Virus record (IMG/VR): IMGVR_UViG_3300005670_000019
Length of the DNA: 64,000 bases
DNA from: a virus
Taxonomy: Duplodnaviria > Caudoviricetes
Reading direction: 5' to 3' (one strand)
Both the position numbers and the translations under genes were made by a program. This document shows positions 1 to 64,000 of this stretch, piece by piece. Below the pieces are notes generated by a model. It did not search any database. It was not told where the DNA came from and worked only from the letters and a program-made list of their open reading frames with translations. Within the stretch, counting starts at the first letter, position 1, and every line of letters begins with the position of its first letter.

Positions 1-634
1 GGAACCTGTCATTTCCAAGAATACGGAAATGAGTAACTTGCCAGTTCTCCAAAATCTTTCCTCCATGAGTCAACCATTTGAAGCGGACGGCGTATGGATC
101 TTCTGGATCATATCCTTCCACTCTTTCAACTTGGTCAACAGGAATCGGAACAACGTTGATTATACCATGTTCTGGAATGATTTCATTGTAAAGAAAGAAA
201 TCTCCGAACTTACAGAGATTTCTTACCCATGGTCTGAGATTGAATTCAACATTGATGATATCATAAAAAAGTTCATCTAAGGTTTTCTTGATTTCACTAT
301 TTTCACTAAAGATATGAAGACTTCTGCCTCTATCATCAACAGATGAGATTTCGTCTGCATAAATGTTCAAAGCAGTAGCAATCTCAGCAGTGTTTTCCAT
401 TTCAACGAATTCACTGTAACGAGCGAAACGATCAATCATTCCATAAGAACCAAGAACTGAGAATGGAGAAGCCTCTCTTCCAAATGGTGCTCCTGCTCTG
501 TATCCAATGTTGTTTCGAAGGATGTCATTATCGAACATAGCCTTGGTATCGATGTTCTTGATTTTTCTTGTAATCGACGGACCAGATCGAAATAACTTTG
601 TCAGTCTCTTGTAGAAGTCTTTAGGATTTGCCAT
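1..634 (-). CDS. Portal protein (T4 gp20-like), N-terminal part; runs off the window edge
   Basis: Not in the ORF track. Manual translation from ATG 634 gives MANPKDFYKRL...RYSEFVEMENTAEIATALNIYADE...WVRNLCKFGDFFLY...ENWQVTHFRILGNDRF, motifs typical of gp20-like portals. Confidence 0.85.
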   Translation of the reverse strand, partial: MANPKDFYKRLTKLFRSGPSITRKIKNIDTKAMFDNDILRNNIGYRAGAPFGREASPFSVLGSYGMIDRFARYSEFVEMENTAEIATALNIYADEISSVDDRGRSLHIFSENSEIKKTLDELFYDIINVEFNLRPWVRNLCKFGDFFLYNEIIPEHGIINVVPIPVDQVERVEGYDPEDPYAVRFKWLTHGGKILENWQVTHFRILGNDRF

Positions 635-740
635 AATGAATACTGTCTAAATAGTCCTTGCTCTTGAGCATAGACTGTAGTCTCTCTAATTGGTTATGTT
701 CCACTGAATATCAGAACATATTCAACACATAATTACTCAT

Positions 741-1139
741 ATGTCTAACATTCTGTCTCAAAACCAAAAAGACCGGATTATCTACGTTTCATCATTTGTT
801 CAAAACACAACAGATGATTGGGTTCGTGTCAAAACTGAAATTGTCAAACTATTTCCCCCAAAAGAAAGAAAACTCTTTACAAGAAGACATTACAGTACAA
901 AAAAACATAGTATCAATGATTTTGAAAAAGAAGTAATCAAGTTTTGGAAGTCACAAACAGGAATTGAACTTGTTCTCGCCGAGGAAGATAAACATCCGGA
1001 AGATTGGATCAGAAGACCTTCTGGTTGGGGATTACAAATCATCAATGAACAGAGGAAGCTATTTAGCAAAGGGAAGTCAAATGTCAAAAAAAGAAAAAGA
1101 AAAAAAGCTAAAAGAAAAGCTTCTCGAAGCAATCATTGA
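741..1139 (+). CDS. Hypothetical protein with basic C-terminus
   Basis: ORF track; divergent from the portal gene. Confidence 0.6.
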   Translation: MSNILSQNQKDRIIYVSSFVQNTTDDWVRVKTEIVKLFPPKERKLFTRRHYSTKKHSINDFEKEVIKFWKSQTGIELVLAEEDKHPEDWIRRPSGWGLQIINEQRKLFSKGKSNVKKRKRKKAKRKASRSNH

Positions 1140-2124
1140 AGAAAGTATTGATCAAGTTCTTCGTGAAGAAGAAAGTCTTCTTGGAGGCTTCCTTTCTCCT
1201 TTTGCAGATGTGATGCGCTCTGCTGCATGGGGCGTTGAGAGTCTCGGAGCAAAAACAACAAACGCAATCAAATCAACCTTTGATGAACTTCGTGGTTTGA
1301 TGATTCCGGGTGTTGAATATGATTGGGAAAAATTCAAAAATGATGAAAAGGCTTTGATGGGAAACATCGACGCAAAATACCAAGACATTATTCAAAAGAA
1401 TATGGAAGCATTGAAAAACTCTGACCTTCCCCTTTTCATGTTCGCACTTGATCCGACTTCAACAATTTCTTACAAGATAGCACCCAAAGCACCTTCAGCA
1501 GCTCTTGCTCTTGCTGAACCAATCGTTGGTGCCGTTTCTCCTAAAGCAGGAGCCGCTGTAGGGCGTTGGAAGAATTGGTGGACCAAGGCTGCGAAGAATT
1601 TTTCTTTGGGCGGTGGAAAGGCTGCTACGGTTTCTGGAGATGGTAGCTATGACATGTCTGCTGACGTTGCTCTAGGTTCGATTGGGGAGGGAAAGATTTT
1701 TGAACAACAAGCTCCTCAACCTCAACCTACAACACAAAAACAACCACCAAATCTAAACCAACTTCTTCAAAATCCTGACTTTGTCAAAGCAATGAACTCT
1801 AGTCCCATTACAAAACAAATGAGACAAGGAGCTCTTGATGCTCTTGTGAAAAGAATTGAAGCTGTTATGAAAGCTGACAGTCTTCAAACAATGCAAAAGA
1901 TTGTTGGACCCGAATTGGCTTCAAAAATACAAACAATAATTGATAAACAAGATAAAACTATTTCAAAAGAAGAACAAGCAAAACTTGACCAAGCTTCAAT
2001 GAAAGAAATTCAAAATGTTTTCAAAGCTGTTTATTTGAAACAGTTGAACGACCTTTCTCAAAAACTTCCAAACGCAAAAAATGACATTTTGAATACAATT
2101 AAACGCATTTCTGCTCTAAAGTAA
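1081..2124 (+). CDS. Hypothetical protein, possibly virion-associated
   Basis: Long ORF; ATG 1081 preferred over the track start at 964. Confidence 0.6.
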   Translation: MSKKEKEKKLKEKLLEAIIEESIDQVLREEESLLGGFLSPFADVMRSAAWGVESLGAKTTNAIKSTFDELRGLMIPGVEYDWEKFKNDEKALMGNIDAKYQDIIQKNMEALKNSDLPLFMFALDPTSTISYKIAPKAPSAALALAEPIVGAVSPKAGAAVGRWKNWWTKAAKNFSLGGGKAATVSGDGSYDMSADVALGSIGEGKIFEQQAPQPQPTTQKQPPNLNQLLQNPDFVKAMNSSPITKQMRQGALDALVKRIEAVMKADSLQTMQKIVGPELASKIQTIIDKQDKTISKEEQAKLDQASMKEIQNVFKAVYLKQLNDLSQKLPNAKNDILNTIKRISALK

Positions 2125-2157
2125 CAATTTTCAATACAACTTTGGTTATTTTCATCA

Positions 2158-2184
2158 ACCTCCTAAGTGTTTAGGAGGTTTTTT
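2158..2184 (+). terminator. Hairpin plus T-run overlapping the AGGAGG RBS of the next gene
   Basis: AACCTCCTAA-GTGT-TTAGGAGGTT followed by TTTT; ATG at 2186. Confidence 0.55.
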
Positions 2185-2185
2185 C

Positions 2186-2446
2186 ATGACAGATAGACAA
2201 CCAACCGAACTTTCTGAACTAAAAGAAACAGTTCGGGAGTTTATGAAGCGATTGACAAACATTGAGAATGAAATCACGTTGCTCAATGAAGATAAGAAAA
2301 ATTTGGTAGAGGAGTTTTCCGACAAGCTTGATGTGAAAACTCTCAAGCAAGCGATTAGAATGGTAAAGATCAGAGAAAAGGTCGATCACAAAGACGCTTT
2401 CGACGCATTTGTTGACATTCTTGAAAAAGATGATTTGGTAGATTGA
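2186..2446 (+). CDS. GapR/DUF2312-like (T4 DsbA-like) small DNA-binding protein
   Basis: VREFMKRLTNIENEITLLNEDKKNLVEE...LDVKTLKQAIRMVK fits the family pattern; strong RBS. Confidence 0.65.
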   Translation: MTDRQPTELSELKETVREFMKRLTNIENEITLLNEDKKNLVEEFSDKLDVKTLKQAIRMVKIREKVDHKDAFDAFVDILEKDDLVD

Positions 2447-2680
2447 GGTTTGAATGAGTGTAAATGCAACAGTGTTTTATAAAACCCCAGTAGAGGTTTC
2501 CGAGGAAGAAAGAAAGAAGGTTTCTCGCCAACTAAAGAAGGCTGTGAAAAATCTTACCGAAGCTACTCCTGTAGTAATCTTTTTGAGTGGCGATGCTGTA
2601 GGACATGATCCTGGCGTCAAAGTTGTGGTCACACAATATTCGGGTTCAGGAACAATTTTATCCGTTCAGGAGTTTTCTGT

Positions 2681-3121
2681 ATGAGTTTGAAAAAGTTAGA
2701 TAAAGTTCCTGTACTTCTTTACGAGCAATCAATGGACGGTTCTTGGGAAAGTGCTCTTCCTTACATTGAAGTCGGTGTTGATGAAACTATGCCAGAAATG
2801 TTGTTTGTTCAAGAGTACAAACTTACTGGAGAGTTCGAACCAGACATGGAAGGTAACGACTGTCCGCTTTATGATGCTTACATGCACAGTTATGTCAATA
2901 TGACAACCTTGAAGGAAAAACTTTCTCCGAAACTTTATGATGATGTACGTGTTTCTCTTGGATTGAAACCATTGAAAGAAGCCAAGAAAGCCGGACGAGA
3001 AATTTTGAAGGATGTAATCCTTGAAACAGAAAAGAATTTGGCAGATAAGAATTTGAGTGGAAAAGCAAAAGAAATGGTTCAAGATGCTCTTGAACAAGCA
3101 AAAAAAGGATTGAAAAAATGA
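2681..3121 (+). CDS. Hypothetical protein
   Basis: ORF track; start and stop overlap neighbouring genes. Confidence 0.6.
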   Translation: MSLKKLDKVPVLLYEQSMDGSWESALPYIEVGVDETMPEMLFVQEYKLTGEFEPDMEGNDCPLYDAYMHSYVNMTTLKEKLSPKLYDDVRVSLGLKPLKEAKKAGREILKDVILETEKNLADKNLSGKAKEMVQDALEQAKKGLKK

Positions 3122-3321
3122 AGTTACACGAGTCAGTAGTAAAGAAGTTGCTTTATCTCTTTGAGACATATGGCGGACATGAGACAGATCAAAAACTTAG
3201 GAAGATGATCTCTTCTCTTGAGTTCACTGTATATGAAAGAAAAACAACTTCAAATAATGAAAATGTACTTGTTCTAACAGAGGACTACATTTCTGAGCTT
3301 CAAAATCGTCGTAGGTGATAA

Positions 3322-3876
3322 ATGCCTTTGAAAAAGCTAAATGTTGGACAAGTTGTCTACATTCTTTCAAATAAGGCACAAGCCGTTCTCCCTGCTCTTG
3401 TCATCAAAGAACATAGAACAATCCACCTTGATGCAGAAGAAGTAACTTGGACAGTTCAATACGGACCTCCAGGGAAACAAAGAGTAATCGAGTCACACAA
3501 AGTTGATGGAGAACTCTTTGGAACTCTCGAAGAGGTTCGTGACGTAATGAACCTAAGATTTCAGGAATTCGTTCAAAGTTTGATTGAGAATGCAGCTTCT
3601 TTGCAAAATAAATGGTATCCAAAAACACCATCAGCACGAAGCCAAAATTCAACAACAGACAGGCTTGATCCAGAGGCTATGATTCAAGAGATTGAGGGCA
3701 CTTCTCCACCACAGTCTCATCCAGTTCAACGTCCGATGCCAAACCCAAAAAGGCAAAGGATTTTTGATAGAGAAGAGTTGAAACAAGCTCTTCAAGCTGA
3801 CGATGATTTTGATGGCGAGTTTGAAGAAAACGAAAAAATGAAACTAAGACCTGATGGGTCAATTGAAGTGGAGTGA
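3322..3876 (+). CDS. Hypothetical protein
   Basis: ORF track; AGGTGA RBS. Confidence 0.6.
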   Translation: MPLKKLNVGQVVYILSNKAQAVLPALVIKEHRTIHLDAEEVTWTVQYGPPGKQRVIESHKVDGELFGTLEEVRDVMNLRFQEFVQSLIENAASLQNKWYPKTPSARSQNSTTDRLDPEAMIQEIEGTSPPQSHPVQRPMPNPKRQRIFDREELKQALQADDDFDGEFEENEKMKLRPDGSIEVE

Positions 3877-3883
3877 ACAAGTA

Positions 3884-5599
3884 ATGAAAAAGAAAGTTGT
3901 TTTTGGGCATGAAGGTCATAAAAAGCTTCTAGATGGAGCCACCATTCTTGCTCAAGCTGTAAGATCAACCATGGGTCCATCAGGTCATAATGTCATTATT
4001 GACAATGAAAATGGTTCTCCTTACATCACAAAAGATGGAGTCACCGTTGCTCGTTCAATCAAATTAAAAGACAAGCTCGAAAGTGTTGGTGCTGAACTTA
4101 TAAAAGAGGTCGCTTCCAAAACAAATGAGATGGCAGGAGATGGAACAACTTCATCAACTGTTTTAGCTCATTCCATTCTAGAGAATGGATTCAAACAAAT
4201 GTCTTCAGGACGTTCAGCTATTGAATTGAAAAAAGGAATCGACCTGGCAAAAGAAGAGGCTCTGTCATTTTTGATGGGATCAGCTATCAAATGTCGTGAT
4301 GCAAAAGATATCAAAAACGTTGGAACCATTTCTGCAAATGGTGATGATGAAATCGGAAAACTCTTAGCTGAAGCAATCACTTCAGTTGGACCAAATGGAC
4401 TAGTTTCAATTGAGTTAGCTAAATCAACTCATACAACACTTGATTTGGCTGAGGGAATGCAAGTTGATGCCGGATATTGTTCTCCATATTTTGTAACAAA
4501 CGCTGAAAAGAGCGTTTGTGAATTTGAGAATCCTTACGTACTGCTTACAACCAACAACATTTCAGCAAACAAAGACATTGTTTCAATCCTTGAAAGAATT
4601 CTTGAAACAGATCGACCTGTTGTGATCTTTGCTGATAGTGTTGAGGGTGAGGCTCTTCACACTTTGATTGCAAATAAGATGAAGGGCATTCTAAAAGTGT
4701 GTGCAGTGAAGACTCCAAGTTATGGAGAATATCGTATTGATATTCTCAATGACATTAGAAGTCTTACTGGTGGCGAAGTCATTGGTTCTGCCTCAACAAC
4801 TTCATTGGCAAATATGAAACTTGAACATCTTGGCTCTGCCAAGAAGATTGTTGTTGGAAAAAATGGAACAACTTTCATTGCTCACGACGACAAGGCAGAT
4901 AGTGTAAAAGAACGTGTTGATTTGCTCCGAACACAACTCGACAATCCAAATCTTGATGAATTGAGTTTGAACAAACTTCGTTCAAGACTTGCAAAGTTAT
5001 CAGGTGGTGTGGCTGTTATTCGAGTTGGCGGCTCTACAGAAGTTGAAATCTTGGAAAAGAAAGACCGAGTAGAGGATGCAGTGAATGCAACACAAGCTGC
5101 TGCGCAAGAAGGAATAGTTTCCGGAGGTGGATGTGCTTTGTTTTATACGGCTCAACATCTAAAGAAATATCCTGCTCTGTTGAGAAATTTGGGAAAGAAT
5201 GATGATTTGATTGCTGGAGTTGAAATCGTCATTTCTGCATGTGAGGCTCCAATGAAACAGATTGTTGAAAACACCGGAGCTTCATTTGAGATCGTAAAAC
5301 ACAATCTTATTGAGAATCAAAAGAAATATGTTTGGCTTGATACAACACATGCAGCTACAGTTGAAAAGCTTCTTGCTGTAAAAGATGCAGACAAAATTCT
5401 TGATTCAGAGAAAGATGCAATTACTGCTTCAATGCGTTATGGATATGATGCAGCAACTCATAAGTTTGTCGATATGATTGATGTTGGGATTATCGATCCG
5501 GTCAAAGTTACAAGATATGCTTTAGAACATGCCGCCTCAATTGTCGGTTTGATGCTTACTTGTAACTCAATAATTGTAAGTGAAGAAGAGGAAGAGTGA
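3884..5599 (+). CDS. groEL: Phage chaperonin GroEL (Cpn60)
   Basis: [46 protein letters not shown] and [10 protein letters not shown] motifs; no GGM tail. Confidence 0.97.
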
Positions 5600-5602
5600 A
5601 GT

Positions 5603-5938
5603 ATGGCAAAAGGTGACGTCATAAAAGTTCATCAATTTGATGAGGGTAAAAATGTTGCAGTGTTTGAACCAATTTTAGATCCAACACGCCCTGGTTATTA
5701 CATAACCGATGCAAAGAACAATGTTCTTGTTCGTCCTGTCGGTGGAGTGAAGCCTGGAAGTCTTGGAAAGATTGACGGAGATGGAATTAAGGTTCCTGCT
5801 GGAGCGATTGGTATAAAAAATCAATTAGGACTTGGAAATGACAGTATCATGATTTATCCGGTCTTTTTTGATGAATATCAAAAAGTTGCCTGGTTGTCCG
5901 CTGATAGTTTTCGAATTGTTGAAGGTGGTTCTTTCTGA
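5603..5938 (+). CDS. Hypothetical protein directly after groEL
   Basis: 111 aa, beta-rich, starts 3 nt after the groEL stop. Confidence 0.6.
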   Translation: MAKGDVIKVHQFDEGKNVAVFEPILDPTRPGYYITDAKNNVLVRPVGGVKPGSLGKIDGDGIKVPAGAIGIKNQLGLGNDSIMIYPVFFDEYQKVAWLSADSFRIVEGGSF

Positions 5939-5972
5939 GTTTGCTAATTAAGCGTGAAATCTGGAGAAACTA

Positions 5973-6386
5973 ATGTCAAGAGGTCCTTTCAACTATCCTT
6001 CAAGTGGTCCAAACAATGTAGCTGAATATCAAGCTTCGGGACTTCCATATGTCACGCAATCCGCAGCTTCAACAACCATTTCATCAATTGAATTTCCATA
6101 TGTAACAAACTTCTTCACAGTGAAGAATTTGAGCGCAGGAGTAATTGAGTTTGGATTTACAACGGCAGGCTTACAGGGCACAAATAAAATCACTGTCTTT
6201 CCATCTTCCAGTCAAACATTTGACATTAGATGCAAGACTTTGTTTGTTCGATCACCGAGTTCAGCCACCTATGAAGTTGTTGCTGGATTGACAACCATCC
6301 CACGTGAAAGGTTTCCATTCCTAACGCAGTCCTTGCACTATAACAGTGCTTCCCTTGAAGGAACATTTGGATATCCGGGCATTTGA
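5973..6386 (+). CDS. Putative virion structural protein
   Basis: Ser/Thr/Gly-rich beta protein; GGAG RBS; CTAATTA motif upstream. Confidence 0.5.
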   Translation: MSRGPFNYPSSGPNNVAEYQASGLPYVTQSAASTTISSIEFPYVTNFFTVKNLSAGVIEFGFTTAGLQGTNKITVFPSSSQTFDIRCKTLFVRSPSSATYEVVAGLTTIPRERFPFLTQSLHYNSASLEGTFGYPGI

Positions 6387-6406
6387 ACATTCAATAGATA
6401 AATGAG

Positions 6407-6431
6407 AAAAAGGAGCCGAATGGCTCCTTTT
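6407..6431. terminator. Bidirectional intrinsic terminator
   Basis: AAAAAGGAGCC-GAAT-GGCTCCTTTT between convergent genes. Confidence 0.85.
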
Positions 6432-7117
6432 CTTTTTGGTTGTTTGTGATGTGTTTGTGAATTATTGTCCGTCTACAAAAGACCTAATACAGCTTGCAAT
6501 CGCATCAAAAGTCTTTTCAGCTTCCTCTCGAAGTTTCCTATTTGCAAGAACCTTGTAAGGATTGGAGTCAATCCTTGTAAAGACCTCCAAAGAAAGTTCA
6601 TAGAGTTCATCCACGACTTCTTCCAAAGTTCCCTCCATTTCAAAAACATTCAAAGCCCTGTTTTTTAGGTCAGCAAAGAAAGGCAATGGAAGATCGGGGT
6701 TCTCAAACTCTTTGAGAGCAGCCGCATTTGAAGCAAGAACCGTATTCAAGTTCTTTCCAATCGAAGTAACTTCTTTCAACTTCATATGAATTTGTTTTTG
6801 TGTTACCGGATCATAGGCATAAATCGTATCAGTAATTTTCATTTTTCCCTCTCAAACTTTTGAGAAATTTGGCAAACCACAAAGGATATATCAAAGTCGC
6901 TTCAAGTCCAAAGATGCGAAAGTAGAGTGCGTCCTTGTCGAGGTAGCCATCAACAGACCAATAGTTTTCGTCAACAAATTCATCCCATGCCCACTTTCGA
7001 ATGATTGTAATCAAACTTCCACCTGGAAGGTGCTGACAGAGAATGTACCCATTCTTTTTCTTCCATTCCTTGAGTTCGAGCTTTTCTTCATCACTCTCCA
7101 AATCATCAAAATCGTAT

Positions 7118-7726
7118 TCAAAGGGCATCGCATTTCTCCCCATAAAGATTTTTCACGTGCGCTTTCCAGTCATTGCTTTTGTGTTTGAACATCAAAAGTG
7201 GTTTCTGTCTTCCTCCGAAGGCTTTTCCAACAATTCCTTCATAGGTCATTCCAGAAATTTTCCTTTCTTCAACATCACGAAGGAAAATTTGGTTCACAAA
7301 ACCATGATGGATCAAGGTTGGAGTTAGAACTTGTCCGGAAAAAGTCTTCAAAAACTCTTTAGGATCAAGCATTCCCTGCTTGAAAACGTCAACATCCAAA
7401 AGATAAACTCTCTTGTTATCTTCGTTTCCTTCTTCGTGAACCCCAGCAAAAGAATTGTCCCCAAAGAATTCAAAAAACAATGTGCATTGTTGAATTCGTA
7501 GATCATTCAGACACTTCTCAAGTTTTGAACTTTGAGCAAGAATAAGTTCTTTTGCTAAAGCAACAGCACTACTCTCACTCAAAAGAACTTTCCTCGATCC
7601 GAACTTATGAAAACCTTTCTTTCGGTCCCATTCAGCTCGAATATTAGAACCATCAATTTTGTCAAAGACATAATATGGTCTAGAAGTATCAAAACCGTCT
7701 ACTTGAATAGATGGATATTGTTTCAT
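7118..7726 (-). CDS. RNA ligase-like nucleotidyltransferase (Rnl2-type core)
   Basis: Motif I DKIDGSN, FFEF, EGIV and FKHK. Confidence 0.75.
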   Translation of the reverse strand: MKQYPSIQVDGFDTSRPYYVFDKIDGSNIRAEWDRKKGFHKFGSRKVLLSESSAVALAKELILAQSSKLEKCLNDLRIQQCTLFFEFFGDNSFAGVHEEGNEDNKRVYLLDVDVFKQGMLDPKEFLKTFSGQVLTPTLIHHGFVNQIFLRDVEERKISGMTYEGIVGKAFGGRQKPLLMFKHKSNDWKAHVKNLYGEKCDAL

Positions 7727-8241
7727 AGTTTTCTTTCTTTTTTCAGTCTCCAATCATACAAAGCCATGCCAACTGCCACAGCCAGATTGAAGTCATTGTG
7801 CAAGCCCCACATTGGAATATAGACAATGTCTGCGGCTTTTTCAAGAAGATGCTGAGGAATCCCTTCCTTTTCGCATCCGAATAACAGAATAGGGTCCTGT
7901 GGATATTGGAAATACTGTAGGTCTTTGCCATCAAGTCCTTCTCGCTTCTCAAAAGCAATGATAGGACGCTTATCAGCAAGCCTCAAAAATTCTTCGGAAT
8001 TGACCTTGAACAAGTTTTCCCATTTATGGGTTCCCATTGTTGCCTTCTTGTAAAATCCGCCCGGAATATCAACAAGAAATATTTCCTTCGCTAAGAAGGA
8101 ATGGGAAGTTCTAATGATAGAACCCATATTGAAGTAGTTTGTACTTCCCCACACAGCCACAGAGAAGGGCATTCTTACTTCATTCAAGGTTTCTCGAATT
8201 TCTTCTTTTGAAAGTCCGTCTAAGGTCGGTGCCTGTGTCAT
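7723..8241 (-). CDS. SpoU/TrmH-family RNA 2'-O-methyltransferase
   Basis: NMGSIIRT, LFGCEKEGI, IPMWG and NLAVAVGMALY SPOUT motifs. Confidence 0.88.
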   Translation of the reverse strand: MTQAPTLDGLSKEEIRETLNEVRMPFSVAVWGSTNYFNMGSIIRTSHSFLAKEIFLVDIPGGFYKKATMGTHKWENLFKVNSEEFLRLADKRPIIAFEKREGLDGKDLQYFQYPQDPILLFGCEKEGIPQHLLEKAADIVYIPMWGLHNDFNLAVAVGMALYDWRLKKERKL

Positions 8242-8618
8242 TTTACTTCCAGAATTTGACCCCTCAAAGAGAAAGGATCAGAAATAGGTTGCCAATTTGT
8301 AAGTTCATTGCTGTGAAATGGTTTTCCTCCACCATTTCGATTCACAGCAATTGTGATATGCTTTATCTTGTTTGTTGAGGGAGTTACTCCCTCAACTCCG
8401 ACAGCAAGAACCCTGTCGTCTATTGCCCAGGAAGAAACTATAAGAGTTTCAAATGTCCCCACAGCTTTTGGAAAACGAGCAAGAGGACCATTGGAAATAT
8501 TTCCAATGTTAATTGTCATATGATGAGCAATAACCTCCCAACCCTCGGGGATAAGATGCTTCATCTTTTCGACAAGTTTTAGATGAGACTTATCGTTTAG
8601 AACCAACGCTGTGTACAT
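8238..8618 (-). CDS. 2H phosphoesterase (tRNA-ligase CPDase-like)
   Basis: Two HxT motifs (HMT and HIT). Confidence 0.7.
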   Translation of the reverse strand: MYTALVLNDKSHLKLVEKMKHLIPEGWEVIAHHMTINIGNISNGPLARFPKAVGTFETLIVSSWAIDDRVLAVGVEGVTPSTNKIKHITIAVNRNGGGKPFHSNELTNWQPISDPFSLRGQILEVK

Positions 8619-8638
8619 TCCAATTCCTCTCTCAAAAG

Positions 8639-8667
8639 ATTATGGCACATTCCTGATGGATTTTCAA
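8639..8667 (-). promoter_or_regulatory. Sigma70-type promoter
   Basis: TTGAAA-N17-CATAAT with extended TG. Confidence 0.75.
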
Positions 8668-8700
8668 GAAATGTGCCATGGTTGGTTGATTATGGTGTGA

Positions 8701-9387
8701 TCAATCGCAGTAAAGACTGCGAAGAAGTTTTCTGTCATTATCTGTCATACGCATTGTACCAACAGAATTGTCTGTGATTTCTGGAAACATCAGAGACATT
8801 TCAAAATCATCATGTCCAAGTCCAAGAACATGTCCAAGTTCATGCTCTAAAGTAAGAGCCATCAAATCAATTGTTGGAACCCCATAAAGAGTTAGAGAAG
8901 CTTTTTGTTCTCCATCTTCAAGAAAGTGGGTGACGCTTCCACCCTCACCGTGACCTTCACCAACAGGAATTGCGCCCTCAAGATTTACGAAAACGCGAGC
9001 TTCTGCTCTTTTGGTTGTTTCACGAAGAACTGTGCATCCAACTTGACTGTTTGTATTTCTTACAGCAACACTCAAAGCACGACGTCTATCTCTGTTTCCA
9101 TTTTCAGCAAAGACAGGAAGAGGCAATGTATCCATTGTCCAAAGAATATCTTCACCCTCTGTTTGAGAATAACTTACAACACGGTCGCCAGACCATGTTG
9201 CTTTCAACAATCCAACTTCTTCATGTTTGAGGATGCCAAGAACAACAAAGAAAAGAGCCAGAACAGTCATTGCGATGACAATTCCAACCATTACTCGGTA
9301 AGACTTTACACTCTTTTTTTCTTCTTTGGTCTTCACTTTTGGTTCAAGTCCCAGGCGGTCTTCTAAATCTTTCATGTCTTTGATCAT
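8701..9387 (-). CDS. Membrane-anchored metzincin (matrixin/M10-like) protease
   Basis: HELGHVLGLGH, Met-turn SLMFP and an N-terminal TM helix. Confidence 0.85.
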   Translation of the reverse strand: MIKDMKDLEDRLGLEPKVKTKEEKKSVKSYRVMVGIVIAMTVLALFFVVLGILKHEEVGLLKATWSGDRVVSYSQTEGEDILWTMDTLPLPVFAENGNRDRRRALSVAVRNTNSQVGCTVLRETTKRAEARVFVNLEGAIPVGEGHGEGGSVTHFLEDGEQKASLTLYGVPTIDLMALTLEHELGHVLGLGHDDFEMSLMFPEITDNSVGTMRMTDNDRKLLRSLYCD

Positions 9388-9651
9388 GACAGTAAGTATG
9401 TCATGAAGAAACTATGAATGATCATTCTTCTGAAAGATTTGCTTCCAACTTATCAAGCTCTTGATGAAAGAGCTCAAGTTCTTCAAATCCATGTTCAATT
9501 TCGCACTCAATCCAAAGAAGATAAAGATCATCCTTCCTTAGATTGAAATCCGGACAAATATAATCCGGGCTTTGATCTTTCATTGGAGCGAACCATTCTT
9601 CACTTGTCACCCCATTTTTGATCAAAGCCAAAATTACTTTTGCTGGTTCCG

Positions 9652-10101
9652 TTAGATGTTCGTCTTTTTCCATAGATCCATCACGCCAGTGAGGTATACA
9701 AAAGATTTGTTGTACTTCATGAGACGAGCGTGGTCCTTCTCGGACAGACCCTTCAAGCGAGTAATGTCGCTGTTGTCTCGAAGGTCCTCCAACTTTACCA
9801 AGGTTGCATCCCGACTGGTTCCAATCTTTCGGATGTAGACCTCGTAACTATCACCCTTCTTGTGGGTGAGGAGGTCAAGAGCATCAGTCACGCGAGAAGA
9901 AAATCCCATCTTGGTCAGGTCTTCGAGCGTAACATCACTATCCTCCACAACGTCATGGAGTACAGCAATACTCATGAGTTCTTCATCATCCGAGCGAAGG
10001 CGCATCATTAGACGCAAAGGATGAAGGATGTAAGGCTTCCCGCCCTTATCCCTCTGGTTTTCATGAACCTTCGAAGCTAGAGCAATGGCAGTACCAAGCA
10101 T
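9652..10101 (-). CDS. RelA/SpoT-type HD hydrolase (small alarmone hydrolase-like)
   Basis: HENQRDKGGKPYILHP, LHDVVED and VKLEDLRDN. Confidence 0.85.
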   Translation of the reverse strand: MLGTAIALASKVHENQRDKGGKPYILHPLRLMMRLRSDDEELMSIAVLHDVVEDSDVTLEDLTKMGFSSRVTDALDLLTHKKGDSYEVYIRKIGTSRDATLVKLEDLRDNSDITRLKGLSEKDHARLMKYNKSFVYLTGVMDLWKKTNI

Positions 10102-10113
10102 GACAGTTTCCTT

Positions 10114-10497
10114 TCACGAAATCATCGTTGCGATAGCGCAAGCGAGTTTCCAACCATCTTCGGTCGGTTCGAATCGAGCAATGGGAGAACGAAACTTTCC
10201 ACCCTTTGCAAAGTGAGGGTCGACCAACTTTTGCCCAAGCAACTTGCTGATCGTCAGGTTCTTATAGACCATGATCTTTCGTCCCTCGTAATTCGTGCAG
10301 TCTGGATACTTCAACTCAACGACCAGATTCTTTCCGATCTGGTGAGAACGAAGCACCTCGTAGTTCGAGGGGTTTGGATTTCCCGAAACCACACGAGGTT
10401 CCTGTGGAATCGCAACGTAAACTGTCCGAGTCGGCGGAGCCGAAGGGGCATAGTCGAAGTCGTCGCCACGCGTACTCTTGAAAGGTCCGATACCCAT
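10114..10497 (-). CDS. Hypothetical phage protein
   Basis: ORF track; AGGAG RBS; promoter upstream. Confidence 0.6.
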   Translation of the reverse strand: MGIGPFKSTRGDDFDYAPSAPPTRTVYVAIPQEPRVVSGNPNPSNYEVLRSHQIGKNLVVELKYPDCTNYEGRKIMVYKNLTISKLLGQKLVDPHFAKGGKFRSPIARFEPTEDGWKLACAIATMIS

Positions 10498-11600
10498 GAT
10501 TTTCTCCTATACTTACAGCCTAGCACAGACTGTGAGGATTTTCAATTATTGCTATAGGCGCCAATTTTTGGGAAGACGGGGCGTGACCGTTTGTTGAACG
10601 CGACAAGCACTCAAGTAAAGCTCGACAAACTTCTGAGCCTCTTCAAGGGTTTTGAAACCTTTACCGTCGTCGATTGCAATCTGTTCAACGCCCCATTCCA
10701 CTCGAAAATACCCTGAGCGACCATCAATTTGAAAAATTAGTGTTCGCCTCTTTTCGCTCTCGAAAAGCTGAACGAGAGCAACATACAAGTTGCTCTCAAG
10801 TTCTTGAAACTGTGGAGTGGAAAGGTCCATTGTGTTCACTGCTCGTTGCATGAGCAACTGAAAGAATCCTCTTGCACCTCGAAATGCATCGAAGCTTTCC
10901 CCTCACAAAACTGTGAGCATTGGACGCGGATGACCTCGCTCGGATCGGGTTTGGCAAGGAACAGAATTGCCATCAACACAATTGCAAACCCAACAATCAA
11001 AGACATGATTGCGATCGTCTCGCCATGGTCGTCCCAAAAGTCCTGCAACTTTTTGATCATCACCAATCTCCTCGAAGGTCAGCAGCGAAACGGGCATTCG
11101 ATCGCATCACGCGACGAGCATCCTTTCGCAAAAGGACGTCAGAAGATGCGCTATGCGAAACGCAACGATAACGCTTCTTCAAGCGTGAGTAACGGCGCTT
11201 CCAAAGCGCATTGCCAACGAGAGAGATCGGTGCGGACATTAGGGCTCCTTGTTGAGAATTTCTGCTGCCTTCAAAAGCAGGAAAACATCGGACGAAGTGA
11301 TCGTCGGGTCACTCTCACAAAGGTGAGAAAAGATTTCCTCCGGAGTGCAGTCGTAGCCAAGCATGCAGCGAACACGCTGAATGTGGCAGTCGAATCGATC
11401 CTGAATTTCCATGTTTTTCACTCCGGCTGAGAAAGAAGAAGGTCTTCGATTTCCGAGAAATAGACCCACTTGGTTCCGTCATTTTCGAACCAAACGAGCA
11501 GTCCGACAGCATCCCAAGACTGGTCTTGGATCGTGAAGGTTTCGCCGTCCAACTTGAACTGACAGCCTCGATAGTTCTTTCCGGTGTTCGCCATGATTTT

Positions 11601-11629
11601 AATATAGCATAGCCGGGAAGGATTTTCAA
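11601..11629 (-). promoter_or_regulatory. Sigma70-type promoter, leaderless ORF at 11594
   Basis: TTGAAA-N17-TATATT with extended TG. Confidence 0.75.
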
Positions 11630-11672
11630 GTAATGCTAAGTATGTGTAATTGCAGGGAATTTTTCCCTGCCC

Positions 11673-11996
11673 TCACTCAGGGACAGAGGTATCAGCATCG
11701 ATACCTGTGTCGGTCGGACCAGCATCCTGAACACCAGCATCCGTCCCCGTTTGGGTACAGTCACGCTCCCAAGCCCTTGCAGTTTGGCACGAAGCTTGCC
11801 TGCTTCCCTCACTTATATTCTGTGAGGTTTCGCACCATCTAAGAGCTGTTTCGTATTCCTGTACGAAATCTGCACACTGCTGTTGCTGGTGTTCGATCAG
11901 ATAGTTTGTGGTCGGTTGTGCAGGTGGAGGCGTGGGGGATGCACAAGCAACTAAAAATAGACTAATAAAGGAGTTTTCTATCACTGATTTTTTCAT
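11673..11996 (-). CDS. Putative lipoprotein with DAG-repeat acidic tail
   Basis: Lipobox LVAC; C-terminus TDAGVQDAGPTDTGIDAD. Confidence 0.6.
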   Translation of the reverse strand: MKKSVIENSFISLFLVACASPTPPPAQPTTNYLIEHQQQQCADFVQEYETALRWCETSQNISEGSRQASCQTARAWERDCTQTGTDAGVQDAGPTDTGIDADTSVPE

Positions 11997-12399
11997 AAAA
12001 ATTAATTCCTGCCTGATTCCAGGCTTCTTCTACGAAGAGAACTTTCTTCGGTGTTTGTTCGGCAAGTCTGTCAAGCAATCTTGTCCCGACTCCCTTTCTT
12101 CTAAAGTCATGATGAACAAACGTTCCAATTGTGGAAACATAGATTGTTTGCAATCTATTGTTCATGTAGAATGTTCGTTTACTTGGTGCTTCTAACCAGA
12201 TCCACCCAATTACTTCACCTTCATGCCAAGCCAACCAAAACTTATGTTTGCTTTTTGCTGTAAGATGCTGTAGAAGCGGATAAAGCGTACTTCCTCTGCG
12301 ACCGAAGCCACCATTGGTAAGCTGCTCAAGTCTCTTTTTGAGTTTGGGTCGCTGGAGAATGTTTTTTGATGTATATGGTCCGAGAACTCTGAACATCAT
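11962..12399 (-). CDS. GNAT acetyltransferase
   Basis: FVHHDFRRKGVGTRLL acetyl-CoA motif; N...FYEK. Confidence 0.8.
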   Translation of the reverse strand: MMFRVLGPYTSKNILQRPKLKKRLEQLTNGGFGRRGSTLYPLLQHLTAKSKHKFWLAWHEGEVIGWIWLEAPSKRTFYMNNRLQTIYVSTIGTFVHHDFRRKGVGTRLLDRLAEQTPKKVLFVEEAWNQAGINFYEKISDRKLLY

Positions 12400-12903
12400 T
12401 TTGTATCTCCAGATTTCATTCCCTTTACAAAGTTTTCAACTTCCGGAATGAAAGTCTTTTCCAGTTCCTCAAAACCTTTGTTTGAAAAATGGTTTTGGTA
12501 AAGAATTTCTGTTGCACCTGTAAATGTAACTTTCAGCAACTTATCTGTTTGTCTACTAAGAAGCGGGCGCGGTGCCGAGAAAACATCAAAAATTTTCTCC
12601 AGTTCATCCTTCATTTTGTCATCAAAGACAAAATATCCATCGAAAAAGGAGGCAAATCCGATAAATACTCCAGCTAGAACAAAGAATGGAATGAGTAAGA
12701 TAGTTGCTGGTTTTTCCAAAAAGTCTTTACCTACATACTTCAGGTAACTTGAATAGAAGGGGATGAATGACCTCGAAGGTTTTTCACCAAACCCAAACAA
12801 GTGCCAAGTAAGTTGAGCTAGATAGAAATAGGTGCAAATTCTCCTTACTCCAAGATACCAAAGAAAAAGTAGGGAGATTAGAAAGATGCCAAGAAACATG
12901 TTG

Positions 12904-13425
12904 TTATCCTTTGAAAGAATTTCTAAAGTTTGGAACACGACTTACTTCAAAATCAACTTCATCCATTCCAAGGATTTCATCAATGTTGAAATGAACGTAC
13001 TTTGTTGCCCAAAGAAGTCGTAACAGCTTTAGATTGTAGCTAGAGAAGGACGAGCTTTCAACGAGAATTTCAGGATTCACCCACTTTACAACACCTGTTT
13101 CCCCATTTAGAGGACTTCCAACTTTCCAAGATGAAATTACCTTGTCCAAGTCTTTCACGTCACAACGCGGAAGAAAAGTGGTAGTAAGATAATCTGTTTC
13201 GCCCTTAACTTTGTAAATGAAGAAAGTTGTTAGTTCGTCTGCTTTATATCCGGTTTCTTCATAAAGTTCTCGGATGGCAGCAGAAGTTGCATCTTCATTT
13301 TCTTCAATCTTGCCGCCGGGAAGTCCAAAATCGTTTGGATTATTCTTTCGAGAAACAGCAAGAATTTGGTTCTTTTCTGGAGAATAGAGAAGAACACAGG
13401 CAGCGAGTTTAATTTGTTCGGTCAT
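12904..13425 (-). CDS. Nudix hydrolase
   Basis: GGKIEENEDATSAAIRELYEETGY Nudix box. Confidence 0.92.
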   Translation of the reverse strand: MTEQIKLAACVLLYSPEKNQILAVSRKNNPNDFGLPGGKIEENEDATSAAIRELYEETGYKADELTTFFIYKVKGETDYLTTTFLPRCDVKDLDKVISSWKVGSPLNGETGVVKWVNPEILVESSSFSSYNLKLLRLLWATKYVHFNIDEILGMDEVDFEVSRVPNFRNSFKG

Positions 13426-14076
13426 AGTCGTCTTCGGCGCCCAAGAATTTCTGTTTTTTTGAAATCTTGAGTCTCGTCTCGGTCTACAATTTGAAATCGT
13501 TCATGGATATTCATTCCCGGATCAATGAATTCCCAGGAATAAAACTTGTTTTTTATTTTGATTAGGAGTCGATGTATTTTTCTGGTTTCATCATATTGAA
13601 AACAGAAATGTGCAGCAACCCAAATCTTTTCATCTGTTTCAATGAAAAGAGGGTTTTCATCCTCTTTTACATGAAGAGATTGTGATTTTCGAGCAATTAA
13701 AGTCAAGTTTTCCAGTGAAGAAATCACTGGAGCCCTTGCTTCATTTGAAGCCGTTGGTTTATATGAAGGCTTATCTTTGCTCACGCCAATAAATAGCTGA
13801 GCAAAGGCTCATTCAGTTGAAAAGAGAGGGCTTCGCCATCAAGTCAGGGCTTTTTAGAAACTGTGGAATGATTTTCCACATTTGGTCCTTCACAAACTTT
13901 TCCTCGCCCTTGGAGAGGGTAAGACAGTGGATAGCAAGGTCTTCAACCAGCTTTTCACGCCACTCAGTGTCACGAATAAGATACTTCTCCTCATGAAGAA
14001 GATCATTTGCCAACTGCTTTAGACGAATAAACTCAAAAGGCGCAATGGTATCCATATTTCCTCCAATTGTTAGAAA

Positions 14077-15177
14077 TCAGTTATATTCCGTCCCATCCTT
14101 ACGCGTCAAATAATCTCCAGAAACACTCTTGAGTTGCAAGCGATTTCCCGGAAGACCTTCGGCACAAGTTTCCACCATTGGACGAAGAATTACGCCCTCA
14201 CGAATATGAGACTTCTTACCAGAATACGTCTCATATCCATCAGTAAGTTCGTAAAGCTTTTCCTTGGTGAAAGGACCACGATAAAGGACCGGAACTCTTG
14301 TAAGTTCCAGAACTTCACAAAAACGGTCAAGTTCATCACTCGAAAGGTAGAAACCTTCTCGGTTGTCACCGACGAAGACATCGAAAACACGGAAATCAAT
14401 CTGATCTCCAGTCATTCCGTACTTGAGGTCTTGTACACCAGACCCGAAAGTTTCTCCAAGCACGAAAATTCTATCTCCTCCATTCAGGAAACTTTCACGA
14501 ACTTCATCGCTCAACAGAAACCACTTTTCAGCAAGATTGAGCTTTCGGGCAATCCGCCAATAAAGGTTATTCTTGTTGGCTTCATTGTTCTTGAGAGCAA
14601 GACCCTTCGCAGCCAAACCCTTTGAAGAAACAAAGGTATTTCCAATGTCAGGATGTTCCCACGCCGGGGGCATAATACCGATCATTGTCCAAGTGCCATG
14701 AAGCTTTTCCGTCATAACAACTTGTTCGTTTTCGGAAAAAAGCTCTGGATACTTCTTGAAGTTTTCGACATCATACTTGACGGTTCGATGCCCTCCAACG
14801 TGAGCAACCTCGCCAGCCATAGATGCAGGCACAGTTGGTTCCCACTTTGTAATCCCAAGTTCGTCCGCAACGTTTTGTCCGAGACTCCAATGCGGACGAG
14901 CGGGATACACAAGCCCCTGACTCAGAACACCACGAAGCTTGATTGCCTTTACTCTGTCCTTGTTGGACCCGGACAACTTTCCGTCAACGTTGATATCCTG
15001 TTGAATGGACAGTGGAACGAGCGACTGCTCCGGAATATAGGCAACCAAGTCACCAGACTTGTACTTTCCCTTCGGGACAACGCAAAGATACTCTCCAACT
15101 TGAGCAAGCTCAAGAGTATCAGCATTTTGGTGAGGCTTAATTTGAACCTCAACTACTTCGACAGAAAATGAAGACAT
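14077..15177 (-). CDS. RNA ligase, DRB0094 family
   Basis: N-terminal HQNADTLE and LRGVLSQGL; TEKLHGT, GETFG, EGVI and LKSVSGDYL. Confidence 0.88.
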   Translation of the reverse strand: MSSFSVEVVEVQIKPHQNADTLELAQVGEYLCVVPKGKYKSGDLVAYIPEQSLVPLSIQQDINVDGKLSGSNKDRVKAIKLRGVLSQGLVYPARPHWSLGQNVADELGITKWEPTVPASMAGEVAHVGGHRTVKYDVENFKKYPELFSENEQVVMTEKLHGTWTMIGIMPPAWEHPDIGNTFVSSKGLAAKGLALKNNEANKNNLYWRIARKLNLAEKWFLLSDEVRESFLNGGDRIFVLGETFGSGVQDLKYGMTGDQIDFRVFDVFVGDNREGFYLSSDELDRFCEVLELTRVPVLYRGPFTKEKLYELTDGYETYSGKKSHIREGVILRPMVETCAEGLPGNRLQLKSVSGDYLTRKDGTEYN

Positions 15178-15195
15178 GTTGTCACCTATGCTTCA

Positions 15196-15224
15196 ACGAT
15201 AGCAGGGCGGAGGAGGATTTTCAA
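15196..15224 (-). promoter_or_regulatory. Sigma70-type promoter
   Basis: TTGAAA-N17-TATCGT with extended TG. Confidence 0.7.
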
Positions 15225-16150
15225 GTAATGGAAGATAACCAATTAGAGATTGTCTTCATTCCACTGTGTATCAGAAGGCGCTGTGGGAATGTTGGAAAAC
15301 AACTTACCTTATTTTCCGTTGAAATCCATTTCCGAGTTCCAGAAAATGGAGGATTTATTCCTGCCGCGGAAATAACATCCGGAAAATTCACGGTTCGTCG
15401 TACCAAAACTAGGTTACCATTTTTATCGAAAATGGTTTTACGAAACTCGTCTTGAAGAATTTGTGTTAGTCTTGAGGCTACTTGCTTCATGACAACAGGG
15501 TCGCCGGTGCGACCCGACACTTTTGATTCAATCAAAAGCTCGTGAACAATCTGATGAAACTCCATGAAAGATTCGCATTTCTGATAGAAATCAGTCGCGT
15601 AAATGCTTTTTGGAGTTTTTCCGCTCTTTACAAGAGTCTGTTCAAGTGTATCGAGATAGGTTTCAAAAAACCTATAGAAGATAGTGGAATTTTGTGTTAT
15701 GGTATGATGAAATGAATAAAGTTCATCATTCTCTTGATCAAAAGCTTCATCTGCCTCATACCAAAATCCATAGTTTGCGATATTATCAAGATGCCAACGA
15801 ACACCCGCAATCCCATCAAGAAAACCTTTGATAGGTTTGATTTTCCCCTTTACAAGGGGGTCAATTGTACGAAGAACTTCTGTTTTCCAAGTTTGGAGAT
15901 ATAGTTCACCAAACAACTCTTTGTTCCAAATAGTCGAAGGTAACGAACCGCTCATTTTATGCTGCTTGATCAGCATTTGGAGCTTCTCTGATTGAAGGAT
16001 CAGATCAAAAAAGGGGGAAACAAGTGGTGAACTAAGAACGTTTTTATAAAACGCGGCTTCAACCTCTACAAACTCTGTCCATTCGGAGATATAGAGTGAT
16101 CTCAACCCCTTTTGTTGCTCTGTTAGATTTAGGTTGGAAAGGTCGATCAT
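15221..16150 (-). CDS. Hypothetical protein
   Basis: 309 aa ORF. Confidence 0.6.
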   Translation of the reverse strand: MIDLSNLNLTEQQKGLRSLYISEWTEFVEVEAAFYKNVLSSPLVSPFFDLILQSEKLQMLIKQHKMSGSLPSTIWNKELFGELYLQTWKTEVLRTIDPLVKGKIKPIKGFLDGIAGVRWHLDNIANYGFWYEADEAFDQENDELYSFHHTITQNSTIFYRFFETYLDTLEQTLVKSGKTPKSIYATDFYQKCESFMEFHQIVHELLIESKVSGRTGDPVVMKQVASRLTQILQDEFRKTIFDKNGNLVLVRRTVNFPDVISAAGINPPFSGTRKWISTENKVSCFPTFPQRLLIHSGMKTISNWLSSIT

Positions 16151-16655
16151 GGCTCAATTTCAGGAGACTTCGGTCTTGAAACCCCAAGTCCAGTCACCGC
16201 GCGGATCTTGCACAACCAGATAGTTCCACGTCCCATCCGTCATGTAGAGGTTCGTCCCGCCATTCTTGAGCTTGGACTGTCGAGAAATTGCGATCTTTCC
16301 CTCTTCGTAGAGGCGCGAAAGACGCGAAAGGTCTTCATCCGTCAGAGGATAAGAAACGGTTCCCATGATTCACCAACCTTCGTCAGGGTTTTCTTGAGGA
16401 GTTTGCTCTTCACCTTCGAGCATCCAGACAATCGCTCGGAGAACGAAGTCCATTGCGGGCAACGTGCTCAATCCAAGCGCCACCAACATGATCGTCTCAA
16501 TCAAGGCGCACCTCCGTGGACTCCATGTCCTCATTCGAGGACATTTCCTGCTCTGGTCCCTCAAGAAGGAACACAAAAACCCAGCAGAAAATCGTCATCA
16601 AAAGGATGATGGAAATCATGTCGCGGCAAATGTCGGGCGCTTCGTTCATTCCTAT

Positions 16656-16684
16656 ACATTAGCATACCTCGGGACGATTTTCAA
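16656..16684 (-). promoter_or_regulatory. Sigma70-type promoter, leaderless ORF at 16649
   Basis: TTGAAA-N17-TAATGT with extended TG. Confidence 0.7.
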
Positions 16685-18295
16685 GAAATGCAGCGAAAAA
16701 AATTCCTCAATAATTTCAAGGGTTTGGACGCTGTGCCTTCGTGGCATAGTAATACTCGTCCAATTCGAGCCTTTTGAACGAGGTGATATTTATGTCCCAT
16801 TTTGGGGACCCAATTACAAGGACACTGTATTTTCTTGGTTCATAAATCCCTTTTTCGAGGGTTGAAAACCATTCAAATTTCCACTTTCCTCTACCTGGGG
16901 CTGTAAAAACTCTCAAAAATCTGCGATCGGTAATGTACTCTTCCCATACCCAACCACCTTCGTCAAGAAATTGGAAAATTTTCCTCTTTTTCTTTTTGGG
17001 GTTCACAACTCCCTCCACGCAAAAATTGTTGGATCGAAGTCTTTGATCATTTTTGAAAATAGATAGGCGTGAAAATCTACATCATTTATTGCAGTTGCAT
17101 TCAATGTTTCATGAAGTGAGGATGCCGGACTAAGCCAAATCAACTCTTGTTTGATCCAATTTTCTCTAAAGGATTTGAGATCATATTTTCTTTGGAAGTT
17201 GATACGCATCATAACCAATAACATGAGTGCCTCTTCAAGGGCATTGGATGTTGTAAAAAAGAGTTTTGGTCTGCGAAGTATATCTCTGATTTGAGCGTCA
17301 TGAAGGTCTGCTAACAAAACATCAACTTCCTTCTGTGTCTCCGTCGAAACTTCCGGAGTTTTCGATGTAATAACCGGAGATAAGTCTTCCGGTTTCTCTT
17401 CCCCATGGTAAGGGAGCATAACTATCTCTTGTGCTAGTGTTGGAGTTGTTTCTTCCTGCATCACAAACTTTTTCTTTTTGATTGCATTCATCTTTGTAGT
17501 ATGATTTTTTCTTTGATGGCTGTTTAGTCAATACAACTTCATCATTGTTCTCATAGAAGCAATAGCCAAAAAAGAAGATTGAAAGAAGTATCGGAATGGA
17601 ACAAAACGTAAAAGTAAACTTTGGAAAAGAAAACCATTTCCAAAGAATCAATCCAAACAATCCAATAACGGCACCAATAACAAATAAAAACAAACCTAAA
17701 ATAAAACACAAAACTTTTATGACGATGTGTATTTCTGGTTTGTCTTCCATGTCAGTACCTCATTTATTCAATCTGTGTCTTGCTGATACCAAGAAGAGTA
17801 CAGAGGATATCCATAATCTTCATCATAATCTTCCTCGGGATGTGTCATCGAATTGTTTTTCTGACCTTGTAGAGTTTCGTATTTTGAAAGAAGCGGTGCA
17901 GAGAAGTTCTGACAAGAAGGCGTAATGCATTCCGCAGAGATAAACAATAACTGACAAGGGTTTCCGCAACAGGGACAATTACTCCAATTCATCAACATCC
18001 TCTTTCTTATCTTTCTGTCTCTTATCTTGAAGCAACTTCTCTAAAAATTCAATCTTTAATTCAAGTCCGTGCGTTTCAGAAGAGCCTTCGTAAAAGGCAT
18101 GTTCGAGATTCCTCCAAAGAATTTCTCGTAACAAATCAAGTTTTTCTTCACTCAAATGAGCCGTCTCGGCAGAATAGAAAATTTCTTCGACTTCTTTCAT
18201 GAGGAGATCAATCACCTCAGTAAGAACTCGAATTTTTTTTCCTTCTTCAATCTGTTTTTCTTTTTTGCCCACAACCTAATTAACCCGTTCAAACA

Positions 18296-18466
18296 TTACC
18301 CAAGAAGAGTATTTGAGGTCTTTTGTCTTTTTAGAAAGATTTTGTAGAATCTTTGGCTTTCAAAAACAGAAACTAACTCCCATCCATTCTCCCCATGTTC
18401 TGCTAATTTTTGTTCACAAACAAACATGTTTGGAACAGTTTCAACTTTATACTCCCACTTAGTCAT
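18296..18466 (-). CDS. DUF4177-like small protein
   Basis: KWEYKV...LAEHGENGWELVSV. Confidence 0.6.
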   Translation of the reverse strand: MTKWEYKVETVPNMFVCEQKLAEHGENGWELVSVFESQRFYKIFLKRQKTSNTLLG

Positions 18467-18494
18467 ATTCATCATCTTTCTTCTATTTATTTTT

Positions 18495-19769
18495 ATGGCT
18501 CTACACGGTTTATATCGCTGTCTGCTAAACCCTTCAGGCGTTTCATATTCTACTTCAAACATTGTTGAAGTAGAATCGCAGAATGCATATGTAAATATCT
18601 TTAGATTTCTTTCAACCTTGACAGGATCAGGAGAAGTTTCAAGAATTGCATACAATATTGGTCATGTAAACTCTGGAGCTTTGGGAAATGGTCTTGGTTT
18701 TTGGGGAGAAGCTAACCAATGTGGAGGTAATGCTTGGTCTGTTTGGCGTTTCAACTCTGGAAGCAACCGAACATTTGATTTTTACATACTGTTTCAACAT
18801 GCGGGTGGTCAGTTCACGGCAACATTAGGAAATACTTCGGCTTCTTATGGGTTTATTCCAGTCGCCGATTCCACATATCCAAACACATATCGTGGAATGT
18901 TGGCTTATCAGATTGCTGCGTCCGTAGATCCAACAACCGGAATTTCTTCAAACCCTTGGAACGGCACAACAAACAATAATGGAACAGATGCAAAAGGAAC
19001 TCCAACATGGGTAACAGGCTCGGTTGGACATGATCTTTTTGTTGTTCCTGCTAACAATAACGAAAGACCAAACAAAGATAGTTTGGCAGCAATCTACTAT
19101 CGAGGAAATATTGCTACGGCATATCGATATGTAATGAACATACATTCATGGAATGATACCGATTTAGATGGAATGTTCTTCTCATTCTTTAGAGAAGATC
19201 AGTTTTCAAATAACCAATATTCTGCTGGGGGTCTTGATTATTTGGAACATGCTTGTTATATTGGAACTTATAAGCGAAGAGATTCTCTAACTGGGTCAGT
19301 CAAAGCTCCAATTGTTGGTGTCGGTGGTGATAGCATCCATAGTAGACCGCTCCAAAGTAATAGTAATCCCATCCTAATTCGTTCTGGTGCTGCTGGGATT
19401 GCGCTCTCTTCTTCAAATGTTGCAACACTTTATGCTTTCCCATTAGAAGGAATTGGAGGAATAATTTCTATTGCAAATCCAATGGGAATTGATCCTTCTT
19501 TTTTGAACAAGAAAGAAACTCATGAAATTTTCTTAGTTGCAACAGGAAGTACGGGTGGTTCGGCAGGAACCGGATCAGTTGGAATGGTTGGAAGCTTGGG
19601 AAACAATGTAAGAATTGCTTGGTCTATCTTGCCACTAGCTTGTAATCAAACACATATGATGGCGTCTTTACAGAACTCTTCAACAGTTGGAGGTGTCATT
19701 GTTCTTCCATGGTCAGGTTCAAATTCTTTTTGGACAGCAACGAGCCAATCTGGCTCAATATTATTTTGA
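18495..19769 (+). CDS. Putative virion/tail-associated protein, paralogue 1
   Basis: G/S/T/N-rich; shares SVWRFNS and NPWNGTTNNNGTD with the next gene; CTATTTA upstream. Confidence 0.65.
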   Translation: MALHGLYRCLLNPSGVSYSTSNIVEVESQNAYVNIFRFLSTLTGSGEVSRIAYNIGHVNSGALGNGLGFWGEANQCGGNAWSVWRFNSGSNRTFDFYILFQHAGGQFTATLGNTSASYGFIPVADSTYPNTYRGMLAYQIAASVDPTTGISSNPWNGTTNNNGTDAKGTPTWVTGSVGHDLFVVPANNNERPNKDSLAAIYYRGNIATAYRYVMNIHSWNDTDLDGMFFSFFREDQFSNNQYSAGGLDYLEHACYIGTYKRRDSLTGSVKAPIVGVGGDSIHSRPLQSNSNPILIRSGAAGIALSSSNVATLYAFPLEGIGGIISIANPMGIDPSFLNKKETHEIFLVATGSTGGSAGTGSVGMVGSLGNNVRIAWSILPLACNQTHMMASLQNSSTVGGVIVLPWSGSNSFWTATSQSGSILF

Positions 19770-19778
19770 GGATTGAAT

Positions 19779-20981
19779 ATGCCTATTTTTGCAGCAGTCG
19801 ATTGTGTAACCAACAGTGGTTCAATCAACAACAACTACATAAACGCAAATGAACTTTATGTTACTTGCTATAATGTTCTATTAGCAGCTCAAACAGCAGG
19901 ACATGTAACAAGAATTGCTTATGGAACTGGTTCTGCTGTTTCAGGAGCCTTGGGAACTGGAGTTGGATATTGGGACACTGGCAACGCTTCTGGTGGAAAC
20001 TCTTTTTCTGTTTGGAGGTTCAACTCTTCGTCGTATCGTTCATATGAGTTTTATTTGTATCTTGGATATGCAGCAACCGGAACAACGATTGGTGCAGAAC
20101 CAAGTCAGTCTCTTCAAAGAAACACAACTTCAACCTTGTATTCTCCTTTGATTTTCCAAATAGCCACATCTTTCAATCCAAATACAGGAGTTACAACAAA
20201 TCCTTGGAATGGGACGACTAACAATAACGGTACAGATACTTTCAATACACTGACCTCAACAATGTGGAGATCAGCTTCCGCAGGAAACATTCTTCATGTT
20301 TACCCAATGGGAAACACAACCGATAGTACATTCACTGGAAGTCGAAATCTTGTTGGATTGTTAGCCTCGGGTCTTGGAGCAACCAATCCAATGAGATTCA
20401 ACTTTTACGTTGCTGCTGGCACGCAAGGTGACGGAATTTTGATGACATACAAACCGAATGCTGCAAATGACACAGTTTGGAAGTGGAACTTTGCAACCAC
20501 TTATTCACCAAGAGTAGAAATCTCGTCTTCTATCAAAGTTCCACTTGTTTATTGCTCCAATGATGAAAGTTCCAATGATTTTTCAACTTCAATCACAACA
20601 GTTACTTGGCTGTCTGGTTCAAGTGGTATTGCATTGCCAAACAATCAACTTGGAAATCCATTTTTTGCTGATGTTGAATGGTGGGCAAAACCAGGAAACG
20701 TTCCAATGAACTCTTTCCTTGGAACACAACCAGCTCAAGAACTTTCTTATCCTCAACTTTGTATCAATGGAAATGTCGGAATTGGATTTCTTGGAGCAAT
20801 TGATAGTCCATTGATGAAGATTGTTGGTGGTCTATCAACAGACAGTCTTGTAAACTCACAAAATAACGTGATTTTCGGAGCGACCGGGGGAACTGCCACA
20901 TTGAAACTTATGGCACCATGGAGTTCATCAGTTGGAGCCGTTCCCGGAACATTGAACTACAGAACAGGAAGTACATTCTAA
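19779..20981 (+). CDS. Putative virion/tail-associated protein, paralogue 2
   Basis: Tandem paralogue of the previous gene. Confidence 0.65.
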   Translation: MPIFAAVDCVTNSGSINNNYINANELYVTCYNVLLAAQTAGHVTRIAYGTGSAVSGALGTGVGYWDTGNASGGNSFSVWRFNSSSYRSYEFYLYLGYAATGTTIGAEPSQSLQRNTTSTLYSPLIFQIATSFNPNTGVTTNPWNGTTNNNGTDTFNTLTSTMWRSASAGNILHVYPMGNTTDSTFTGSRNLVGLLASGLGATNPMRFNFYVAAGTQGDGILMTYKPNAANDTVWKWNFATTYSPRVEISSSIKVPLVYCSNDESSNDFSTSITTVTWLSGSSGIALPNNQLGNPFFADVEWWAKPGNVPMNSFLGTQPAQELSYPQLCINGNVGIGFLGAIDSPLMKIVGGLSTDSLVNSQNNVIFGATGGTATLKLMAPWSSSVGAVPGTLNYRTGSTF

Positions 20982-21214
20982 TGTCAGTAAATCTTCCATT
21001 CTCTTCACCTATTTCGTCCTCGATGGCAATTTCAAATGCTTTCAATTTTGATCCTGTTAATGCAGCAGGTGTTGGTCTTTCAATAGAAACAACAACAGAA
21101 AGTTCCGGAGATCCTGTGCCGATCTATCGTGGCATCTCCGGAGGTTCTTTTGTATATTCTGTCGGAATCCCTCCCGGCGGTGCAACATTCATAACCATCA
21201 TTGGCTACAAATGA
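20981..21214 (+). CDS. Small hypothetical protein, possibly virion-associated
   Basis: TAATG overlap with the upstream gene. Confidence 0.5.
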   Translation: MSVNLPFSSPISSSMAISNAFNFDPVNAAGVGLSIETTTESSGDPVPIYRGISGGSFVYSVGIPPGGATFITIIGYK

Positions 21215-21243
21215 AAAAAGAGGCTCATTTTTGAGCCTCTTTT
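21214..21243. terminator. Bidirectional terminator
   Basis: AAAAAAGAGGCTCA-TTTT-TGAGCCTCTTTT between the + operon and the tmRNA. Confidence 0.85.
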
Positions 21244-21255
21244 CTTTTCTAAACT

Positions 21256-21638
21256 TGGTGGACACGACGGGGAATTGAACCCCGTGTCCAAAAAAACCTT
21301 AGAACTTCTTTTACGTTGCCTATGTAGTTTCCGCTTTTGCTGAGGAACTTTCGTTCGACTGCCAGGAAGCTCAGCGCATCTACCAACTGTCCTGTTTTCT
21401 TTACCCAAATCTCGTTCTGTAGTTAATGGTAAAGTGGTTCACTACAAAACCAGTCTTCTAAAATGATGCAACAAGAACTACGAAGACTTCTCATGCTTGT
21501 CACACCTCTTACTCAAGCGGCAAGAGGAAGGTATGCGTTTTCTGCATTTGTTTTTGAACACAGTATTTGATTGGTTATGTTCGCCCAATACAACGTGGAT
21601 ACATTCCTTGTGTTTCTCTGTCGAAACCTGTCATGCCC
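21256..21638 (-). ncRNA. ssrA: tmRNA, tag (A)AENAYLPLAA
   Basis: 5' GGGCATG pairs with 3' CGTGTCC-A-CCA with a G3:U wobble; T-arm GGGGTTCAATTCCCC; tag frame GCA GAA AAC GCA TAC CTT CCT CTT GCC GCT TGA at 21545-21513. Confidence 0.95.
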
Positions 21639-22273
21639 GTAATTTTGAGGTCCGTAAGACCTCGTTCCAGTTTTACATCATAGAGGATCATGCATCATTG
21701 AAGGAAATGTTATTTCACCTCACTTAGAGAATAAATAAGTTGGTCCAATTCAATCCAACCAACAATTTCGTTCTCTTCAAAAGAGAACGAACCTAACTTT
21801 TTTTCAAAGTAATTCATAATTGAATCGATCATGTTATGAACTATCTTATTTGCGGATTTTTCCAAAACTGGAAATCTCAATGGATGAGGTTTTAGGTCCG
21901 TCAATTTTGGAAACTGACATGAATACCTTGTTGGACGAAGCAAGGCATTCACATGATATTGAACATGTAAAAGTATCTCTTTGCTTGCTTCGAAGTTATA
22001 AATGACATACCTTCGACCCCAAGAATATTCTTCAAAATCATCTTGATCCATCGCATCAGATTTTAGTTGAAGAATCTCACCTTCGAACACTTCAAAGAAG
22101 CAGATTTTGTCTTTGCTCAAATCATAGGCAATTCCTGAAATCGGACCATCCCAATAAGAATGAGTTGATAGTGTCAGAAATTTCCCATCCAGTTTCGGAT
22201 ACTTGTTTTTTACATCAATAAAAACTTTTGAAGATGTAATTTTGTTACTATCAACTAACGACATATCGTTCCT

Positions 22274-22777
22274 TCATGCGCCGGTCTTGCGACGCGGACG
22301 GGGTGGTGTTGAAGGGGAAGGTTTTTCCTTTTTTTCAGTCTTTTGTTCAAGAGGATTGTCTTCAACAATTGGAAGACGCCTGCGTGGTGCAAGAGGCGGC
22401 GTTTGCATATATCCAGAAGACCCGAAACCTTGTACGGGCAAAGGTGCTGGTTGATTTGTTTCGTTTGTTGTGAGGCTTTGCGTATTCAAATGCTTTGATT
22501 GAATACTGTCAATCATTTTCTTCAATCGAGACTGTTCAGCTTCTACTTGATTTTTCAATTCTAAGAAAGCTGAAATCTCTTTCTTGTCAACTAAGAGGAA
22601 GCCTGTCATCAAAAATATGATGACAGAACAAACCAAGAGAAATAATCCAAATCCTGACAAGGAGCTTTGAGCAAAAATAAATCCTGCCAATGCTGCCATC
22701 ATGTTACTTAGATTGATTTTACTTACCACCTTATCAAAGAGGTTCGAAGCTTTTTGGAAAAAGTCAAGGACTGTCAT
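22274..22777 (-). CDS. Membrane protein with coiled coil and Pro-rich tail
   Basis: Two hydrophobic segments. Confidence 0.55.
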   Translation of the reverse strand: MTVLDFFQKASNLFDKVVSKINLSNMMAALAGFIFAQSSLSGFGLFLLVCSVIIFLMTGFLLVDKKEISAFLELKNQVEAEQSRLKKMIDSIQSKHLNTQSLTTNETNQPAPLPVQGFGSSGYMQTPPLAPRRRLPIVEDNPLEQKTEKKEKPSPSTPPRPRRKTGA

Positions 22778-25700
22778 TGTTCAATCGTACTCCATGATGG
22801 ATTATCATTCAATCGTTCAGAGCCATCAGGAGGCTCTCTGTGGTCATCAAAAGAAGAAGATGAAGATTGGTACCTTCCAAATATCAAAAGCCCCTCGAAG
22901 GCTTTTGATTTATTCTAAAGGTCAATCGAAGATACTTACCTCAAATCCAAAAAGAACAAAGAACTTGTCTCCTTGGGTGTTGTTACTTCTGGTAAAGAAC
23001 CAATTCGGAAACACGTCCTTGTCCCAACTCTCACGGAAAGCCGAAAACGTCAGCCATCGGATATAAAGATTGTCACTTACCCACAAAATCATTGTTCTTC
23101 TCCTTCTGGAATTTCCCTGCCAAAGTAGATAACATGATTAGGAATATCTACGGGACCGCTGCCAACAAGTCGGCATGTTGGACAGGTTGTATAACCCTCA
23201 ATATTTCGAGGGTCAGAGTTACACTCTGGACAAGCATCGAGCTCAAACTCTGCTAGAGTACGAATGCTGTCGGACCACGAATCCAAAATTCGAAGGTCAG
23301 GGCGATTATCCTGAATGAAGATAATCATCATAAGGTGAGGCTTTTCAGGAACGGTTTCCTGGGCGTCTTCTTCATCCATTTCAGCCACCATTGCGACGGA
23401 ATTGTTTGTTGCTGATGTCATAAATGTATCCTTCTTCTTTTATCGGCTCGTCGATGCAGTTTGTAAGATAAAAATCAATTTCTTGCCACTTGCAAGAAAA
23501 GATGAGGGTTGTTGTTTCTGGAGAAAACAGATGAAACTTTGTTGTTGGGTTCTGTCCAACAGCCTCAACAAAGATTTCACTTACAAAGTAAACAGTTTGT
23601 GGATCAAGGTCCTTCCAAAGGACGTAGTCATATTCGTAAGGTGGAGTTTTACTTGAATAAGTTTTATGCTTCGTTTGCATCCACTGCCTGTATTGGAAAG
23701 AGCTTGGATCACATTCTCTTTTCGAACCAAGTATTGCAAGACGCCAGGCGGGCATACGTTGCGTGAATTTCACAAACTTATGCAGAAACTCATTCTGTGC
23801 TGTCTCTTGTAGGTGAATGGTCATTGGAAAACATTTTCAAAACTTCATATTTTGAAGTTAGTTTGACTTCTAAAGCTTCAACTGTTTTACTCAGAGGCAT
23901 ATGCCTCAAAGCATTTAGAAGCGTTTTGATCTCTTCTAATGAGAGTTGAATATCAGTCATCGATGTTTGGTCCAAGCTTCAAGTCTGCATCCGAAATATC
24001 AAAATCGGTCGGCATGAACTGTGGCTTGGAAGAATTCAAAGCCATGCCCGTCGTGCAGAGATAACAAAAATGTTCTGGGTTTGCTGCCCGAACAATTTCT
24101 GCCATTGGCTGTCCCTTGTGTACAGGGCAAAACTCTTTTACGTTCAACTTGCGGTTATTGTCTTTTTCTCTCATGGATCAAAGATAACAGGTTTTGCTGG
24201 AGAAATCAAGGGAAATATCAAGAAGCTGGAGATTGTGGTCTGTTGAGTGGAAGATAACCAATTAGAGAGACTCACAGTGGACATGCAAGGTCAAGAAACA
24301 CAAAAGGACTGGTGTTGTTCCAGTCCTTATCGCTCGTTTATTCTTAGTGTTGGTGGCTCTTACTTTGCCTATTCGTTATCAAACGACGCCGAACCTTTAC
24401 GACATTCGGCAAAGCTTACCACGAATATAGGACCGTCCCTTGAGTTTGAGAACTTCATTATTCTTCGATCAGACTTTCTTTGAACTTCTTGATTTTCTTT
24501 AGAGCCTCAAAGAAATCAATTCCCGGGTGAGATTTGATTTCCAATCCACCTGACTGAATTATCAGTTTACGGCTATCCGCATCCCAAGTACAGTAGTAGG
24601 ACTTTTTATCTTCAATTTTTACGAAGATACTGTCCATTCTTCATCGTCCAACCTTTCGTGAAGCAAGAACGACACGAAGGATTGCACTTTCGTCATTTAG
24701 ACTGTCGCCCCACGTCGGGTCCATCACGCGAATCCGAGCATTCAAAAGCTCGATTGCCTTCTCTTCCTCATCTGTCAGTTCAAGTTCAGACATAGCAATT
24801 TGCTCTGCCGTGTAATTATCCATGAACTTTTGATTACTGTCGGTCATGATGAACCTCCGGCTTTTATGAAGCTAATCTTTTGCCCACAGTCCAGACACTT
24901 CCACTCATGCTCCGTCCCAAGTCTAATGGCTTTGGCAAAAGTGTGGTAATGTGCCCAGGAGTGGGTTCGAATTTTCTTTTCGCGAATGCGCTTAATTTGT
25001 TTATCGTGATTTTGATTTGCCATCAAAATGAATGTTGCCTTCGAGGGCTTTCCCGCGGAGGTTTGCGCAGGAATAGGAGAATTTTCAATCTCCCGAATAA
25101 GCTTCAGTTTCTTCGCTTCAAGAAACTTTTCGGCGACTTCCAAGTCGCAATCTTCTTTTCCAACAAGAAAGTTTAGTGCCTGGAAGAGGAAAATGAAGGT
25201 ATTTTCCTGAAAAGTCTCTGCAACTTCTCTAAGTTGCAAGACTTGAAATTCGTTGGCATCCGAAATCTTCGATTCCTTGAGGACGTTCTCAACGAGCTGC
25301 CTAAAGGATTGTTTGTCGAAGGTGAATTTATCGTATAGCGTGTACTGCCTTGTATGCTCCATACTTCTTCTCAATGTCGGACTGTGCAGTCCTTCCACCA
25401 TCCGCAACAAATCGTCCCATGCACCTCTCGGACCGTCACCGTGCCATCAGCATTGACAACGTTGCGCTTTGCTCGAAAATGGCTCTTGAAGGTGTCGTCG
25501 TCGCTACATGAGAAAGGTGCCCAATCTTCAACCACCACGTCATGAAAACCTTCGTCTCCAAGAACGTCTTCGGCATCCGATTGGCTGACCTGACAACCAA
25601 TCGACGAAAGAAATACGAGGCTCAAGACAAGCAAAAGGTTCAAAACCATTTGCGAAACAAGAAAAGTTCTGTTCTTCATCATTGTCTTTCCGTGAGAAGT

Positions 25701-26959
25701 TTCTTCACTTTTTTGACCCTGGGTGAGCCCGAGCCACCTTTTGTAGAAACCCCTTCTCAAGGAGGAGGAAATCTACGGGATCAAGCTTCGCCATCCTCAG
25801 AGCGATTTCTGATTCAATGTTCTCGATCACTTCGATCTTGAGAGTCGACCAAGCATCCACCTTCTTTTCTGCTTCGTATCGATCGAAGGAAACGAAAAGA
25901 ACCTTTCCTCCCTCGTATATGGGGGCGCCACGTCCCTTGCCACCACCAGGCAAAGATACAACCTTGTAGATGATTTTATCGGTCATCCCTCACTCCTTGT
26001 TTTGAGGGGATTTCTCGAAGAGCAACTTCGCTGCCTTCAAGCGCCAATGAAACTTCTTTTCCTCAGAAGCTCGCGCCCAGGCATCAGCCCCATAAAGGTT
26101 CTTGTCTGCATCCCCTGCCAGGTTCGCGGCAATCGTTTCTAGACCCTCCAGACGCGACGCCGGAACAAGCGTCCATTGAAAGTCATGAGTGTAATGACGC
26201 GTCTTACATCCCTCGCATACAACATACTGCATGCTTCGCTCACGCGGGTCACTGCTATCAACCTCGCTCCACTTCACGTCATGTTCTTGCACGATGTAGG
26301 TGCATCCACATGTCGAGCACTGCCACAAGCAAGCCTTGACCTTCCGAACCGAAAAATCCTGTCCCAAGAACTTCATGTCACTTTCCCTTCTTCTTGCCGA
26401 GGCTTTGAACGCGCTTCAACAGCATTCGCAACTGGATCTCAACCTCACGAGCCTTCGTACACATGCCAGAAAAATAGTCGTCGTCTGGATACCGTTCGCT
26501 TCCGATCGTGAACAGCTCCGACTTGAGCTTTTCGACTCCGGTTTCCAACATTTCGTACTTTTCCTTGAGGAGACGAAGCTCCTCACGAAGCTCGGCAGCC
26601 TCATGGCTTGCGTAGATGAAATCGCTACTCATACTTCCTCCACAGAAATGAAAGAGCCCTTCGGGAGAGCACGAACCTGCTTGAAGAACGCGACGCCCTC
26701 GTCGCTGCATCCGTAGTGAAAAGCCGTGTCCAACCGCGACATGAACCATTCTCGCGTAATCAGACAACCCTTGACACTTCCGAGGATCGCTTTGATCGTC
26801 TCTTGCGTCGCACGATGCACTGGCATCAAAGGAAGCTCCACAATGTTTACTGTCCGTTGCATGATGCGTCACCTTGGTTACTTGCGTTCCCTCTTTTCTG
26901 GTCCCAAGTCAACTTCGCTCGACCAGTAGTCTAGTCCCGCTCAGAGTGCTTGGAGCCAG

Positions 26960-27000
26960 AAAAGAAGGGTGGTGCTTTCTTAGCAATGCACCACCACTTC
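26960..27000 (-). terminator. Intrinsic terminator
   Basis: GGTGGTGC...GCACCACC followed by CTTCTTTT. Confidence 0.7.
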
Positions 27001-27245
27001 CCATCTCAATTTTTATCTTTAGTTTTTTTGTAAGCGGCTGCTCACCGCTCAGCAATCATCAGCTCGAATCAGGTTCATTATCATTACCTCTGTTCACTAC
27101 GCCTAGGGTCAATTCACACTCACAAAAAGACATTCACAAAGCTTAGCTCGGACCGTCTCGGATCATGTCAGATCCCCTTATGCTAGTACGATGTTCGGTG
27201 ACTTATGAACCGGAAGAGAGGAGAGGAGAAGAAGGTGAGCCAGGC

Positions 27246-27692
27246 TCACTCCGCGCTGACGCGGTTCTCCTTGCGGCGCATGTCCTTCTCCGTGCGAAGG
27301 GTGCGCGTCTTGTTGCCGTGGTTGCCCGTGCCGCAGCCGAGGTTCGTCAGGGGACGACCGCTCTGCACCGCCTTGAGCACGCTCACGAGCGTACGCTCGA
27401 AACGACGGTCGAGAGCCGCGTTGTAGAAGACCGACTTGCCGGTCGCCGTGCCACCCCAAGAGACGAGCTGGAGACTGTCGGCGGACGCACCCGCGTCCGA
27501 AAGAGCCTGAGCGAGTCGCTGACGAGCGACGTCCTCACCGAGAGCCGGACGACCGAGACGCGACTTGACGCTGTCGACGCCCTGGTTGAAAGCGTTGCGG
27601 ATCAGACCCGCGACCTGGCGCTTGGAGTAGGACTCCTGCTCGCCCTTGATGACGTTGACGATGAGGGTTTCGAGGATGGAATTCGTGGACAT
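27246..27692 (-). CDS. GC-rich, probably highly expressed early protein
   Basis: Strong G/C third-position bias; A/C-rich leader; own promoter. Confidence 0.7.
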   Translation of the reverse strand: MSTNSILETLIVNVIKGEQESYSKRQVAGLIRNAFNQGVDSVKSRLGRPALGEDVARQRLAQALSDAGASADSLQLVSWGGTATGKSVFYNAALDRRFERTLVSVLKAVQSGRPLTNLGCGTGNHGNKTRTLRTEKDMRRKENRVSAE

Positions 27693-27821
27693 GTTTTTAC
27701 CTGTTTTTCTGTTCTGTTGTTGTTGTAGTTGAGTTTTGTCGGTTTTTCGTCTCGACGGCGACGGGGCGTTTGGTTGCCCAACTGGTTCAAGGAACCTCTT
27801 CGTTCCCCTCACCATGTATTC

Positions 27822-27850
27822 ACTATAACCGACCCGGCAGGCATTTTCAA
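27822..27850 (-). promoter_or_regulatory. Sigma70-type promoter
   Basis: TTGAAA-N17-TATAGT. Confidence 0.8.
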
Positions 27851-28028
27851 GTAATGGGGTCATCTTTTTTTCTTTTTCGCTAACCCCTTGATTATATTGG
27901 CATTTTGGGTTTCTAGCGTTACTTCCATGAAGGTGTGCCTAAAGGGCACACAATATTGCCGGGTCGTATTCAGTTTTCAGGAGACTTTGGGTTCCGGGCT
28001 TTCCTTCGCCCCGTTCCCTTATGCTCTC

Positions 28029-28057
28029 AATATAGCAGGACCCTACCCGGTTTTCAA
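28029..28057 (-). promoter_or_regulatory. Sigma70-type promoter
   Basis: TTGAAA-N17-TATATT with extended TG. Confidence 0.75.
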
Positions 28058-28201
28058 GAAATACCCCAAAATTTTCTAAGTGCCCGAAATTGTTAGCGTT
28101 TCTGGAAGTGGAAAGCTTCATGAACGTTGACTTGGGACGCATTAGGTTTGGAGGCATTATCATGCGTGATACACCCCATAAATTACAGGGAAAATTGAAT
28201 G

Positions 28202-28229
28202 AAAAAACCCCGGATTTACCGGGGGTTTT
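28202..28229. terminator. Intrinsic terminator
   Basis: AAAAAACCCCGG-ATTTA-CCGGGGGTTTT. Confidence 0.75.
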
Positions 28230-28354
28230 CGAAAGGTTTTCATGTCATTTTCTTCGAGTTTTGAAGAGGTCGATTCGACAGGGGTATTTACAGTCAGACT
28301 GTATTCTAATGTCAACGTAATTCCAAACTCACTGTAATTCTAGTGCTAGAGGAA

Positions 28355-29131
28355 TTACATTCCTGCTGTAATTTGTCTCCATCGCTCTAGAAGCATCTTT
28401 GCATATATCGTACTTGATACTCCATAGTTTCCTAGTGCATATGCATCGTTTACTTCAACAAGAAGAGTTTTTCCGTCCGAAACGCCAACATCCAGGCTAT
28501 AAGCCACGATCGATTCATGGTCGTTCATGTTTTGAACCATGTTTTCGACAACTTCCCTATCAGGCACAAGAAATGGATTTCCATTGTAGTGCTTGATTGC
28601 TTCAAGCCGTCCATTCAAAATGTAGCAACGATATTCAGTTTCAAACTTGACTGGAGTTGAAATCCAAACAGGAAAATCTCCATCAATAGAGCCGAGCGTT
28701 ATGAGGTCTTTGAAAGACCGGAATACTTTTCCTGTCCAACTTTTTTGAGGAACGGGCTTGATAAAGAGCGGGTTTGGAAACCCATTCTTTTCATCTTCTT
28801 GACCGAGCAATTTCCATGCTTTACTAAAGGTCGTTTTTTGGACTTTTCTTCCAAGAAAGGAACGCAAACATTTTGGATAGTCAAATGGTTCGGGTGGGAT
28901 TTTTCCTTGTTGTTCAATTGCTAGTCGAACAACAGGAATGTTGCCGACAAAAAGATCGCCCTCATTTATTTTCAGTTTTTGCTGGAGAATATCAGAAACC
29001 AGAAAAGGTTTCCATTGATGCCCAAGGTCAATTAAACCTTCAAGGGCTGCATAAATATTTCTATTTAGAGGCAGCCCTTTGTCCGAAAACTGAATATATG
29101 CGATTGGATCATTGCCAGTCATAGGTGACAT
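28355..29131 (-). CDS. ATP-grasp protein (R2K/DUF4343-like)
   Basis: DYP, FIKP, EYRCYI, YSLDVG and LVEVND motifs. Confidence 0.8.
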   Translation of the reverse strand: MSPMTGNDPIAYIQFSDKGLPLNRNIYAALEGLIDLGHQWKPFLVSDILQQKLKINEGDLFVGNIPVVRLAIEQQGKIPPEPFDYPKCLRSFLGRKVQKTTFSKAWKLLGQEDEKNGFPNPLFIKPVPQKSWTGKVFRSFKDLITLGSIDGDFPVWISTPVKFETEYRCYILNGRLEAIKHYNGNPFLVPDREVVENMVQNMNDHESIVAYSLDVGVSDGKTLLVEVNDAYALGNYGVSSTIYAKMLLERWRQITAGM

Positions 29132-29504
29132 TTTTTCTTATTCCATTCGGATCGACATATTCCATATCTACCCTTTCGGAATAATAACCGTTCGATGCTC
29201 CAAGCCATCGCATCGTCACCACACCATTTTGCGTTCGAAGATGATAGAAAGTCCATGTTCCGGACTCTCCGATTTCCTCTCCTGCTTCCTCGGAAATGCA
29301 GTCGAAAGAAATAACCTTTCCAGTTATTTCTCCAAAGAGTTCATAATCTGAAAGAGAAACGGATTCGCAACAATCCTGTTCATGGTAAAATACCAGTTCG
29401 CCGCCGTCAGCAAAGTTGAGAACGACTCGGTCAGAACCTTCTTTAAGTCCATCAACCGAGACAATTACTGAACCAACTATGTCAAATTTCGTGTCTGTGC
29501 TCAT
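29109..29504 (-). CDS. Hypothetical phage protein
   Basis: FYHEQDCCESV and SNGYYS motifs; leaderless start after a promoter. Confidence 0.6.
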   Translation of the reverse strand: MSTDTKFDIVGSVIVSVDGLKEGSDRVVLNFADGGELVFYHEQDCCESVSLSDYELFGEITGKVISFDCISEEAGEEIGESGTWTFYHLRTQNGVVTMRWLGASNGYYSERVDMEYVDPNGIRKNVTYDWQ

Positions 29505-30260
29505 ATCTCCAATGTAACCTATCAAGTGCGGGATTTCAAACGATTCGCTCCAACCACTTGCCAAAACAAAATTCGAAGGTCTTGAATGTCATGGACACTT
29601 GAAGGCTCACAGGTGAATGCCTTGTCCTTGATCTCAAAAAGTAGATCCTTTTCCATTTGATTAAATGGAAAATCTTGCTTTGAAATCCAATCAGCCAAAG
29701 CAAAACTTGAAGTAAAGAGAGGGTTTGGATGATCGAGTGATGACTTAGGATGCAAAGGATCCATACATTCAACTCTCTTTCACAAAGAGAAGAAACCACA
29801 AGAGTTTAGAAGGGTCGATAATTGGGAGAAAGACATTCTCAACGCTGCACAAAAGCTTTTGTGCGTCATGACCGTGATTTTTGGCAATCTTATCAGCTTC
29901 AAGAATGTTTTCGGCAGTGCAAACAAAGACCACGTTCTTCCATTGAAGAACGGGTGAAGCGTTCAGGTTTGAAGAGCTGTGCGGATAAGAAATCCCCGGC
30001 TGCCGATAGAAGTAAATCTTCATCGAAGATGATGAATGAAAATCCATGGTACATTACCGATAAGGTCCACTTGGAGACTCGAAAGCGTCACCATTTTTTT
30101 GGTTCGATCCACTTCTCGAAAAAGGCGATTACATCGTAAGGACGGGTAGGATTATGCATGGAGACTACTGATACAAGTCTCCATCCATCCTTTGCTTGTT
30201 CGTTTGCTTCTCTTGCAACTTGATAGAAAGGAAGCTGTCGTTCGTCATAAACGTAAGGCA

Positions 30261-30902
30261 TCAGTCTCTTTCACTAAAACCGTTGAACTTCACAGGCTTA
30301 TTTAGCCAGTGTTCGTCAGTTTGAACGTGCTTTGGACGAACCCACTTTGCACAAAAAACTCCGAAGTTTTCATACGAAAACCTCTCACTTCGACGAACAA
30401 CATAACCCTCTTGCTTAGAAAGGTCAAGTTTTTCATGAAGCGTCATCATCGTGGTTTCATCCCACAATCCCCGATAAAGAACAGGAACGTGCTGGAGATC
30501 AAGCAACGAACACCATTCCACGGTTTCGTCCCATGAAAGACACTCGTTCTTCTCATTCCAGATCGAGAAGACCATGAAGAAGCTCGGAAGCTTTTCGTAT
30601 TCGATGGAATGAACAGCGGCAATATTCTCGCCACAAACTCGCCAACCTTCCGGAATGTCCTTTGCTACACGAGCGTGCAGGCGTCGGACGAAGGTGCGTG
30701 AAGGATGCTTTGCAAGCGTTTCAACAGCGCGTGCATGAAGATGGTCGTGGTAAAGCGAAGTATTTTCGCCATCCATCTTTTCCGTTACCACCACGTCCTG
30801 ACCAACAAAATGAGAAAGGTCGTAAAGAAACCGATCATCACTTTGCGTCCCTGGCGACCAAGGAACGTGATAGGTTCGTGGATATTTTACTGAGACTGTC
30901 AT
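30261..30902 (-). CDS. RNA ligase family protein
   Basis: KYPRTYHVPWSPG, TEKMDGEN, EGYVVR and AKWVR. Confidence 0.85.
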   Translation of the reverse strand: MTVSVKYPRTYHVPWSPGTQSDDRFLYDLSHFVGQDVVVTEKMDGENTSLYHDHLHARAVETLAKHPSRTFVRRLHARVAKDIPEGWRVCGENIAAVHSIEYEKLPSFFMVFSIWNEKNECLSWDETVEWCSLLDLQHVPVLYRGLWDETTMMTLHEKLDLSKQEGYVVRRSERFSYENFGVFCAKWVRPKHVQTDEHWLNKPVKFNGFSERD

Positions 30903-31384
30903 TGTTTTATCCACTTGAAAAAACAAACCAAACCCTGACCAATCAGGGTTCGAATTCGAACGGCATCATCTATACCAAAAGCGTTTGGAAAATCCAAAGG
31001 ATGCGAATGCATCCGATACTGATTTCGGATCCTCCAAAGTTTCTTTTGGTTTGGAATGTGCGTTTTCATCACTTGAAGTACAGATGCGAAACGGTGTCTC
31101 GATCTGCACCCTTGTATCCAAGGCGGAAGTAGTGGAAACGGAAAACCTTTCCGTTCTGAAAGACCTGAAACTCCTCCGGTCCGCAACACGGACAGGCAGT
31201 GTAGACATAGGTCTGCACGTTGTGCGTCTTGAGCTTTTGCTCAAGCTCCACGGCAAAACCACCGCGAACGACACTTCGAGCAACGACCTGAGCGGTCATG
31301 AAATCCATTCCGTCCCGACGAAGCTCCTTCGCGAAACGCTGCACCTGGCGCTTTAGAGTTGCCATCTATTCACCTCGTATTTAT

Positions 31385-31413
31385 AGACTACCATAGCACG
31401 AGGTGATTTTCAA
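31385..31413 (-). promoter_or_regulatory. Sigma70-type promoter
   Basis: TTGAAA-N17-TAGTCT with extended TG. Confidence 0.7.
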
Positions 31414-32483
31414 GAAATAGCTGTCGATTTTCTAAGTGCTTGATTTCGTTGAGTTTTTCAACTGCTTTTCTAGGCAGAAACCACACACGTATTCGTAGCA
31501 AATTCCGGACAAATGGTGCCCGCAATTGGTACAGTTATTGCTTTCGGGGTCCCTGTAGCAATTTTGACACACATCACTGTCAAGTCCCGAAATGGGGACG
31601 TCGCAAGCAATGCATGTCCTTATTTGGTGACTGTTCATTTGTCAGAAACCTTCGGACAAAATCTATCCATACAGTTCAAGTAGCTATTCATGGCATACCA
31701 TGAATTCTTTTCGACGATTTCCAAAAACTGTCCAGCATACCATCGAACAGTTTTATCGTCACCCTCTTTCATGTCTTCACCAACAAAACAATTAGTTGCA
31801 AGTCCTTCTTCTTCAAGAAGTTCTTTTATCCTAAAGTAGGCTGTCTGTGCTTCACGCACATCACCATTTTCTACCTTGATAAGGATCGAGCGAAGCTTCT
31901 TACGAAACTCAAGGTTCTGTTCTGGTGTTTTTGTTTCAAATACATTCATCGATATGGACCATTGAAAATGGTTTGTTTAGTTGCTTTGGTTGAAAAGAGA
32001 TTTCTTTCGATTCTTTTTAGCTTCAATAGAAGCTTGGCTTTGAAAGATAACTTTCTGCTTATTGGTTTTAGCCAATACCAACGCTGTTCCGGGTTGTCTT
32101 TGTAAAAGGCAACACAGTGCTTTCGCATTGGTTCAGTGAAGTTTTTTTCAATATCAAATGCCATATGTTCGCCTTTTTGAAATCGAAACATAATTTCTTC
32201 GGCTTCAATGGCTAAAAGCTTTTCATCGAAAGCCTCATGAAGCTCGTAGATTATGTCTTCAAGGTCATTCATGACTTTTTAGAATCAAACATGCAATACA
32301 CGAACATATAGACAAGAACTACAAAGTAGAAAAATGATAGAAAAAATGCTGTTTTTGCAGTGCCAGCAAAAGTAAGCAATCCAAGATCGGTGCCTAGCGA
32401 CATGCAAAGAGCCATTGCTGTCATAAAAATGAAAACTTGGAGCATTCTTTGAAAGATTGCAGTCTGCGTTTCAAGATTCTTAC

Positions 32484-32909
32484 TCATTTCTTCTTTCCTT
32501 TTCCAGAACAGGTTCGTGCGTTGTGTCCGCTTTCGCCACACTTGCCACACTTTCTTTCTGCCTTTTCTTTCTTCACAACCTTAGAAACTTTTTGAACAGT
32601 TCCATCCGCCTGAGTCTCTTCAACTTCTTGAAGGTTCTCTCGTCCAGCCGCCGCGAACGTTGCTGAATTCCAAACAACAGGACCAGCAATCCCCCAAGAT
32701 TCCTTGAGTTTTTCTTGCTCTTCCTTAGTCATGCGATCCCACGGATGGTGGGTTTTCATTTCATGAATACGTTTCTGTCTTCGTTCTTCTTCTTTTACAT
32801 CACGACACTTTGCTGAACAATAAAGGAAGAAGTTTCCTTTCATTTGCTCTTCAAGCTCGGGAACGACTTCGTTGCAATGATTGCATCTTGTATAGGAAAG
32901 CATAATCAA
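32484..32909 (-). CDS. Zn-finger protein with C-terminal CCHC knuckle
   Basis: CNHC...YCSAKC and RKCGKCGESGHNARTC. Confidence 0.65.
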   Translation of the reverse strand: MIMLSYTRCNHCNEVVPELEEQMKGNFFLYCSAKCRDVKEEERRQKRIHEMKTHHPWDRMTKEEQEKLKESWGIAGPVVWNSATFAAAGRENLQEVEETQADGTVQKVSKVVKKEKAERKCGKCGESGHNARTCSGKGKKK

Positions 32910-33202
32910 CCAAAATGAGCTTCGACAATAACTCCGTTATCCATGGAGCCGTCTACAACGATGTACTTATATTCAACACCATTATGAATTCTAGTTTCTT
33001 CCTTGAAGGACAAACTATCTTCACTAAGCTTGACGTTGAGGCGAGTGGGTTGGAAATCCCGAGTCAAGACCATCCTTACCTTTCCTGCCTGATAAACACG
33101 AACCCAAGAAATTTCTTGTTTGACTTGAGCAAGTGTCATTCCGATAAATCGTGAAGTGTCAGGAGGTGTTGGAGATTGAAATGTATCGTTATCGTCAGTC
33201 AT
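32906..33202 (-). CDS. Peptidase inhibitor I78-like protein
   Basis: FIGMT...VLTRDFQPTRLNV. Confidence 0.5.
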   Translation of the reverse strand: MTDDNDTFQSPTPPDTSRFIGMTLAQVKQEISWVRVYQAGKVRMVLTRDFQPTRLNVKLSEDSLSFKEETRIHNGVEYKYIVVDGSMDNGVIVEAHFG

Positions 33203-33570
33203 TTACTTTCCTTTGAATTGGAGCCTTATAACACATAAAAATCGGATTTTAAACTATTTGCTTCATTTTCTGTTAGCTCTAAGAGAAAATATCTATTACC
33301 TTTAGAGCCTAGACTTTTGTATTCATCGCTAATGATGCTAATCACGGCATAATGAATTACAGTATGACCTTCAAGTCTGAACACTTTAATAGCCCTGTCG
33401 TTTTCTTTTAAATTTTCAAACGAAATAGGCTTCATTAAACTAAGCATCGATTCACATTCATCGGCTGACAACATCAACTCTTCTAACATTTTTGCAACAC
33501 TATTATCAATTTTTCTCATTTGAAAAATTCTTTTTGCAAAATTCATTTACTTTCCTTTGAATTGGAGCCT
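33199..33570. repeat. 28 bp direct repeat (33199-33226 and 33543-33570) flanking ORF 33226-33546
   Basis: TCATTTACTTTCCTTTGAATTGGAGCCT occurs twice; on the minus strand it is a tRNA 3' end, an RBS and an ATG. Confidence 0.9.
33226..33546 (-). CDS. AT-rich hypothetical protein between direct repeats
   Basis: ORF track; RBS and ATG lie within the repeat. Confidence 0.6.
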   Translation of the reverse strand: MNFAKRIFQMRKIDNSVAKMLEELMLSADECESMLSLMKPISFENLKENDRAIKVFRLEGHTVIHYAVISIISDEYKSLGSKGNRYFLLELTENEANSLKSDFYVL

Positions 33571-33588
33571 CCCACGGGATTTGAACCC
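33563..33588 (-). pseudogene. 3' half of a split Thr-like tRNA
   Basis: GGGTTCAAATCCCGT-GGGAGGC-T-CCA; acceptor strand complementary to GCCTCTC at 34217. Confidence 0.8.
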
Positions 33589-33616
33589 TTGCAAGGACTA
33601 CGTTTTCTGAATCTCT

Positions 33617-33691
33617 TGGAGCCCGCGACTGGAATCGAACCAGCTCTCTCCTTATTACAAGTAAGGTGCATGACCATTGTGCTTCGCGGGC
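33617..33691 (-). tRNA. tRNA-Thr(UGU)
   Basis: CCTTA-CT-TGT-AA-TAAGG; CCA encoded. Confidence 0.92.
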
Positions 33692-34155
33692 GCATCTTCA
33701 AAACCTTTGTTTCCTTTGCGAAATCTCTTAGAGGTTTTCTCCCCTCCTTTTCTTCCCCAATTCCGGAAATTGGGCGTTAGAGCATGGCAATTCGGACAAA
33801 GAACTCTCAGATTTTGACGCTGGTTATTTGTGTGGTCGCCATCTATATGATCGATTTCCAATATCGATCCACCACATGCTCTTGTCTTGCAAAAGCCACA
33901 TTGAGAACACTTGAACTCACTTTCTGCCAAGAGACGCTGACGTCTCTTTTCGCGACTAAGTTGTTCGAATGGAACAGTTTCCCACTTTACATCAGTCCAC
34001 TGATTGGACGCGGCGCCCCTTCTCTTGCGCATTGCTTCATAAAATGCGTCAGACTTAGGAGGTGGCTCTTTTCTATCCGGATTGCTTTTGCAGAAAGTTT
34101 GATGATATCCTATACCCCTCTTGGAGAATTCGTTGTTGCAATATTGACATTTCAT
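33655..34155 (-). CDS. HNH endonuclease; stop codon inside tRNA-Thr
   Basis: LEIDHIDGDHTNNQRQNLRVLCPNCH. Confidence 0.9.
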   Translation of the reverse strand: MKCQYCNNEFSKRGIGYHQTFCKSNPDRKEPPPKSDAFYEAMRKRRGAASNQWTDVKWETVPFEQLSREKRRQRLLAESEFKCSQCGFCKTRACGGSILEIDHIDGDHTNNQRQNLRVLCPNCHALTPNFRNWGRKGGEKTSKRFRKGNKGFEDAPAKHNGHAPYL

Positions 34156-34187
34156 GACACTAACTATGGCAGAGCAAGGATACTTCT

Positions 34188-34217
34188 ACCGTTGCTCTAC
34201 CGTTGAGCTAGAGAGGC
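34188..34217 (-). pseudogene. 5' half of a split Thr-like tRNA
   Basis: GCCTCTC-TA-GCTC-AACGGTA-GAGC-A-ACGGT, then the sequence diverges; promoter at 34235-34263. Confidence 0.8.
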
Positions 34218-35230
34218 ATTTTGTGCTATGATCAACAATAGCAAGAAACCGACGAAATTTCAAGGAAAATCATTCAGTTCTTTTTTTTGACCCAATCTTG
34301 GAACTTTCCCCAAATGAGTGGGTTATCGAGGTGCAAAGATTTGTAAATCCAAAGTCCAATAAATGGCATTGAATACCAAAAAAGAATATGATAACCCCAC
34401 AAGGAAACACTTCCAACAAGTAGAAGTGACACTGCAAGAGAAATCAAAATCAAAATTGGAATAGCAAAAAAGAAAGTAAACCCCCAAATTGATACATGCG
34501 GATTTTCAAAAAGTTCCTCAACAAGAGCCATCCAAACAAAAAGGATCGTGCGAAATACTCGAAGTGGATCAAACTTCCATTTGATTTCATTTTTTGGTGG
34601 CTTCGATGGCGTACGATATCCGCCATTTTCATTGTTGTTTGTTGTCATTGGTGTTGACCTTTCAAAACGTCATCAATCCCTTGGTGAGATAAGTTCAAAG
34701 AACCATGTAAAGACGGTTTTGATCGTATTCTTCCAATCTCTTTTTAGGTAAGTCCTAGCAACCCATGCACAGAAAAATCCTGTGATGAAGTAAGTTATCA
34801 GAGCTAAGGCAAAAGCAAAAGTCCAACTCATAATACCTTCACAAACTTTCCGCGATTGAAATCATCTAATGGACAAAAGAATCTTCCAAAGATCATTTCT
34901 TTTGAAAATGGTGCTCTTTTTTTAGTTGAGAACTTTGAGTCTGTAGTCTCCAAAATAAACAAAGAAACAGAACTCCATTCCTCCGCACCCTTTCGAACAT
35001 AAATACGATCGATTTGAAAAATCGAATCTTTTGGAAAAGTCTTGTTGAATGCGTGTTTTTGAAATGTAGGGTTGGTCCATTTTGTTGGAAATGGAACATT
35101 TTCTGCCTCAAAAAGACACATGTTGCGGTGATCAACAATGACTGAAAATGTCCAATCATCAGGATTTTTAATTTTTGTTCCAAGTTCCGGAATGAAAAAC
35201 ATAATGAACCTTTCTCAGTTGAGAGAAATT

Positions 35231-35304
35231 TGGTACAGGTAGCCGGAATCGAACCGACCTCTCAGCACTGGCAATGCCGCGTAATACCAATATACCATAC
35301 CTGC
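35231..35304 (-). tRNA. tRNA-Gly(GCC)
   Basis: CGGCA-TT-GCC-AG-TGCTG; CCA encoded. Confidence 0.9.
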
Positions 35305-35566
35305 ATAGTTACCAGGGTTTTGAACTCCTTTATGAGTTCGATAAGTTTATCACTTTTCACAAAGGATAGTGCAATAAACTGCGTTTCAATTGTTCTAACT
35401 TTTCCCTGGTGTCTTGAGTGGTAAGCTACAAGAAAGTTAGCGGAGGGGAGACAACAACCTTTTGCACGAAACGCCCACAAAAGGTTCAGTACCCGGGATC
35501 CTCGGGTTTTATTTTGTGTGAACTTTCACTCCCAATGTTGAACACACTTTTCACTAATATTAGTGT

Positions 35567-35642
35567 TGGTCCGACATATGGGAATCGAACCCATCTCTAA
35601 CGGCTTATAAGACCGTCCCCTCAACCAGTTGGGTTATGTCGG
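35567..35642 (-). tRNA. tRNA-Ile(UAU)
   Basis: ACGGT-CT-TAT-AA-GCCGT; CCA encoded. Confidence 0.9.
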
Positions 35643-35664
35643 AAATACATGTATACTTATACGT

Positions 35665-36048
35665 ATGTCATTCAAACATTCTCAAGAAAGTTTATTGGAA
35701 TATCTAAAAAAATATTCTAACTCTAGATTGCCTAACACTCATAGAGTAAAATTACATTTACTCCAAACCAAATTTTTAGAAAACAAATGTTCAATTTGCA
35801 ATATGCCACCTTTTTGGTTTGGTAAACCCATTAGTTTCCATCTTGATCACATTGATGGAAACCCAAAAAACAATGAAGTTTCAAACTTCAGAATTCTTTG
35901 TCCAAACTGTCATTCTCAAACAGAAAGTTATTGCGGTAAAAAGAACACTAAAACCCAACACATAAGACAAAAATATTTTTGTCTTGATTGTAAATCAGAA
36001 ATTACATCAAGGGCAAAACGTTGCAAATCCTGTGCTCGACGAGCCTAA
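35665..36048 (+). CDS. HNH endonuclease
   Basis: FHLDHIDGNPKNNEVSNFRILCPNCH; TATACT lies 7 nt before the ATG. Confidence 0.9.
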   Translation: MSFKHSQESLLEYLKKYSNSRLPNTHRVKLHLLQTKFLENKCSICNMPPFWFGKPISFHLDHIDGNPKNNEVSNFRILCPNCHSQTESYCGKKNTKTQHIRQKYFCLDCKSEITSRAKRCKSCARRA

Positions 36049-36066
36049 CCATTTGCCTACCCTTCC
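36041..36066 (-). pseudogene. 5' remnant of a Ser-like tRNA
   Basis: GGAAGGG-TA-GGC-AAATGGTTAG-GCT directly after promoter 36076-36104. Confidence 0.5.
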
Positions 36067-36119
36067 ATATTCTTAATTATGCCTCAAATTCGGAGAGATT
36101 TCAAGGCATAATTCAAAAT

Positions 36120-36815
36120 TCAGTATCCATCAAGTCCCACTGTGTTTTCATAAGTATCGATGACAAGCGGTCTATGACCTGGCTCGTAACTTTCGTTACA
36201 GATAGCCGCATTGACCACAGTAGAGCCCCAGGGCATTTTGTAAACCCCGTAAGAGTAATGAATGTGTCCACACACAATCCATTTTGTCTTCGTCTCAGAA
36301 AGGCGTGTGGTGAGTTCTGGACAGCCATAATGAACAAGTCTACTTACGTACTTGTTCTTATAATCCGGACCAACATCACCATACATTGAGGGCGGACCAT
36401 GCGTAATCAAAACATCAGTTTCTTCGGGAAGTTGATCCCAAATGTCACGAGCCTCCGGTCCAGGCTCGTAACCCCATCCCCAACTTCCTGCAATTGGAGA
36501 ATAGCTTTCGCCATAGAAATTCAGACCATCAATGGTCACAAGTTCATTATGAATGAACTGAACATTTCCATCGTACTTTTCAAGATGGTACTTGTAATAC
36601 CTAGTGTTTCCAGAAAACTCTGCTTCATGATTGCCGCAAATTACGAGCTTATGTTCGTGAGGTTGAGCTGCAAACCATTTGGCAAATTGTTCAATTTGTT
36701 CAAGAGTTCCTGTTCGGGAAAAGTCGCCTGCATGAACGAGAACATCACCCATAGGAATTGGATGATAAAGCCTATCATGAAGACAATGAGTGTCACTGAT
36801 GCAGACGATTTTCAT
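36120..36815 (-). CDS. Calcineurin-like metallophosphoesterase
   Basis: SDTH, HAGD, GNHE, THGPP and GHIH. Confidence 0.92.
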   Translation of the reverse strand: MKIVCISDTHCLHDRLYHPIPMGDVLVHAGDFSRTGTLEQIEQFAKWFAAQPHEHKLVICGNHEAEFSGNTRYYKYHLEKYDGNVQFIHNELVTIDGLNFYGESYSPIAGSWGWGYEPGPEARDIWDQLPEETDVLITHGPPSMYGDVGPDYKNKYVSRLVHYGCPELTTRLSETKTKWIVCGHIHYSYGVYKMPWGSTVVNAAICNESYEPGHRPLVIDTYENTVGLDGY

Positions 36816-38396
36816 ACTTTATTCTATGATGATTTCGTCAGAATTTCAAACAACATTTCATTCTTCTTCTAGTTTTGTGAAGCGAATGTCCGTCTCGCAC
36901 TCAATAATCGCACCATTCTTACAAAGAGCTGCAACTCTGACAAAGCGTCCTGGAGAAAATGATCCCTTTCCAATGAAAGAAGAAACTTGATCATCCAAAT
37001 CAATAAGAAGAATGAATAGAGTACAATCTATGTACTGGTACTTTTCATTGAAGAAAACTAATGATTGAAACTTTCTTCTTGGAAAAAGAATTGTACCTGT
37101 TTCGAGACACATTTTAGAAAGTCTTTGGTTTGTTGGGTGATCGGACAAAAAACTTTTTCAATCTTTCAACGAAAGATTTCCACTTTTCTTGTCGCAACTT
37201 TGACTTCTCTTGTCGAAGTCTTTCTTTTTCTCTTTTTCTCTCAAGCTTCTCGTTGAGAGCCTTCGCTCTTCGGTCAGCTTCACAGTTTCCGCATTCATAA
37301 GCCCAATTAGCATTATGATCTAGAAATGTGTTGAAATACTTTTGCTGGCATTCGTGACAGAGAACTTTTCCACAAACACAACAAACAACGGGTTCTCCAT
37401 GTTCACAAATTGCGTTTCTTTCCCAACCTTTAGGCGGAAAGTCACGGGGTCGATGATATGCATGAAACGCCGCTGCTTTCCTTCGCAACCAATCAAAGTG
37501 ATGATTGTCACGATATTCTAGCTCAGCTTTCAGCCGAGCATTTTCTTTTCGAAGGTCTTCACTCATTGGAAGTTGCTTGTTTGTTAGGATTAGGAGGCAC
37601 AAGTGTTAGGTTTCCTACATATGTCCAACCATGAAAAAGAACACCTTCTTGATGCCGAAAAACTACTTCAACTCTTGGATTGGTGTCCAACTCTTGTGGA
37701 ATCTTGCTATGATTCGTGTATATCACATGTTCTAATCTAGACCACATTTTCTGGTATGGTCCTTTGTTTTGGAAATACAAAGGACCATCACCAATATACA
37801 TCCCTGTATATTTAGAACGAGTTATGTCCGCCACGAAGTCGTCAAATATCCAGTTTTTTGACGAAAAAAGACGTATTGATGGAAAGCGTAAATAAATTGG
37901 CGTCCCAGCTTCAACGACATGAATTTCTTCTGGATCGTCAAACATCATGTCCGGGCATTGGAGGAGCGCAAACGTCTGTGACGCAGTTGACAGGAGAGGC
38001 GCCCTTGACAACAGTCAAGACACCGCGAATTTTGTTGACACGAAAAACATGTTGCGAGAAGCCGACGGGAATGTCAAAATTCCAGCCGTTTCGTGCAGCT
38101 TCACCAGCCGAAGCGAAAGCTCCTAGGGCACGCAAAAGTTGCGGCATTCGCCACTCGCGGGGAGCAGTCCAAACAATGTCGGTCGGTTGAATGTCGCAGA
38201 CACCTTCCCAAAAGGGCTTGGAAAGTGCCGTTTGGCAATCCGGACCTACGAAAACCGTCCCGAAATCGACGAAGGACTGAACCTTTCCCCCCAGGAAAAC
38301 CTTGCATTTCTGCTCGATATCTCCCGCGAGATTGACCATCGTTTCGTTGTGCCGAGCCATTTCGCTCGCAAGATTTAGCATTTTCGACATGCCTAC

Positions 38397-38425
38397 ACTA
38401 TAGCATATGGGTCGACCATTTTCAA
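38397..38425 (-). promoter_or_regulatory. Sigma70-type promoter, leaderless ORF at 38390
   Basis: TTGAAA-N17-TATAGT with extended TG. Confidence 0.8.
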
Positions 38426-39358
38426 GTAATGCTAACCCCTTGAAATCATTGGTAAACTGCTCGGTCTACGCCGTGATTACAATCCTTTAGGGTCGCGTCG
38501 GGCAAGCAGAGCCAGTGTCCGCGTTCGATTTCCTCGAAAAGTTCTCGTTCAATTGAGTACGTTCTAATTTCATTATCGAACGAAAGGTCCACGGTCCAGT
38601 TTTCGGGATGGTGAACGGGAACCTGGCGACAAGATTGCACCTTTCCAACGGTCGTACATTGTGTGTTGTACGTTGTATATGGAGGGTGATATTCCTTCGA
38701 AGAAATAGTTCCGACATATCGGTCGCGACTAACATGATCACTGATTGCGGAACCAGCAAGATAAATCAGGTAACAAACAAAAAGAAATCCAACAACCATC
38801 AAAAGGTAAGGAAACAATCCTTTGAGGTCATCCCAAAGTCCTGCAATCTTCTCACCAATCCAAGAAAGATAGGAAGACTTCTTCTTGAGTTTTGCAAGTT
38901 GCTTGTGAAGATCATGAATTGTTTTGCGGCTTGAGAGAACTTCCTTATTCAAGGAGGAAATCTTTTCCTTACTCTCATTCAGCTCGCGGCGAATTCTGGC
39001 TTCATCATCCGATCTATACATGAGTCAAACTTTCAAAAGAAAGGGTTCGTTTTTTCAAACTGCGGTTTGTAACTCAACAGAAGTCTTGGCTCTACCAAAG
39101 TAGAGCTTTTATGTCCACCGGGCTCAATGAATTGAATTTCAATAAGTCCATCTTCATCCTCAAGTGAGGAGATTTTAGCTTCATGAACTTCAAGAGATTG
39201 TGGATAAATGCAAGGGAACTTGGGAGAACCATATTCATCAACTTCTGCTGAAAGAAGCCAAACTGTCTGCCCGATTTCAAAGCTCATACCAAACTGTCCT
39301 TACAAAGATAGTTGCCGAAGCAACAAAAGAAAAACTCAAAAGAAAGAGTGTCATAATT

Positions 39359-39432
39359 TGGAGTCGCCCGTCAGTAACGATCTGACCTCAACCAGTTTTG
39401 CAGACTAGTGCCATCACCTGATGGAGAGCGAC
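39359..39432 (-). tRNA. tRNA-Cys(GCA)
   Basis: CTAGT-CT-GCA-AA-ACTGG; U73 and CCA; atypical T-loop. Confidence 0.8.
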
Positions 39433-39440
39433 ATGTAACC

Positions 39441-39469
39441 ACTATAATGCGGTCGGAAGTTATTTTCAA
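39441..39469 (-). promoter_or_regulatory. Dedicated promoter of tRNA-Cys
   Basis: TTGAAA-N17-TATAGT, 8 nt before the tRNA. Confidence 0.75.
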
Positions 39470-39889
39470 CTAATCAGTTAGAATTTGCTTGAGTTTCTGT
39501 TCCATCTAAAGCACGAGTGAAAATCTGCTGCTCGATCGGAAGTAAAGTCTCTGAACATTCACAAAGACTTCCATCCACTTTCTTTACAGAATAAGGCTCG
39601 CAAGCAAACCTACAACTTCTGTCGGAATGAGAAACAGTCTCACTAATTGTTCTCAAAACTTGAACTCTTTCGGGATCTGGGTTTGGGAAAACATCATTTA
39701 CTGCACAAGTTCCAAAAAATGCAACGATTATGAGAGTTGCAAGAAATGCTCCGATGCGGAGCGTTCGTTTCTTTAGTTCAAAAGTCAATTCCTCTTCACT
39801 TTTTGAAGAAGGGCGGCGAGCAATGGCTTCATCCACAATTCTCTTTACAGAAGAGAGAAACTCTTGCTTTTCATCTGGATTTCTATACA

Positions 39890-40177
39890 TCACAAGTCCT
39901 TTACAATTCCGCAAACGTCCCTTGTCCAGCCGTTTACGAAACCTTTGTTGTTACTAATCTGAAAACCCTTAGTTTTGTCAATTGCTGAAATGAGGTGAAG
40001 AAAAATTCTTCCCCTAACCTTACAGAGAACAACGTTTCCAACTTCCAAAATGGAAGTATCATTCAATGGATAAACTGTGACTTCCTGTCCGCTCTTGATT
40101 CTTGGCAACATAGAGTTGCCTTTCGGATTGAAAGTAACTGTTTCGCCGTTCTTTACTTTTTCAAATACGTGTTGCAT
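39890..40177 (-). CDS. S24/S26 peptidase-like protein
   Basis: GNSMLP serine motif. Confidence 0.55.
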   Translation of the reverse strand: MQHVFEKVKNGETVTFNPKGNSMLPRIKSGQEVTVYPLNDTSILEVGNVVLCKVRGRIFLHLISAIDKTKGFQISNNKGFVNGWTRDVCGIVKDL

Positions 40178-42582
40178 CTAAATCTTTAGAATGTTCATAC
40201 CCTGCTTCAATAGCAGCTTCAAGCAAGTCTGTTTCAGACTTTGAAAGATTCAACATTTTTGAGGCGTCGAGGACATGATTTTTTATTTCACTAATAATGT
40301 TCAAGAACTGAATTGGACGTTCAAAAATCAAAACAACGGACGTTTCATCAATTGATTGGTTTGTTGTGTTTATAAGTCGCCATCCTTCTTTTGCGAAGGA
40401 AGTCAAAACGTTTTGAAGAGATTTAGTAGAAAGTTCGTCTTTGAAATACGTGCCAGTTTCGTCACTTTCAGGAACCGAAAGTGAAACGGTTTCTACATGA
40501 TATTCAAACTTCATTATCTCCTCTAATCCTTGCCAAAAATTGCTTCTTTTGCAACTCTAATTCTTCTTGATGTTTTATACGTGCAACTTCAAGAACTTTT
40601 TCGTTCTGAATGAACACTTCAAGAGTTTCAAGCAATGTTTTCTTAGGAACGCCATCAAGAACCATCTTTCTAATTTGTTCAAGATAGGTCATTTTTCACC
40701 TTTAATTCCAAGCTCTGTTGCAGCTCGCTCCATTTCCGCATGATAGACAGCATCGCACATTTCCCAGGAACATGCAAAGCGAGCAATGCCCGCGTCACGC
40801 AAACGCTCATGAAGAACGTGACCTGGCGTCAAGTTTGCCTTTTCCAACAAATGACCTAATCCAAGTTCTTCGCAAGCAGTCACAGATAATGCAATGCTAC
40901 TACTTCCTTGACTTAGAATAAGTTCCTTCCCTCTCGGATAAAGACCAACATTTCCATCAAGTCTTTTGATCGGAAGTTCAGAACGGATCTTTTTGTCAAG
41001 ACGAACTCTTGTCGCCTTTTTAATTTCGTCCGCTTCAATCTTTGCCCAGGCTTCTTGGTCAGTCATTTTCAAACTCCTCTTCAGAAAGGCGACCGCACTC
41101 TGTCGTGATCAAATCACCTGAATGATAGTTGAACTTTACAGCAGTAATTGGTCCACTTTCTTCACTCTCGCGACATTCCATCCAATTCCAATAATCTTGC
41201 TCGCCTTGTCCATCCAACCAAGACTTGAAATGTTTCAAGGCTTTTTTGTTGTCAAAACTAATCACAAGTTCATGAACTTTCTTTTTATCACTCATTTGGT
41301 TCCTCGCGAAGTTTTGCAGCAGCGATAATCAAAGCTTGCCCAAACTTTTCAAGGTGATCAGGCGTCATCATAGCAAACTCATATGTATGTTGCGAGTATC
41401 CATGATAACCTTCAGAAATCTTCAAAGTGGGTATGTTATCCCCTTCTTTGGAAACTTCCATTATCAAACCACCATTATCAACATGTTGATAATATCTTCC
41501 GTAAACTACTTTATTCATTGTTTCATCTCTCATTCTTCAATCAAGGTCGTCCCAGTTGTCTTCATCTATTCCCCAAAGAGGAGAAGGAGAATAATCCTCA
41601 TTGAAGTATTTCTTTTTGTAATACTTCATTGCATTCGTCCATGACGTAGCTTCAAACTCTTCAAGAATTTCTCCGCCGTTTTCAGCGAGTTCTTTTAGAA
41701 CGTATTCTTCTTGTTCTTTTAGAGTGCAGCAATAACTTCTTCCAACAGTGCCACAACCGGAGCGGTGACCAAGAACAACAAGAGTTTTTGTTTTACTGCT
41801 CATCAGTTTCCTCTTCAAACTCTTCGTTAGGTTCTTCAAGAACTTCTTTGTGAAGGTCAAAGATCAACACAGAATAATCATCACTTATGAAAACTGCGAT
41901 TTTTAGACTGGACTCTGGTTTAGGTTTCAGATAGGAAATTATTCCTTCTTCGGAATAGACAGAATCAAACTGAAACTTTTGAGTTTGTTTCTTATTCTTC
42001 CAGTAGCCCTTATATTCAAGTAGTTCGTGCCTGTCCAAAGAGAAATAAACCTCTCCCTTTTCGGGATCAAGAAACCACCAACGATCGTTCATTACAACAT
42101 AAACTTGAGTCTGTGGTGTTGGAGGGTTTACCTCATCTTTTTGTTCCCAAATAGAATCGCCAATCGCTGTCTTCATAACTTACATTACCACTTCTTGTGG
42201 CGATTTTCAACAAAAATTTGATAGGACTTATCGAATTTGGATTTTAGAAAATCTAAAGGACTTTGAATGAAAGAAAGAAGTTTGTACTTGACAGTTCTAT
42301 TATCCTTGTTCTTTTTTATTTCTAAAAAGTTCTCTCTTCTCAAGATTTCCCATTCATTCTCAAGAACCTTTACAGCAGCTTTACTTTGTGCTGAGGCATG
42401 TTGAGCTCGGAACCATTCAAGTTCCGCCAAGTTTCTTTCAAGTTGAGAAGCTGTTGACGATGAAGCCTTCATGGCAGCTACAAATCTCTTTTGAGCCTTT
42501 GTAACTTGCTCTTTATGCTTTCTTCTAAGCATCCTAGCACTCTTTAGTTGTTGAAGAGTGCTATCATATGGTGAAAAGTATT

Positions 42583-43608
42583 TCACTTCTTGTTAGAAAC
42601 GGCGGCTCCACCAAGCTTTGCAAGGTTCTCAAAAAGAGGACGAAGCTGCTGGAGACGTGGCTGAATAACGTCACGTGAACTTGCTTCGATTTGCATTTCG
42701 CAAGCCGCAGCGACACCATCGCCATAAGGAACATCAAAGTTCTCTGTCGCAGCGTGAAGCAAAGTTGCCATGACCATCTTTGCGATCTCATTCTTTACAG
42801 GATCTCCCTTATCTGTAAAGTCGTATCCAGTAAGCTCGCGAGCAAAAGTCAAAAGAGTTTCACCAATCTCATCCACGGCGGCAACCTTCGCACCATGTGT
42901 TGCGGCGCGCCTTGCCATTTGAACGGTTCCAGAAACAGTCTTTTCCTTGGTTGTTTTTGCGGTTGTCATTTTCTTTTCTTCTTTCGTTTTTGTAATGGTC
43001 TTTGTTTTGGTGTCTGATTCCGACTTTTCAGTCGGTTGATTTTTTGTTAAATCAACCCTTGATTTGTGAGGAACATAAAAAGCATTGGTTGCAACTCTAC
43101 AAATTTTGGTAATTCCAGTGTAGGCGCGGGAGGTTGAAATACAGTGCGCGTGATACTTGCTTTCAAGAAACTCTGCCTCTCTGTGAGAAATGAGGAAGTA
43201 TCCTTCTTGAATGCTTTCAAAATTTCTCATTCTCTGAGTTCCGTCAGATTTTGTAAATCCTTGAAATTTTAGACGATAGAGTGAAAAATTTTGATATAGA
43301 GTTTCTGTAAATCCTGAGATTTGATAGGCGGCACCATTCAGAATGATTTTAATGCGTTCATGATTCAAAACTTGTTTGAATGATGGGTTTTTATTTTTTC
43401 TAGAACCGATAAGAAGTCTGCAAAGTGTTCCGTCCAGTTCTTCTACAAAGAACGATTTAGGATCTGGTTCTGAATCTAACTTTAGCTTTCTGATCTCATT
43501 ACTGAGCAAAAAGTTTTCTAAGTAAAACTCATTTACAGGACGCGGTTCGGTGTAGTAGTTAGGGTCACTGTTAGTACGAATTGATAAAGCTTCCATTGTT
43601 TCTTTCAA
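42583..43608 (-). CDS. Hypothetical protein, possible internal start at 42970
   Basis: 341 aa ORF; GC content rises in the C-terminal part. Confidence 0.55.
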   Translation of the reverse strand: MKETMEALSIRTNSDPNYYTEPRPVNEFYLENFLLSNEIRKLKLDSEPDPKSFFVEELDGTLCRLLIGSRKNKNPSFKQVLNHERIKIILNGAAYQISGFTETLYQNFSLYRLKFQGFTKSDGTQRMRNFESIQEGYFLISHREAEFLESKYHAHCISTSRAYTGITKICRVATNAFYVPHKSRVDLTKNQPTEKSESDTKTKTITKTKEEKKMTTAKTTKEKTVSGTVQMARRAATHGAKVAAVDEIGETLLTFARELTGYDFTDKGDPVKNEIAKMVMATLLHAATENFDVPYGDGVAAACEMQIEASSRDVIQPRLQQLRPLFENLAKLGGAAVSNKK

Positions 43609-43937
43609 AGCTTATACGTTTTCCAAAGACTGGAAATAGGATTGAAGACATAGAGATATTGACAACCATAATCTCTTGATTTCGATTTGAGTTCTGTTAG
43701 AGAAGATGTTTTTACAATGTCCAACTCTTCCCCTCGTGAAGTATAAAACTCACACAATGCTACATCTTTTGCAAGAGTTGACATTCCACCTCTTGAAATA
43801 AGATTGTTTACCTTTGGTAAGTCAGTGTAATACTCTCGAAGAGTTGCTCCAACTCCTTCGGGGTATCCATCAAAATGACAGTAAACGCTCAGGTAGAATG
43901 AGCCTTCCTTCATTGCAATCATTGATCTTGTTGCCAT
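43605..43937 (-). CDS. Hypothetical phage protein
   Basis: MATRSMIA...YCHFDGYPEGVG, a motif I recognise from phage proteins. Confidence 0.65.
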   Translation of the reverse strand: MATRSMIAMKEGSFYLSVYCHFDGYPEGVGATLREYYTDLPKVNNLISRGGMSTLAKDVALCEFYTSRGEELDIVKTSSLTELKSKSRDYGCQYLYVFNPISSLWKTYKL

Positions 43938-43988
43938 AGTTTCAATCTATCGGAAAAGGGAATATCATTCAATTCAATGAGAAAAATT

Positions 43989-44080
43989 TGGCGGTAGACA
44001 GAGGAATCGAACCCCATGGGCTTTTACACCACATCAACCGCTTTCCAGGCGGCGCCCTTCACCATCAGGGAATATCTACC
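43989..44080 (-). tRNA. tRNA-Ser(GGA)
   Basis: GCCGC-CT-GGA-AA-GCGGT; long variable arm; CCA encoded. Confidence 0.9.
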
Positions 44081-44327
44081 ATTCATTGATTCTACCTTTG
44101 AGTGGGGAGTATAATTTCTAGCTCGTTTTCATGCCCATAAAAAGGGAAAGACTCAATATCTCCAACTTCAACCCAAGACCAGTTTTCCCCGTTGCTTATT
44201 TTGGTTACCTTGATATGAATAAAGCCATGATTGGAATTGTCATATCCTTCTAGGATATTTGTAATAATTCCTTCCAGCCCTTCTATCAACTTACCTTTAG
44301 AACGAACATAATCACCAATTGATATAC

Positions 44328-44563
44328 TCATTTTTCAAACCTGCTGCTAAAAAGAAGACACTTATCCTTGCAAAGACTGATACCATTTTCTAAACGTATC
44401 CGCCATTTGGAAGGTCATTTCTATTTGTGATGTGGTGAGCATCAAGAATATCTTCTGGAGAGCTTGGAGACGCCTTTTTGCCACAGCAAACGCACTTGTA
44501 TCCGTCTCTCTTGAAGACGGAATCCCGGAAAACTTGACGAACCTTTTTCTTATTTGAACTCAC
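44328..44563 (-). pseudogene. Frameshifted HNH endonuclease
   Basis: RDGYKCVCCG...LDAHHI...NGGYV then TAG; the -1 frame continues LENGISLCKDKC to a TGA overlapping the next ATG. Confidence 0.7.
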
Positions 44564-45397
44564 AAGATTTTCAAGTATTTGGATATGACATTTTCAGAAT
44601 ATTCATCCAAACATTCATTTCAATATCACCAGCTTCAATGACAGGCTTTGAGAAAGCTCTTTGAATTTCTTCAACTTCTATCTTGAGCTCTTCAGGAGAA
44701 AAGTCCTCAAGAGAAAATGAAGAATAGCCCTCAATGTTCCCATTCCTGTCATAGTAAACTTCATAAATACCATGCAAACCGTCCTTGTTTACAACGCGAT
44801 AGTCCCAACAAGAAAGGTCTTTGTTTTTTTCTTTACGTTCAGTCATGGTCCTCAATAACTTGAGCTTGTTTTAGAATTTCTAAGTCATTACATATGACTT
44901 TATAAAAATCATGATAAGATTGGAAGTTCTTGAAAAGAAAGAAAACGTCTTCCATGGCTTTCTTCAAAGCAAGAACACGTTGAATGTCTTCTCGAACTTT
45001 ATTCTTCACAGCTTCAACCCGGAATGTTCATTTTTGCAAATCTCTTTGCAACATCTTCTCTCAAAATCTTTCCATATTCCAAAAGAATTTTTGCTTCTTC
45101 TTTTGTTGGAATGGTTGAAGTTTTTTGAGGAGTTGTGCTGTATCTTATTGTACAATAGTAAGTCATCCAGACAGCACCTTGCCAGAAAACCCTAACAAAA
45201 TTTATTCCGTCTTTCTTGAACTTCTTTGAAACAACTAGAAGAATTTCACCAACAGATGGTTGCAAAAACCTGTCTCCAAGTTTCATTTCCTTGGAAAGGA
45301 AAACAGGAGAATTGATGCCTTTTCCTTTGTTATCAACAACAACAAAGGTTCCTGGCATGATCTGTTCTTTTGGGGTTGACATACGTTTCTCAAAGTT

Positions 45398-45488
45398 TGG
45401 AGGAAAGCACAGGGATCGAACCTGATCCGGTTATTAGCCGAACGTTCAGTTTAGCAAACTGTCCCAAGTCCAACTTGGTTTACTTTCC
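45398..45488 (-). tRNA. tRNA-Ser(GCU)
   Basis: CAGT-TT-GCT-AA-ACTG; long variable arm; CCA encoded. Confidence 0.88.
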
Positions 45489-46070
45489 ATTAGATGCTAC
45501 TCGAAGCTGAGTTCTGTCTCTTTTATAAAGGCTCTGTTACCGCGTTTTGTTTCAATTCGAAGAATTCTTTCTGCCTTTTCTCGCGAATGAACAAGAAAGC
45601 TAAACCTTAGCTGAGGTACATAGTTGCATTCGGTGTTTAGAAACTCGCCCTTTTCATTGACAATGACAAAAACTTTTATCTTGTTTCCCATTAGATTTTC
45701 TTTAGCTCTTTTGATCTGAATCGTTCGTGGAATCCCTCCAAATTCAAGCTTGAATTGGATTTGGTTATAAGAACTTCTACAATGTCATGAACATCCTGAG
45801 AACTTTGTGGATACAAAATTTTTGTAACAATACCTTCTGATCCTTGTTGATTTGAAACCTTGTCTCCAATTTCAAGAGAAGTCAAAAACAACAAGCGTTT
45901 TTTATGTTCTGTTAGTTCTCGTGCATCAGAATGATAGTTTTCACTCTTTTGCTTTTTTCCATCTTCCCAGGCTTTATCACCCATTTGTCGACAAACAGCA
46001 ATCTGCTCGTCAAGCTTTTCTATGAAAATTTGAAGTTTTTTATTTATTGCTTCGGAAGGCATAATCTATT

Positions 46071-46114
46071 TGGTGCTCAGGGCGGGATTCGAACCCGCAA
46101 GCCGTTTATAGGCA
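46071..46114 (-). pseudogene. 3' half of a split tRNA-Leu
   Basis: Variable arm GCC-TATAAAC-GGC, T-arm GCGGGTTCGAATCCCGC, then CCTGAGC-A-CCA. Confidence 0.88.
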
Positions 46115-46119
46115 TAAAT

Positions 46120-46206
46120 TGGTACCGAGAACAGGATTTGAACCTGCACCCACGTAAAGTGGACAACGCTCTCAACGTTGCGGGTCTGCCATTCCCCCAC
46201 CTCGGC
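46120..46206 (-). tRNA. tRNA-Leu(GAG)
   Basis: CAACG-TT-GAG-AG-CGTTG; long variable arm; CCA encoded. Confidence 0.92.
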
Positions 46207-46660
46207 ATTTTTTGTTTTTACGACCTCTCCAACCATCGGTTTGACTATGACAGTTAGGACATAGTAACCTTAGATTTGAAAGATTGTTATTTTTCCTATT
46301 TCCATCGATATGATCTAATTCCAATACTATTTTTTGATTATTCCACAAATCCAAAGAACACATTGCGCATTTATAATGCAACAATTTTTCCTTCAAAAGC
46401 CTCTTTTTTAGATTATCTGATTTGACAAAATGTTTATTTGACAAAATCTCGTCTAGAGAAATTTTATTGTGTGGAGACTTCCCAAGATTTGAACCTTTTC
46501 CCAAGAAATGGGAAATGTCAATATTCCAATTTGATATCCATTTTGTTATGGTGGTATAATTTCCACCAGATTCGTTCATATTCATCTTGAATATGACTTG
46601 TCGGAGTGACGTGGAACTTTTCACACATTCCTCAAGTTTTTCTTTTGAGAATTTCGGCAT
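46172..46660 (-). CDS. HNH endonuclease; stop codon inside tRNA-Leu
   Basis: LELDHIDGNRKNNNLSNLRLLCPNCH. Confidence 0.92.
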   Translation of the reverse strand: MPKFSKEKLEECVKSSTSLRQVIFKMNMNESGGNYTTITKWISNWNIDISHFLGKGSNLGKSPHNKISLDEILSNKHFVKSDNLKKRLLKEKLLHYKCAMCSLDLWNNQKIVLELDHIDGNRKNNNLSNLRLLCPNCHSQTDGWRGRKNKKCRGGGMADPQR

Positions 46661-46680
46661 TCCAGTTCCACCACCTGAGC
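46661..46680 (-). pseudogene. 5' part of a split tRNA-Leu
   Basis: GCTCAGG-TG-GTGGAACTGGA abuts the HNH ATG; perfect 7 bp match to CCTGAGC; promoter at 46696-46724. Confidence 0.85.
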
Positions 46681-47222
46681 GTAACTTCTATTCTCACTAT
46701 AGACGATTTCTCGTCAGATTTCAAGACGAAACAGCTAGTTTTAGCCTCTCATTGAGAGAAAGCGTACCATCATCTAAGAGTTCTTGAGTGGCAATTCGAG
46801 CTTCTCTTTCTTCGTTCCTAAAGGCTTTTTCCATTTGCCTTGGGGAGCGAGGACCATGGTCCCTTATGTAAGCTACGATTTTTTCTCTCATGTTCATTCT
46901 ACTACCCGACCCTGCCCCATACCGGGCTGATAAGACACATCCTGTGCTGGTATACGATGTTGAGGATATAGAACTTTTTCTAAGCGATATCCACCACGAC
47001 CGTTGCGTCCTTTCCAACTTTCCCAAACAACGCAAACAAGTTCATTTTCAAATGCACATTTGTCTTTCTTTATATAAAAGACATTTGTTTGAGCGGACGG
47101 AAAGGGCGCCAAAATCTTGTTGTTGACTTTACCAACAGAAATTAGTGTTCCCTTGATCCAGTTGTAATCATGGAGAAAGTAAATTGTTTTATTCAATGCC
47201 ATACTCACAACTCAATGATTTG

Positions 47223-47294
47223 TGGCTCTGGAAGGACTCGAACCTTACGAGGTGTCGCGTATGAAACGAACCTACATATCCAATGTGCAGAGCC
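47223..47294 (-). tRNA. tRNA with CAU anticodon (Met or Ile2), atypical, no CCA
   Basis: GGCTCTG/CAGAGCC acceptor; TCGT-TT-CAT-AC-GCGA. Confidence 0.65.
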
Positions 47295-47583
47295 ATGTTT
47301 TATCATGGAAATCCTAAACAACCCCAAACACACAAGATAAAGATTATCAAGATGCCTAGAAAGTTTATAAGAGAAGGAGAACCGTCGGGTGGTTCATATT
47401 TCATCGAAGGCATTGCTCTATCTTTTCTTGAAAATAGAAAGTGTTTCAATCTCTTCTTCGAGCTTTTTCTTGATTTTTTTGTCTTCGTCAGACAAACCGA
47501 CTTCGATATCCCAAGCATAAGCCCATTTGAGAATGCGTTCTATTTCTTTGGAGGTCAAAATCATATTTATTTTCTAAAAAAGA

Positions 47584-47673
47584 TGGAGGAAGGTAGAGGA
47601 ATCGAACCCCCGCCGCTTATTAGGCGGCGCGACCGCTTTCGAGGCGGCTTGTGCGCCATGCACCGTACCTTCC
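47584..47673 (-). tRNA. tRNA-Ser(CGA)
   Basis: GCCGC-CT-CGA-AA-GCGGT; long variable arm; CCA encoded. Confidence 0.9.
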
Positions 47674-48330
47674 AAAGAAGAGGAAACACTCCTCTTCAAA
47701 CTCATTCAACAACAGAAGCCAGGGACTTTTCAATCTTTCTACGTTCCTTCCAGATCCAAGGATCTACAAGAACTTCGTGATGCGTCAACATTCCAGCAAT
47801 TTCTGCTGGAAGGCTGCCAGATGCAGCAAGGTGCAACAAATATTGTCTTTGTTCACCAGAATAACAAAAGACCTTTCCAAAATGCTCAAGGTCAAAAGGA
47901 ATGATCGAAATCAAAAACTTCTTTTGATCCTCTTGAAACCATCGCATGAAAGGAGAGAGATAGTTGAAAGTCCAACTATCCGTCTCACGAAACTCACAAA
48001 CACGAGCTGAATAAAAAGCAGAAACTTCTGCAAGATATTCTCGCAAAAGCGAGGCACGTTCGAGGTCACGCAGTCCCTTCTCATGAGACGTAGTATTTAC
48101 TCGACGCATTCCTCGGCAATGAAAGAAGTTTTCTGCCTTATGCAACTTGACATACTCAGGCATTTCTTCGAAACGAGAAAGTTCTTCATCCGTTAGATTC
48201 TGGTTCTTTAGAACCAGTTTATCAAACGACCGAATGGTTTCGATCATTTCTTGCTCGGTCGGAATCCACTTTTGCTTCTTCTGTCGCATACCTTCACTAT
48301 ATCAGGTTTTGGGGGATTTTCAAGAAACGT

Positions 48331-48405
48331 TGGAGCCCTCATCCGGACTCGAACCGGAATTACTCCCTTACCAAGGGAGGGTAATAACCTTTATACTATG
48401 AAGGC
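48331..48405 (-). tRNA. tRNA-Thr(GGU)
   Basis: CTCCC-TT-GGT-AA-GGGAG; CCA encoded. Confidence 0.92.
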
Positions 48406-48533
48406 ACTAAATTGGGCGCGAGCATGGGTTTTCACCATATCTTCCCCTTCAAGCTTGGGGACGTGCTCCACTAATATTCAACAAAGCTCATTCGTCTTTG
48501 ACTTAAATTAGGTTTTACACTAACTCGCATAAT

Positions 48534-48653
48534 TGGTGGGGCTGGAGGTTTTTCACCTCATTCATGCTCTATCGCTTAGAGCCGCACTTACATGTTGTTT
48601 CTCTAATCCATTCAGATATGAAAAACAGAAAACCTTCTTTATGCTACAGCCCC
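48534..48653 (-). ncRNA. 120 nt tRNA-like RNA
   Basis: GGGGCTG/CAGCCCC-A-CCA acceptor and a GAGG-TGAAAAA-CCTC arm; no normal D or anticodon arm. Confidence 0.55.
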
Positions 48654-48677
48654 CAAGAGGTAAGAAGGTAAAGAAAG

Positions 48678-48755
48678 TGGTCAGGGTGATAGGACTTGAA
48701 CCTACAACCTCTCCGATCCGAACGGAGCCATCTACCAGATTGATATTACACCCTG
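48678..48755 (-). tRNA. tRNA-Pro(CGG)
   Basis: CTCCG-TT-CGG-AT-CGGAG; CCA encoded. Confidence 0.9.
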
Positions 48756-48863
48756 AAAGTAAGTAATCAGGATCAACAGCGCATCGCACCGACCCCTAAG
48801 ATGTGCGCCAAACTCGCCCACAACAATGACAGGGGTGTTGACTGATTACTTTTCAAACTTTAG

Positions 48864-48935
48864 CGTCTCTGGAAGGATTCGAACCTACGACCGTCAGCTT
48901 AGAAGGCTGCTGCTCTTCCTCTGAGCTACAGAGAC
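48864..48935 (-). tRNA. tRNA-Arg(UCU), no encoded CCA
   Basis: CAGC-CT-TCT-AA-GCTG. Confidence 0.9.
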
Positions 48936-49180
48936 ATTGAACCCTTGTTCTCAATTAATAAGGTAAGTCTACTAATATGTTTGTAACCCCCAAGGGCTCA
49001 ACAAGTTCCCAAACATATTCCTTTGTAGTGCTCCGCGACAATAATCACTTTCCGTTTAGTGAGTAGCACTCCTCACCTAAACTAAGTCCTTTTTCTCTGT
49101 GAACTCATGAAGTCGCGAACATCACTTACCCACAGAAACTCTGCATTCGTATAGAAGTTTAGGACGAACTTCTGTACTTA

Positions 49181-49255
49181 GGCTGTAGCGGAAGGCTTCG
49201 AACCTTCATATCCTTGATTAACAGTCAAGTCTCTTACCAATTAGAGTACACTACA
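49181..49255 (-). tRNA. tRNA-Asn(GUU)
   Basis: CTTGA-CT-GTT-AA-TCAAG. Confidence 0.9.
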
Positions 49256-49527
49256 ATGTTTTGTGCATCAGCCCCCGCGCTCGCAAATTGAGCTCCCACG
49301 CCATGCACTCGACCCGCCTAATATTACTTGAAATAGAAGTTCGGGTCTTACCATCTTTGTTTCCAGTTTTATCTTTCAACAAAGAAAAGAAGTAGTGGCG
49401 GTTGAGGTCGCCGCTATGCTCTTAATTTCCTCAACGTTTGAAGAACGACCAAATTAAGAAAAATCGTTCTTTTAATTTTGCGCCTCTCAGCCTTATTGCT
49501 GGTTTGCGCTGTGTAAACTATGAATTG

Positions 49528-49603
49528 TGGCGTCCACGGACGGATTCGAACCGACATTGTCCTGCTTGAAAGGCAGGTTTCCTAACCGTTAGAAGACATG
49601 GAC
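49528..49603 (-). tRNA. tRNA-Glu(UUC)
   Basis: CCTGC-CT-TTC-AA-GCAGG; CCA encoded. Confidence 0.92.
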
Positions 49604-49980
49604 ATGGTGACGCCTCTCAACAGTATTGTTGGTTTGCGTCGGTGGATGATTTCCACGGTACATCATCATAATGACAGACTTCGCTGTCATTATCAAGCAA
49701 AGTTTTATGAAAACGAAACTTTGCGAAGTTAGTATTGCTCTTCCGCTACTCTGGCGAAGGAACCTTTTTATAAAAGCATTTTGTAGAAAGTTTTACTCTG
49801 TTGTCGAGTGCCACCTCGACAGCAATTAGTCTCTCATTCTACATGCTTCTTTTGTATGGGTTCGGCAAAGAAATTAATGCTTACGCGCTATAAACATTAG
49901 TCCCTTGCATATCTTTCCGGAGAAAGGACTCCTATCCAATTCTCAATCAAGATACCGAAAGAACTGGTTCAAAAAACAAC

Positions 49981-50050
49981 TACAAACAAAGGGAATCGAA
50001 CCCTCTTCTTCCGGATTGGAGTCCGGATGCACACCATTTGCATAGTTTGC
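49981..50050 (-). pseudogene. tRNA pseudogene (Gly- or Trp-like) with a 6 nt anticodon loop
   Basis: CCGGA-CTCCAA-TCCGG; intact T-arm; weak acceptor; no CCA. Confidence 0.6.
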
Positions 50051-50057
50051 AGCTATT

Positions 50058-50133
50058 TGGTTCAGGAGGTAGGATTCGAACCTACAACAACCAGATTCAA
50101 AGTCTGGGACTCTAACCATTGAGCTACTCCTGA
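50058..50133 (-). tRNA. tRNA-Gln(UUG)
   Basis: CCAGA-CT-TTG-AA-TCTGG; CCA encoded. Confidence 0.93.
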
Positions 50134-50552
50134 ATATTTAGATACCAATTTTGTTCTCTAGCTGTCTTTCTTTTGTGACAGTTTGAACAAAGAATCTGAC
50201 ATTTTTTAATTTCTTTTTCTATTGATTTCCATGAATATCCTTCGATGACCATTCTAGAAATATTTTGAGTTTTTGTCGAAGGATTCACATGATCAAATTC
50301 AAGAACAATCGGATCTTTTTCTCCACAATCAACACATGGATGAGTTTGTAAAAACTCAAACACTAGTTTTCTTATCAAGATTTTTCTGGTTTTATTTCTT
50401 TCCAAGAATTTGTTTCTATTATTTTCATAGAAACATTTCAAATTTTTCTTATTGCACTCTCTACAGTAGGATTGTAGGAGATTTTTCTCTTGGTTTTTCC
50501 AAGAAAAACTATTCAGGTTTTTTTCTTGTTTGCATCTTCCACATTGTTTCAT
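50124..50552 (-). CDS. HNH endonuclease; stop codon inside tRNA-Gln
   Basis: PCVDCGE...VLEFDHV...KCQILCSNCH. Confidence 0.88.
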   Translation of the reverse strand: MKQCGRCKQEKNLNSFSWKNQEKNLLQSYCRECNKKNLKCFYENNRNKFLERNKTRKILIRKLVFEFLQTHPCVDCGEKDPIVLEFDHVNPSTKTQNISRMVIEGYSWKSIEKEIKKCQILCSNCHKRKTAREQNWYLNIQE

Positions 50553-50582
50553 ATGGAAATATAGTTTTGAAAACTATAAAAT

Positions 50583-50620
50583 GTTCAAAGCCTTTTGTCT
50601 TACCATTAGACGAACCCCGA
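50583..50620 (-). pseudogene. 5' half of a decayed tRNA-Gln(UUG)
   Basis: TCGGGGT-TC-GTC-TAATGGTAA-GAC-A-AAAGG-CT-TTG-AA, then degenerate up to the HNH ATG. Confidence 0.8.
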
Positions 50621-50626
50621 AAAAAT

Positions 50627-50730
50627 TGGCAGTGGGGATTGGATTTGCACCAATATCCTTATTACGTCGTCAAAAAATCTCGTTCGTATTTGCCTTCAAC
50701 GCATTGCTCTAACTTATGAGCTACCCCACC
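50627..50730 (-). ncRNA. tRNA-like RNA with an enlarged anticodon arm
   Basis: GGTGGGG/CCCCACT-G-CCA acceptor, GCTC/GAGC D arm, ATTGG-TGCAAAT-CCAAT; about 28 extra nt in the anticodon arm. Confidence 0.65.
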
Positions 50731-50826
50731 GATGGAACGAGAATGAATTGTTGGCAAGGTTTGGAGTTGCACCAAGAAGGATTTTTCACTTACTCATTAG
50801 CCTTACTAAGAGTTACCTCACCGAAA

Positions 50827-50902
50827 TGGTTCGAGAGACAGGACTTGAACCTATAACCACCGAGTTCAGAGCCCGGCGCTCTACCAATTGAGCTACTCTC
50901 GA
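50827..50902 (-). tRNA. tRNA-Gln(CUG)
   Basis: CCGGG-CT-CTG-AA-CTCGG; CCA encoded. Confidence 0.92.
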
Positions 50903-51055
50903 ATAGTTGAGGTCTTTACCTCACGCCTAGGAAAATTCTTGAGGTTTTCCTAGAACTATTACAGTTCTTAGTGTCTGTATCACTGGTTGACTTTTATCCA
51001 AGTCAACGCGGAGTGGATTTCATTTTAGGACAAAACCCACAAAGAGTCCCAAGTT

Positions 51056-51080
51056 TGGTACGAGCGACAGGATTCGAACC
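51056..51080 (-). pseudogene. Orphan tRNA 3' end (Gly-like)
   Basis: GGTTCGAATCCTGT-CGCTCGT-A-CCA with no upstream arms. Confidence 0.7.
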
Positions 51081-51122
51081 AATTGGTAGCAATCCATCAA
51101 AATCGCTTTTGCTACTATTTAT

Positions 51123-51197
51123 TGGAGCGGGCGATGGGACTCGAACCCACAACAACCAACTTGGAAGGCTGGCACTCTACCATTGAGTTACACCCGC
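51123..51197 (-). tRNA. tRNA-Gly(UCC)
   Basis: CCAGC-CT-TCC-AA-GTTGG; CCA encoded. Confidence 0.93.
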
Positions 51198-51214
51198 AAA
51201 AGGAAACTATAATT

Positions 51215-51617
51215 ATGTCAAGAAAACGAAATCCAAAAAATTGGTGTCTGAAATGTAGTAGCCGATGTAGAAATTCTAGAAGCAATTTATGCAGTATTTG
51301 TCATTCACAACAATTAAGTGTGAATTTTGGACAAACATATCGAATTGCTGATTTCAGCCAACTTCAATCTAGACACAGATTTCAACCTATACGAAATCAT
51401 GCCAAAAGAGTTATGAACTCGTCAAACAAAGAAAAAAATTTGCAATGTTTGTGGTTACAACAAACATGTTGAAGTTGCTCATCTAAAACCGATTCACTCT
51501 TTCCCCAAGGAAACATTATTAGAAACAGTAAACAACATTTCCAATCTGTTATATTTGTGTCCCAATTGTCATTGGGAACATGATAATGGGTTATTAGATG
51601 CAACAACTTCACAATGA
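51215..51617 (+). pseudogene. HNH endonuclease broken by one extra A in an A7 run (51432-51438)
   Basis: Removing one A gives ...KEKICNVCGYNKHVEVAHLKPI...NNISNLLYLCPNCHWEHD. Confidence 0.8.
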
Positions 51618-51819
51618 AACAATGACACATGATGCAGCAAAGCGTTCATCTTTTTTAGAAAGAAAACGTTGAGCTGCTTCATATGTAGCCCAAGTCTTTG
51701 TATCCGGATCAAGAGGGTCCTGCGTATATGGTTTCCGATTTGTTGATCTTTTCGTCACGTAACCATGACAGTCCCAACGAATTACGAACTTGCCCATATA
51801 AACCTCAAATCCTTTAATT

Positions 51820-51894
51820 TGGAGCCCACTATCGGATTCGAACCGATATATCCAACTTACGAGGTTGGTGTCCTAGCCATTGAACGAAGCAGGC
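51820..51894 (-). tRNA. tRNA-Thr(CGU)
   Basis: CCAAC-CT-CGT-AA-GTTGG; CCA encoded. Confidence 0.92.
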
Positions 51895-52304
51895 AAACAA
51901 AACAACTTACCAATTCTTCAAGGACGCTACTCCTAGCAAACTCTACAGTTCACTGTTTTTATTCCTCTTTCGAGGAGTCCGCTCGGACTTCTATGGGTTG
52001 GTTTCATTGTTTTTTCACAAACAATCTATCAAAATCGGCAGGGGTCGCTACACCCAACATAGAGTAAACTATATTGAACTCCTTTTCAGGAGGACTCGCT
52101 TGAGCGCGGTTCTTATGGATTTGCTTCGATTGTTTTCAGAAATTGTACTACACTCTGTTCGCCGTGGCAGGCTGTAGCTCACCTCTGTTTATGAAACAAA
52201 CCGACTGCTGATCAGGTTCGCCGAATGTTTCATTGGTACGTCAGAAAAACCATCATGTTTTGCCTTCCCATCATAAAAGAGAAGTTTCGACATGATTCAA
52301 ACTG

Positions 52305-52390
52305 TTGGTGGGGATGGAAGGATTCGAACCTACTATTCAAAAGAAACGGTTTTACAGACCGCCGCAACACTCCAACGTTGCCGCATCCCC
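52305..52390 (-). tRNA. tRNA-Tyr(GUA)
   Basis: GCGGT-CT-GTA-AA-ACCGT; variable arm; CCA encoded. Confidence 0.9.
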
Positions 52391-52538
52391 ATTTGACTTC
52401 ATAAATTTTGTTATGAAGTCAGCTCTATGTTAAACAAATATACTATATTATTCATCGGTAAGTCAATCAAGTTGACGAACCTAGTCCTATTTGGACTCAT
52501 CTTTTTTTTTCTAGACAACTACTTTCTCTTTCGAGAAA

Positions 52539-52613
52539 TGGCAGGTCGTAAAGGACTTGAACCTCTATCTCCCGGTTCGTAGCCGGGTACTCTATCCATT
52601 GAGCTAACGACCC
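52539..52613 (-). tRNA. tRNA-Arg(ACG)
   Basis: CCCGG-CT-ACG-AA-CCGGG; CCA encoded. Confidence 0.93.
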
Positions 52614-52790
52614 AAAACTAGAGAATGATTTATCACCTTCTCAGACTAAATGTCTCCAGTTCAATAAACCTATACTCGTTCTCCGTCGAGCTTCTACCCG
52701 AAGAAGGGCTCTGTTTTTAGGATGATTAGTCCCTTCTTCATAGGGTAATTTGAGCACAAACCCTACTAGTTGATATCACTCAACACGTAG

Positions 52791-52874
52791 CTGAGGAGGA
52801 AGGAATCGAACCTACATAGCCTCTTTCAAGACACAGGTTAACAGCCTGTCGCATTACCTTTATGCTACTCCCCA
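52791..52874 (-). tRNA. tRNA-Asn(GUU) with a long variable arm
   Basis: ACAGG-CT-GTT-AA-CCTGT followed by GTCTT-GAAA-GAGGC; no CCA. Confidence 0.8.
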
Positions 52875-52912
52875 ATATTCAGTTTTCAAACTTCACAAGG
52901 AAGCTTAGAATT

Positions 52913-52985
52913 TGGATGCGGTCGCCGGAACTGCCCCGGTCCATTTGGTTATGAGCCAAATATGCAACTAGTACACCACCCCGCA
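52913..52985 (-). tRNA. tRNA-Met(CAU), atypical
   Basis: TTTGG-CT-CAT-AA-CCAAA; imperfect acceptor; unusual T-loop; CCA encoded. Confidence 0.65.
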
Positions 52986-53135
52986 ATAGGTTCAGGCTTG
53001 AAATGCATTCTAGAAATGCAAGTTCATTAGATAGTAGTATCACTACACGCTAGCCTGTTAGCGCAACACGGCTCCCACCGCCCGTGATGGGTCGGCTGCC
53101 GTAGATACTTGCAAAAACACCGTGAATAGTTAAGT

Positions 53136-53257
53136 CAACAAATAGAGAGGATTCGAACCTCTTGTTGAGCCGTCGCTCAAAGCACCAGACATTATGACAT
53201 TTCAGTCATAATCACAGGAATCGAACCTGCCATGTACTCGCCAATCGCTATTTGTTG
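53136..53257 (-). ncRNA. Structured RNA with two T-loop hairpins
   Basis: 10 bp closing stem CAACAAATAG/CTATTTGTTG enclosing two GGTTCGA hairpins and two other stems. Confidence 0.6.
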
Positions 53258-53263
53258 TTCTTT

Positions 53264-53348
53264 TGGTACTCCCACCCGGATTCGAACCGGGACTCCCGAA
53301 GGAACCTGATTTTGAGTCAGGCGCGTCTGCCAGTTCCGCCATAGGAGC
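53264..53348 (-). tRNA. tRNA-Leu(CAA)
   Basis: CCTGA-CT-CAA-AA-TCAGG; long variable arm; CCA encoded. Confidence 0.94.
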
Positions 53349-53355
53349 AAAACAT

Positions 53356-53431
53356 TGGTGGATCAAAACGGACTTGAACCGATAACCCCCTGCGTGCAAA
53401 GCAGGTGCTCTCCCAATTGAGCTATTGACCC
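53356..53431 (-). tRNA. tRNA-Ala(UGC)
   Basis: CCTGC-TT-TGC-AC-GCAGG; G3:U70; CCA encoded. Confidence 0.93.
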
Positions 53432-53658
53432 GTTGTACCAGTCTTTCCTGATCGTCCGCCCTTGTTTTGGTTCAGAGCTCACCCTAGATTAAATATGTAG
53501 AGAAAAAAGGGAAACCGAGTCCCTAAACAACCACATAAACAAGCAGTCGCGTGTCCAACTCTCTCTACATTTACGCTTTTACGACTCGAACGTACCTGTA
53601 ACCTACTCATGCATTTTCGATTACCGTGCTCACCCTACACTGAAGCGTAAGCTAAGTT

Positions 53659-53733
53659 TGGTGGGTCGCCCCGGAATCGAACCGGGCTCGGTCAGATTAA
53701 AAGTCTGGTGCATCACCTTGATGCTAACAACCC
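53659..53733 (-). tRNA. tRNA-Lys(UUU)
   Basis: CAGA-CT-TTT-AA-TCTG; CCA encoded. Confidence 0.92.
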
Positions 53734-54065
53734 AATTTTAGCAATCCTTCGTGGATTTCAGCATGACAGTTTGCACACACCAAAATACACTTATCAAGTT
53801 CTTTTTGAACTTTTTCCCAAGACATTCCCCAATTTCCAGAAATTTGGAAATCTTTTTCTTTTGGGATCAAATGGTGAAAGTGAAGAGCTTGTTTAGCACG
53901 ACTGTATCCACAAATTGAACAACAGTTTCCTTTGTATTTGTAGATTTCTTCTTCTCGAAGCCTTCTTCGTCGAGCAACAAGACAAGAATTACAAGTTTTG
54001 TTTCTGTGACCTTTTGCCCTATTTGGTGTGTAGGTTCGACCACAGTCTTCGCAAGAAACTTCCAT
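53724..54065 (-). CDS. HNH endonuclease, leaderless; stop codon inside tRNA-Lys
   Basis: CSICGY...ALHFHHL...KCILVCANCHAEIH; promoter TTGAAA-N17-CATAGT (54073-54101) ends 7 nt before ATG 54065. Confidence 0.88.
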   Translation of the reverse strand: MEVSCEDCGRTYTPNRAKGHRNKTCNSCLVARRRRLREEEIYKYKGNCCSICGYSRAKQALHFHHLIPKEKDFQISGNWGMSWEKVQKELDKCILVCANCHAEIHEGLLKLGC

Positions 54066-54108
54066 GTCAACTACTATGACACGAAACTCGGTGACTTTCA
54101 AGGAAAGT

Positions 54109-54184
54109 TGGTGGACGCGAGAAGAATCGAACTTCCCACACAGTGCTTGCAAGGCATCGTCGCCCCCTTGGTACATGCGCGCCC
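54109..54184 (-). tRNA. tRNA-Ala(UGC), second copy
   Basis: TGC-CT-TGC-AA-GCA; G3:U70; CCA encoded. Confidence 0.8.
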
Positions 54185-54210
54185 ATTTACTTACTCTAAG
54201 TAAGTGAAGT

Positions 54211-54288
54211 TGGTGGATCCCCTGGGGTTCGAACCCAGACCGTATCGGTTAAGAGCCGAGTGTGCTAGCCGTTAAACACCAGAGATCC
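54211..54288 (-). tRNA. tRNA-Lys(CUU)
   Basis: TCGG-CT-CTT-AA-CCGA; CCA encoded. Confidence 0.9.
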
Positions 54289-54289
54289 A

Positions 54290-54845
54290 TAAATGCGGTT
54301 CGTCCTAATTTTACTTAGGTACGTTTGTCCGCGTGCCTTGATCTCAAAAGCTTGCTTTGCTTTCAAGATTGACAAGGAAAAATGTAGCCCTAAAGGTTTC
54401 TCGGCTTACAACCCGAGGTTTCCCTTTCTTCTCCTGCCAGAGAAGGCTCAAGTTTTGGCAGAAACTTGAACAAGAGCGCAGTTTGGAGCGGCAATCCATA
54501 GCTTAGTTTGTACGCTGCATGCAAAGATGCAGACCGCCTTTGGATTTTATCTCAACTTAGACCGCGAAAATTTAGGCTTGGTTGTCTTTTCGTAGGACGT
54601 CAGTCTTTGTTAGGCTACAAACCGTAGCTACCTACTACTAAGGGTTGGTCAACCGGGCAACTATGAAAACAAGTTCCTGACGATGTTTTCATTAGTACCT
54701 ATTTTCAGTCCGAGCCTCCAGACAATTTCTGTATAAATCCCTTGTCGCCTGGTCTGCGACGCTGCCCTACAATTGATGGGGTCGGGCGTGCCTCTCTACA
54801 CTAAAGGTATTTACACTTCCGAACAGATGCTTGCATCTGTTGAAT
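54290..54845 (-). ncRNA. Candidate large structured ncRNA
   Basis: About 550 nt with no ORF in the track, many short hairpins, inside the tRNA array. Confidence 0.45.
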
Positions 54846-54852
54846 AAAGCGA

Positions 54853-54984
54853 AGCAAACTGCGGAATCCGAGTCCACACCTTTCGCCCAAGGCTTATCAC
54901 TACGATACCTGACTTTCCGAAGAAAGCTTCATCTATGATATCCTTGAATAGAGGCGAATGTTCTGCCAGTTGAACTAAGTTCGC
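54853..54984 (-). ncRNA. tRNA scaffold with the anticodon loop replaced by a long hairpin
   Basis: GCGAACT/AGTTTGC acceptor, GTTC/GAAC D arm, and a TTCGCC/GGCGAA stem holding about 60 nt capped by a cUUCGg loop. Confidence 0.65.
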
Positions 54985-55503
54985 TTCAAACTTATTGGAG
55001 TTTTACTCCTTGAAATGAGGACAAACTCTGTTTAGCACTTAAACACACTAATTCTAGCTATCGTTGCATACGTCATCGCACTATTGCAGCTCGCGATGCT
55101 TCTCTGATAAATCACGCGAGTTATGTTTGTCCTCATTTCGAGGAGATAGATGCATTCTGCTACTGCCAGCAAAGGCATTCCACAGAGGATCTATTCTCCA
55201 GAACTTTCTCGTATTTAGTTTTCAACGCCCGAAGGGCAGTATAACCTGCTCACGCCGGGGCGGCTATTGCAGGTTGAAATTTGGTGCCCCGTTTCGCCGG
55301 GGCGACGCGCTGTTTCTTGTTTGGGGTAAGTCGACCTTGCCCATTCAAGCGGCGGCTCCATGTAGCCGGAGATATGTGTGAGTTAGGCTTACGTTTCCGT
55401 CAGCCGCTCACTCGATATCCCTTCATTCTTTTACTCTAGCAGGTCCGAAGACCATTTTCAACCAATGTCGGTCGATTTTTTTGAGTGCTTTTTAGCACGA
55501 AAT

Positions 55504-55577
55504 TGGTGGGCGACCATGGACTTGCACCACGACCTTCCCCATTTACGCGGGGGACGCACTGTTTATACTAGACGCCC
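55504..55577 (-). pseudogene. Atypical tRNA with a 9 nt anticodon loop
   Basis: GGGCGTC/GTCGCCC-A-CCA; TCCCC-CGCGTAAAT-GGGGA. Confidence 0.55.
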
Positions 55578-55722
55578 GAAATATGAGGAATTTGCTCCCA
55601 ATTACATCACGTATTTAGCGCGGTTCTGCAAAAGGCTAAATTACGCTTGGATTCGAACCAAGACTTTCCCCAAAAAAACTTTTTTTCAACCGGGAGGCTT
55701 CCTTGCCGTCCTCGATGATTTC

Positions 55723-55751
55723 AATATAACAGACCCCGAGAGGATTTTCAA
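55723..55751 (-). promoter_or_regulatory. Internal sigma70-type promoter in the RNA array
   Basis: TTGAAA-N17-TATATT with extended TG. Confidence 0.75.
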
Positions 55752-55885
55752 GGAATGGTCAAAACTTTCTCTAAGTCCTTGATTTCCTTGAGAAATCCCA
55801 AATTTCGAACTGTCCTAATTTGGGGACAAGTGGTATCGTTCATGATACCACTCCAGTAGGACTATATTCCAGTCCTGTTGTAATT

Positions 55886-55962
55886 TGGTCAGAACGAAAG
55901 GATTTCAACCTTTATCCTCAGCCCATCCGGGCTGTGCTCTGGCGAATTGGAGCTACATTCTG
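55886..55962 (-). pseudogene. Pro-like tRNA body with a collapsed anticodon loop
   Basis: CAGAATG/CGTTCTG-A-CCA; CAGCCC-GGAT-GGGCTG. Confidence 0.6.
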
Positions 55963-55989
55963 CTAGAATCTATTTCTTTAGGTTCGAAA

Positions 55990-56065
55990 TGGTGTGCCAG
56001 GCGGGTTACGATCCCGTCTTACCTCGGGTCACAGCCGAGTATCTCTCCATTTGATTTCAGGCACC
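55990..56065 (-). tRNA. tRNA-His(GUG)
   Basis: CTCGG-CT-GTG-AC-CCGAG; G-1; CCA encoded. Confidence 0.85.
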
Positions 56066-56092
56066 ATAGCATGTTCAAAGACATGCAAAAAT

Positions 56093-56172
56093 TGGTCAGG
56101 GTAGCAGGGTTCGAACCTGCACGATATTCTCCGCTCCAAACGGAGTCGCCTTCCAAAATGGCGCTTACCCTG
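56093..56172 (-). tRNA. tRNA-Pro(UGG)
   Basis: CTCCG-TT-TGG-AG-CGGAG; CCA encoded. Confidence 0.88.
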
Positions 56173-56228
56173 ATAAAGTAATCATGTCATCACAGCCTGC
56201 TCGGAGTGTTGCTTTGATTACTTTTGAT

Positions 56229-56306
56229 TGGTGTTACTGGAGGGATTCGAACCTTCAACCTACCGCGTATCAGACGGTTGCTCCAACCAGATTGAGCTAC
56301 AGTAAC
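56229..56306 (-). tRNA. tRNA-Ile(GAU)
   Basis: ACCGT-CT-GAT-AC-GCGGT; CCA encoded. Confidence 0.88.
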
Positions 56307-56938
56307 ATATTTTATTGTGCTTATGCGCATGGTCATTGTCATCGAGCGAGAACCCTGTGAGTTCATCAACCTGTCATTTCAGGTACCTTGCACAATATTC
56401 ATTTTTTCCTGTTGTGTAAGTCGAGGCATCACCGGACCTCGGGAAATTAATCCACCCTGTGATTTCAGGGAATGCTTCTACACAACTTAACTTGTTTGGT
56501 TTTTTTCGCTTGCCTTCAAATGGCTCGTCCCAAAAACTCCCACAAATTTTAATTTGGTGGCTGTTCTAACAGATCAAAACAGAAGAAAGGTGCTTTTGCA
56601 GTTCTTCACGTCAGGTTGCTACTCTCCAGCCATGTCAAGCCTACTTTACTTTCGACCGTGGGCTTTCACGAAATCTTATTCACGCAATCATTCCGATTGG
56701 GAATCCACTTTTCGCGATTCCCAACATTCGGTCCTTACAAAGGGCATGAAATGTCTTCATAGCTTGAGGCGTCTCGGACTGTCCGATTGAAAGCTTTCCG
56801 ATTGTTTGCATGTAAACTTTTGCAAACTCATTATCTGGCAGTTGCAGAATTTGCTTTGCAAATTCTTCTACCGACTTTTCCGTGGAATCACAATCAATTT
56901 CGATGTTCATTATCTAATCCTTTTTAGAGGGTTTTTAG

Positions 56939-57013
56939 TGGTCGGAGAGACAGGGATCGAACCTGCGACTTCCTGCTCCCAAAGCAGGCGCACTACCGCT
57001 GTGCTACTCTCCG
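56939..57013 (-). tRNA. tRNA-Pro(UGG), second copy
   Basis: CCTGC-TT-TGG-GA-GCAGG; CCA encoded. Confidence 0.93.
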
Positions 57014-57121
57014 ATTGTTTGTGTTGGAATTTGACCGTGCAACACCTCGGTTACTCCGATATTATTTCACCGCCAGAGCTTGCAGAAATAGTAGGCTTAC
57101 GACCACCCTACTGTTAGGAGT

Positions 57122-57197
57122 TGGTCCTTGCGACTGGTAACGATCCAGTTCCTCTTGCTCTTCAGGCAAGCGTGCTGACCATCAACACTACACAAGG
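57122..57197 (-). tRNA. tRNA-Phe(GAA)
   Basis: CTTGC-CT-GAA-GA-GCAAG; CCA encoded. Confidence 0.88.
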
Positions 57198-57500
57198 ATA
57201 TTTTATGCTATCTTTTCGAACAATCCCCATTTCAGGAGATCAAAGAAGTTTTCTTTGTGGTAAGTCACCACTTCATATAGCTTGAAGATTGAATCATCTG
57301 ATTGAAGAACCCGAAACTTCAAAGCGTTTGAAAGAACTTGCTCCAAAACAAGAACGTTGTTTGAATTATGCGCTACAAAAACTCTTCGAAACAAGGTTCC
57401 TTCTTCAAGATTCTCCATCATAGAGTTTAATTCTTCCATCATTTAAATCCAGTATGAAGTTTCGAGAAGAATAAGTGAAAAGTTTGCCGAACGGATATTT

Positions 57501-57576
57501 TGGCGTCTCCATTAGGATTTGAACCTAAAACTTCAACTTAGGAGGCTGAGGTGATATCCAGTTTCACCATGAAGAC
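57501..57576 (-). tRNA. tRNA-Arg(CCU)
   Basis: TCAGC-CT-CCT-AA-GTTGA; CCA encoded. Confidence 0.9.
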
Positions 57577-57578
57577 AT

Positions 57579-57803
57579 TTATTTGGTACCCGGTGAGGAT
57601 TTCGAAACCCCGACCTTCACCTTGTAAGGGTGTTGCTCTGCCTCTGAGCTAACCGGGCATGACTTGACAATTTCTTTGATTGTTGGTAAACAACCTCCGC
57701 AAACTGTTCCTGCTTCTGTTTGTTTGCACACTTCGACAACCTTACAAGGTAAGGTTTCTTTGATTTGGGCACAGTTGATTGCTTTGCATAAACACACAAT
57801 CAT
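57579..57803 (-). CDS. Bfd-like [2Fe-2S] ferredoxin whose frame reads through tRNA-Val
   Basis: MIVCLC...AGTVCGGC, the BFD-like CxC...CxxC pattern. Confidence 0.65.
   Translation of the reverse strand: MIVCLCKAINCAQIKETLPCKVVEVCKQTEAGTVCGGCLPTIKEIVKSCPVSSEAEQHPYKVKVGVSKSSPGTK
57584..57658 (-). tRNA. tRNA-Val(UAC)
   Basis: CACC-CT-TAC-AA-GGTG; CCA encoded. Confidence 0.9.
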
Positions 57804-57817
57804 ATTGAACCTAAATA

Positions 57818-57891
57818 TGGCACGTCGAGCTGGACTTGAACCAACATCTAACGGGTTTGGAATCCGTTGTTTTTCCTTAAACTACCGACGT
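57818..57891 (-). tRNA. tRNA-Trp(CCA)
   Basis: ACGGA-TT-CCA-AA-CCCGT; CCA encoded. Confidence 0.88.
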
Positions 57892-58128
57892 ATACTTTAC
57901 CACCTAACAACTGCAATCTGTCTCTCTTCAAATTGAAGAGTTGAAGTTTCAATTCCACAGCTCCTTAGATAGGACTTTGCTTGTTCGACTTGCCCAGGTT
58001 CAATCAAAAGCTTGAGCCCATGTGCATTTCTTCCAATACCATGAAACCATGATTGGTTTTGACAGAAATTGACAATTGCTTGTTTGGTCATTTATTTCTC
58101 TAACTAACGACTCTATATGAGTCAAAAA

Positions 58129-58202
58129 TGGCGACGCTAAACGGACTTGAACCGATATCCAACTCCTAGACAGGGAGGTGCATTACATTATGCTATAACG
58201 CC
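58129..58202 (-). tRNA. tRNA-Asp(GUC)
   Basis: CTCC-CT-GTC-TA-GGAG; G73; CCA encoded. Confidence 0.85.
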
Positions 58203-58262
58203 AATCTCTTACCTTCACAGTATCACAGTGAAACGGAAGTTTCAAGCGATGCTTGAAGATTT

Positions 58263-58339
58263 TGGTGAACGAGGTGAGAGTTGAACCCACATCCCATAGC
58301 TTCTGAGGCTATGCGCTCTTCCTGTTGGCGTACTCGTCC
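58263..58339 (-). tRNA. tRNA with a CAG (Leu) anticodon on a short-variable-loop body
   Basis: ATAGC-CT-CAG-AA-GCTAT; 5 nt variable loop; CCA encoded. Confidence 0.75.
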
Positions 58340-58407
58340 ATCAACAATCTAACCACATTCAAAATTGCATCTAAAGATGGGTCATTTGACTTTGATCAGA
58401 TTTATAG

Positions 58408-58484
58408 TTGGCATTCCCGAACGGACTCGAACCGATACCTTCACCTTGAGAGGGTGACCACCTAACCATTAGTAAGACGGGAAC
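58408..58484 (-). tRNA. tRNA-Glu(CUC), first tRNA of the array
   Basis: TCACC-CT-CTC-AA-GGTGA; CCA encoded. Confidence 0.9.
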
Positions 58485-58495
58485 AAAAAGAAACG

Positions 58496-58511
58496 TATTC
58501 AGTTGTCAAAG
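58496..58511 (-). promoter_or_regulatory. rRNA-leader boxA-like element
   Basis: CTTTGACAACTGAATA; near copy TTTGAAAACTGAATA at 52876-52890. Confidence 0.5.
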
Positions 58512-58512
58512 T

Positions 58513-58552
58513 AGAAACGAAAAACCCTCCGAGCTTTTGCTGGAGGGTTGCT
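58513..58552 (-). terminator. Conditional intrinsic terminator (attenuator)
   Basis: CCCTCC-AGC-AAAA-GCT-C-GGAGGG followed by TTTTTCGTTTCT; its 5' arm also pairs with GAGGGTTGCT at 58587-58578. Confidence 0.8.
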
Positions 58553-58585
58553 ACACTTCTATACACACACTAATATAAGCAACCC

Positions 58586-58675
58586 TCAAATGTCATCAAT
58601 AAACGCAGGCAAGTATCCCTCGACGAGGCTTACTTCGCGTTTTGTTGACCAATCATTTTGATGTATGTTACTCAT
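58586..58675 (-). CDS. Putative attenuator leader peptide MSNIHQNDWSTKREVSLVEGYLPAFIDDI
   Basis: 29 codons, 19 amino acids, 27 distinct codons; the stop codon overlaps the antiterminator strand. Confidence 0.7.
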   Translation of the reverse strand: MSNIHQNDWSTKREVSLVEGYLPAFIDDI

Positions 58676-58693
58676 ACTAATTCTTGTACTTAC

Positions 58694-58700
58694 TAAATAG
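58694..58700 (-). promoter_or_regulatory. Candidate phage-specific promoter motif CTATTTA
   Basis: The same heptamer precedes the portal (648-654), the ORF at 13784, the ORF at 18495 and the terminase operon (62633-62639). Confidence 0.5.
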
Positions 58701-58760
58701 TAAGTTGTATAGTTTTTCCCACCAGCGGGAGTCGTTTTTTCTATCTACAACCACTATACC

Positions 58761-60098
58761 CTATTGGCTCCAGAATTTCAAGGGTTGTAGCTGTGGTTGT
58801 AGTTGGGTCATGTGAGCTTCCTCACTTGCAGTCACAGGTCCCAATTTTGAAACGAAATTCTTTATCCAGCGTTGATAGATTGATGACTTATCATCATTCT
58901 TCTTCAATTCTTGACGTCTTGCTTGAACAATTGAAACAAAATTCTCAATTGAATAACGCAGTATTGTTGGGTCTGATGAAATCATGCAAAGACCTGCTAA
59001 TGCTTGGTCGTCGTCTCCCGTAGCGATTGCATAATCAATCAAAAAATAAAGAAGAATGTGTTCAAGTCTAGAGTTTAATTGAGAACCATCATAGGAGTTT
59101 TTTGAATGTTCAAACTCTTTCTTAATTTTATCTGTTGTCATATTCTTGACAACAAATTCATAAATTTGATTTTTATCCTTTTCCGGCAAGGTCATGTGGC
59201 GGTCGACATGCTTGGAAAACCTTTTCGCAAATGCTTGCGGATGATTTCCGGAAATTCTCGTAAAGACCATTTCCCTTTTTTCAATGACTTCGGAGAAATC
59301 CTTATGATAAAGGATTTTATCCTTGGTGAAACCAATCATTGAAGATTTCAAATCAAACATTGATAAAATTTCTTCAAACGAAGCTTCGTTATGTACCCCG
59401 GTGATAAACTGCAAAATAACAGGCTTTTGTTTGAATGTGTTGGTCATTATCTGAATTGTAATTGCGGTGCTTGTAACCCTTACAACTTCAAGACCAAACC
59501 TTATTGTTCCGTCATGACTCCCCAAGCTCGGTGGAATGTCCTTTCCACTTACACTAACAGGAAAGATTGGAGCATTCCAATACTTGATTTCCAATTGATT
59601 TAATTGATGAATCAAACTGTACAAGGTTTTCATTCCCTTGATAATCTCTTCATCTTCATAAAAGAAGAGATCATAATCAGTATCTTCTATAGAAGTTTTG
59701 CTTGAAATCCTGCTCAAACTTCCACCTGCCCACATGGCATTTGAGTTTTGCAAAACTTGCATCAAAATAGGGAAAATATTCAAACTGTTTGGAATACGTT
59801 CTTTTCCAAAGAGAAGAATTTTCAATTGTTCATGACTCATCAACCTAAAGTTGAATGGATTTGGATTTTCAAATCCATACATTGGGTGAACAAAAAATTT
59901 CGTTGAAATGAAATGTCGTAGTCGCGAAATGGCAACATCCTCTGTTTCAGAGGAATGATCCAGAGATAAAATCTCGTTTTCATTTACAGGATTGATTTCA
60001 ATGAAATCCTTTTCCAGGGAAAGTTGGTTTTTAGCCTCTTCTAGAAGTTTGAAGTTTTTCTTTGCTTCTAGAAGATGTAGATTGTCAACGTTACTCAT
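58761..60098 (-). CDS. Putative Pol-beta-superfamily nucleotidyltransferase
   Basis: WAGGS...DYDLFF and LSMFDL motifs. Confidence 0.55.
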   Translation of the reverse strand: MSNVDNLHLLEAKKNFKLLEEAKNQLSLEKDFIEINPVNENEILSLDHSSETEDVAISRLRHFISTKFFVHPMYGFENPNPFNFRLMSHEQLKILLFGKERIPNSLNIFPILMQVLQNSNAMWAGGSLSRISSKTSIEDTDYDLFFYEDEEIIKGMKTLYSLIHQLNQLEIKYWNAPIFPVSVSGKDIPPSLGSHDGTIRFGLEVVRVTSTAITIQIMTNTFKQKPVILQFITGVHNEASFEEILSMFDLKSSMIGFTKDKILYHKDFSEVIEKREMVFTRISGNHPQAFAKRFSKHVDRHMTLPEKDKNQIYEFVVKNMTTDKIKKEFEHSKNSYDGSQLNSRLEHILLYFLIDYAIATGDDDQALAGLCMISSDPTILRYSIENFVSIVQARRQELKKNDDKSSIYQRWIKNFVSKLGPVTASEEAHMTQLQPQLQPLKFWSQ

Positions 60099-60502
60099 AG
60101 ACTAAGAACTCCAAACTCATTATCACTAATGCTGTAGTATGCTCGCTTAATTCCGTAGCTCTTCAAAACCTCTTCGCAAATTGGACAAGGGCGAGCCAAT
60201 CCAAGCTCACCAAGAGGAGAGTTAGAAGAACGAAGTCGAACAACAAAAATCTTTGAACCTCGAAGGTCAGTCTTAGAACGAACCTTCAAAATAGCATCTT
60301 GTTCTGCGTGAGTAGTTTCACAATACTCATGCTTTGCGATCTTTTGATAATGCCTTACAAAGGCATTCGTTCCAGACTTGTTATATCCGACAGAAAGCAC
60401 ACGTCCACCCTTGACAATAATAGCACAAACATGGTGCTCCAAATATTCATCAAAGGTATGTTGGTCACCAAAACTCTTGGCGAGAAGTAGGTACTTGTGC
60501 AT
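60095..60502 (-). CDS. Zn-dependent cytidine/dCMP deaminase-family protein
   Basis: HAE and PCPIC motifs. Confidence 0.85.
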   Translation of the reverse strand: MHKYLLLAKSFGDQHTFDEYLEHHVCAIIVKGGRVLSVGYNKSGTNAFVRHYQKIAKHEYCETTHAEQDAILKVRSKTDLRGSKIFVVRLRSSNSPLGELGLARPCPICEEVLKSYGIKRAYYSISDNEFGVLSL

Positions 60503-60555
60503 GATAGATCAATTATGCACCGAATTTTGGAATATTTCAAGGATAATTTCAAAAG

Positions 60556-62217
60556 TCAGTCATCTAACCATCCCCATGGATTTTGCCAATGAGGTGTTCG
60601 GGTAGAATTCATAACTCTACTATCTGTTGAAGACCCACCAAAATGCCCAGCATTTGAAGGATTTGTTGAATGCGCAGCTCCCCATCCTGATGTTGACTTT
60701 TGGGTTTCAAAAGTTTTGACTGTTGTTTGGTTTACGGACATGGCAGCAATCATAGCTCTAGCAAGTTCTGCGCTGCTATCAAAGTTTTGGTCACCTTGTG
60801 GGTCGAAAAACAAGAGAGTAATTGCAAGGGACATGACAAGGTCGTCGTTGTAACCTTTCATAGCTTGCGCCTTATTGTTATGCCAAATGAATGTTTTCAA
60901 CTCTTCAACAAAGCGTCCGGAATATATCTTTAGCGTTTTCGTTCTGAGTGCTTGTTCAAGTTTTACAAGTCCTTCATTTCTGGATTTTACACTCATCATC
61001 AAACCTGGGGTGTATGGTTCGACATCAATATCACTAAGCCATTTGGTTCCCATCAAAACTTCTTTTGAGAACTTCTCATAAAATACTTTTGGGTACTTCA
61101 ATCTTTTCAGTTCAAGATTTGTTGCGATTCCACCACCTTGTTGTTCAGCAATGATGACAGCGTTATTGTATTTTCCACCAATGTCAGCAAGAAGTCTTCC
61201 GAAATCATCAGCAGGAAGTTGTCCCTTGAATTCACAAACAACTTCACTTTCATCCATATCAATAACATAAAAAGAAGAGAAGTCCTCACCATCACCACGA
61301 GCGACGTCTGCTCCAATGATGTATTTGTGATTTGGAACTTGATATCTCCAGATCCACACGTTTTGATTTGGACCATATGTTGCGAGTGGTGGTCGAATAC
61401 TTTTCTCTAACCAAGAAACTTGTTCTTCATCAACAAATCCATTTCCAGAACCCTCAAACTTACAAAGAAGCTCTGAGTTGATACCTCTTTGAGAACCGAT
61501 AGCTCTTGATTGTTCTTCGAACCATTTCTCATTATGTTCTGGATGAACAAACCAAGGAAGTTCAATGGGATAGAAATCATTCGTCTTGTCTTGAGCTCCG
61601 ACCCAAATCTTATGGAAACGCGTTCCTACACCAGAAGGTGATGAAATCAAAATAACATCTCCTCCGGTAGATAACGTTGGTTGAAGACCGATCCAAAGGT
61701 CTTCAAAATCTGCAATCCAGCCCGCCTCATCAATAATCAAAAGAGATACGGCTTCGCCTCGACCTGCATCAGGAGAAGTTGGAATAGCGTGAATCTTTGA
61801 ACCATTGTCGAACTCAAGTGATTTGTTTGTTTCACTCGTGATGTTTGGAACAACCAACCATGATGGAAGAGACTTGAACATTCCCTTTACTTTTCTAACG
61901 AAAAGCTGTGCTGTTGAAAGTTTGGTAGCGATAACAAGAACGTTCTTTTCTCGTTGAAAAATAGCCATCCAAAGTGAGTAAGCAGCAGCAAGAGTAGAAA
62001 GTCCAAGCTGACGACTTTTGTTTGTGATAACGTGATTGTTGTTCAAGAAAGCTTGCAAACAATCGATCTGATATGGAAACAATTCAAAAGGAATTGAGCC
62101 TTTTGTTGGGTGAGAAATTTTTACGTATTTCTCAATGAAATATACAGGATCAGAACCACATCGAATGATTTCATTCAAATGTTCTTTTCTTGTTTGATTG
62201 ATTTTCGGTCGCTTCAC
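60556..62217 (-). CDS. Terminase large subunit (T4 gp17-like)
   Basis: KSRQLGLST Walker A, LLIIDEA Walker B, ISSP, IGADVARG and DDLVMS. Confidence 0.95.
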   Translation of the reverse strand: MKRPKINQTRKEHLNEIIRCGSDPVYFIEKYVKISHPTKGSIPFELFPYQIDCLQAFLNNNHVITNKSRQLGLSTLAAAYSLWMAIFQREKNVLVIATKLSTAQLFVRKVKGMFKSLPSWLVVPNITSETNKSLEFDNGSKIHAIPTSPDAGRGEAVSLLIIDEAGWIADFEDLWIGLQPTLSTGGDVILISSPSGVGTRFHKIWVGAQDKTNDFYPIELPWFVHPEHNEKWFEEQSRAIGSQRGINSELLCKFEGSGNGFVDEEQVSWLEKSIRPPLATYGPNQNVWIWRYQVPNHKYIIGADVARGDGEDFSSFYVIDMDESEVVCEFKGQLPADDFGRLLADIGGKYNNAVIIAEQQGGGIATNLELKRLKYPKVFYEKFSKEVLMGTKWLSDIDVEPYTPGLMMSVKSRNEGLVKLEQALRTKTLKIYSGRFVEELKTFIWHNNKAQAMKGYNDDLVMSLAITLLFFDPQGDQNFDSSAELARAMIAAMSVNQTTVKTFETQKSTSGWGAAHSTNPSNAGHFGGSSTDSRVMNSTRTPHWQNPWGWLDD

Positions 62218-62612
62218 TTTACCTCTACCATAAAGTTTACACGGAAGTAAGCTCTTCGGGCAGCTACATATTGAGCAGTTGAAAGGACTTCGTAACTATC
62301 ATCGAGAGAACTTTCAATAAGTTCTAATGATATCTTACCACCATCAGAAAGCTCTTTGTATCTTTCTTCTAGTTCTTTCAAATATGCTTTTATCACATTT
62401 GTAGCGTTTTCAAGATTGTACTTCTTCATATAAGAAGCCATGTGACTTGAACTAAAAGTTATAATGGTTATGTAAGTGCCTGAGATCAAGGTTTCATCAA
62501 CCTGTTTCCAGATGACACTGTCTGTGGTTGCATTTCCTCTTACATTGGAAGAACCCCAAGAACGATCCATGGCTCTTGCTAACAAGTTGTATTTCTTTAA
62601 GTCTTTGATCAT
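62214..62612 (-). CDS. Hypothetical protein coupled to the terminase gene
   Basis: GTGA overlap with the terminase start. Confidence 0.6.
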   Translation of the reverse strand: MIKDLKKYNLLARAMDRSWGSSNVRGNATTDSVIWKQVDETLISGTYITIITFSSSHMASYMKKYNLENATNVIKAYLKELEERYKELSDGGKISLELIESSLDDSYEVLSTAQYVAARRAYFRVNFMVEVK

Positions 62613-63058
62613 TATTCAAACCTAGCAGTTGATAAATAGTTCACTTCAATATAATTGTTCGTTTTGAACGGAAACGCCTAGTTTTGAGATAATCATTCCA
62701 CTTAGGTGAAGCCTGAATTTTGAAAACTACAGTCTGTGGAAGTTGGGAGTGATCTTGTTCTAATTGGTTATGTTCCACTAAACGGTCTTGAAGTATTTGT
62801 GATCTATACTCTAGATCACAGAAGTAACAACATCCTAACTCTTTGAAAGATAAACTATCATCTTGTGTCTGCATAGGGAACTTGCAAAGAGGACAAAACA
62901 ATGGAACCGTGGATGCGTTGCTAGGCATTATCAGAAACACTGTACCATTTTCCATTTCCTTGAAACTATTCATTGGACCTAACTCCTATTTATTTTTGAC
63001 AGTGCCCTCAGACGGCTTTTGGTTGAATGTTGACACCTAACGAGGTATAGTATAGCAT

Positions 63059-63595
63059 ATGAATATATTCTTTGTAGATCCAAATCCAAAAGAAGCTGCT
63101 TGTGCTTTATCTGATCAACACGTCATCAAAATGACATTGGAAACAGCACAAATTCTATCAACAGCTTGTCATGAATTAGGTTTAGACAAGTTTGTAAACG
63201 GTAAGCTTTATAAGTCAACTCACAAAAATCATCCTTCATGTGTTTGGGCACGTAAAAGCTTTTCTCATTTCTATTGGTTGTTGAACCATGGAATTGCTCT
63301 CTCGACTGAATATTCAAGGCGTTATAACAAAGTTCACGCTTCTCAACAAGTGTTCTTTGATATTTTGCACGCCTTAAAAACAATTAAATCAAGCAACAAG
63401 TTTCCTAATCAAGGTTGGGAAGACCCGCCGCTTGCAATCAATGAAGCAATTAAACCAGTTGTTCTATCTGTAAAAGATGGTAAAGTTGATGTTGTTGAAA
63501 CATATCGAAACTATTATCGTACGTGCAAAATGAAGTTTGGCACTGTTCGTATTCGTGATGCTACTTGGAAAACAGAAAAGCCTTCATGGCTTTGA
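63059..63595 (+). CDS. Pyrimidine-dimer DNA glycosylase (DenV-like family)
   Basis: MNIFFVD, HVIKMTLETAQILST, YKSTHKNHPSCVWAR and YRNYY. Confidence 0.8.
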   Translation: MNIFFVDPNPKEAACALSDQHVIKMTLETAQILSTACHELGLDKFVNGKLYKSTHKNHPSCVWARKSFSHFYWLLNHGIALSTEYSRRYNKVHASQQVFFDILHALKTIKSSNKFPNQGWEDPPLAINEAIKPVVLSVKDGKVDVVETYRNYYRTCKMKFGTVRIRDATWKTEKPSWL

Positions 63596-63612
63596 AACAA
63601 AATTTGAATTAG

Positions 63613-63639
63613 AAAAAGCCGGGTCAAGCCCGGCTTTTT
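63613..63639. terminator. Bidirectional terminator
   Basis: AAAAAGCCGGG-TCAAG-CCCGGCTTTTT. Confidence 0.88.
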
Positions 63640-64000
63640 CATTTGTCTTTTTTTTGACTCAACTACGAGAACAATCAAGAGACTGCACGAAGTTTTCTAG
63701 TTTTGAATATGCAGTTGGATCCGTGTAAGTATCCCTCCACAACTCACCAACTTTTTTAGAGGTTTCTAAATCAAGAAACCCACTCAACTTCTTATAGAAG
63801 TAAGCAGCATCCTCGGGAGTTTCACCAACATATCCTAACATAGCAACTACCAAGAATTGTTTCTTGGTTCTGCTGAACTCAACGCCATACGGGATTTTGT
63901 TTAGTTTCTTATCGTTCTTTTCCATAATATCTTTCAGATCAAAGGGGTTTTCAGTTTTGCACTTTTGATTTATGTCCATCTCTAACAATTTCCACCAACT

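Follow-up and report, generated by a model that had tools for sequence, protein, structure and literature searches.

A candidate homing cassette of an HNH endonuclease and a tRNA-Thr(UGU) nested in the remnants of a phage tRNA-Thr gene

Organization of the locus

We analyzed a locus of an uncultured phage that is known from metagenomes only. The window is the whole stretch of DNA that was analyzed (64,000 nucleotides), and all coordinates refer to it unless a contig is named. The first-pass annotation had described a promoter, the 5' half of a tRNA, an HNH gene, an intact tRNA-Thr(UGU) and the 3' half of a tRNA. All these elements are present, on the minus strand, and are listed below with the means of their identification (L286 and L287 are two cassette-free contigs from Logan).

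34235..34263, minus strand: promoter TTGAAA-17-TATTGT of the resident tRNA-Thr gene (consensus scan)
34188..34217, minus strand: 5' remnant of the interrupted tRNA-Thr, 30 nt, GCCTCTCTAGCTCAACGGTAGAGCAACGGT (nhmmer against a profile of phage tRNA-Thr(UGU))
34156..34187, minus strand: leader of the cassette, ahead of the HNH start codon, with TCCTTGC and the conserved element TTGCTCTGCC
33655..34155, minus strand: HNH endonuclease gene, 166 aa (list of open reading frames; PHROG 10822)
33617..33691, minus strand: inner tRNA-Thr(UGU), intact and atypical (ARAGORN; Rfam)
33589..33616, minus strand: spacer that separates the inner tRNA from the 3' remnant, part of the insertion, with a second TCCTTGC
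33563..33588, minus strand: 3' remnant of the interrupted tRNA-Thr, 26 nt, GGGTTCAAATCCCGTGGGAGGCTCCA (100% match to L286 3660-3685)
33589..34193, minus strand: whole insertion, 605 nt (BLAST of the window against L286/L287)

The promoter is one of 8 occurrences of TTGAAA-N16-18-TATNGT in the window, where 0.36 are expected, and all of them are on the minus strand. The copy at 34263-34235 is now the sole promoter-like site upstream of the cassette.

The 5' remnant matches positions 1-31 of the nhmmer profile (E 7e-6), which is based on 45 distinct tRNA-Thr(UGU) sequences of phages. It comprises the acceptor 5' strand, the D-arm and the 5' strand of an anticodon stem. The 3' remnant holds three T-stem pairs, the T-loop, the acceptor 3' strand, U73 and CCA. 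The outer acceptor strands had been said to pair and to have Thr-like ends, and this is the case: GCCTCTC and GGGAGGC pair at 7/7 positions (one G-U), and G1-C72, C2-G71 and U73 match the window's three other Thr tRNAs.

The endonuclease and the carried tRNA

The HNH protein matches PHROG 10822, annotated as 'HNH endonuclease', with an E of 1e-18. Its Pfam scores are lower than the curated cut-offs, both for HNH_3 (PF13392, 21.2 bits, cut-off 24.8) and for HNH (PF01844, 18.7, cut-off 21.4), and several of its homologues have precomputed matches to PF13392 or PF01844. The 166-aa protein has the catalytic His...Asn...His/Asn motif with flanking Cys pairs (C84-x2-C87 ... DH-IDGDH-TNN-x5-N-x5-C-PN-C-H), with the core EIDHIDGDHTNNQRQNLRVLCPNCH, and its N-terminus carries a zinc-finger-like segment, C-x2-C...H...C. 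A sequence search of the PDB with this protein returned only weak zinc-finger matches, to McrA and DotN (E 0.03-0.1). The reading frame stands alone, outside any self-splicing intron or intein, and in positions 30000-40000 Rfam matched no intron family, group I or other, at E<=1. The locus has neither a transposase-like reading frame nor a target-site duplication, which argues against a transposon or insertion sequence.

The clade of this HNH is tightly linked to tRNA-Thr(UGU) genes. We found 309 homologues at E<=1e-10, and a tRNA-Thr(UGU) adjoins the HNH gene in 33 of the 41 distinct homologue loci. A 5' remnant of a canonical tRNA-Thr lies upstream of the HNH gene in 13 loci, and in two loci (L001 and L204) a 3' remnant is also present, with an acceptor strand that covaries with that of the 5' remnant.

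The HNH gene reads through into the inner tRNA: its last 37 nt overlap the tRNA gene, an overlap that codes for 12 residues, and its stop codon, TAA, is made of U36, A37 and A38 of the anticodon loop. This position of the stop had been noticed before and is common in the HNH clade, but not universal, as the HNH reading frames of L003, L203 and L204 end before the tRNA.

The inner tRNA scores 55.8 bits with the Rfam tRNA model (gathering score of 29) and is the only Thr(UGU) gene of the window. It has some oddities, namely A8 and a D-arm with GCAC/ATGC. Its cloverleaf is conserved in 9 relatives, where 7 of its 21 pairs show compensatory changes, a pattern of substitutions indicative of purifying selection. 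The HNH gene is also under purifying selection: compared with L201, a contig of a second lineage, the protein is 95% identical in amino acids, 23 of the about 34 nucleotide differences are at third codon positions, and nucleotide identity is 85% at these positions and 93% overall.

Empty sites in sister phages

The cassette is missing from the contigs L286 and L287, whose flanks and those of the window are 96-97% identical. In its place they have an intact tRNA-Thr(CGU) behind a promoter 100% identical to that of the window, and the first 24 and last 26 nt of this gene are 100% identical to the pieces left in the window (34217-34194 matches L286 3611-3634). In contigs of four sequencing runs from four studies (X5, X6, X8 and X11; wastewater, sludge or aquatic samples), too, 33588 and 34194 are joined and enclose 25 nt of different sequence. 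Once rebuilt, the empty site gives a 75-nt gene that folds as tRNA-Thr(UGU), and in two of the four runs the unbroken gene has the UGU anticodon, the same as the cassette tRNA. Hence, the match of isotype between the carried and the broken tRNA proposed by the first-pass annotation holds, even if the two are distant in sequence (46/75 identical positions between the inner tRNA and the resident gene that was replaced).

The 605 nt are therefore a presence/absence polymorphism in DNA that is otherwise 96-100% identical, with exact borders and with the ancestral intact gene kept in the sister phages. Identity to the intact gene of the same lineage stops after position 25 (34194) and restarts at position 51 (33588), so that the insertion replaces 25 nt, positions 26-50, at the centre of the resident gene (anticodon arm and variable loop). 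Alignment to syntenic loci had been suggested as a way to know if the two halves come from a single gene, and the intact tRNA-Thr of the relatives has exactly both ends. The description of the locus as a split Thr-like tRNA is thus correct in that both halves derive from one tRNA-Thr, but no tRNA can be made from these halves, which have lost the anticodon arm. Similarly, the 5' piece had been thought to break at the anticodon loop; the piece is there, but identity to its own lineage already ends after position 25. Its last six nucleotides (34193-34188, AACGGT, positions 26-31) are of the type found in L201 and its cassette-free relative L285, whereas the window's own lineage has TCCCGC. Break points vary among lineages, and are found after positions 25, 26, 31 and 33.

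A second lineage and a second cassette

The same cassette is found in a much more distant lineage. In L201 it is 91.8% identical over 658 nt, from position 1 of the outer tRNA exactly to the CCA, while the neighboring gene is only 66% identical in amino acids and about 69% (68.6%) in nucleotides. In L201 the interrupted gene is the ortholog of the window's tRNA-Thr gene; where L201 has the cassette, L285 has a canonical tRNA-Thr(UGU) that is unbroken. The promoter hexamers are kept in both contigs despite a diverged promoter spacer. The cassettes of the window and L201 are far closer than the backbones that carry them, which points to recent lateral spread. The spacer at 33589..33616 is an exception: it is 33% identical to that of L201 in a global alignment, compared with 91-97% for the rest of the cassette. 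The locus has no blastn match among 50,697 GenBank phages, and searches of IMG/VR with two flanking proteins gave no relatives.

It had also been proposed that the architecture recurs with a different HNH. This is borne out by a Leu cassette at 46.1-46.7 kb of the window, whose empty site exists and rebuilds into an intact tRNA-Leu(AAG). The HNH proteins of the two cassettes have only the catalytic core in common (46% over 56 aa). At least four HNH-containing stretches of the window are missing from relatives.

Origin of the insertion

Our preferred explanation is that a mobile cassette, made of an HNH gene and a divergent tRNA-Thr(UGU), was copied into a resident tRNA-Thr gene and left two dead end remnants. 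We regard this as probable. The empty sites, the cassette of the second lineage, the linkage between this HNH and tRNA-Thr(UGU), and the empty site of the Leu cassette together lead us to propose a free-standing homing-endonuclease cassette that would destroy a tRNA gene and supply its replacement, with cleavage by the HNH as a presumed step. Since sister phages keep the unbroken gene, the outer halves would be scars of a cut-and-replace invasion and not a working split gene.

The most serious rival is ordinary mosaic recombination between phages at conserved tRNA sequences, in which the HNH is carried along, being inactive or directed at some other target, rather than driving the insertion. 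The crossovers lie in the D-arm and T-arm, the most conserved segments of tRNAs, where general recombination between unrelated arrays is possible. Furthermore, the comparison of the window with L286 reveals two other single-gene indels nearby that lack an HNH (34672-34279 and 33542-33227), and indels are therefore frequent in this region without any nuclease. Yet, recombination of this sort sits badly with the adjacency of HNH homologues to one particular tRNA species in most loci, with the purifying selection on the HNH, with the several HNH-containing stretches that relatives lack, and with the invasion of the orthologous gene in two diverged lineages. On balance we find it unlikely.

A second alternative is that the relatives lost the cassette by deletion and that the window represents the ancestral state. 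Presence and absence by themselves give no direction. However, the cassette-free form has 25 nt without counterpart in the window, which complete a foldable tRNA and which a deletion cannot have created, and both more distant lineages have intact tRNAs at the site. This makes a loss in the relatives very improbable. Finally, a third alternative has the outer halves give a working tRNA-Thr, either by removal of the 600-nt insert, as if it were an intron, or by joining of the halves in trans. It draws on the 7/7 pairing of the acceptor strands, the encoded CCA end and a 3' remnant better kept in L201 (24/27 identical) than the adjacent spacer, but is hardly credible and, judging from the empty-site comparison, already contradicted, as the outer halves lack 25 nt of the intact gene, among them the entire anticodon arm, ARAGORN calls no outer tRNA even with introns of up to 900 nt and lowered thresholds, Rfam gives no group I intron match, the remaining T-stem has three pairs and an A.G mismatch, and the break points differ between lineages.

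Under the homing-cassette explanation, the HNH would cut cassette-free tRNA-Thr genes during mixed infections, and the break would be repaired from the cassette-bearing genome with crossovers within the conserved D-arm and T-arm. The carried tRNA, only about 60% identical to the target, would be spared from cutting and would restore the lost decoding function. The promoter of the resident tRNA would transcribe the HNH and the tRNA as one RNA, and excision of the tRNA by RNase P would take away the HNH stop codon and might, we propose, thereby limit the production of the nuclease. The AACGGT trace at the end of the 5' remnant fits a co-conversion from a donor of the L285 type with a crossover in the D-arm.

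Some observations count against this explanation. The HNH could be an inactive passenger, and it does not reach the curated cut-offs of the Pfam HNH models. The divergence of the spacer between the window and L201 does not follow from one recent transfer of the entire cassette. The targets of the L285 type and of the window's lineage have unrelated anticodon stems; therefore, either the recognition site is in the D-arm or T-arm, or the event in the window's lineage needs another explanation.

A broader interpretation is that such cassettes are cut-and-replace gene drives on a single tRNA species. The D-arm and T-arm remnants would act as portable homology arms, allowing jumps between lineages with unrelated neighbors and without any need for flanking synteny, and each jump would bring a structurally odd isoacceptor that is nuclease-proof. 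We regard this as a serious contender, but lean slightly against it. If true, homing endonucleases would be a main engine of the turnover of tRNA arrays in large phages, and this could explain the odd shapes of some phage tRNAs, such as those of the A8 type or the long-variable-arm tRNA-Thr of relatives.

Relation to known systems

Homing endonucleases have been known in phage tRNA clusters since SegB. This free-standing GIY-YIG homing endonuclease lies in the tRNA gene cluster of T4 (PMC2330249; PMC13096335), cuts inside tRNA genes of phages that lack SegB, and promotes the inheritance of itself and of flanking tRNA genes; processing of the transcript that contains the tRNAs presumably limits how much SegB is expressed (PMC2330249). 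The cassette of the window is similar in that a free-standing nuclease gene lies within a phage tRNA array, but its enzyme is of the HNH type. SegB sits between tRNA genes and recognizes a generic T-loop motif instead of being nested in broken tRNA remnants, and descriptions of it mention no replacement for the destroyed gene, whereas the window's cassette carries a tRNA-Thr(UGU). The site-specific endonucleases F-TflI/II/IV of T5 are HNH-type and encoded in its tRNA gene region (Akulenko et al. 2004, cited in PMC2330249), which resembles our locus in having HNH reading frames within a phage tRNA cluster; flanking tRNA halves or a carried isoacceptor are not described for them in the citing paper (PMC2330249).

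The same logic is found in fungal mitochondria, where endonuclease reading frames insert together with a foreign C-terminal part of the gene (atp6 of Allomyces; atp6, atp9, cox2 and nad3 of Glomus). The native segment remains downstream, unexpressed, and matches the intact gene of a close relative, while the inserted copy is divergent (PMC3630166). In both systems the endonuclease displaces a gene segment and brings along a substitute for it. The fungal targets are protein-coding, their replacement is partial and in-frame, and the nucleases are LAGLIDADG or GIY-YIG, whereas the window's cassette carries a complete tRNA gene and leaves a remnant of each end of the target. In bacterial tRNAs, anticodon loops can house group I introns that have homing endonucleases. 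Such introns share with the cassette a large insert with a nuclease gene in the anticodon region, but the cassette has no ribozyme core and the anticodon arm was deleted, so that splicing could not restore the tRNA. Besides SegB, the T5 enzymes and the mitochondrial analog, our search of the literature found no report of a cassette that combines a nuclease with a tRNA and lies within a tRNA gene.

Contrary to the splicing of introns and inteins, the proposed cassette sits inside its target gene, destroys it, and compensates with a spare tRNA. The evidence at this locus is unusually clean: several independent wastewater samples contain filled and empty alleles whose flanks are 96-100% identical, a diverged lineage provides another pair of filled and empty sites, and a donor trace of six bases would indicate the direction of transfer. 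The recognition sequence of the HNH, the minimal homology for homing, and the influence of these elements on the tRNA repertoire and structures of jumbo phages become directly testable. For annotation, these results carry a warning: a 'split tRNA' or a tRNA fragment in a phage array is usually a scar.

Leader, spacer and short repeats

The heptamer TCCTTGC does occur near both junctions (34180-34174 and 33597-33591), as reported earlier. The suggestion that it is a target duplication fails: it is not in the empty site, 25 nt were replaced and none duplicated, and the heptamer is not kept in L201, the relative whose HNH is 95% identical. A role as microhomology was rejected too. We also discarded the idea that the spacer, TTCAGAAAACGTAG, is a decayed anticodon loop and stem of the outer tRNA, since the empty site puts it inside the insertion. 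We further considered a cassette that supplies only a new 5' half, to be completed by fusion with the 3' half of the resident gene. This suits L203, but elsewhere the inner acceptor stem is mostly self-consistent and unrelated to the remnant.

The leader is 91% identical to that of L201, and its element TTG[C/G]TC[T/A]AC is present in 13/13 loci having a 5' remnant. A hairpin is predicted between the D-arm strand of the 5' remnant and the leader (z -4.1 in the window); it is strong in the window, L203 and L224, and weak in L201, L003, L208 and L209.

A cassette in the middle of a tRNA-Thr gene

In the window, a 605-nt unit made of an HNH nuclease gene and an intact tRNA-Thr(UGU) stands where the middle of a tRNA-Thr gene used to be, and this unit has spread laterally. 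Every element that the first-pass annotation had described is present at this locus:

34263-34235, minus strand: sigma-70-like promoter TTGAAA-17-TATTGT, start of the Thr locus
34217-34188, minus strand: 5' piece GCCTCTCTAGCTCAACGGTAGAGCAACGGT, 14 bases past the promoter -10 box
34187-34156, minus strand: leader of 32 nt between the 5' piece and the HNH ORF
34155-33655, minus strand: HNH ORF of 166 aa with core EIDHIDGDHTNNQRQNLRVLCPNCH
33691-33617, minus strand: intact carried tRNA-Thr(UGU), overlapped by 37 nt of the HNH ORF
33616-33589, minus strand: spacer of 28 nt between the carried tRNA and the 3' piece
33588-33563, minus strand: 3' piece GGGTTCAAATCCCGTGGGAGGCTCCA, after the spacer

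The HNH ORF matches PHROG 10822 (E 1e-18) and scores slightly under the cut-offs of the Pfam HNH models. Its stop codon is U36-A37-A38 in the anticodon loop of the carried tRNA; the window has no other Thr(UGU) gene. The outer pieces pair at 7/7 positions of their acceptor strands, and their GCC...GGC-U ends are those of every Thr tRNA in the window. When searched in IMG/VR, the D-arm/anticodon-stem pattern of the 5' piece hit tRNA-Thr(UGU) in 82 of 120 cases. Against a profile of 45 distinct phage tRNA-Thr(UGU) genes gathered with this pattern, the 5' piece aligns over positions 1-31, where the match ends (E 7e-6). Promoter-like motifs of the form TTGAAA-N16-18-TATNGT occur eight times in the whole window, all on the minus strand, against 0.36 expected, and two of them precede invaded tRNA genes.

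The empty site in the same lineage

The 141-aa gene downstream of the locus has a 98%-identical relative on L286 (297 kb) and L287 (11.9 kb), two Logan contigs that share 96-97% identity with the window on either flank. Both carry the identical promoter followed by a single intact tRNA-Thr(CGU), composed of GCCTCTCTAGCTCAACGGTAGAGC, TCCCGCCTCGTAAGCGGAAGGTTAC and GGGTTCAAATCCCGTGGGAGGCTCCA in succession. Window positions 34278-34194 and 33588-33543 match this empty site at 100%, and between them the window has 605 nt (34193-33589) where the empty site has its central 25 nt (tRNA positions 26-50). We also compared the window with Logan contigs from four wastewater, activated-sludge and aquatic runs of four different studies. 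The joint from 33588 to 34194 is present in all four, and in X5 and X8 the joined ends enclose 25 letters. The gene rebuilt from these two runs folds as a 75-nt tRNA-Thr(UGU), identical to the CGU form (L286 3611-3685) at 74/75 positions. Hence, the single gene made of both halves exists in relatives, and the proposed isotype match holds, since the unbroken resident gene is Thr like the carried tRNA, with the same UGU anticodon in two runs. We found no duplication at the cassette junctions when comparing the window with the empty site; the 7-mer TCCTTGC, raised earlier as a possible target duplication, is absent from the latter.

Among these relatives the resident gene varies solely at the wobble base, two runs having UGU and two contigs CGU. 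The cassette is flanked by two nuclease-free single-gene indels (window 34279-34672 and 33227-33542), at which L286 and L287 lack ORFs of 124 aa (membrane-like) and 106 aa, respectively; on the borders of the second indel, the tRNA 3' flank is repeated together with the ribosome-binding site and ATG. Metagenomes of at least 10 studies, on bioreactor sludge, wastewater and aquatic samples, contain the phage.

A second phage lineage

The same cassette is found in the orthologous tRNA-Thr gene of two otherwise strongly diverged phage lineages. The metagenome contig L201 has the same order of promoter, 5' remnant, leader, HNH, inner tRNA, spacer and 3' remnant, and its HNH is 95% identical in protein to that of the window. 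From position 1 of the outer tRNA to its CCA (658 nt) the two are 91.8% identical in nucleotides, versus 68.6% (66% in amino acids) in the neighbouring gene, and the DNA further upstream is not alignable. Such sharing across diverged lineages is the classic signature of a homing element. L285, a backbone relative of L201 with flanks 81-87% identical to it, has an intact canonical tRNA-Thr(UGU) at the site, of which positions 1-31 and 51-76 are the two L201 remnants. L201 and L285 thereby make up an additional, independent pair of filled and empty sites.

Past position 25, the window 5' remnant reads AACGGT, the anticodon-stem strand of the L285/L201 type, while its own lineage has TCCCGC. Furthermore, A50 of the window makes an A.G mismatch with its own G64 and would pair with T64 of L285. 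Both features fit an L285-type background as the source of the cassette, which would have brought along a few bases of the tRNA broken there, and the crossovers would have fallen within the D-arm (positions 20-26) and the T-arm (50-57). One feature is harder to accommodate: the spacer between inner tRNA and 3' remnant differs far more from its L201 counterpart than the remainder of the cassette does.

Linkage and selection

A search for HNH homologues gave 309 at E<=1e-10. The linkage analysis covered 41 distinct homologue-encoding loci in IMG/VR and JGI metagenomes (47-95% identity, some matching only from about residue 50). A tRNA-Thr(UGU) directly adjoins the HNH gene in 33 of them, usually downstream and often overlapping the gene end, and 13 loci have a canonical tRNA-Thr 5' remnant immediately upstream. 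A 3' remnant is additionally present in L001/L004 and L204. The acceptor strands of the remnants are complementary within each genome and differ between genomes (GCCTCTC / GGGAGGC in the window, GCCTCCT / AGGGGGC in L204, GCCACCT / AGGTGGC in L001/L004), a covariation that fits an origin of each pair in a formerly functional resident gene. In L001 (2846-2912; also L004 and L213) the 3' remnant is chimeric, with a tRNA-Lys(UUU)-like body and the 5' end GGGACTG; its 3' acceptor strand AGGTGGC is perfectly complementary to the tRNA-Thr 5' remnant, which lies 670 nt upstream, and a T-arm crossover has thus joined two different tRNAs.

Substitution patterns indicate that the HNH and the carried tRNA are both maintained by selection. 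HNH differences between the window and L201 are mostly at third codon positions (85% identical, versus 93% overall and 95% for the protein). The cloverleaf of the carried tRNA type is kept in nine phages, with compensatory changes at 7/21 pairs. The carried tRNA is identical to the gene it replaced at 46/75 positions and has an unusual A8 and D-stem (GCAC/ATGC).

The element TTG[C/G]TC[T/A]AC is kept upstream of the HNH start in 13/13 remnant-bearing loci; as TTG[C/G]TC[T/A]AC[C/G], it lies 10-45 nt 5' of the start (window 34156-34187 and 12 loci). Its sequence is reverse-complementary to the D-arm strand GGTAGAGCAA of the 5' remnant, and a hairpin is predicted that is strong in the window (z -4.1) and strong or weak by locus among relatives. 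Alternatively, the element could derive from the variable-loop/T-stem of the broken tRNA by decay.

A Leu cassette and other polymorphic nuclease sites

The architecture had been called a recurring strategy, and a Leu locus of the same plan, with an empty site in relatives, bears this out:

46724-46071, minus strand: Leu cassette, promoter TTGAAA-17-TATAGT

Here, the 5' end of a tRNA-Leu is fused to the HNH start codon. Beyond the HNH come an intact tRNA-Leu(GAG) and a 3' remnant whose acceptor match is perfect over 7 bp. In X8 and X11, 46116/46113 is linked to 46659 across 20-23 letters; once rebuilt, the empty site is an intact 88-nt tRNA-Leu(AAG). The swap from AAG to GAG changed the anticodon inside the CUN family. 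The two HNH proteins have the catalytic core alone in common. Two further stretches are polymorphic: 477 nt (35571-36047) with a plus-strand HNH beside tRNA-Ile(UAU), absent from L286 and, in X6, X8 and X11, exchanged for 54 other letters, and 605 nt (51210-51814) beside tRNA-Gly(UCC), missing in X8 and X11.

Passive mosaic recombination with an idle HNH seems to us an improbable origin of the Thr locus, because it accounts poorly for the steady pairing of this HNH clade with one tRNA species and for four polymorphic HNH-containing stretches in the window. A functional split or intron-containing tRNA is ruled out by the 25 missing nt, the lineage-specific break points and the absence of any intron model match at the Thr locus. 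Deletion in the relatives is ruled out by empty-site sequence that the window lacks.

Proposed mechanism and relation to known systems

We propose homing by replacement, in which the HNH would cut cassette-free tRNA-Thr genes in co-infecting phages, as T4 SegB cleaves in tRNA genes (PMC2330249). The break would be widened and then repaired from the cassette-bearing genome. Since tRNA arrays are shuffled among phages, the tRNA itself would be the sole common homology; crossovers would thus fall in the D- and T-arms and keep the outermost bases of the recipient gene. The carried tRNA, presumably too divergent for cutting, would restore Thr(UGU) decoding, and the resident promoter would drive both genes jointly. 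The anticodon stem of one target type is unrelated to that of the other, so the recognition site is probably in the D-arm, variable region or T-arm.

With the HNH stop inside the tRNA, excision of the latter by RNase P would yield an HNH message that lacks a stop codon, and nuclease production would thereby be held down; a limit of this kind through tRNA processing has been suggested for SegB as well as the T5 enzymes (PMC2330249). The stop codons of at least two HNH genes, those of the Thr and Leu cassettes, fall inside the anticodon loop of the downstream tRNA. The predicted stop-less messages would be tmRNA substrates, which makes the phage's own tmRNA gene (21256-21638) noteworthy as a possible link.

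Phage tRNA clusters are an established location of free-standing homing endonucleases, with SegB and T5 F-Tfl as examples (PMC2330249). In fungal mitochondrial genes, endonuclease ORFs bring a replacement for the displaced gene part, the same logic as in the Thr cassette (PMC3630166). The literature covered, which is incomplete, gave no description of a nuclease and complete tRNA nested in the remnants of the target tRNA gene. The Thr cassette belongs to a recurring, seemingly undescribed variant of intronless homing, and the locus stands out by the quality of its evidence, with exact empty sites from several samples and a second pair in another lineage.

Many other phages have, beside this HNH family, a tRNA-Thr(UGU) of 82-89 nt with a long variable arm (L001 2721-2804, L002 4497-4581, L209 640-728, L220 1646-1734, L226 2073-2161, L238 1247-1335, L243 2023-2109, L245 510-598). 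It has a Ser/Leu-like D-arm and a Thr-like GCC...GGC-U acceptor, is often directly followed by tRNA-Ser(UGA), and has the look of a Thr tRNA for which a type-II scaffold was reused.

Follow-up and report, generated by a model that had tools for sequence, protein, structure and literature searches.

Homing endonuclease genes normally spare the gene that hosts them, as they lie inside self-splicing introns or inteins, or else between genes. At 46071-46724 of the window (by which we mean the whole stretch of 64,000 nucleotides analysed here), an HNH endonuclease gene and a complete tRNA-Leu gene are instead found nested between two pieces of another tRNA-Leu gene. The question raised by this locus is how such a nesting came about, and whether it is to be read as an intron, as an accident of tRNA-array turnover or as a mobile element. 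The reading that we favour, with a probability of roughly 0.6, is an intron-less 'break and replace' homing cassette of phage tRNA arrays. The locus suggests a third way for RNA genes, whereby a tRNA gene is broken and a complete spare of the same isoacceptor is brought along.

Anatomy of the locus

The window is part of a large phage genome (~300 kb), the phage being from wastewater. An identical copy of the HNH protein is present on a contig of 299,589 bp, and runs in which the stretch occurs come from aquatic metagenomes, wastewater and bioreactor sludge. The tRNA genes of the window number 33 and, like its tmRNA gene, are all on the minus strand. Close relatives of the phage were found neither in the GenBank phage set nor in IMG/VR, a GTDB scan did not find relatives either, and word-based homologue searches with the flanking proteins of 123 and 195 aa gave nearly only self-matches. 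The locus itself is adjoined by tRNA-Ser(CGA) and tRNA-Ser(GGA). Its layout was confirmed, as every element that the first-pass annotation had placed in 46071-46724 was recovered in its place:

46696..46724, minus strand: putative sigma-70-like promoter of the former outer tRNA-Leu gene, read from the sequence and identical in the close relative L022
46661..46680, minus strand: 5′ stub of the outer tRNA-Leu, 20 nt, with the acceptor 5′ strand, U8-G9, the D-stem 5′ strand and the D-loop up to GG18-19
46172..46660, minus strand: HNH endonuclease ORF of 162 aa without a stop codon of its own, recognised by Pfam profiles and motif, directly abutting the 5′ stub
46120..46206, minus strand: inner intact tRNA-Leu(GAG), 87 nt, with encoded CCA (ARAGORN; Rfam RF00005, 45.6 bits against a gathering threshold of 29)
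46172..46206, minus strand: overlap of the HNH ORF with the inner tRNA, 35 nt, in which the stop TGA (46174-46172) is U33-G34-A35 of the inner anticodon loop
46099..46119, minus strand: junction and outer variable-arm remnant (AT-rich linker, then GCC, a 7-nt loop, GGC and TT), hypervariable
46071..46098, minus strand: 3′ piece of the outer tRNA-Leu, with the T-arm, the acceptor 3′ strand, A73 and CCA, pairing 7/7 with the stub

The promoter has a -35 box TTGAAA (46724-46719) and a -10 box TATAGT (46701-46696) separated by a spacer of 17 nt, and a leader of 15 nt lies between it and the stub of the outer tRNA; it now stands upstream of the HNH gene and the inner tRNA. The stub is unique in the window (expected 0.01), and its first 19 nt are an exact match to the 5′ ends of intact tRNA-Leu genes in IMG/VR. 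On the other side of the insert follow the variable arm (46113-46101), the T-arm (46098-46082), the acceptor 3′ strand (46081-46075) and ACCA (46074-46071) of the outer tRNA. In alignments with intact Leu(GAG) genes, the remnant made of GCC, loop and GGC-TT falls on their variable arm, and the segment 46099..46119 is shorter in L022 and in the more distant relative L026. The 3′ piece is likewise unique in the window (expected 0.00). A degenerate form of its last 28 nt with five R/Y positions was used as a query, and at least 120 metagenome stretches matched; 113 of the 120 matches listed are the 3′ ends of intact tRNA-Leu genes. Since the stub and the 3′ piece both match intact tRNA-Leu genes, they are real tRNA-Leu parts. 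Their acceptor halves pair 7/7 across ~600 nt, all in Watson-Crick pairs, for which the chance at one fixed position is ~6e-5. The matches together with this pairing bear out the earlier view that the outer pieces once made up a single tRNA-Leu. Of this outer tRNA ~23 nt are missing, namely the D-stem 3′ strand and the entire anticodon arm. Therefore, the outer gene is partly deleted as well as split, and the missing nucleotides mean that the outer tRNA cannot be restored by splicing. As to its identity, Leu(GAG) makes up 96 of the 113 intact tRNAs that have the outer 3′ half among the matches listed, and also 12 of the 12 listed that have both this half and the 5′ stub. Given this predominance of GAG, the broken gene was most probably the same isoacceptor as the inner tRNA, i.e. 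Leu(GAG). The replacement by a tRNA of the same isotype, which the first-pass annotation had proposed, can be retained on this basis and most probably extended to the anticodon. It may be noted that the inner tRNA-Leu is the sole GAG isoacceptor among the tRNAs of the window.

The HNH ORF scores 25.2 bits with PF13392 (cut-off 24.8) and 21.9 bits with PF01844 (cut-off 21.4). Its translation contains ELDHIDGN...NLSNLRLLCPNCH, which is a DH...N...CPNCH motif, and an upstream CAMC, giving two CxxC pairs; by its sequence it has the catalytic D-H, the Asn, the terminal His and the four zinc cysteines of an HNH (His-Me finger) nuclease. The homologues number 2627 at E<=1e-3, and the N-terminus K-[FY]-[ST]-K-E-x-L is kept across the HNH family. 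In one metagenome variant (L167) DH is changed to DT. A further HNH protein (P0120) has a tRNA-Leu-like tail. Inside the stub lies an SD-like GGTGG, the end of which is 7 nt upstream of the HNH ATG, so that the promoter and the GGTGG of the old tRNA gene both precede the start codon, in agreement with what had been claimed for this locus.

At its other end the ORF was said to have no stop of its own and to end at a TGA in the inner anticodon loop, and this is what we find: residues 151-162 (the last 12 codons) and the stop are encoded by the 5′ half of the inner tRNA. Members of the HNH family without an adjoining tRNA end at about ...WRGRKNK, and therefore the ORF proper ends exactly at the tRNA start. 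In 7 lineages the stop of the ORF is U33-N-N of the following tRNA-Leu, being TGA where the anticodon is GAG (window, L022, L026, L036) and TAA where it is AAG (L025, L033, L034). The fusion of HNH and tRNA-Leu with the stop at U33 is kept down to 49-59% protein identity, including in arrays without outer stubs. Other members of the family have C-terminal tails that resemble tRNA genes, on either strand. As far as can be read from these tails and fusions, this is an HNH lineage living at tRNA genes. The inner tRNA is 97.7% identical in L022 and L026, a value that we set against the 65-97% range of orthologous tRNAs in trying to date the cassette.

Recurrence of the nested layout

A very close relative (L022-L024) was found by exact-protein look-ups. 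Its flanks are 93-99% alike (six-frame), yet its HNH is only 72% identical; the stub is 3 nt shorter, and the 3′ remnant is without the 5′ half of the variable arm. In a distant syntenic relative (L026-L028), whose flanking proteins are ~40% identical, the locus lies between tRNA-Ser(CGA) and tRNA-Ser(GGA), as it does in the window and in L022. In this relative the outer tRNA extends through the 5′ strand of the anticodon stem, with the ATG overlapping the last base of the kept part, and the 3′ side retains only the distal variable arm, the T-arm and the acceptor. A third example (L036) comes from an unrelated locus with other flanking tRNAs, where a 54%-identical HNH and a different tRNA-Leu(GAG) are nested in a split tRNA-Leu; this outer tRNA has a different acceptor and is kept to position 26 and then from the anticodon-stem 3′ strand (position 39) on. 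The window also contains a case for Thr (34217-33563), in which a paralogous HNH (33655-34155), 45% identical to the HNH of the Leu cassette over the matched stretch, runs into tRNA-Thr(TGT) and stops in its anticodon loop. On either side of this pair lie tRNA parts that again pair 7/7, a 5′ part at 34217-34193 and one with T-arm, acceptor and TCCA at 33590-33563. The outer acceptor is paired 7/7 in 5 of 5 cases (window, L022, L026, L036 and Thr) though the sequences differ, and the pairs 3:70, 5:68 and one T-stem pair change on both sides between lineages (L026, L036), i.e. the changes are compensatory. The comparison supports at least three origins of the nested layout, one for the locus shared by the window, L022 and L026, one for L036 and one for the tRNA-Thr of the window. 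In L025, L033 and L034 the HNH-tRNA module is present in an array without an outer stub pair; in L034 it is squeezed between tRNA-Leu(CAG) and tRNA-Leu(AAG).

The extent of the outer remnants differs between these cases. L026 retains outer positions 1-31 and L036 retains 39 onward, the window and L022 retaining less. Therefore, the anticodon loop is the best candidate for the shared insertion point; the original insertion probably took place there, with the junction-proximal parts eroded later. The 3′ junction is similar in the window and L026 (CCA followed by A-A/G-TTT), and the insertions in these two could be one old event. The intergenic flanks of the two are no longer alignable. If the event was indeed a single old one, the outer T-arm and acceptor, with 82-90% identity and all pairs kept, would suggest selection on the 'dead' halves.

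The proposed break and replace and its alternatives

Given its recurrence in other phages and for tRNA-Thr, the layout looks like a homing element without an intron, which makes good the loss of the tRNA that it destroys. According to the break-and-replace reading, a free-standing gene for an HNH endonuclease, joined to its own tRNA-Leu(GAG) at the 5′ end of the latter, would have been inserted together with this tRNA into a resident tRNA-Leu gene that was most likely also GAG. The anticodon loop would be the probable insertion site, and the old tRNA would afterwards have eroded next to the junctions. Having lost its anticodon arm and D-stem 3′ strand, the old tRNA gene would be dead, and the passenger tRNA would take over from it, while expression of the nuclease and the new tRNA would now depend on the old promoter and, as 5′ UTR/RBS, on the stub with its GGTGG. 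The HNH would cut uninterrupted tRNA-Leu genes, the inner tRNA gene would resist its cleavage, and the element would spread by double-strand-break repair. The outer stubs and the inner tRNA would act as homology arms for swapping nuclease alleles, and probably the whole cassette, between co-infecting phages. The physical disruption of the outer target fits with immunity of the element's own allele. For the first insertion simple homologous repair is insufficient, and an illegitimate joining step is needed.

Exchange of the nuclease can be followed in the close relatives. The block in which the window and L022 diverge coincides exactly with the insert. A mosaic contig (L157) has an L022-type ORF between a window-type stub and a window-type 3′ part; its informative sites are window-type up to the last base of the stub, L022-type from the ATG to the start of the inner tRNA and window-type again from the inner T-loop, which places the switch points at the ATG and inside the inner tRNA. 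From this mosaic pattern, co-circulating phages evidently swap HNH alleles, the exchanged segment being flanked by tRNA sequences. What L157 documents is exchange of the HNH ORF between the stub and the inner tRNA only, rather than of the whole HNH-plus-tRNA unit. The HNH block is a local hot spot of exchange, and the nuclease gene marks a boundary of genetic exchange or gene conversion, as in a free-standing homing endonuclease gene. In three sludge/wastewater DNA runs the cassette is always present, and substitutions and indels are densest in the variable-arm remnant (46099-46113), as expected for a decaying piece of a dead gene.

The first-pass annotation had asked for relatives with an uninterrupted tRNA-Leu (GCTCAGG...CCTGAGC) at this locus. 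Such an HNH-free allele was looked for and none was found in ~30 contigs and the three DNA runs (contigs drop rare variants), and the contigs with the flanking genes of 58 aa, at 46721-46897, or of 123 aa that reach the site all carry the cassette. The presence/absence polymorphism of a free-standing homing endonuclease gene was therefore not seen in the contigs and runs examined. IMG/VR scans with the outer 3′ half, the inner tRNA, the tRNA-Ser(CGA) and the neighbouring tRNA-like element gave no empty allele, returning nothing or an unrelated 320-kb phage. The 120 matches listed from the JGI metagenome scan with the outer 3′ half are from unrelated organisms, none being syntenic with the window. 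The element may be fixed and no longer mobile in the lineage of the window. The homing cassette first proposed for this locus is partly supported, by recurrent nesting, same isotype, lack of a ribozyme, loss of the outer arm and exchange of HNH alleles, but no empty allele was found for it in the contigs and runs examined.

This last point is in keeping with ordinary turnover of the tRNA array, which we consider unlikely as an explanation of the locus. Here illegitimate recombination and deletion would shuffle same-isotype tRNA and HNH genes, the nesting would be accidental, the HNH would not be the breaker and there would be no mobile cassette. Plain tandem arrays of tRNA-Leu(CAG)-HNH-tRNA-Leu(AAG) do exist in L034 and L025, and the window also has a tandem of tRNA-Lys(CTT), an HNH-like ORF and tRNA-Lys(TTT). 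In L033, where the HNH is joined to a 5′ Leu stub and a 3′ remnant is absent, both partners share ATACAC, which suggests deletion by microhomology. However, no deletion in a tandem array can move the 3′ half of an upstream tRNA to the far side of the tRNA downstream of it. Nesting between perfectly matched outer halves also arose at least three times, always with this HNH family and a same-isotype inner tRNA, and the hot spot of exchange at the HNH block argues against a by-product of turnover.

A further reading, compatible with homing, takes the outer halves to be kept on purpose as a co-opted RNA element. An acceptor/T-arm minihelix with CCA, spanning ~600 nt, would set the transcript ends or stabilise the HNH-tRNA transcript, with RNase P acting at the outer G1 and 3′ trimming at ACCA. 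We regard this as doubtful. In its favour, the outer acceptor and T-stem pairs are all kept, with compensatory changes, across the window, L026 and L036, and this although the intergenic flanks of the window and L026 are unalignable and the flanking proteins only ~40% identical; moreover, the junction-proximal remnant decays and the T-arm and acceptor do not. The same covariation would result without selection, though, from independent recent insertions into the functional tRNA-Leu of each lineage. In 4 of 4 lineages folding gives the long-range helix, at pair probabilities of 0.5-1.0, which is weak evidence; folding of a transcript cut exactly at both ends favours end-to-end pairing. In the RNA run X16 there are short contigs only, on parts of the stretch, and such contigs cannot show ends, strand or splicing. 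If the minihelix is at work, maturation of the inner tRNA by RNase P would turn the HNH message into a non-stop mRNA, because the ORF has no stop of its own, and this mRNA would go to trans-translation; the phage has its own tmRNA (21256-21638). It is an improbable proposal that the outer minihelix lets RNase P and the 3′-end machinery excise 'HNH mRNA plus tRNA', and that trans-translation ties the dose of nuclease to tRNA processing. If true, the locus would be a self-regulating mobile cassette in which the tRNA halves are portable homology arms as well as RNA processing handles.

That the locus is a split or intron-containing tRNA, whose outer halves would give a working tRNA-Leu after removal of an insert of ~520 nt, is very improbable. 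With introns allowed, ARAGORN (-ps80) does call a Leu(CAA) that has a CTCAAA loop on a 5-bp A-U stem and is interrupted at position 37/38 by an intron of 522 nt, and an insertion in the anticodon region is at the classical site of tRNA introns. But in this call the D stem is weak (two G-U, one G-C, the latter its sole Watson-Crick pair), and an extra nucleotide is needed before the anticodon stem in addition to the all-A-U stem. Its supposed 5′ anticodon arm is made of HNH codons 3-7, the residues of which (K-F/Y-S/T-K-E) are conserved across the family, the supposed pairing is lost in L022 and L026, and the intact look-alikes of the outer tRNA are Leu(GAG) and not CAA. The relaxed tRNA-Leu(CAA) was rejected on these grounds, i.e. 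weak stems, HNH-coding overlap, non-conservation and GAG look-alikes. No Rfam intron family was found at E<=10 in 45500-47300, nor at E<=0.1 in L022, L026 and L036, and a group I/II ribozyme core is lacking; outside the ORF and the inner tRNA the insert has only ~35 nt. Rejoinable exons and conserved splice junctions are also lacking, as the junctions differ in the window, L022, L026 and L036. Judged from sequence, precise rejoining is ruled out by the loss of the anticodon arm and by junctions that differ from lineage to lineage. The view that no splicing intron is involved, which had been proposed from the outset, is supported by the lack of an intron ribozyme, the loss of the outer anticodon arm and these junctions.

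Integrase-mediated insertion with att duplication was rejected, as the insert consists of the HNH ORF and the tRNA only and the outer pieces are complementary halves, not repeats; the ATGCC (5 nt) that flanks the insert is too short to be meaningful as a target-site duplication.

Relation to known systems

Group I introns with homing endonuclease ORFs are found in the anticodon loops of bacterial tRNAs (mentioned in PMC2330249), e.g. in the cyanobacterial tRNA-Leu(UAA). The present locus is similar to these in that a selfish, nuclease-carrying insert lies in the anticodon region of a tRNA-Leu and the target site is destroyed by the insertion. Group I introns, however, restore the tRNA by RNA self-splicing, whereas the present insert has no ribozyme core, the tRNA has lost a part and function would be restored at the gene level by a second complete tRNA within the insert. 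In Aeromonas phage Aeh1, nrdA is reportedly split by the free-standing mobE. Splitting of protein genes by intron-less endonuclease genes is also described for 'fractured genes' with split inteins (PMC2677866). The likeness in both is an intron-less homing endonuclease gene inside a gene, with pieces on either side; but the protein pieces cooperate there by assembly or trans-splicing, whereas here the pieces of an RNA gene stay unjoined and a spare copy is supplied.

The nearest known system is T4 SegB, a free-standing enzyme in a tRNA cluster that recognises a tRNA-gene motif and drives the inheritance of itself and of neighbouring tRNA genes (PMC2330249). The locus resembles it in having a free-standing nuclease gene among phage tRNA genes, the neighbouring tRNA genes being co-converted in the case of SegB (PMC2330249; PMC13096335), which cuts the tRNA genes of SegB-less phages (PMC2330249). 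In contrast to the HNH nuclease here, SegB is a GIY-YIG enzyme, its gene lies between intact tRNA genes, splits none of them and has its own stop codon, and its absence from T2L, RB1 and RB3 is a proven empty allele. The nuclease gene of the window is welded to a tRNA and nested in a broken tRNA of the same isotype, with no empty allele known. HNH endonucleases are also known from the tRNA region of phage T5 (F-TflI/II; PMC2330249), and HNH genes are linked to long tRNA arrays of bacteria (PMC8421152). These are similar as HNH nucleases in or beside tRNA arrays that are suspected array movers (PMC2330249; PMC8421152), yet overlap of ORF and tRNA, a split host tRNA and same-isotype replacement are not reported in these two papers. 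In the open-access literature searched, we came across no account of a nuclease gene that is welded onto a replacement tRNA while lying inside a broken tRNA of the same isoacceptor. The locus is probably a variant of the free-standing homing endonucleases of phage tRNA clusters, in which the weld and the nested replacement tRNA would be the new part.

The recurrence for Leu in several lineages and for Thr in the same genome suggests that such cassettes may regularly drive the replacement of tRNA genes within the large arrays that big phages carry. A driver of this kind is topical because phage tRNAs counter tRNA-cleaving defences of the host, and SegB amplifies such loci (PMC13096335). A nuclease that swaps tRNA alleles could spread defence-resistant tRNA variants. 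The conserved overlap of the ORF into the tRNA also offers a simple possible link between tRNA maturation and nuclease expression.

A second HNH ORF and tRNA nested in a split tRNA

Another HNH ORF and tRNA nested in a split tRNA were found on the minus strand at 33563-34263 of the window, comprising:

within 33563-34263, minus: promoter of the TTGAAA type
34217-34193, minus: 5' part of the outer tRNA
34155-33655, minus: HNH paralogue (a relative of the cassette HNH)
33691-33617, minus: intact inner tRNA-Thr(TGT)
33590-33563, minus: T-arm/acceptor/TCCA piece, the 3' remnant of the outer tRNA

The stop codon of this HNH is TAA and overlaps the anticodon of tRNA-Thr(TGT), and the outer 5' part pairs with the 33590-33563 piece at 7/7 positions. 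The stretch 'AACGGTAG...TCCTTGC' flanks the insert on either side, and in the 5' stub the D-loop segment AACGGTAGA is present as a tandem repeat.

HNH-like ORFs beside other tRNA genes

HNH-like ORFs or paralogues were also identified beside tRNA-Gln, tRNA-Lys and tRNA-Ile genes:

50620-50583, minus: tRNA-Gln(TTG)-like 5' part, intact through the anticodon
50552-50124, minus: HNH-like ORF of the Gln locus (50058-50620)
49980-50051: odd tRNA, the next element after the Gln locus, not assignable by ARAGORN
54176-53724, minus: Cys-rich HNH-like ORF of 150 aa
35629-36048, plus (opposite strand): further HNH paralogue whose core is 47% identical

At the Gln locus the 5' part of the tRNA-Gln(TTG)-like sequence decays into the start of the ORF, whose stop codon TAG is formed by U8-A9-G10 of an intact tRNA-Gln(TTG); a matching 3' remnant was not seen. 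The arrangement at 53659-54288 (minus) is a plain tandem, in which an intact tRNA-Lys(CTT) is followed by the HNH-like ORF and then by tRNA-Lys(TTT); both tRNAs beside the ORF are again of the same isotype, and the stop TAG lies at positions 8-10 of tRNA-Lys(TTT). At its start the plus-strand paralogue overlaps tRNA-Ile(TAT) (35567-35642) in the region of that gene's 3' end.

Variants in related sequences

At positions 1-60 of L033, an array with an HNH-tRNA-Leu module, the 5' stub of a tRNA-Leu is joined to the HNH in such a way that the D-loop ATG (GGAATGGCA) serves as the start codon; a 3' remnant is absent. Since the junction falls within ATACAC, common to the tRNA D-arm and HNH codons 2-4, the sequence suggests that this fusion arose by microhomology deletion. 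One metagenome variant (JGI contig L167) reads EVDTIDGN in place of ELDHIDGN at codons matching about 46320-46310 of the window, whereby the first catalytic His is lost, the rest being identical to the cassette HNH; either the copy is inactivated or the change is a sequencing error. The ENA contigs L161 (at its start) and L171 (at its end) terminate in Nextera adapter sequence; the truncated HNH of 122 aa in L171 is only apparent, an assembly artefact.

Just downstream of the cassette lies:

45695-46042: ORFan of 123 aa

It is a presence/absence polymorphism: a deletion of 346-347 nt removes it from the very close relative L022-L024 and from contigs of two DNA runs, whereas others have it.

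tmRNA and a conserved tRNA-like RNA

Two further RNA features were recorded:

21256-21638: phage-encoded tmRNA, tag AENAYLPLAA
47224-47294, minus: conserved tRNA-like RNA (L022, about 3365-3445; distant syntenic relative L026, about 3636-3715)

The tmRNA bears on the proposal that non-stop HNH messages would result from RNase P processing. In the tRNA-like RNA the acceptor stem is 7 bp long and a T-arm is present, but the core is aberrant; it is missed by ARAGORN, and Rfam gives only a weak mascRNA-like match. One acceptor pair is altered on both sides between the window and L026. Where the window has ACA, L022 and L026 carry an encoded CCA.

Follow-up and report, generated by a model that had tools for sequence, protein, structure and literature searches.

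The window (the whole 64,000-nucleotide stretch of viral DNA analysed here) belongs to the contig, about 300 kb long, of an uncultured phage that has genes for terminase and Gad2. In its array of more than 30 minus-strand tRNA genes, one tRNA-Gln(UUG) gene breaks off behind its anticodon loop, an HNH endonuclease gene follows, and this gene runs into a second, intact tRNA-Gln(UUG) (Table 1). The arrangement raises the question of how a nuclease gene came to lie between a ruined tRNA gene and a sound one with the same anticodon, and whether the three belong together. We regard the insert as a free-standing (intron-less) homing cassette, which would cut a tRNA gene and rescue the loss with a spare tRNA, and we put the probability of this reading at roughly three in four. 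A selfish nuclease could in this manner occupy an RNA gene that tolerates no insert, and do so without a self-splicing intron, by bringing a spare.

Table 1. Features of the tRNA-Gln(UUG) locus, in positions of the window.
Feature	Position	Strand	Remarks
5' stump of the original tRNA-Gln(UUG)	50583..50620	-	covers the first 38 nt and reaches one base beyond the anticodon loop; non-functional
Old anticodon loop	50584..50590	-	also left half-site of the putative operator; overlaps the putative -35 box
Cassette leader, 30 nt, 17% GC	50553..50582	-	missing from the HNH-free allele
Inverted anticodon-loop copy (6/7 matches)	50565..50571	-	12 nt past the loop; right half-site of the putative operator
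Sigma-70-like promoter match, 9/12, spacer 18	50558..50587	-	stops 5 nt short of the ATG
Perfect 19-bp palindrome, 9-bp arms	50560..50578	.	spans the promoter spacer; may serve as a 5' hairpin or as another binding site
HNH endonuclease gene, 142 aa	50124..50552	-	PF01844; ATG at 50552
Replacement tRNA-Gln(UUG), 76 nt	50058..50133	-	U1-A72, encoded CCA
Right junction, discriminator and CCA	50058..50061	-	common to old and new alleles
346-nt stretch, leader and N-terminal two-thirds of HNH	50238..50583	-	lost in the degenerate allele; kept in the window

The first-pass annotation had described the upstream copy as a tRNA-Gln that is intact through its anticodon and then degenerates over about 30 nt. 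Its first part holds: from 50620 on the minus strand, the acceptor strand, the D arm, the 5' strand of the anticodon stem and the loop with TTG can all be recognized. The gradual degeneration does not, as 38/38 nt match the gene of an HNH-free sister strain (L240) and the likeness then breaks off abruptly at 50583/50582. Because the stump consists of the first 38 nt of that gene unchanged and then breaks, the old tRNA-Gln gene is truncated, not decayed. The 30 nt before the ATG were rejected as remains of a tRNA, being a leader of 17% GC with a promoter-like site and palindromes, and their likeness to the old 3' half is weak (16/32 with gaps, shuffle p=0.03). That the upstream copy is no functional tRNA agrees with its lack of a T arm, an acceptor 3' strand and CCA; no tRNA is called over it by ARAGORN, nor by Rfam at E<=10.

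The identification of the following open reading frame as an HNH gene stands (PF01844, E=1.7e-5, 25.3 bits against a cut-off of 21.4), as does the position of its TAG (50126-50124) at positions 8-10 of an intact, divergent tRNA-Gln(UUG). The gene is intron-less, with no Rfam intron match, no 3' exon and a stop codon of its own. The tRNA into which it runs is called by both ARAGORN and Rfam, has the top score of the window (72.5 bits) and folds into a canonical cloverleaf. No other UUG decoder is called in the window, where the long minus-strand frames use CAA more often than the other Gln codon (206 vs 74). Old and new anticodon loops are, as had been read, identical (7/7 nt), and the two genes are 64% alike with gaps when the old gene is taken from the L066 allele. 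Transcription of the HNH gene probably starts from a leaderless promoter at the sigma-70-like match; promoter-like sites in the region number 5 against 2.7 ± 1.5 in shuffles, which is weak alone, and near-consensus promoters occur at the equivalent place in many HNH relatives.

Comparison with sister strains, fetched via variants of the neighbouring 195-aa protein, makes the history of the site legible; one of their contigs carries the label bioreactor sludge. Three alleles occupy one site, namely an empty one (5 contigs), a filled one (7 contigs and the window) and one with the HNH deleted (13 contigs), counts which stem from non-independent samples picked by protein look-up and do not represent frequencies. 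The HNH is optional, missing from the same locus in L066 and in L240-L243, and these strains hold one intact tRNA-Gln(UUG) of 75 nt (L066) or 74 nt (L240-L243) between the same flanks, so that the like-for-like replacement proposed in the first-pass annotation is borne out by the comparative check. The stump is identical to the L066 variant at 36/40 positions and to L240-L243 at 38/38. In the filled allele, 522 nt (50582 to 50061), comprising the leader, the 142-aa zinc-finger HNH and the divergent tRNA-Gln(UUG), replace the 3' half of the old gene (positions 40-72), and the alleles rejoin at the discriminator and CCA. The 13 HNH-deleted contigs share a 346-nt deletion that extends from the edge of the loop into the HNH and leaves the new tRNA in place. 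Homing genes typically pass through a cycle of invasion and later decay of the nuclease, and the allele set fits an invasion followed by such decay. The locus is unusually complete in that empty, filled and degenerate alleles are present in one phage population, and the exact sequence of the presumed substrate is therefore known. One further contig (L041 1-20) starts exactly at a short repeat common to the deletion junction and the tRNA start (window 50137), hinting at a fourth allele from which the HNH stub is also gone. Scans of viral contigs with the stump, the old 3' half, the new tRNA and the 195-aa neighbour protein returned nothing useful.

The arrangement is not confined to this phage population. 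We collected 169 non-redundant relatives of the HNH from viral contigs, genome contigs and cultured phages, and 72 of them have a co-oriented tRNA at the stop, i.e. one starting within -45 to +60 of the HNH stop codon (in 18 cases at exactly the offset of the window); the other 97 are without one. Ten other loci combine a stump, as called by a detector of tRNA 5' halves with 1.9% false calls in shuffles, with a downstream tRNA, and stump and new tRNA have the same anticodon in 10/10, covering six anticodons (p<1e-5; the best of 200,000 permutations reached 7/10, and permuting anticodons within the stump set reached 10 once). The stumps of the family stop 0-5 nt beyond the loop. In seven loci the acceptor strand of the stump still finds a 7/7 pairing partner (G-T allowed) 22-34 nt downstream of the new tRNA. 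Anticodon-keeping swaps also took place at Lys(UUU) and Arg(UCU) in the same phage population, and at Gly(UCC) in the Streptomyces phages Tribute and EGole. Relatives of the HNH protein occur in cultured actinophages, and Tribute has an HNH and a tRNA-Gly(UCC) that is unlike that of EGole up to the T stem and identical beyond it. The interval lost in Tribute (positions 1-48) and that lost in the window (40-72) overlap at about 40-48. In Jada, Sham and the contig L006, an intact tRNA of the same anticodon remains directly upstream of the cassette. In Patescibacteria-type contigs, several loci have housekeeping genes (SecF, CCA/polyA polymerase, cytidylate kinase) as neighbours, and Arg(UCG), which accounts for 19/72 downstream tRNAs (L154, L156, L160, L191, L200 and others), is often found in Patescibacteria contigs among such genes. 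Since a tree of 63 proteins is mostly unresolved, we claim neither a donor nor an order of anticodon switches.

Some minor features of the family may be recorded here. The anticodon loop of Arg(UCG) resembles a T loop. Both tRNAs of Sham (L237 782-853 and 1337-1409) are annotated as Trp, and ARAGORN reads their anticodon as TGG (Pro), so that the annotation is probably a mislabel. Two sister HNHs with different tRNAs, Glu and Gln (L007 and L013), share a perfect 16-bp palindrome beside the ATG.

The architecture of the protein suggests how it might recognize a particular tRNA gene. An N-terminal Cys4 finger (C4, C7, C30, C33) is followed by a long helix and by a Cys4-HNH domain (C73, C76, D87, H88, C122, C125, H126), the zinc and catalytic residues are conserved among 65 relatives, and the same three parts appear in a structure model with a pLDDT of 96.4. 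The protein is predicted to form a homodimer via its catalytic domains, with a score of 0.53 (best control 0.01), contacts agreeing to 100% and a pLDDT of at least 84; the mark applied is reached by 20/30 solved pairs and by 1/23 single chains, with the zinc riding along uncalibrated, and the pass may owe something to likeness to solved HNH dimers. In the modelled dimer, central active sites and fingers on long arms would suit half-sites 12 bp apart. Foldseek gives no PDB match at E<=0.001, and a wider structure search matches residues 1-39 with the opening repeat of Hpy99I at Z 6.0 and an rmsd of 1.5 A, a modest and partial likeness. Among the relatives, covariation with the anticodon was seen at column 41 for position 35 (z 7.6) and at columns 24 and 27 for position 36 (z about 4.5), values obtained with kinship ignored and taken here as leads.

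A second line of evidence comes from the leaders, which contain the anticodon loop, 12 nt, and an inverted copy of the loop. The spacer of 12 was first seen in 11 stump loci, where the matches peak at this distance (52/77, equalled by 0/5,000 shuffles) and where the motif is specific for the cognate loop (p=0.0004). It was then tested on 52 held-out loci, in which the peak falls at 12 again, with 435 matches against 389 ± 8 (p<1/3000). The excess persists when the Arg(UCG) loci are left out (305 against 273 ± 7) and when one locus per anticodon is drawn (median p 0.003), and among the cultured phages the motif has 14/14 matches in Sham and Tribute and 13/14 in Jada. An origin of the inverted copy as a mere decayed T loop was rejected, as permuted loops give a poorer fit than the cognate ones. 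When the motif is superimposed on a tRNA gene, its dyad falls at positions 44/45 and hence within the lost interval; in the leader, the motif overlaps the promoter-like site placed for a leaderless transcript. The intron endonuclease I-TevI of phage T4 represses its own gene via an operator that resembles its target (PMC2988022), and by analogy we infer that each HNH may bind the DNA of the anticodon loop of its own tRNA.

Under the cleave-and-rescue reading, a homing event would proceed as follows. During mixed infection, the HNH homodimer would bind the DNA of the cognate anticodon loop via its N-terminal zinc finger and cut the resident gene on the 3' side of the loop, a few bases away, at tRNA positions of about 40-48. 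Repair from the donor would copy the cassette in, using the flanking homology and the loop at the left end of the cassette, and the spare tRNA of the same anticodon, itself a poor substrate, would render the loss harmless. The two inverted loop copies over the promoter would act as an operator by which the HNH represses its own gene, and after fixation the HNH would decay and the new tRNA stay. For the cut at positions 40-48 the balance tips slightly in favour; the clustering of the junctions at the loop could instead reflect microhomology. Against the scheme stand the 7-nt loop, which the new tRNA retains, the intact same-anticodon tRNAs beside the cassettes of Jada, Sham and L006, and the 97/169 relatives that have no tRNA at the stop. 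A family-wide immunity feature was found neither in the distance from loop to T arm (14 or 15 nt in both sets) nor in positions 39-52. About evenly poised, in our estimate, is a wider generalization, according to which homodimeric HNH proteins of ~140 residues, spread over phages and bacterial chromosomes (notably of Patescibacteria), have been retargeted to some 20 anticodon loops via zinc finger and helix. Each would cut only its cognate tRNA gene just 3' of the loop, swap in a fused immune tRNA and repress itself via two inverted loop copies, amounting to a natural cleave-and-rescue drive with a readable protein-DNA code.

The strongest competitor is provided by SegB of phages T4 and T6, a GIY-YIG homing endonuclease of the tRNA cluster that cleaves tRNA genes and spreads by gene conversion, and whose gene, like the one described here, is intron-less, lies among phage tRNA genes and is missing from sister phages (PMC2330249; PMC13096335). 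The HNH might likewise cut elsewhere in the array, or at any T loop, so that the tRNA swap would be mere co-conversion and the matching of anticodons a product of selection and of recombination via the shared loop. Such a course is lent some plausibility by T4 SegB, whose cleavage of many tRNA genes at a T-loop motif leads to co-conversion of the region (PMC2330249), and by the habit of free-standing enzymes to cut far from their own gene (PMC2988022), besides the intact same-anticodon tRNAs next to some cassettes and the lack of an immunity feature. It leaves unexplained, however, why the leaders carry two inverted copies of their own anticodon loop even where there is no stump, and why the lost intervals converge on positions 40-48, and we consider it unlikely. 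Nor does the element belong to the SegB type by its parts, since PF01844 HNH is the only match, GIY-YIG is absent, and the cassette leaves the resident tRNA truncated and overlaps with the new one. SegB sits between tRNA genes, recognizes a T-loop motif shared by many tRNAs and attacks genes of T4 itself, whereas the cassette of the window is a zinc-finger HNH inside or over one tRNA gene, is fused to the replacement and appears tuned to one anticodon loop.

Alternatively, the tRNA might be the selected cargo, a divergent tRNA-Gln that resists a host anticodon nuclease, with the HNH as passenger or helper. Phage tRNA variants do neutralise tRNA-cutting defences (PMC11464382; PMC13096335), and more contigs (13) were recovered with a dead HNH and the new tRNA than with either other allele. 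The anticodon loop nevertheless does not differ between the old and the new tRNA, the family also occurs at tRNA genes among housekeeping genes on bacterial contigs, and homing genes, too, are expected to lose their nuclease once fixed; we therefore hold this account to be still less probable than a SegB-like one, even though the cargo and homing readings are not mutually exclusive.

A tandem duplication of tRNA-Gln, with decay of one copy and insertion of an unrelated HNH in between, would accommodate the weak likeness of the leader to the old 3' half (p=0.03) and the 75% likeness of the new gene to the tRNA-Gln(CUG) of the same phage. The stump, however, shows 0 changes in 38 nt when the new gene differs at about a third of its positions, no strain has two copies, and the layout recurs with six other anticodons, all of which makes such a history very improbable. 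Least credible of all is an intron or integrative element whose removal would restore the old tRNA, for although group I introns and integrase elements are known to reside in tRNA genes and seven relatives keep both old tRNA halves around the insert, at the window locus the old 3' half is gone, so that nothing can be spliced back, and ORF and tRNA fill nearly the whole insert, which has neither an intron match in Rfam nor an integrase.

Other known systems resemble the proposed homing cassette in part. I-TevI has a target-like operator overlapping its own promoter, but it is a monomer of the GIY-YIG class, is encoded in an intron and has one operator (PMC2988022), whereas the putative operator of the window consists of two inverted 7-bp loop copies 12 bp apart, as would suit a dimer. 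An intron-encoded homing endonuclease was rejected for the window, the 3' half of the old tRNA being missing and no intron family matching. Comparable as well are mobile endonuclease ORFs of fungal mitochondria (Allomyces, Glomus), which are also intron-less, break a host gene, leave the native piece as a stump and supply a divergent piece, in their case a foreign 3' end of atp6, atp9, cox2 or nad3 (PMC3630166). Those ORFs rebuild a hybrid protein gene in frame, whereas the cassette arrives with a complete RNA gene of its own, and the old gene is given up. An integrase element at a tRNA attB was likewise rejected: there is one ORF only, the 5' half of the host gene is dead and the intact tRNA is wholly new. 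Each chain of the restriction enzyme Hpy99I, a dimeric beta-beta-alpha-Me nuclease, contains two Cys4 zinc modules, of which the first reads the major groove and the second performs catalysis (PMC2699513). The HNH of the window shares such modules but aligns with Hpy99I over residues 1-39 only; a helix of about 40 residues parts its modules and would space the half-sites far apart, and no methyltransferase gene lies next to it.

HNH genes are the commonest ORFs in the tRNA arrays of actinophages, mycobacteria and cyanobacteria and have been proposed to diversify or spread them; the accessible portions of these reports treat the association alone, without stumps, matched anticodons, operator or empty alleles (PMC5966550; PMC8421152). 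The openly accessible literature yielded no description of a nuclease fused to a replacement tRNA. Homing of the kind proposed here would offer a mechanism for this often noted and unexplained link between HNH genes and tRNA clusters, and a concrete one for the patchy and divergent tRNA content of phage arrays. The putative operator motif predicts a binding sequence and a cut position for each member of the family, and the cultured pair Tribute and EGole permits a direct test of homing. If specificity tracks the anticodon, the family would be a set of naturally occurring, very small nucleases that differ in their 7-bp half-sites.

HNH genes or tRNA swaps were noted at several other sites as well. 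The first of these bears on the meaning of like-for-like replacement: at the Leu site (46071-46660, compared with L035 13951-14038), which keeps both halves of the old gene in the window, the empty allele has the rare anticodon AAG and the cassette tRNA has GAG, so that 'like-for-like' denotes the same decoding job and not always the same triplet. At the Lys cassette (53659-54065, minus strand, compared with L035 7412-7502), HNH-free strains have a different tRNA-Lys(UUU); the whole gene is swapped without a stump, and its HNH actually begins with the ATG at 54065. The window itself represents the empty allele at an Arg site (48863-48935), where other strains (L037 2960-3444) have a different tRNA-Arg(UCU) followed by an opposite-strand HNH of 125 aa. 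A Thr case (33617-34240, minus strand) consists of a 5' stump of D-arm length and an HNH ending in the anticodon loop of a tRNA-Thr(UGU), behind which a T arm and an acceptor strand pair with the stump. Between tRNA-Thr(CGU) and tRNA-Gly(UCC) lies a frameshifted HNH pseudogene (51215-51617, plus strand), which is missing from L035/L036, the tRNA-Gly being unchanged there. Strain-specific ORFs beside tRNA genes were also seen in L066 (8490-9113, 10757-11434 and 13551-13934), one of them with a PD-(D/E)XK match, and are possibly other mobile nucleases.

Finally, three tRNA-like genes of the window deserve mention. The first (50627-50730, minus strand, 104 nt), with an Rfam score of 38.8 bits, G73 and CCA, was missed by ARAGORN and can be read as a tRNA-Ser(UGA) with a very long variable arm, although the predicted fold differs. 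The second (49980-50051, minus strand) is well folded, has an anticodon loop of 6 nt and is kept in L035, L047 and L066. The third, at about 54109-54184 on the minus strand, is a probable tRNA-Ala(UGC) with G3-U70 and an odd D arm, and was missed by both ARAGORN and Rfam.

Follow-up and report, generated by a model that had tools for sequence, protein, structure and literature searches.

A probable leader-peptide type transcription attenuator at the head of a phage tRNA array

Recent work credits phage tRNA arrays with compensating for the cleavage of host tRNAs and for codon mismatch (PMC10264068, PMC11464382, PMC11555353). The stretch of DNA analysed here (the window, 64,000 nt) comes from an uncultured phage with a genome of roughly 300 kb and carries such an array on its minus strand. 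The first of the 33 tRNA genes, tRNA-Glu(CUC) (58484–58409, ARAGORN; 44 bits with Rfam), is separated from the end of an upstream 445-residue gene (58761) by a gap of 276 nt, and this gap holds a short ORF. The question raised by this locus is whether the gap contains a switch that governs the entry of RNA polymerase into the tRNA genes and, if so, what that switch responds to. A sequence-only reading of the window had proposed an attenuator whose codon-diverse leader peptide senses a shortage of almost any charged tRNA. Our analysis of the window and its relatives led us to consider a ribosome-read transcription attenuator of the leader-peptide type as the probable explanation. Conservation and compensatory change give strong support to the attenuator architecture, and from the sequences we infer both the translation of the frame and the direction of the response.

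Predicted architecture of the leader

All elements of the leader lie on the minus strand, and their coordinates are given in the direction of transcription. A consensus scan identified a sigma-70-like promoter at 58781–58753 (TTGAAA, a 17-nt spacer and TATAGT), from which the leader RNA would start near 58746. At least 13 TTGAAA-N16/17-TATAGT-like sites, this promoter among them, make up a family confined to the minus strand, with −35 hexamers at positions 58781, 55751, 55461, 54101, 48323, 46724, 39469, 38425, 34263, 28057, 27850, 11629 and 7844. Several of these sites have an ATG 6 to 7 nt past the −10 hexamer, which suggests that many genes of the phage are leaderless. A Bacteroidetes-type −7 promoter element was also considered and rejected, as the spacing is wrong and the phage genes use a GGAG Shine-Dalgarno sequence. 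The haplotype of contig L142 has two bases missing inside the −10 hexamer of the leader promoter (window positions 58758–58757), representing either a promoter-down variant or an assembly error.

The 5′ untranslated part (58730–58688) contains two small hairpins in the minimum-energy fold, at 58730–58717 and 58705–58688. A small hairpin just 5′ of the ATG was also present in the folds of the two diverged relatives introduced below (L145 and L154), with a different sequence. The leader ORF spans 58675–58586 and comprises 29 sense codons followed by TGA (58588–58586); it is present upstream of the first tRNA as the sequence-only reading had described it. The start-codon segment (region 1, 58681–58667) forms a 15-bp helix with 58583–58569, a start-to-post-stop pairing that recurs in the folds of L145 and L154, and the interior of the ORF folds into the long hairpin (P1) that the sequence-only reading had noticed. 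Region 2 (58587–58578), which provides the antiterminator with its 5′ arm, starts with the second base of the stop codon. It is, exactly as claimed, the reverse complement of region 3 (58552–58543), the 3′ arm, from which it is separated by a 25-nt loop (58577–58553). Seven nucleotides of region 3 are shared with the 5′ arm of an intrinsic terminator (58549–58520), which consists of a hairpin at 58549–58523 (about −16.7 kcal/mol) and a T run at 58524–58520, and the U-tailed terminator shortly before tRNA-Glu was thereby recovered as well.

A scan of both strands of the 64-kb window for a terminator preceded by a complement of its 5′ arm and by an ORF stopping there returned this one site only. 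The same architecture was likewise unique in the loci of both relatives, with about 160 kb scanned in all. An Rfam scan of 58300–58900 matched the tRNA alone and returned no family for the leader; by the E-value of that scan, the leader does not match the T-box covariance model either.

These elements suggest the following course of events. In the absence of a ribosome, region 1 is proposed to pair with the segment behind the stop codon and thus to sequester part of region 2, so that the terminator at 58549–58523 would form. A ribosome that has reached the stop codon would itself cover region 2, and the terminator would form again. If ribosomes were delayed within the frame, region 2 would be free at the moment region 3 emerges, and the two would pair as the antiterminator. 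RNA polymerase would then pass a conserved sequence block into tRNA-Glu(CUC), tRNA-Leu(CAG) and the genes beyond. The phage would thus probably make the switch-controlled tRNAs mainly during slow decoding.

To evaluate this scheme, each leader was folded as far as the terminator end, with 28 nt masked to represent the ribosome, which gives equilibrium estimates from which co-transcriptional kinetics could differ. With no ribosome, the terminator was predicted in the leader of the window and in those of both relatives. It was also predicted in all three with a ribosome at the end of the frame, in agreement with the earlier claim that a ribosome at the stop codon leads to termination. The companion claim, that a stall at almost any codon frees the antiterminator, held in part. 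In the most diverged lineage (lineage C), an A-site codon anywhere from 1 to 24 gave the antiterminator, and codons 25–30 gave the terminator. In the lineage of the window (lineage A), the antiterminator was predicted for codons 1–7 only, a range that a queue of ribosomes from the start would extend to about codon 20; the last codons and the stop gave the terminator. In lineage B, the terminator was predicted at the last codons and the stop and almost always elsewhere, contrary to the claim. Since the two hairpins of lineage B are nearly equal in energy, its outcome would depend on the order of folding.

Conservation of the switch in diverged lineages

Relatives were found through the upstream gene and the terminase in a large protein collection, and they fall into three lineages. 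Lineage A is that of the window itself, with 27 contigs that span the whole 391-nt leader region and a few partial ones. Lineage B has a terminase 80% identical to that of the window; its leader is found on L144–L150, of which L145 was used here, and one of its contigs is 301.6 kb long. Lineage C, with a terminase 68% identical, is represented by L154. The gene order is common to all three: terminase, deaminase, upstream gene, leader, tRNA-Glu(CUC) and tRNA-Leu(CAG). Beyond these lineages, the leader had no DNA relative among GenBank phages, where only the tRNA matched, and no GTDB genome matched a pattern built on the tRNA junction. In IMG/VR and JGI metagenomes, the full-length identity of terminase relatives did not exceed about 51%, and those relatives that were checked had no tRNAs nearby or contig-wide. 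One exact-pattern match for both arms, on L113, proved to be an unrelated hairpin.

The lineage A leaders are 97 to 100% identical and form six haplotypes, in none of which the ORF is interrupted by a frameshift or a stop. Their variants comprise two synonymous and two non-synonymous changes with no compensatory pair, too few for a test of selection. The leaders of A, B and C can be aligned mainly at the start of the ORF, the switch arms, the block before the tRNA and the tRNA itself, and they share one layout: a promoter (at L145:13512–13540 and L154:5138–5166 in the relatives, the same position as in the window) and an ATG frame that stops in region 2 come first, the 25-nt loop and the terminator come next, and the conserved block and the tRNAs follow. 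The frames are 29 (A), 31 (B) and 29 (C) codons long and end in TGA, TGA and TAA, each inside the 5′ arm of the antiterminator. The loop between the antiterminator arms is 25 nt in all three lineages, with unrelated sequences, and the terminator stands 35 nt before tRNA-Glu throughout. The sequence-only reading had asked whether the frame and the 10-bp pairing are kept in relatives. Both are, and a short ORF with covarying antiterminator and terminator in front of tRNAs was thus found in two diverged lineages.

Both alternative helices are maintained. In the alignment, 100% of cells were paired in the antiterminator, with 4 of the 8 counted pairs changed on both sides in L154. In the terminator, 100% of cells were likewise paired, and 3 of the 7 counted pairs had changed on both sides in L154. 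When the partners were slid by 1 to 3 columns, pairing fell to 29–71%. Two bases of region 3 (alignment columns 45 and 46) changed together with their partners in both helices; since region 3 has changed with both of its partners, both pairings appear to be in use. All of these compensatory changes rest on a single contrast, A and B against C, among three independent lineages only. The overlap between the antiterminator and terminator arms is 5 to 7 nt across the lineages, and the predicted free energies are similar, at −19.8 (A), −16.1 (B) and −18.2 (C) kcal/mol for the antiterminator and −16.7 (A), −16.6 (B) and −16.4 (C) kcal/mol for the terminator.

Translation and composition of the leader frame

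The helices of the leader might answer not a ribosome but a phage or host protein, the speed of the polymerase or another RNA, in which case the leader would be a translation-independent RNA switch or processing leader and its frame a by-product of the hairpin. We regard this explanation as unlikely, and several observations speak for it. As the earlier reading had cautioned, the leader ORF has no clear Shine-Dalgarno sequence; none was found in any of the three lineages, although many genes of the phage have GGAG 8 to 12 nt 5′ of the start. The P1 helix encloses the start codon, which is paired in the final fold of all three leaders. All three are strongly structured, with z-scores against shuffled sequences of −5.3 in lineage A and −3.9 and −3.3 in the relatives, and a null that keeps each lineage's own pairing leaves the frame open about one time in five (P = 0.18 to 0.26). 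There is also a precedent in the leader of tet(M), where the predicted leader peptide is apparently untranslated: a similar sequence-based model of the orf12 leader was later unsupported when translation of that leader was tested (bioRxiv 10.1101/2021.03.24.436905). Such models can fail at the step of translation, and this outcome calls for caution with the phage leader too.

Against a switch indifferent to translation, both relatives keep an ATG frame that ends in region 2. For a frame both to be open and to terminate at the only stop triplet of region 2, the estimated probability was about 0.09 for L145 and about 0.07 for L154, giving an estimated joint chance of about 0.006. Furthermore, P1 has little conserved sequence that could serve as a site for a ligand or protein, and the Rfam scan described above, T-box included, offers no known family for such a switch. 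The conservation of the frame argues for translation of the leader. The peptides of A, B and C are alignable only up to residue 11, a drift that fits the act of translation mattering rather than its product. What speaks against translation, besides the points above, is that a ribosome would need to load within about 100 nt of transcription, before the strand that pairs with the start appears.

What the ribosome would read is unusual in its breadth. In the window, codons 1–26 of the leader ORF are all different and cover 19 of the 20 amino acids, Cys being absent; the first repeats are codons 27 and 29. Among 46,386 stop-free 26-codon windows in the six frames of the 64-kb window, 15 had all codons different and 12 had at least 19 amino-acid types. 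Only one had both properties, and this was the leader ORF, which is also the only one of 909 ATG-started frames to combine them. In simulations with the codon usage of the phage, the chance computation that the earlier reading had called for, both properties appeared together in none of 200,000 runs. These rarity figures are post hoc, as the codon statistic was picked after the sequence had been seen, and the real test lies in the relatives.

In that test, two details of the original proposal did not last. Conservation does not extend to the run of 26 different codons: five of the six lineage A haplotypes repeat GTA (codons 4 and 15), lineage B uses TCG three times, and lineage C uses TCA and TTT twice each. 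The missing Cys, which had been read as meaningful, is unremarkable, with an estimated probability of chance absence of about 0.4 to 0.7 per lineage. The breadth of amino acids did recur, with 19 types among 29 codons in A, 18 among 31 in B and 19 among 29 in C. Under the structure-preserving null, which yields about 15 types on average, the corresponding P values were about 0.006 (A), 0.05 (B) and 0.005 (C). They were about 0.003 (A), 0.045 (B) and 0.003 (C) under codon-usage, uniform and own-composition nulls, and 0.010 (A), 0.048 (B) and 0.002 (C) when the shared first 11 residues were held fixed. With A as the source of the hypothesis and B and C as its tests, the two P values multiply to about 2.5e-4, a recurrence that also speaks against the frame as a by-product of the hairpin, and the combined P is about 0.001 to 0.002. 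As this combined value comes from two replicates that share ancestry, we regard it as suggestive, not conclusive.

Selection on the leader for amino-acid breadth is plausible, somewhat short of an even chance in our estimation. Enrichment in the codons of one sensed amino acid is the opposite of what was seen, as the leaders use 18 to 19 types with no tandem repeats. Since so many types are used, a leader of this kind would report the general speed of decoding and not the supply of one amino acid. The stronger proposal, that selection maintains the frame, with nearly all amino acids present once or twice, to probe decoding as a whole, so that the loss of almost any charged tRNA through starvation or host anticodon nucleases would call up the replacement tRNAs of the phage, is one that we hold tentatively and would sooner doubt than assert. 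If it were true, the leader would be the sensing arm of the tRNA-based counter-defence discussed for phage arrays (PMC10264068, PMC11464382, PMC11555353). A match between the leader codons and the phage's own anticodons was also considered and rejected: 13 of 28 codons were exact matches against 30 distinct anticodons in a hand count, with no enrichment.

Entry into the tRNA array and comparison with known systems

Behind the switch, tRNA-Glu(CUC) is followed by tRNA-Leu(CAG) (58339–58263, minus strand, ARAGORN), and the same two genes come first and second in L145 and L154. No member of the promoter family lies between the terminator and tRNA-Glu in the window, which leaves read-through as the obvious way into the first tRNAs. 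The next clear family promoters downstream of the leader are those with −35 hexamers at 55751 and 54101. Their ends at 55723 and 54073 agree with the internal promoters into the array that the sequence-only reading had listed, and the promoter it had assigned to the distant tRNA-Cys gene (39432–39359) was located at 39469–39441. A weak candidate promoter near 58248–58220 (TTGAAA, 17 nt and a TAnnnT hexamer, read by eye) might limit the reach of the switch to the first two tRNAs.

These promoters bear on a further explanation, in which the leader is a separate small gene for a stable RNA of roughly 225 nt or an mRNA for a 29-residue protein. It would end in a compound terminator, and the tRNAs would be served by leak-through or by other promoters. 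A promoter and a strong terminator do bracket a well-folded RNA, internal promoters do exist further down the array, and an attenuator leader may also work in trans, as reported for rnTrpL (PMC6614838). Region 3, however, has changed in step with each of its two partner strands and thereby implies the use of both pairings, and in all lineages only 35 nt, without a family promoter, lie between the terminator and tRNA-Glu. A functional protein is itself unlikely because the peptide is not conserved beyond residue 11. We therefore consider a separate small gene improbable. That an ordinary terminator of the upstream operon merely lies beside an accidental short frame is very improbable: the codon statistic was chosen after the sequence had been seen, and one such frame in 64 kb is not impossible, but the layout is conserved with compensatory changes in leaders that are otherwise almost unalignable, and the architecture occurs nowhere else in the roughly 160 kb scanned.

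The ribosome-read attenuator thus remains the preferred reading, and its wiring, as far as the sequences tell, is of the trp/his type. Like the attenuators of trpL, hisL and pheL and of the multivalent ilvGMEDA and thr leaders, the phage leader has a promoter, a short frame whose stop codon sits at the edge of region 2, the competing pairings 1:2, 2:3 and 3:4 and, immediately ahead of the genes it would control, an intrinsic terminator; its geometry is close to that of the trp leader. In contrast to these enterobacterial attenuators, it has no run of a single codon but 18 to 19 amino-acid types, it lacks a Shine-Dalgarno sequence, its region 1 is the start-codon segment and not the regulatory codons, and it fronts tRNA genes instead of biosynthetic enzymes. 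The tRNA genes as target, the phage setting and the composition of the leader would set it apart, also from the slow-translation attenuators considered below. Our literature search found no published description of such control of phage tRNA genes.

In phage T4, the tRNA cluster includes small stable RNAs, the species 1 and 2 RNAs, which are co-processed. The present leader is akin to them in being a structured non-tRNA RNA within a phage tRNA gene region, and the species 1 and 2 RNAs are not known to have a terminator/antiterminator switch or a conserved reading frame.

Because it has no repeated regulatory codon, the phage leader is closer to general slow-translation attenuators. In the mef/mel leader (PMC4335068) and in the proposal for the orf12 leader of tet(M), a slowed ribosome on a short frame selects between terminator and antiterminator, as it would in the phage leader, and the tet(M) model put forward for Tn916 (Su et al. 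1992), according to a later study, invoked the general availability of aminoacyl-tRNA (bioRxiv 10.1101/2021.03.24.436905). Those leaders control resistance genes in bacteria and transposons, whereas the phage leader stands before tRNA genes. If the attenuator reading is right, the phage would gauge how well decoding proceeds and provide tRNAs as needed, and a control logic familiar from bacterial textbooks would apply to tRNA genes and in a virus. At about 300 nt, the element is self-contained and comes with natural compensatory variants, so it is directly testable with reporters.

Between the terminator and tRNA-Glu lies the conserved block (58511–58491, minus strand), which is near-invariant in the three lineages. 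Its 15-nt core (58509–58495) recurs at 55225–55211 and 52889–52875 and, with one mismatch, at 27980–27966, all on the minus strand, against a chance expectation of 0.11 copies; the copy at 52889–52875 abuts tRNA-Asn at 52874. As a promoter the block was rejected by eye, as it has no usable −10 at the right spacing. Its core resembles the boxA-like consensus of Bacillus subtilis rrn operons (PMC13753749), and the block may be a boxA-like element. With rrn-type boxA/Nus antitermination it shares a CUUUGA(A/C)AA-like core placed on an untranslated tRNA transcript, but the likeness is one of motif only, and the phage motif extends about 10 nt beyond boxA. If the block were a site for loading Nus factors, its place would be sensible, just past the decision point on a long untranslated transcript. 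The 19-mer of the block had 38 scattered matches in bacterial genomes, and none of the 16 loci checked adjoins rRNA genes, so these matches lend the boxA reading no support and point to no host. The 19-nt motif was also present, again away from rRNA genes, in unrelated IMG/VR viral contigs (L155–L160) and in GTDB bacterial MAGs (L162–L199), including four copies in one Hydrogenobacter MAG, several in Pyrinomonadaceae, and two in one Bacillota MAG that lie directly 5′ of TPP riboswitches.

Several neighbours of the leader were also inspected. The upstream gene (58761–60098, minus strand, 445 residues) carries a precomputed label of PF26128 (Gad2, an anti-Gabija family). Our own Pfam scan gave no match for it at an E-value of 0.01, and neither this protein nor its L154 version had homologues beyond its own 90% cluster. 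Two ORFs on the minus strand lie behind the switch among the tRNA genes: one of 64 residues with no family (57897–58091) and one of 74 residues with a BFD-like [2Fe-2S] domain (57579–57803; E = 6e-6). Further down the array are a tRNA-like gene with a two-base anticodon according to ARAGORN (49980–50051, minus strand) and the tmRNA gene (21256–21638, minus strand), whose tag ends in LPLAA. The terminase of the window (60556–62217) is without an intein, and in some very close relatives (L115, L116, L117, L119, L142 and L143) the large subunit is about 1000 residues long and contains an intein with a LAGLIDADG endonuclease.
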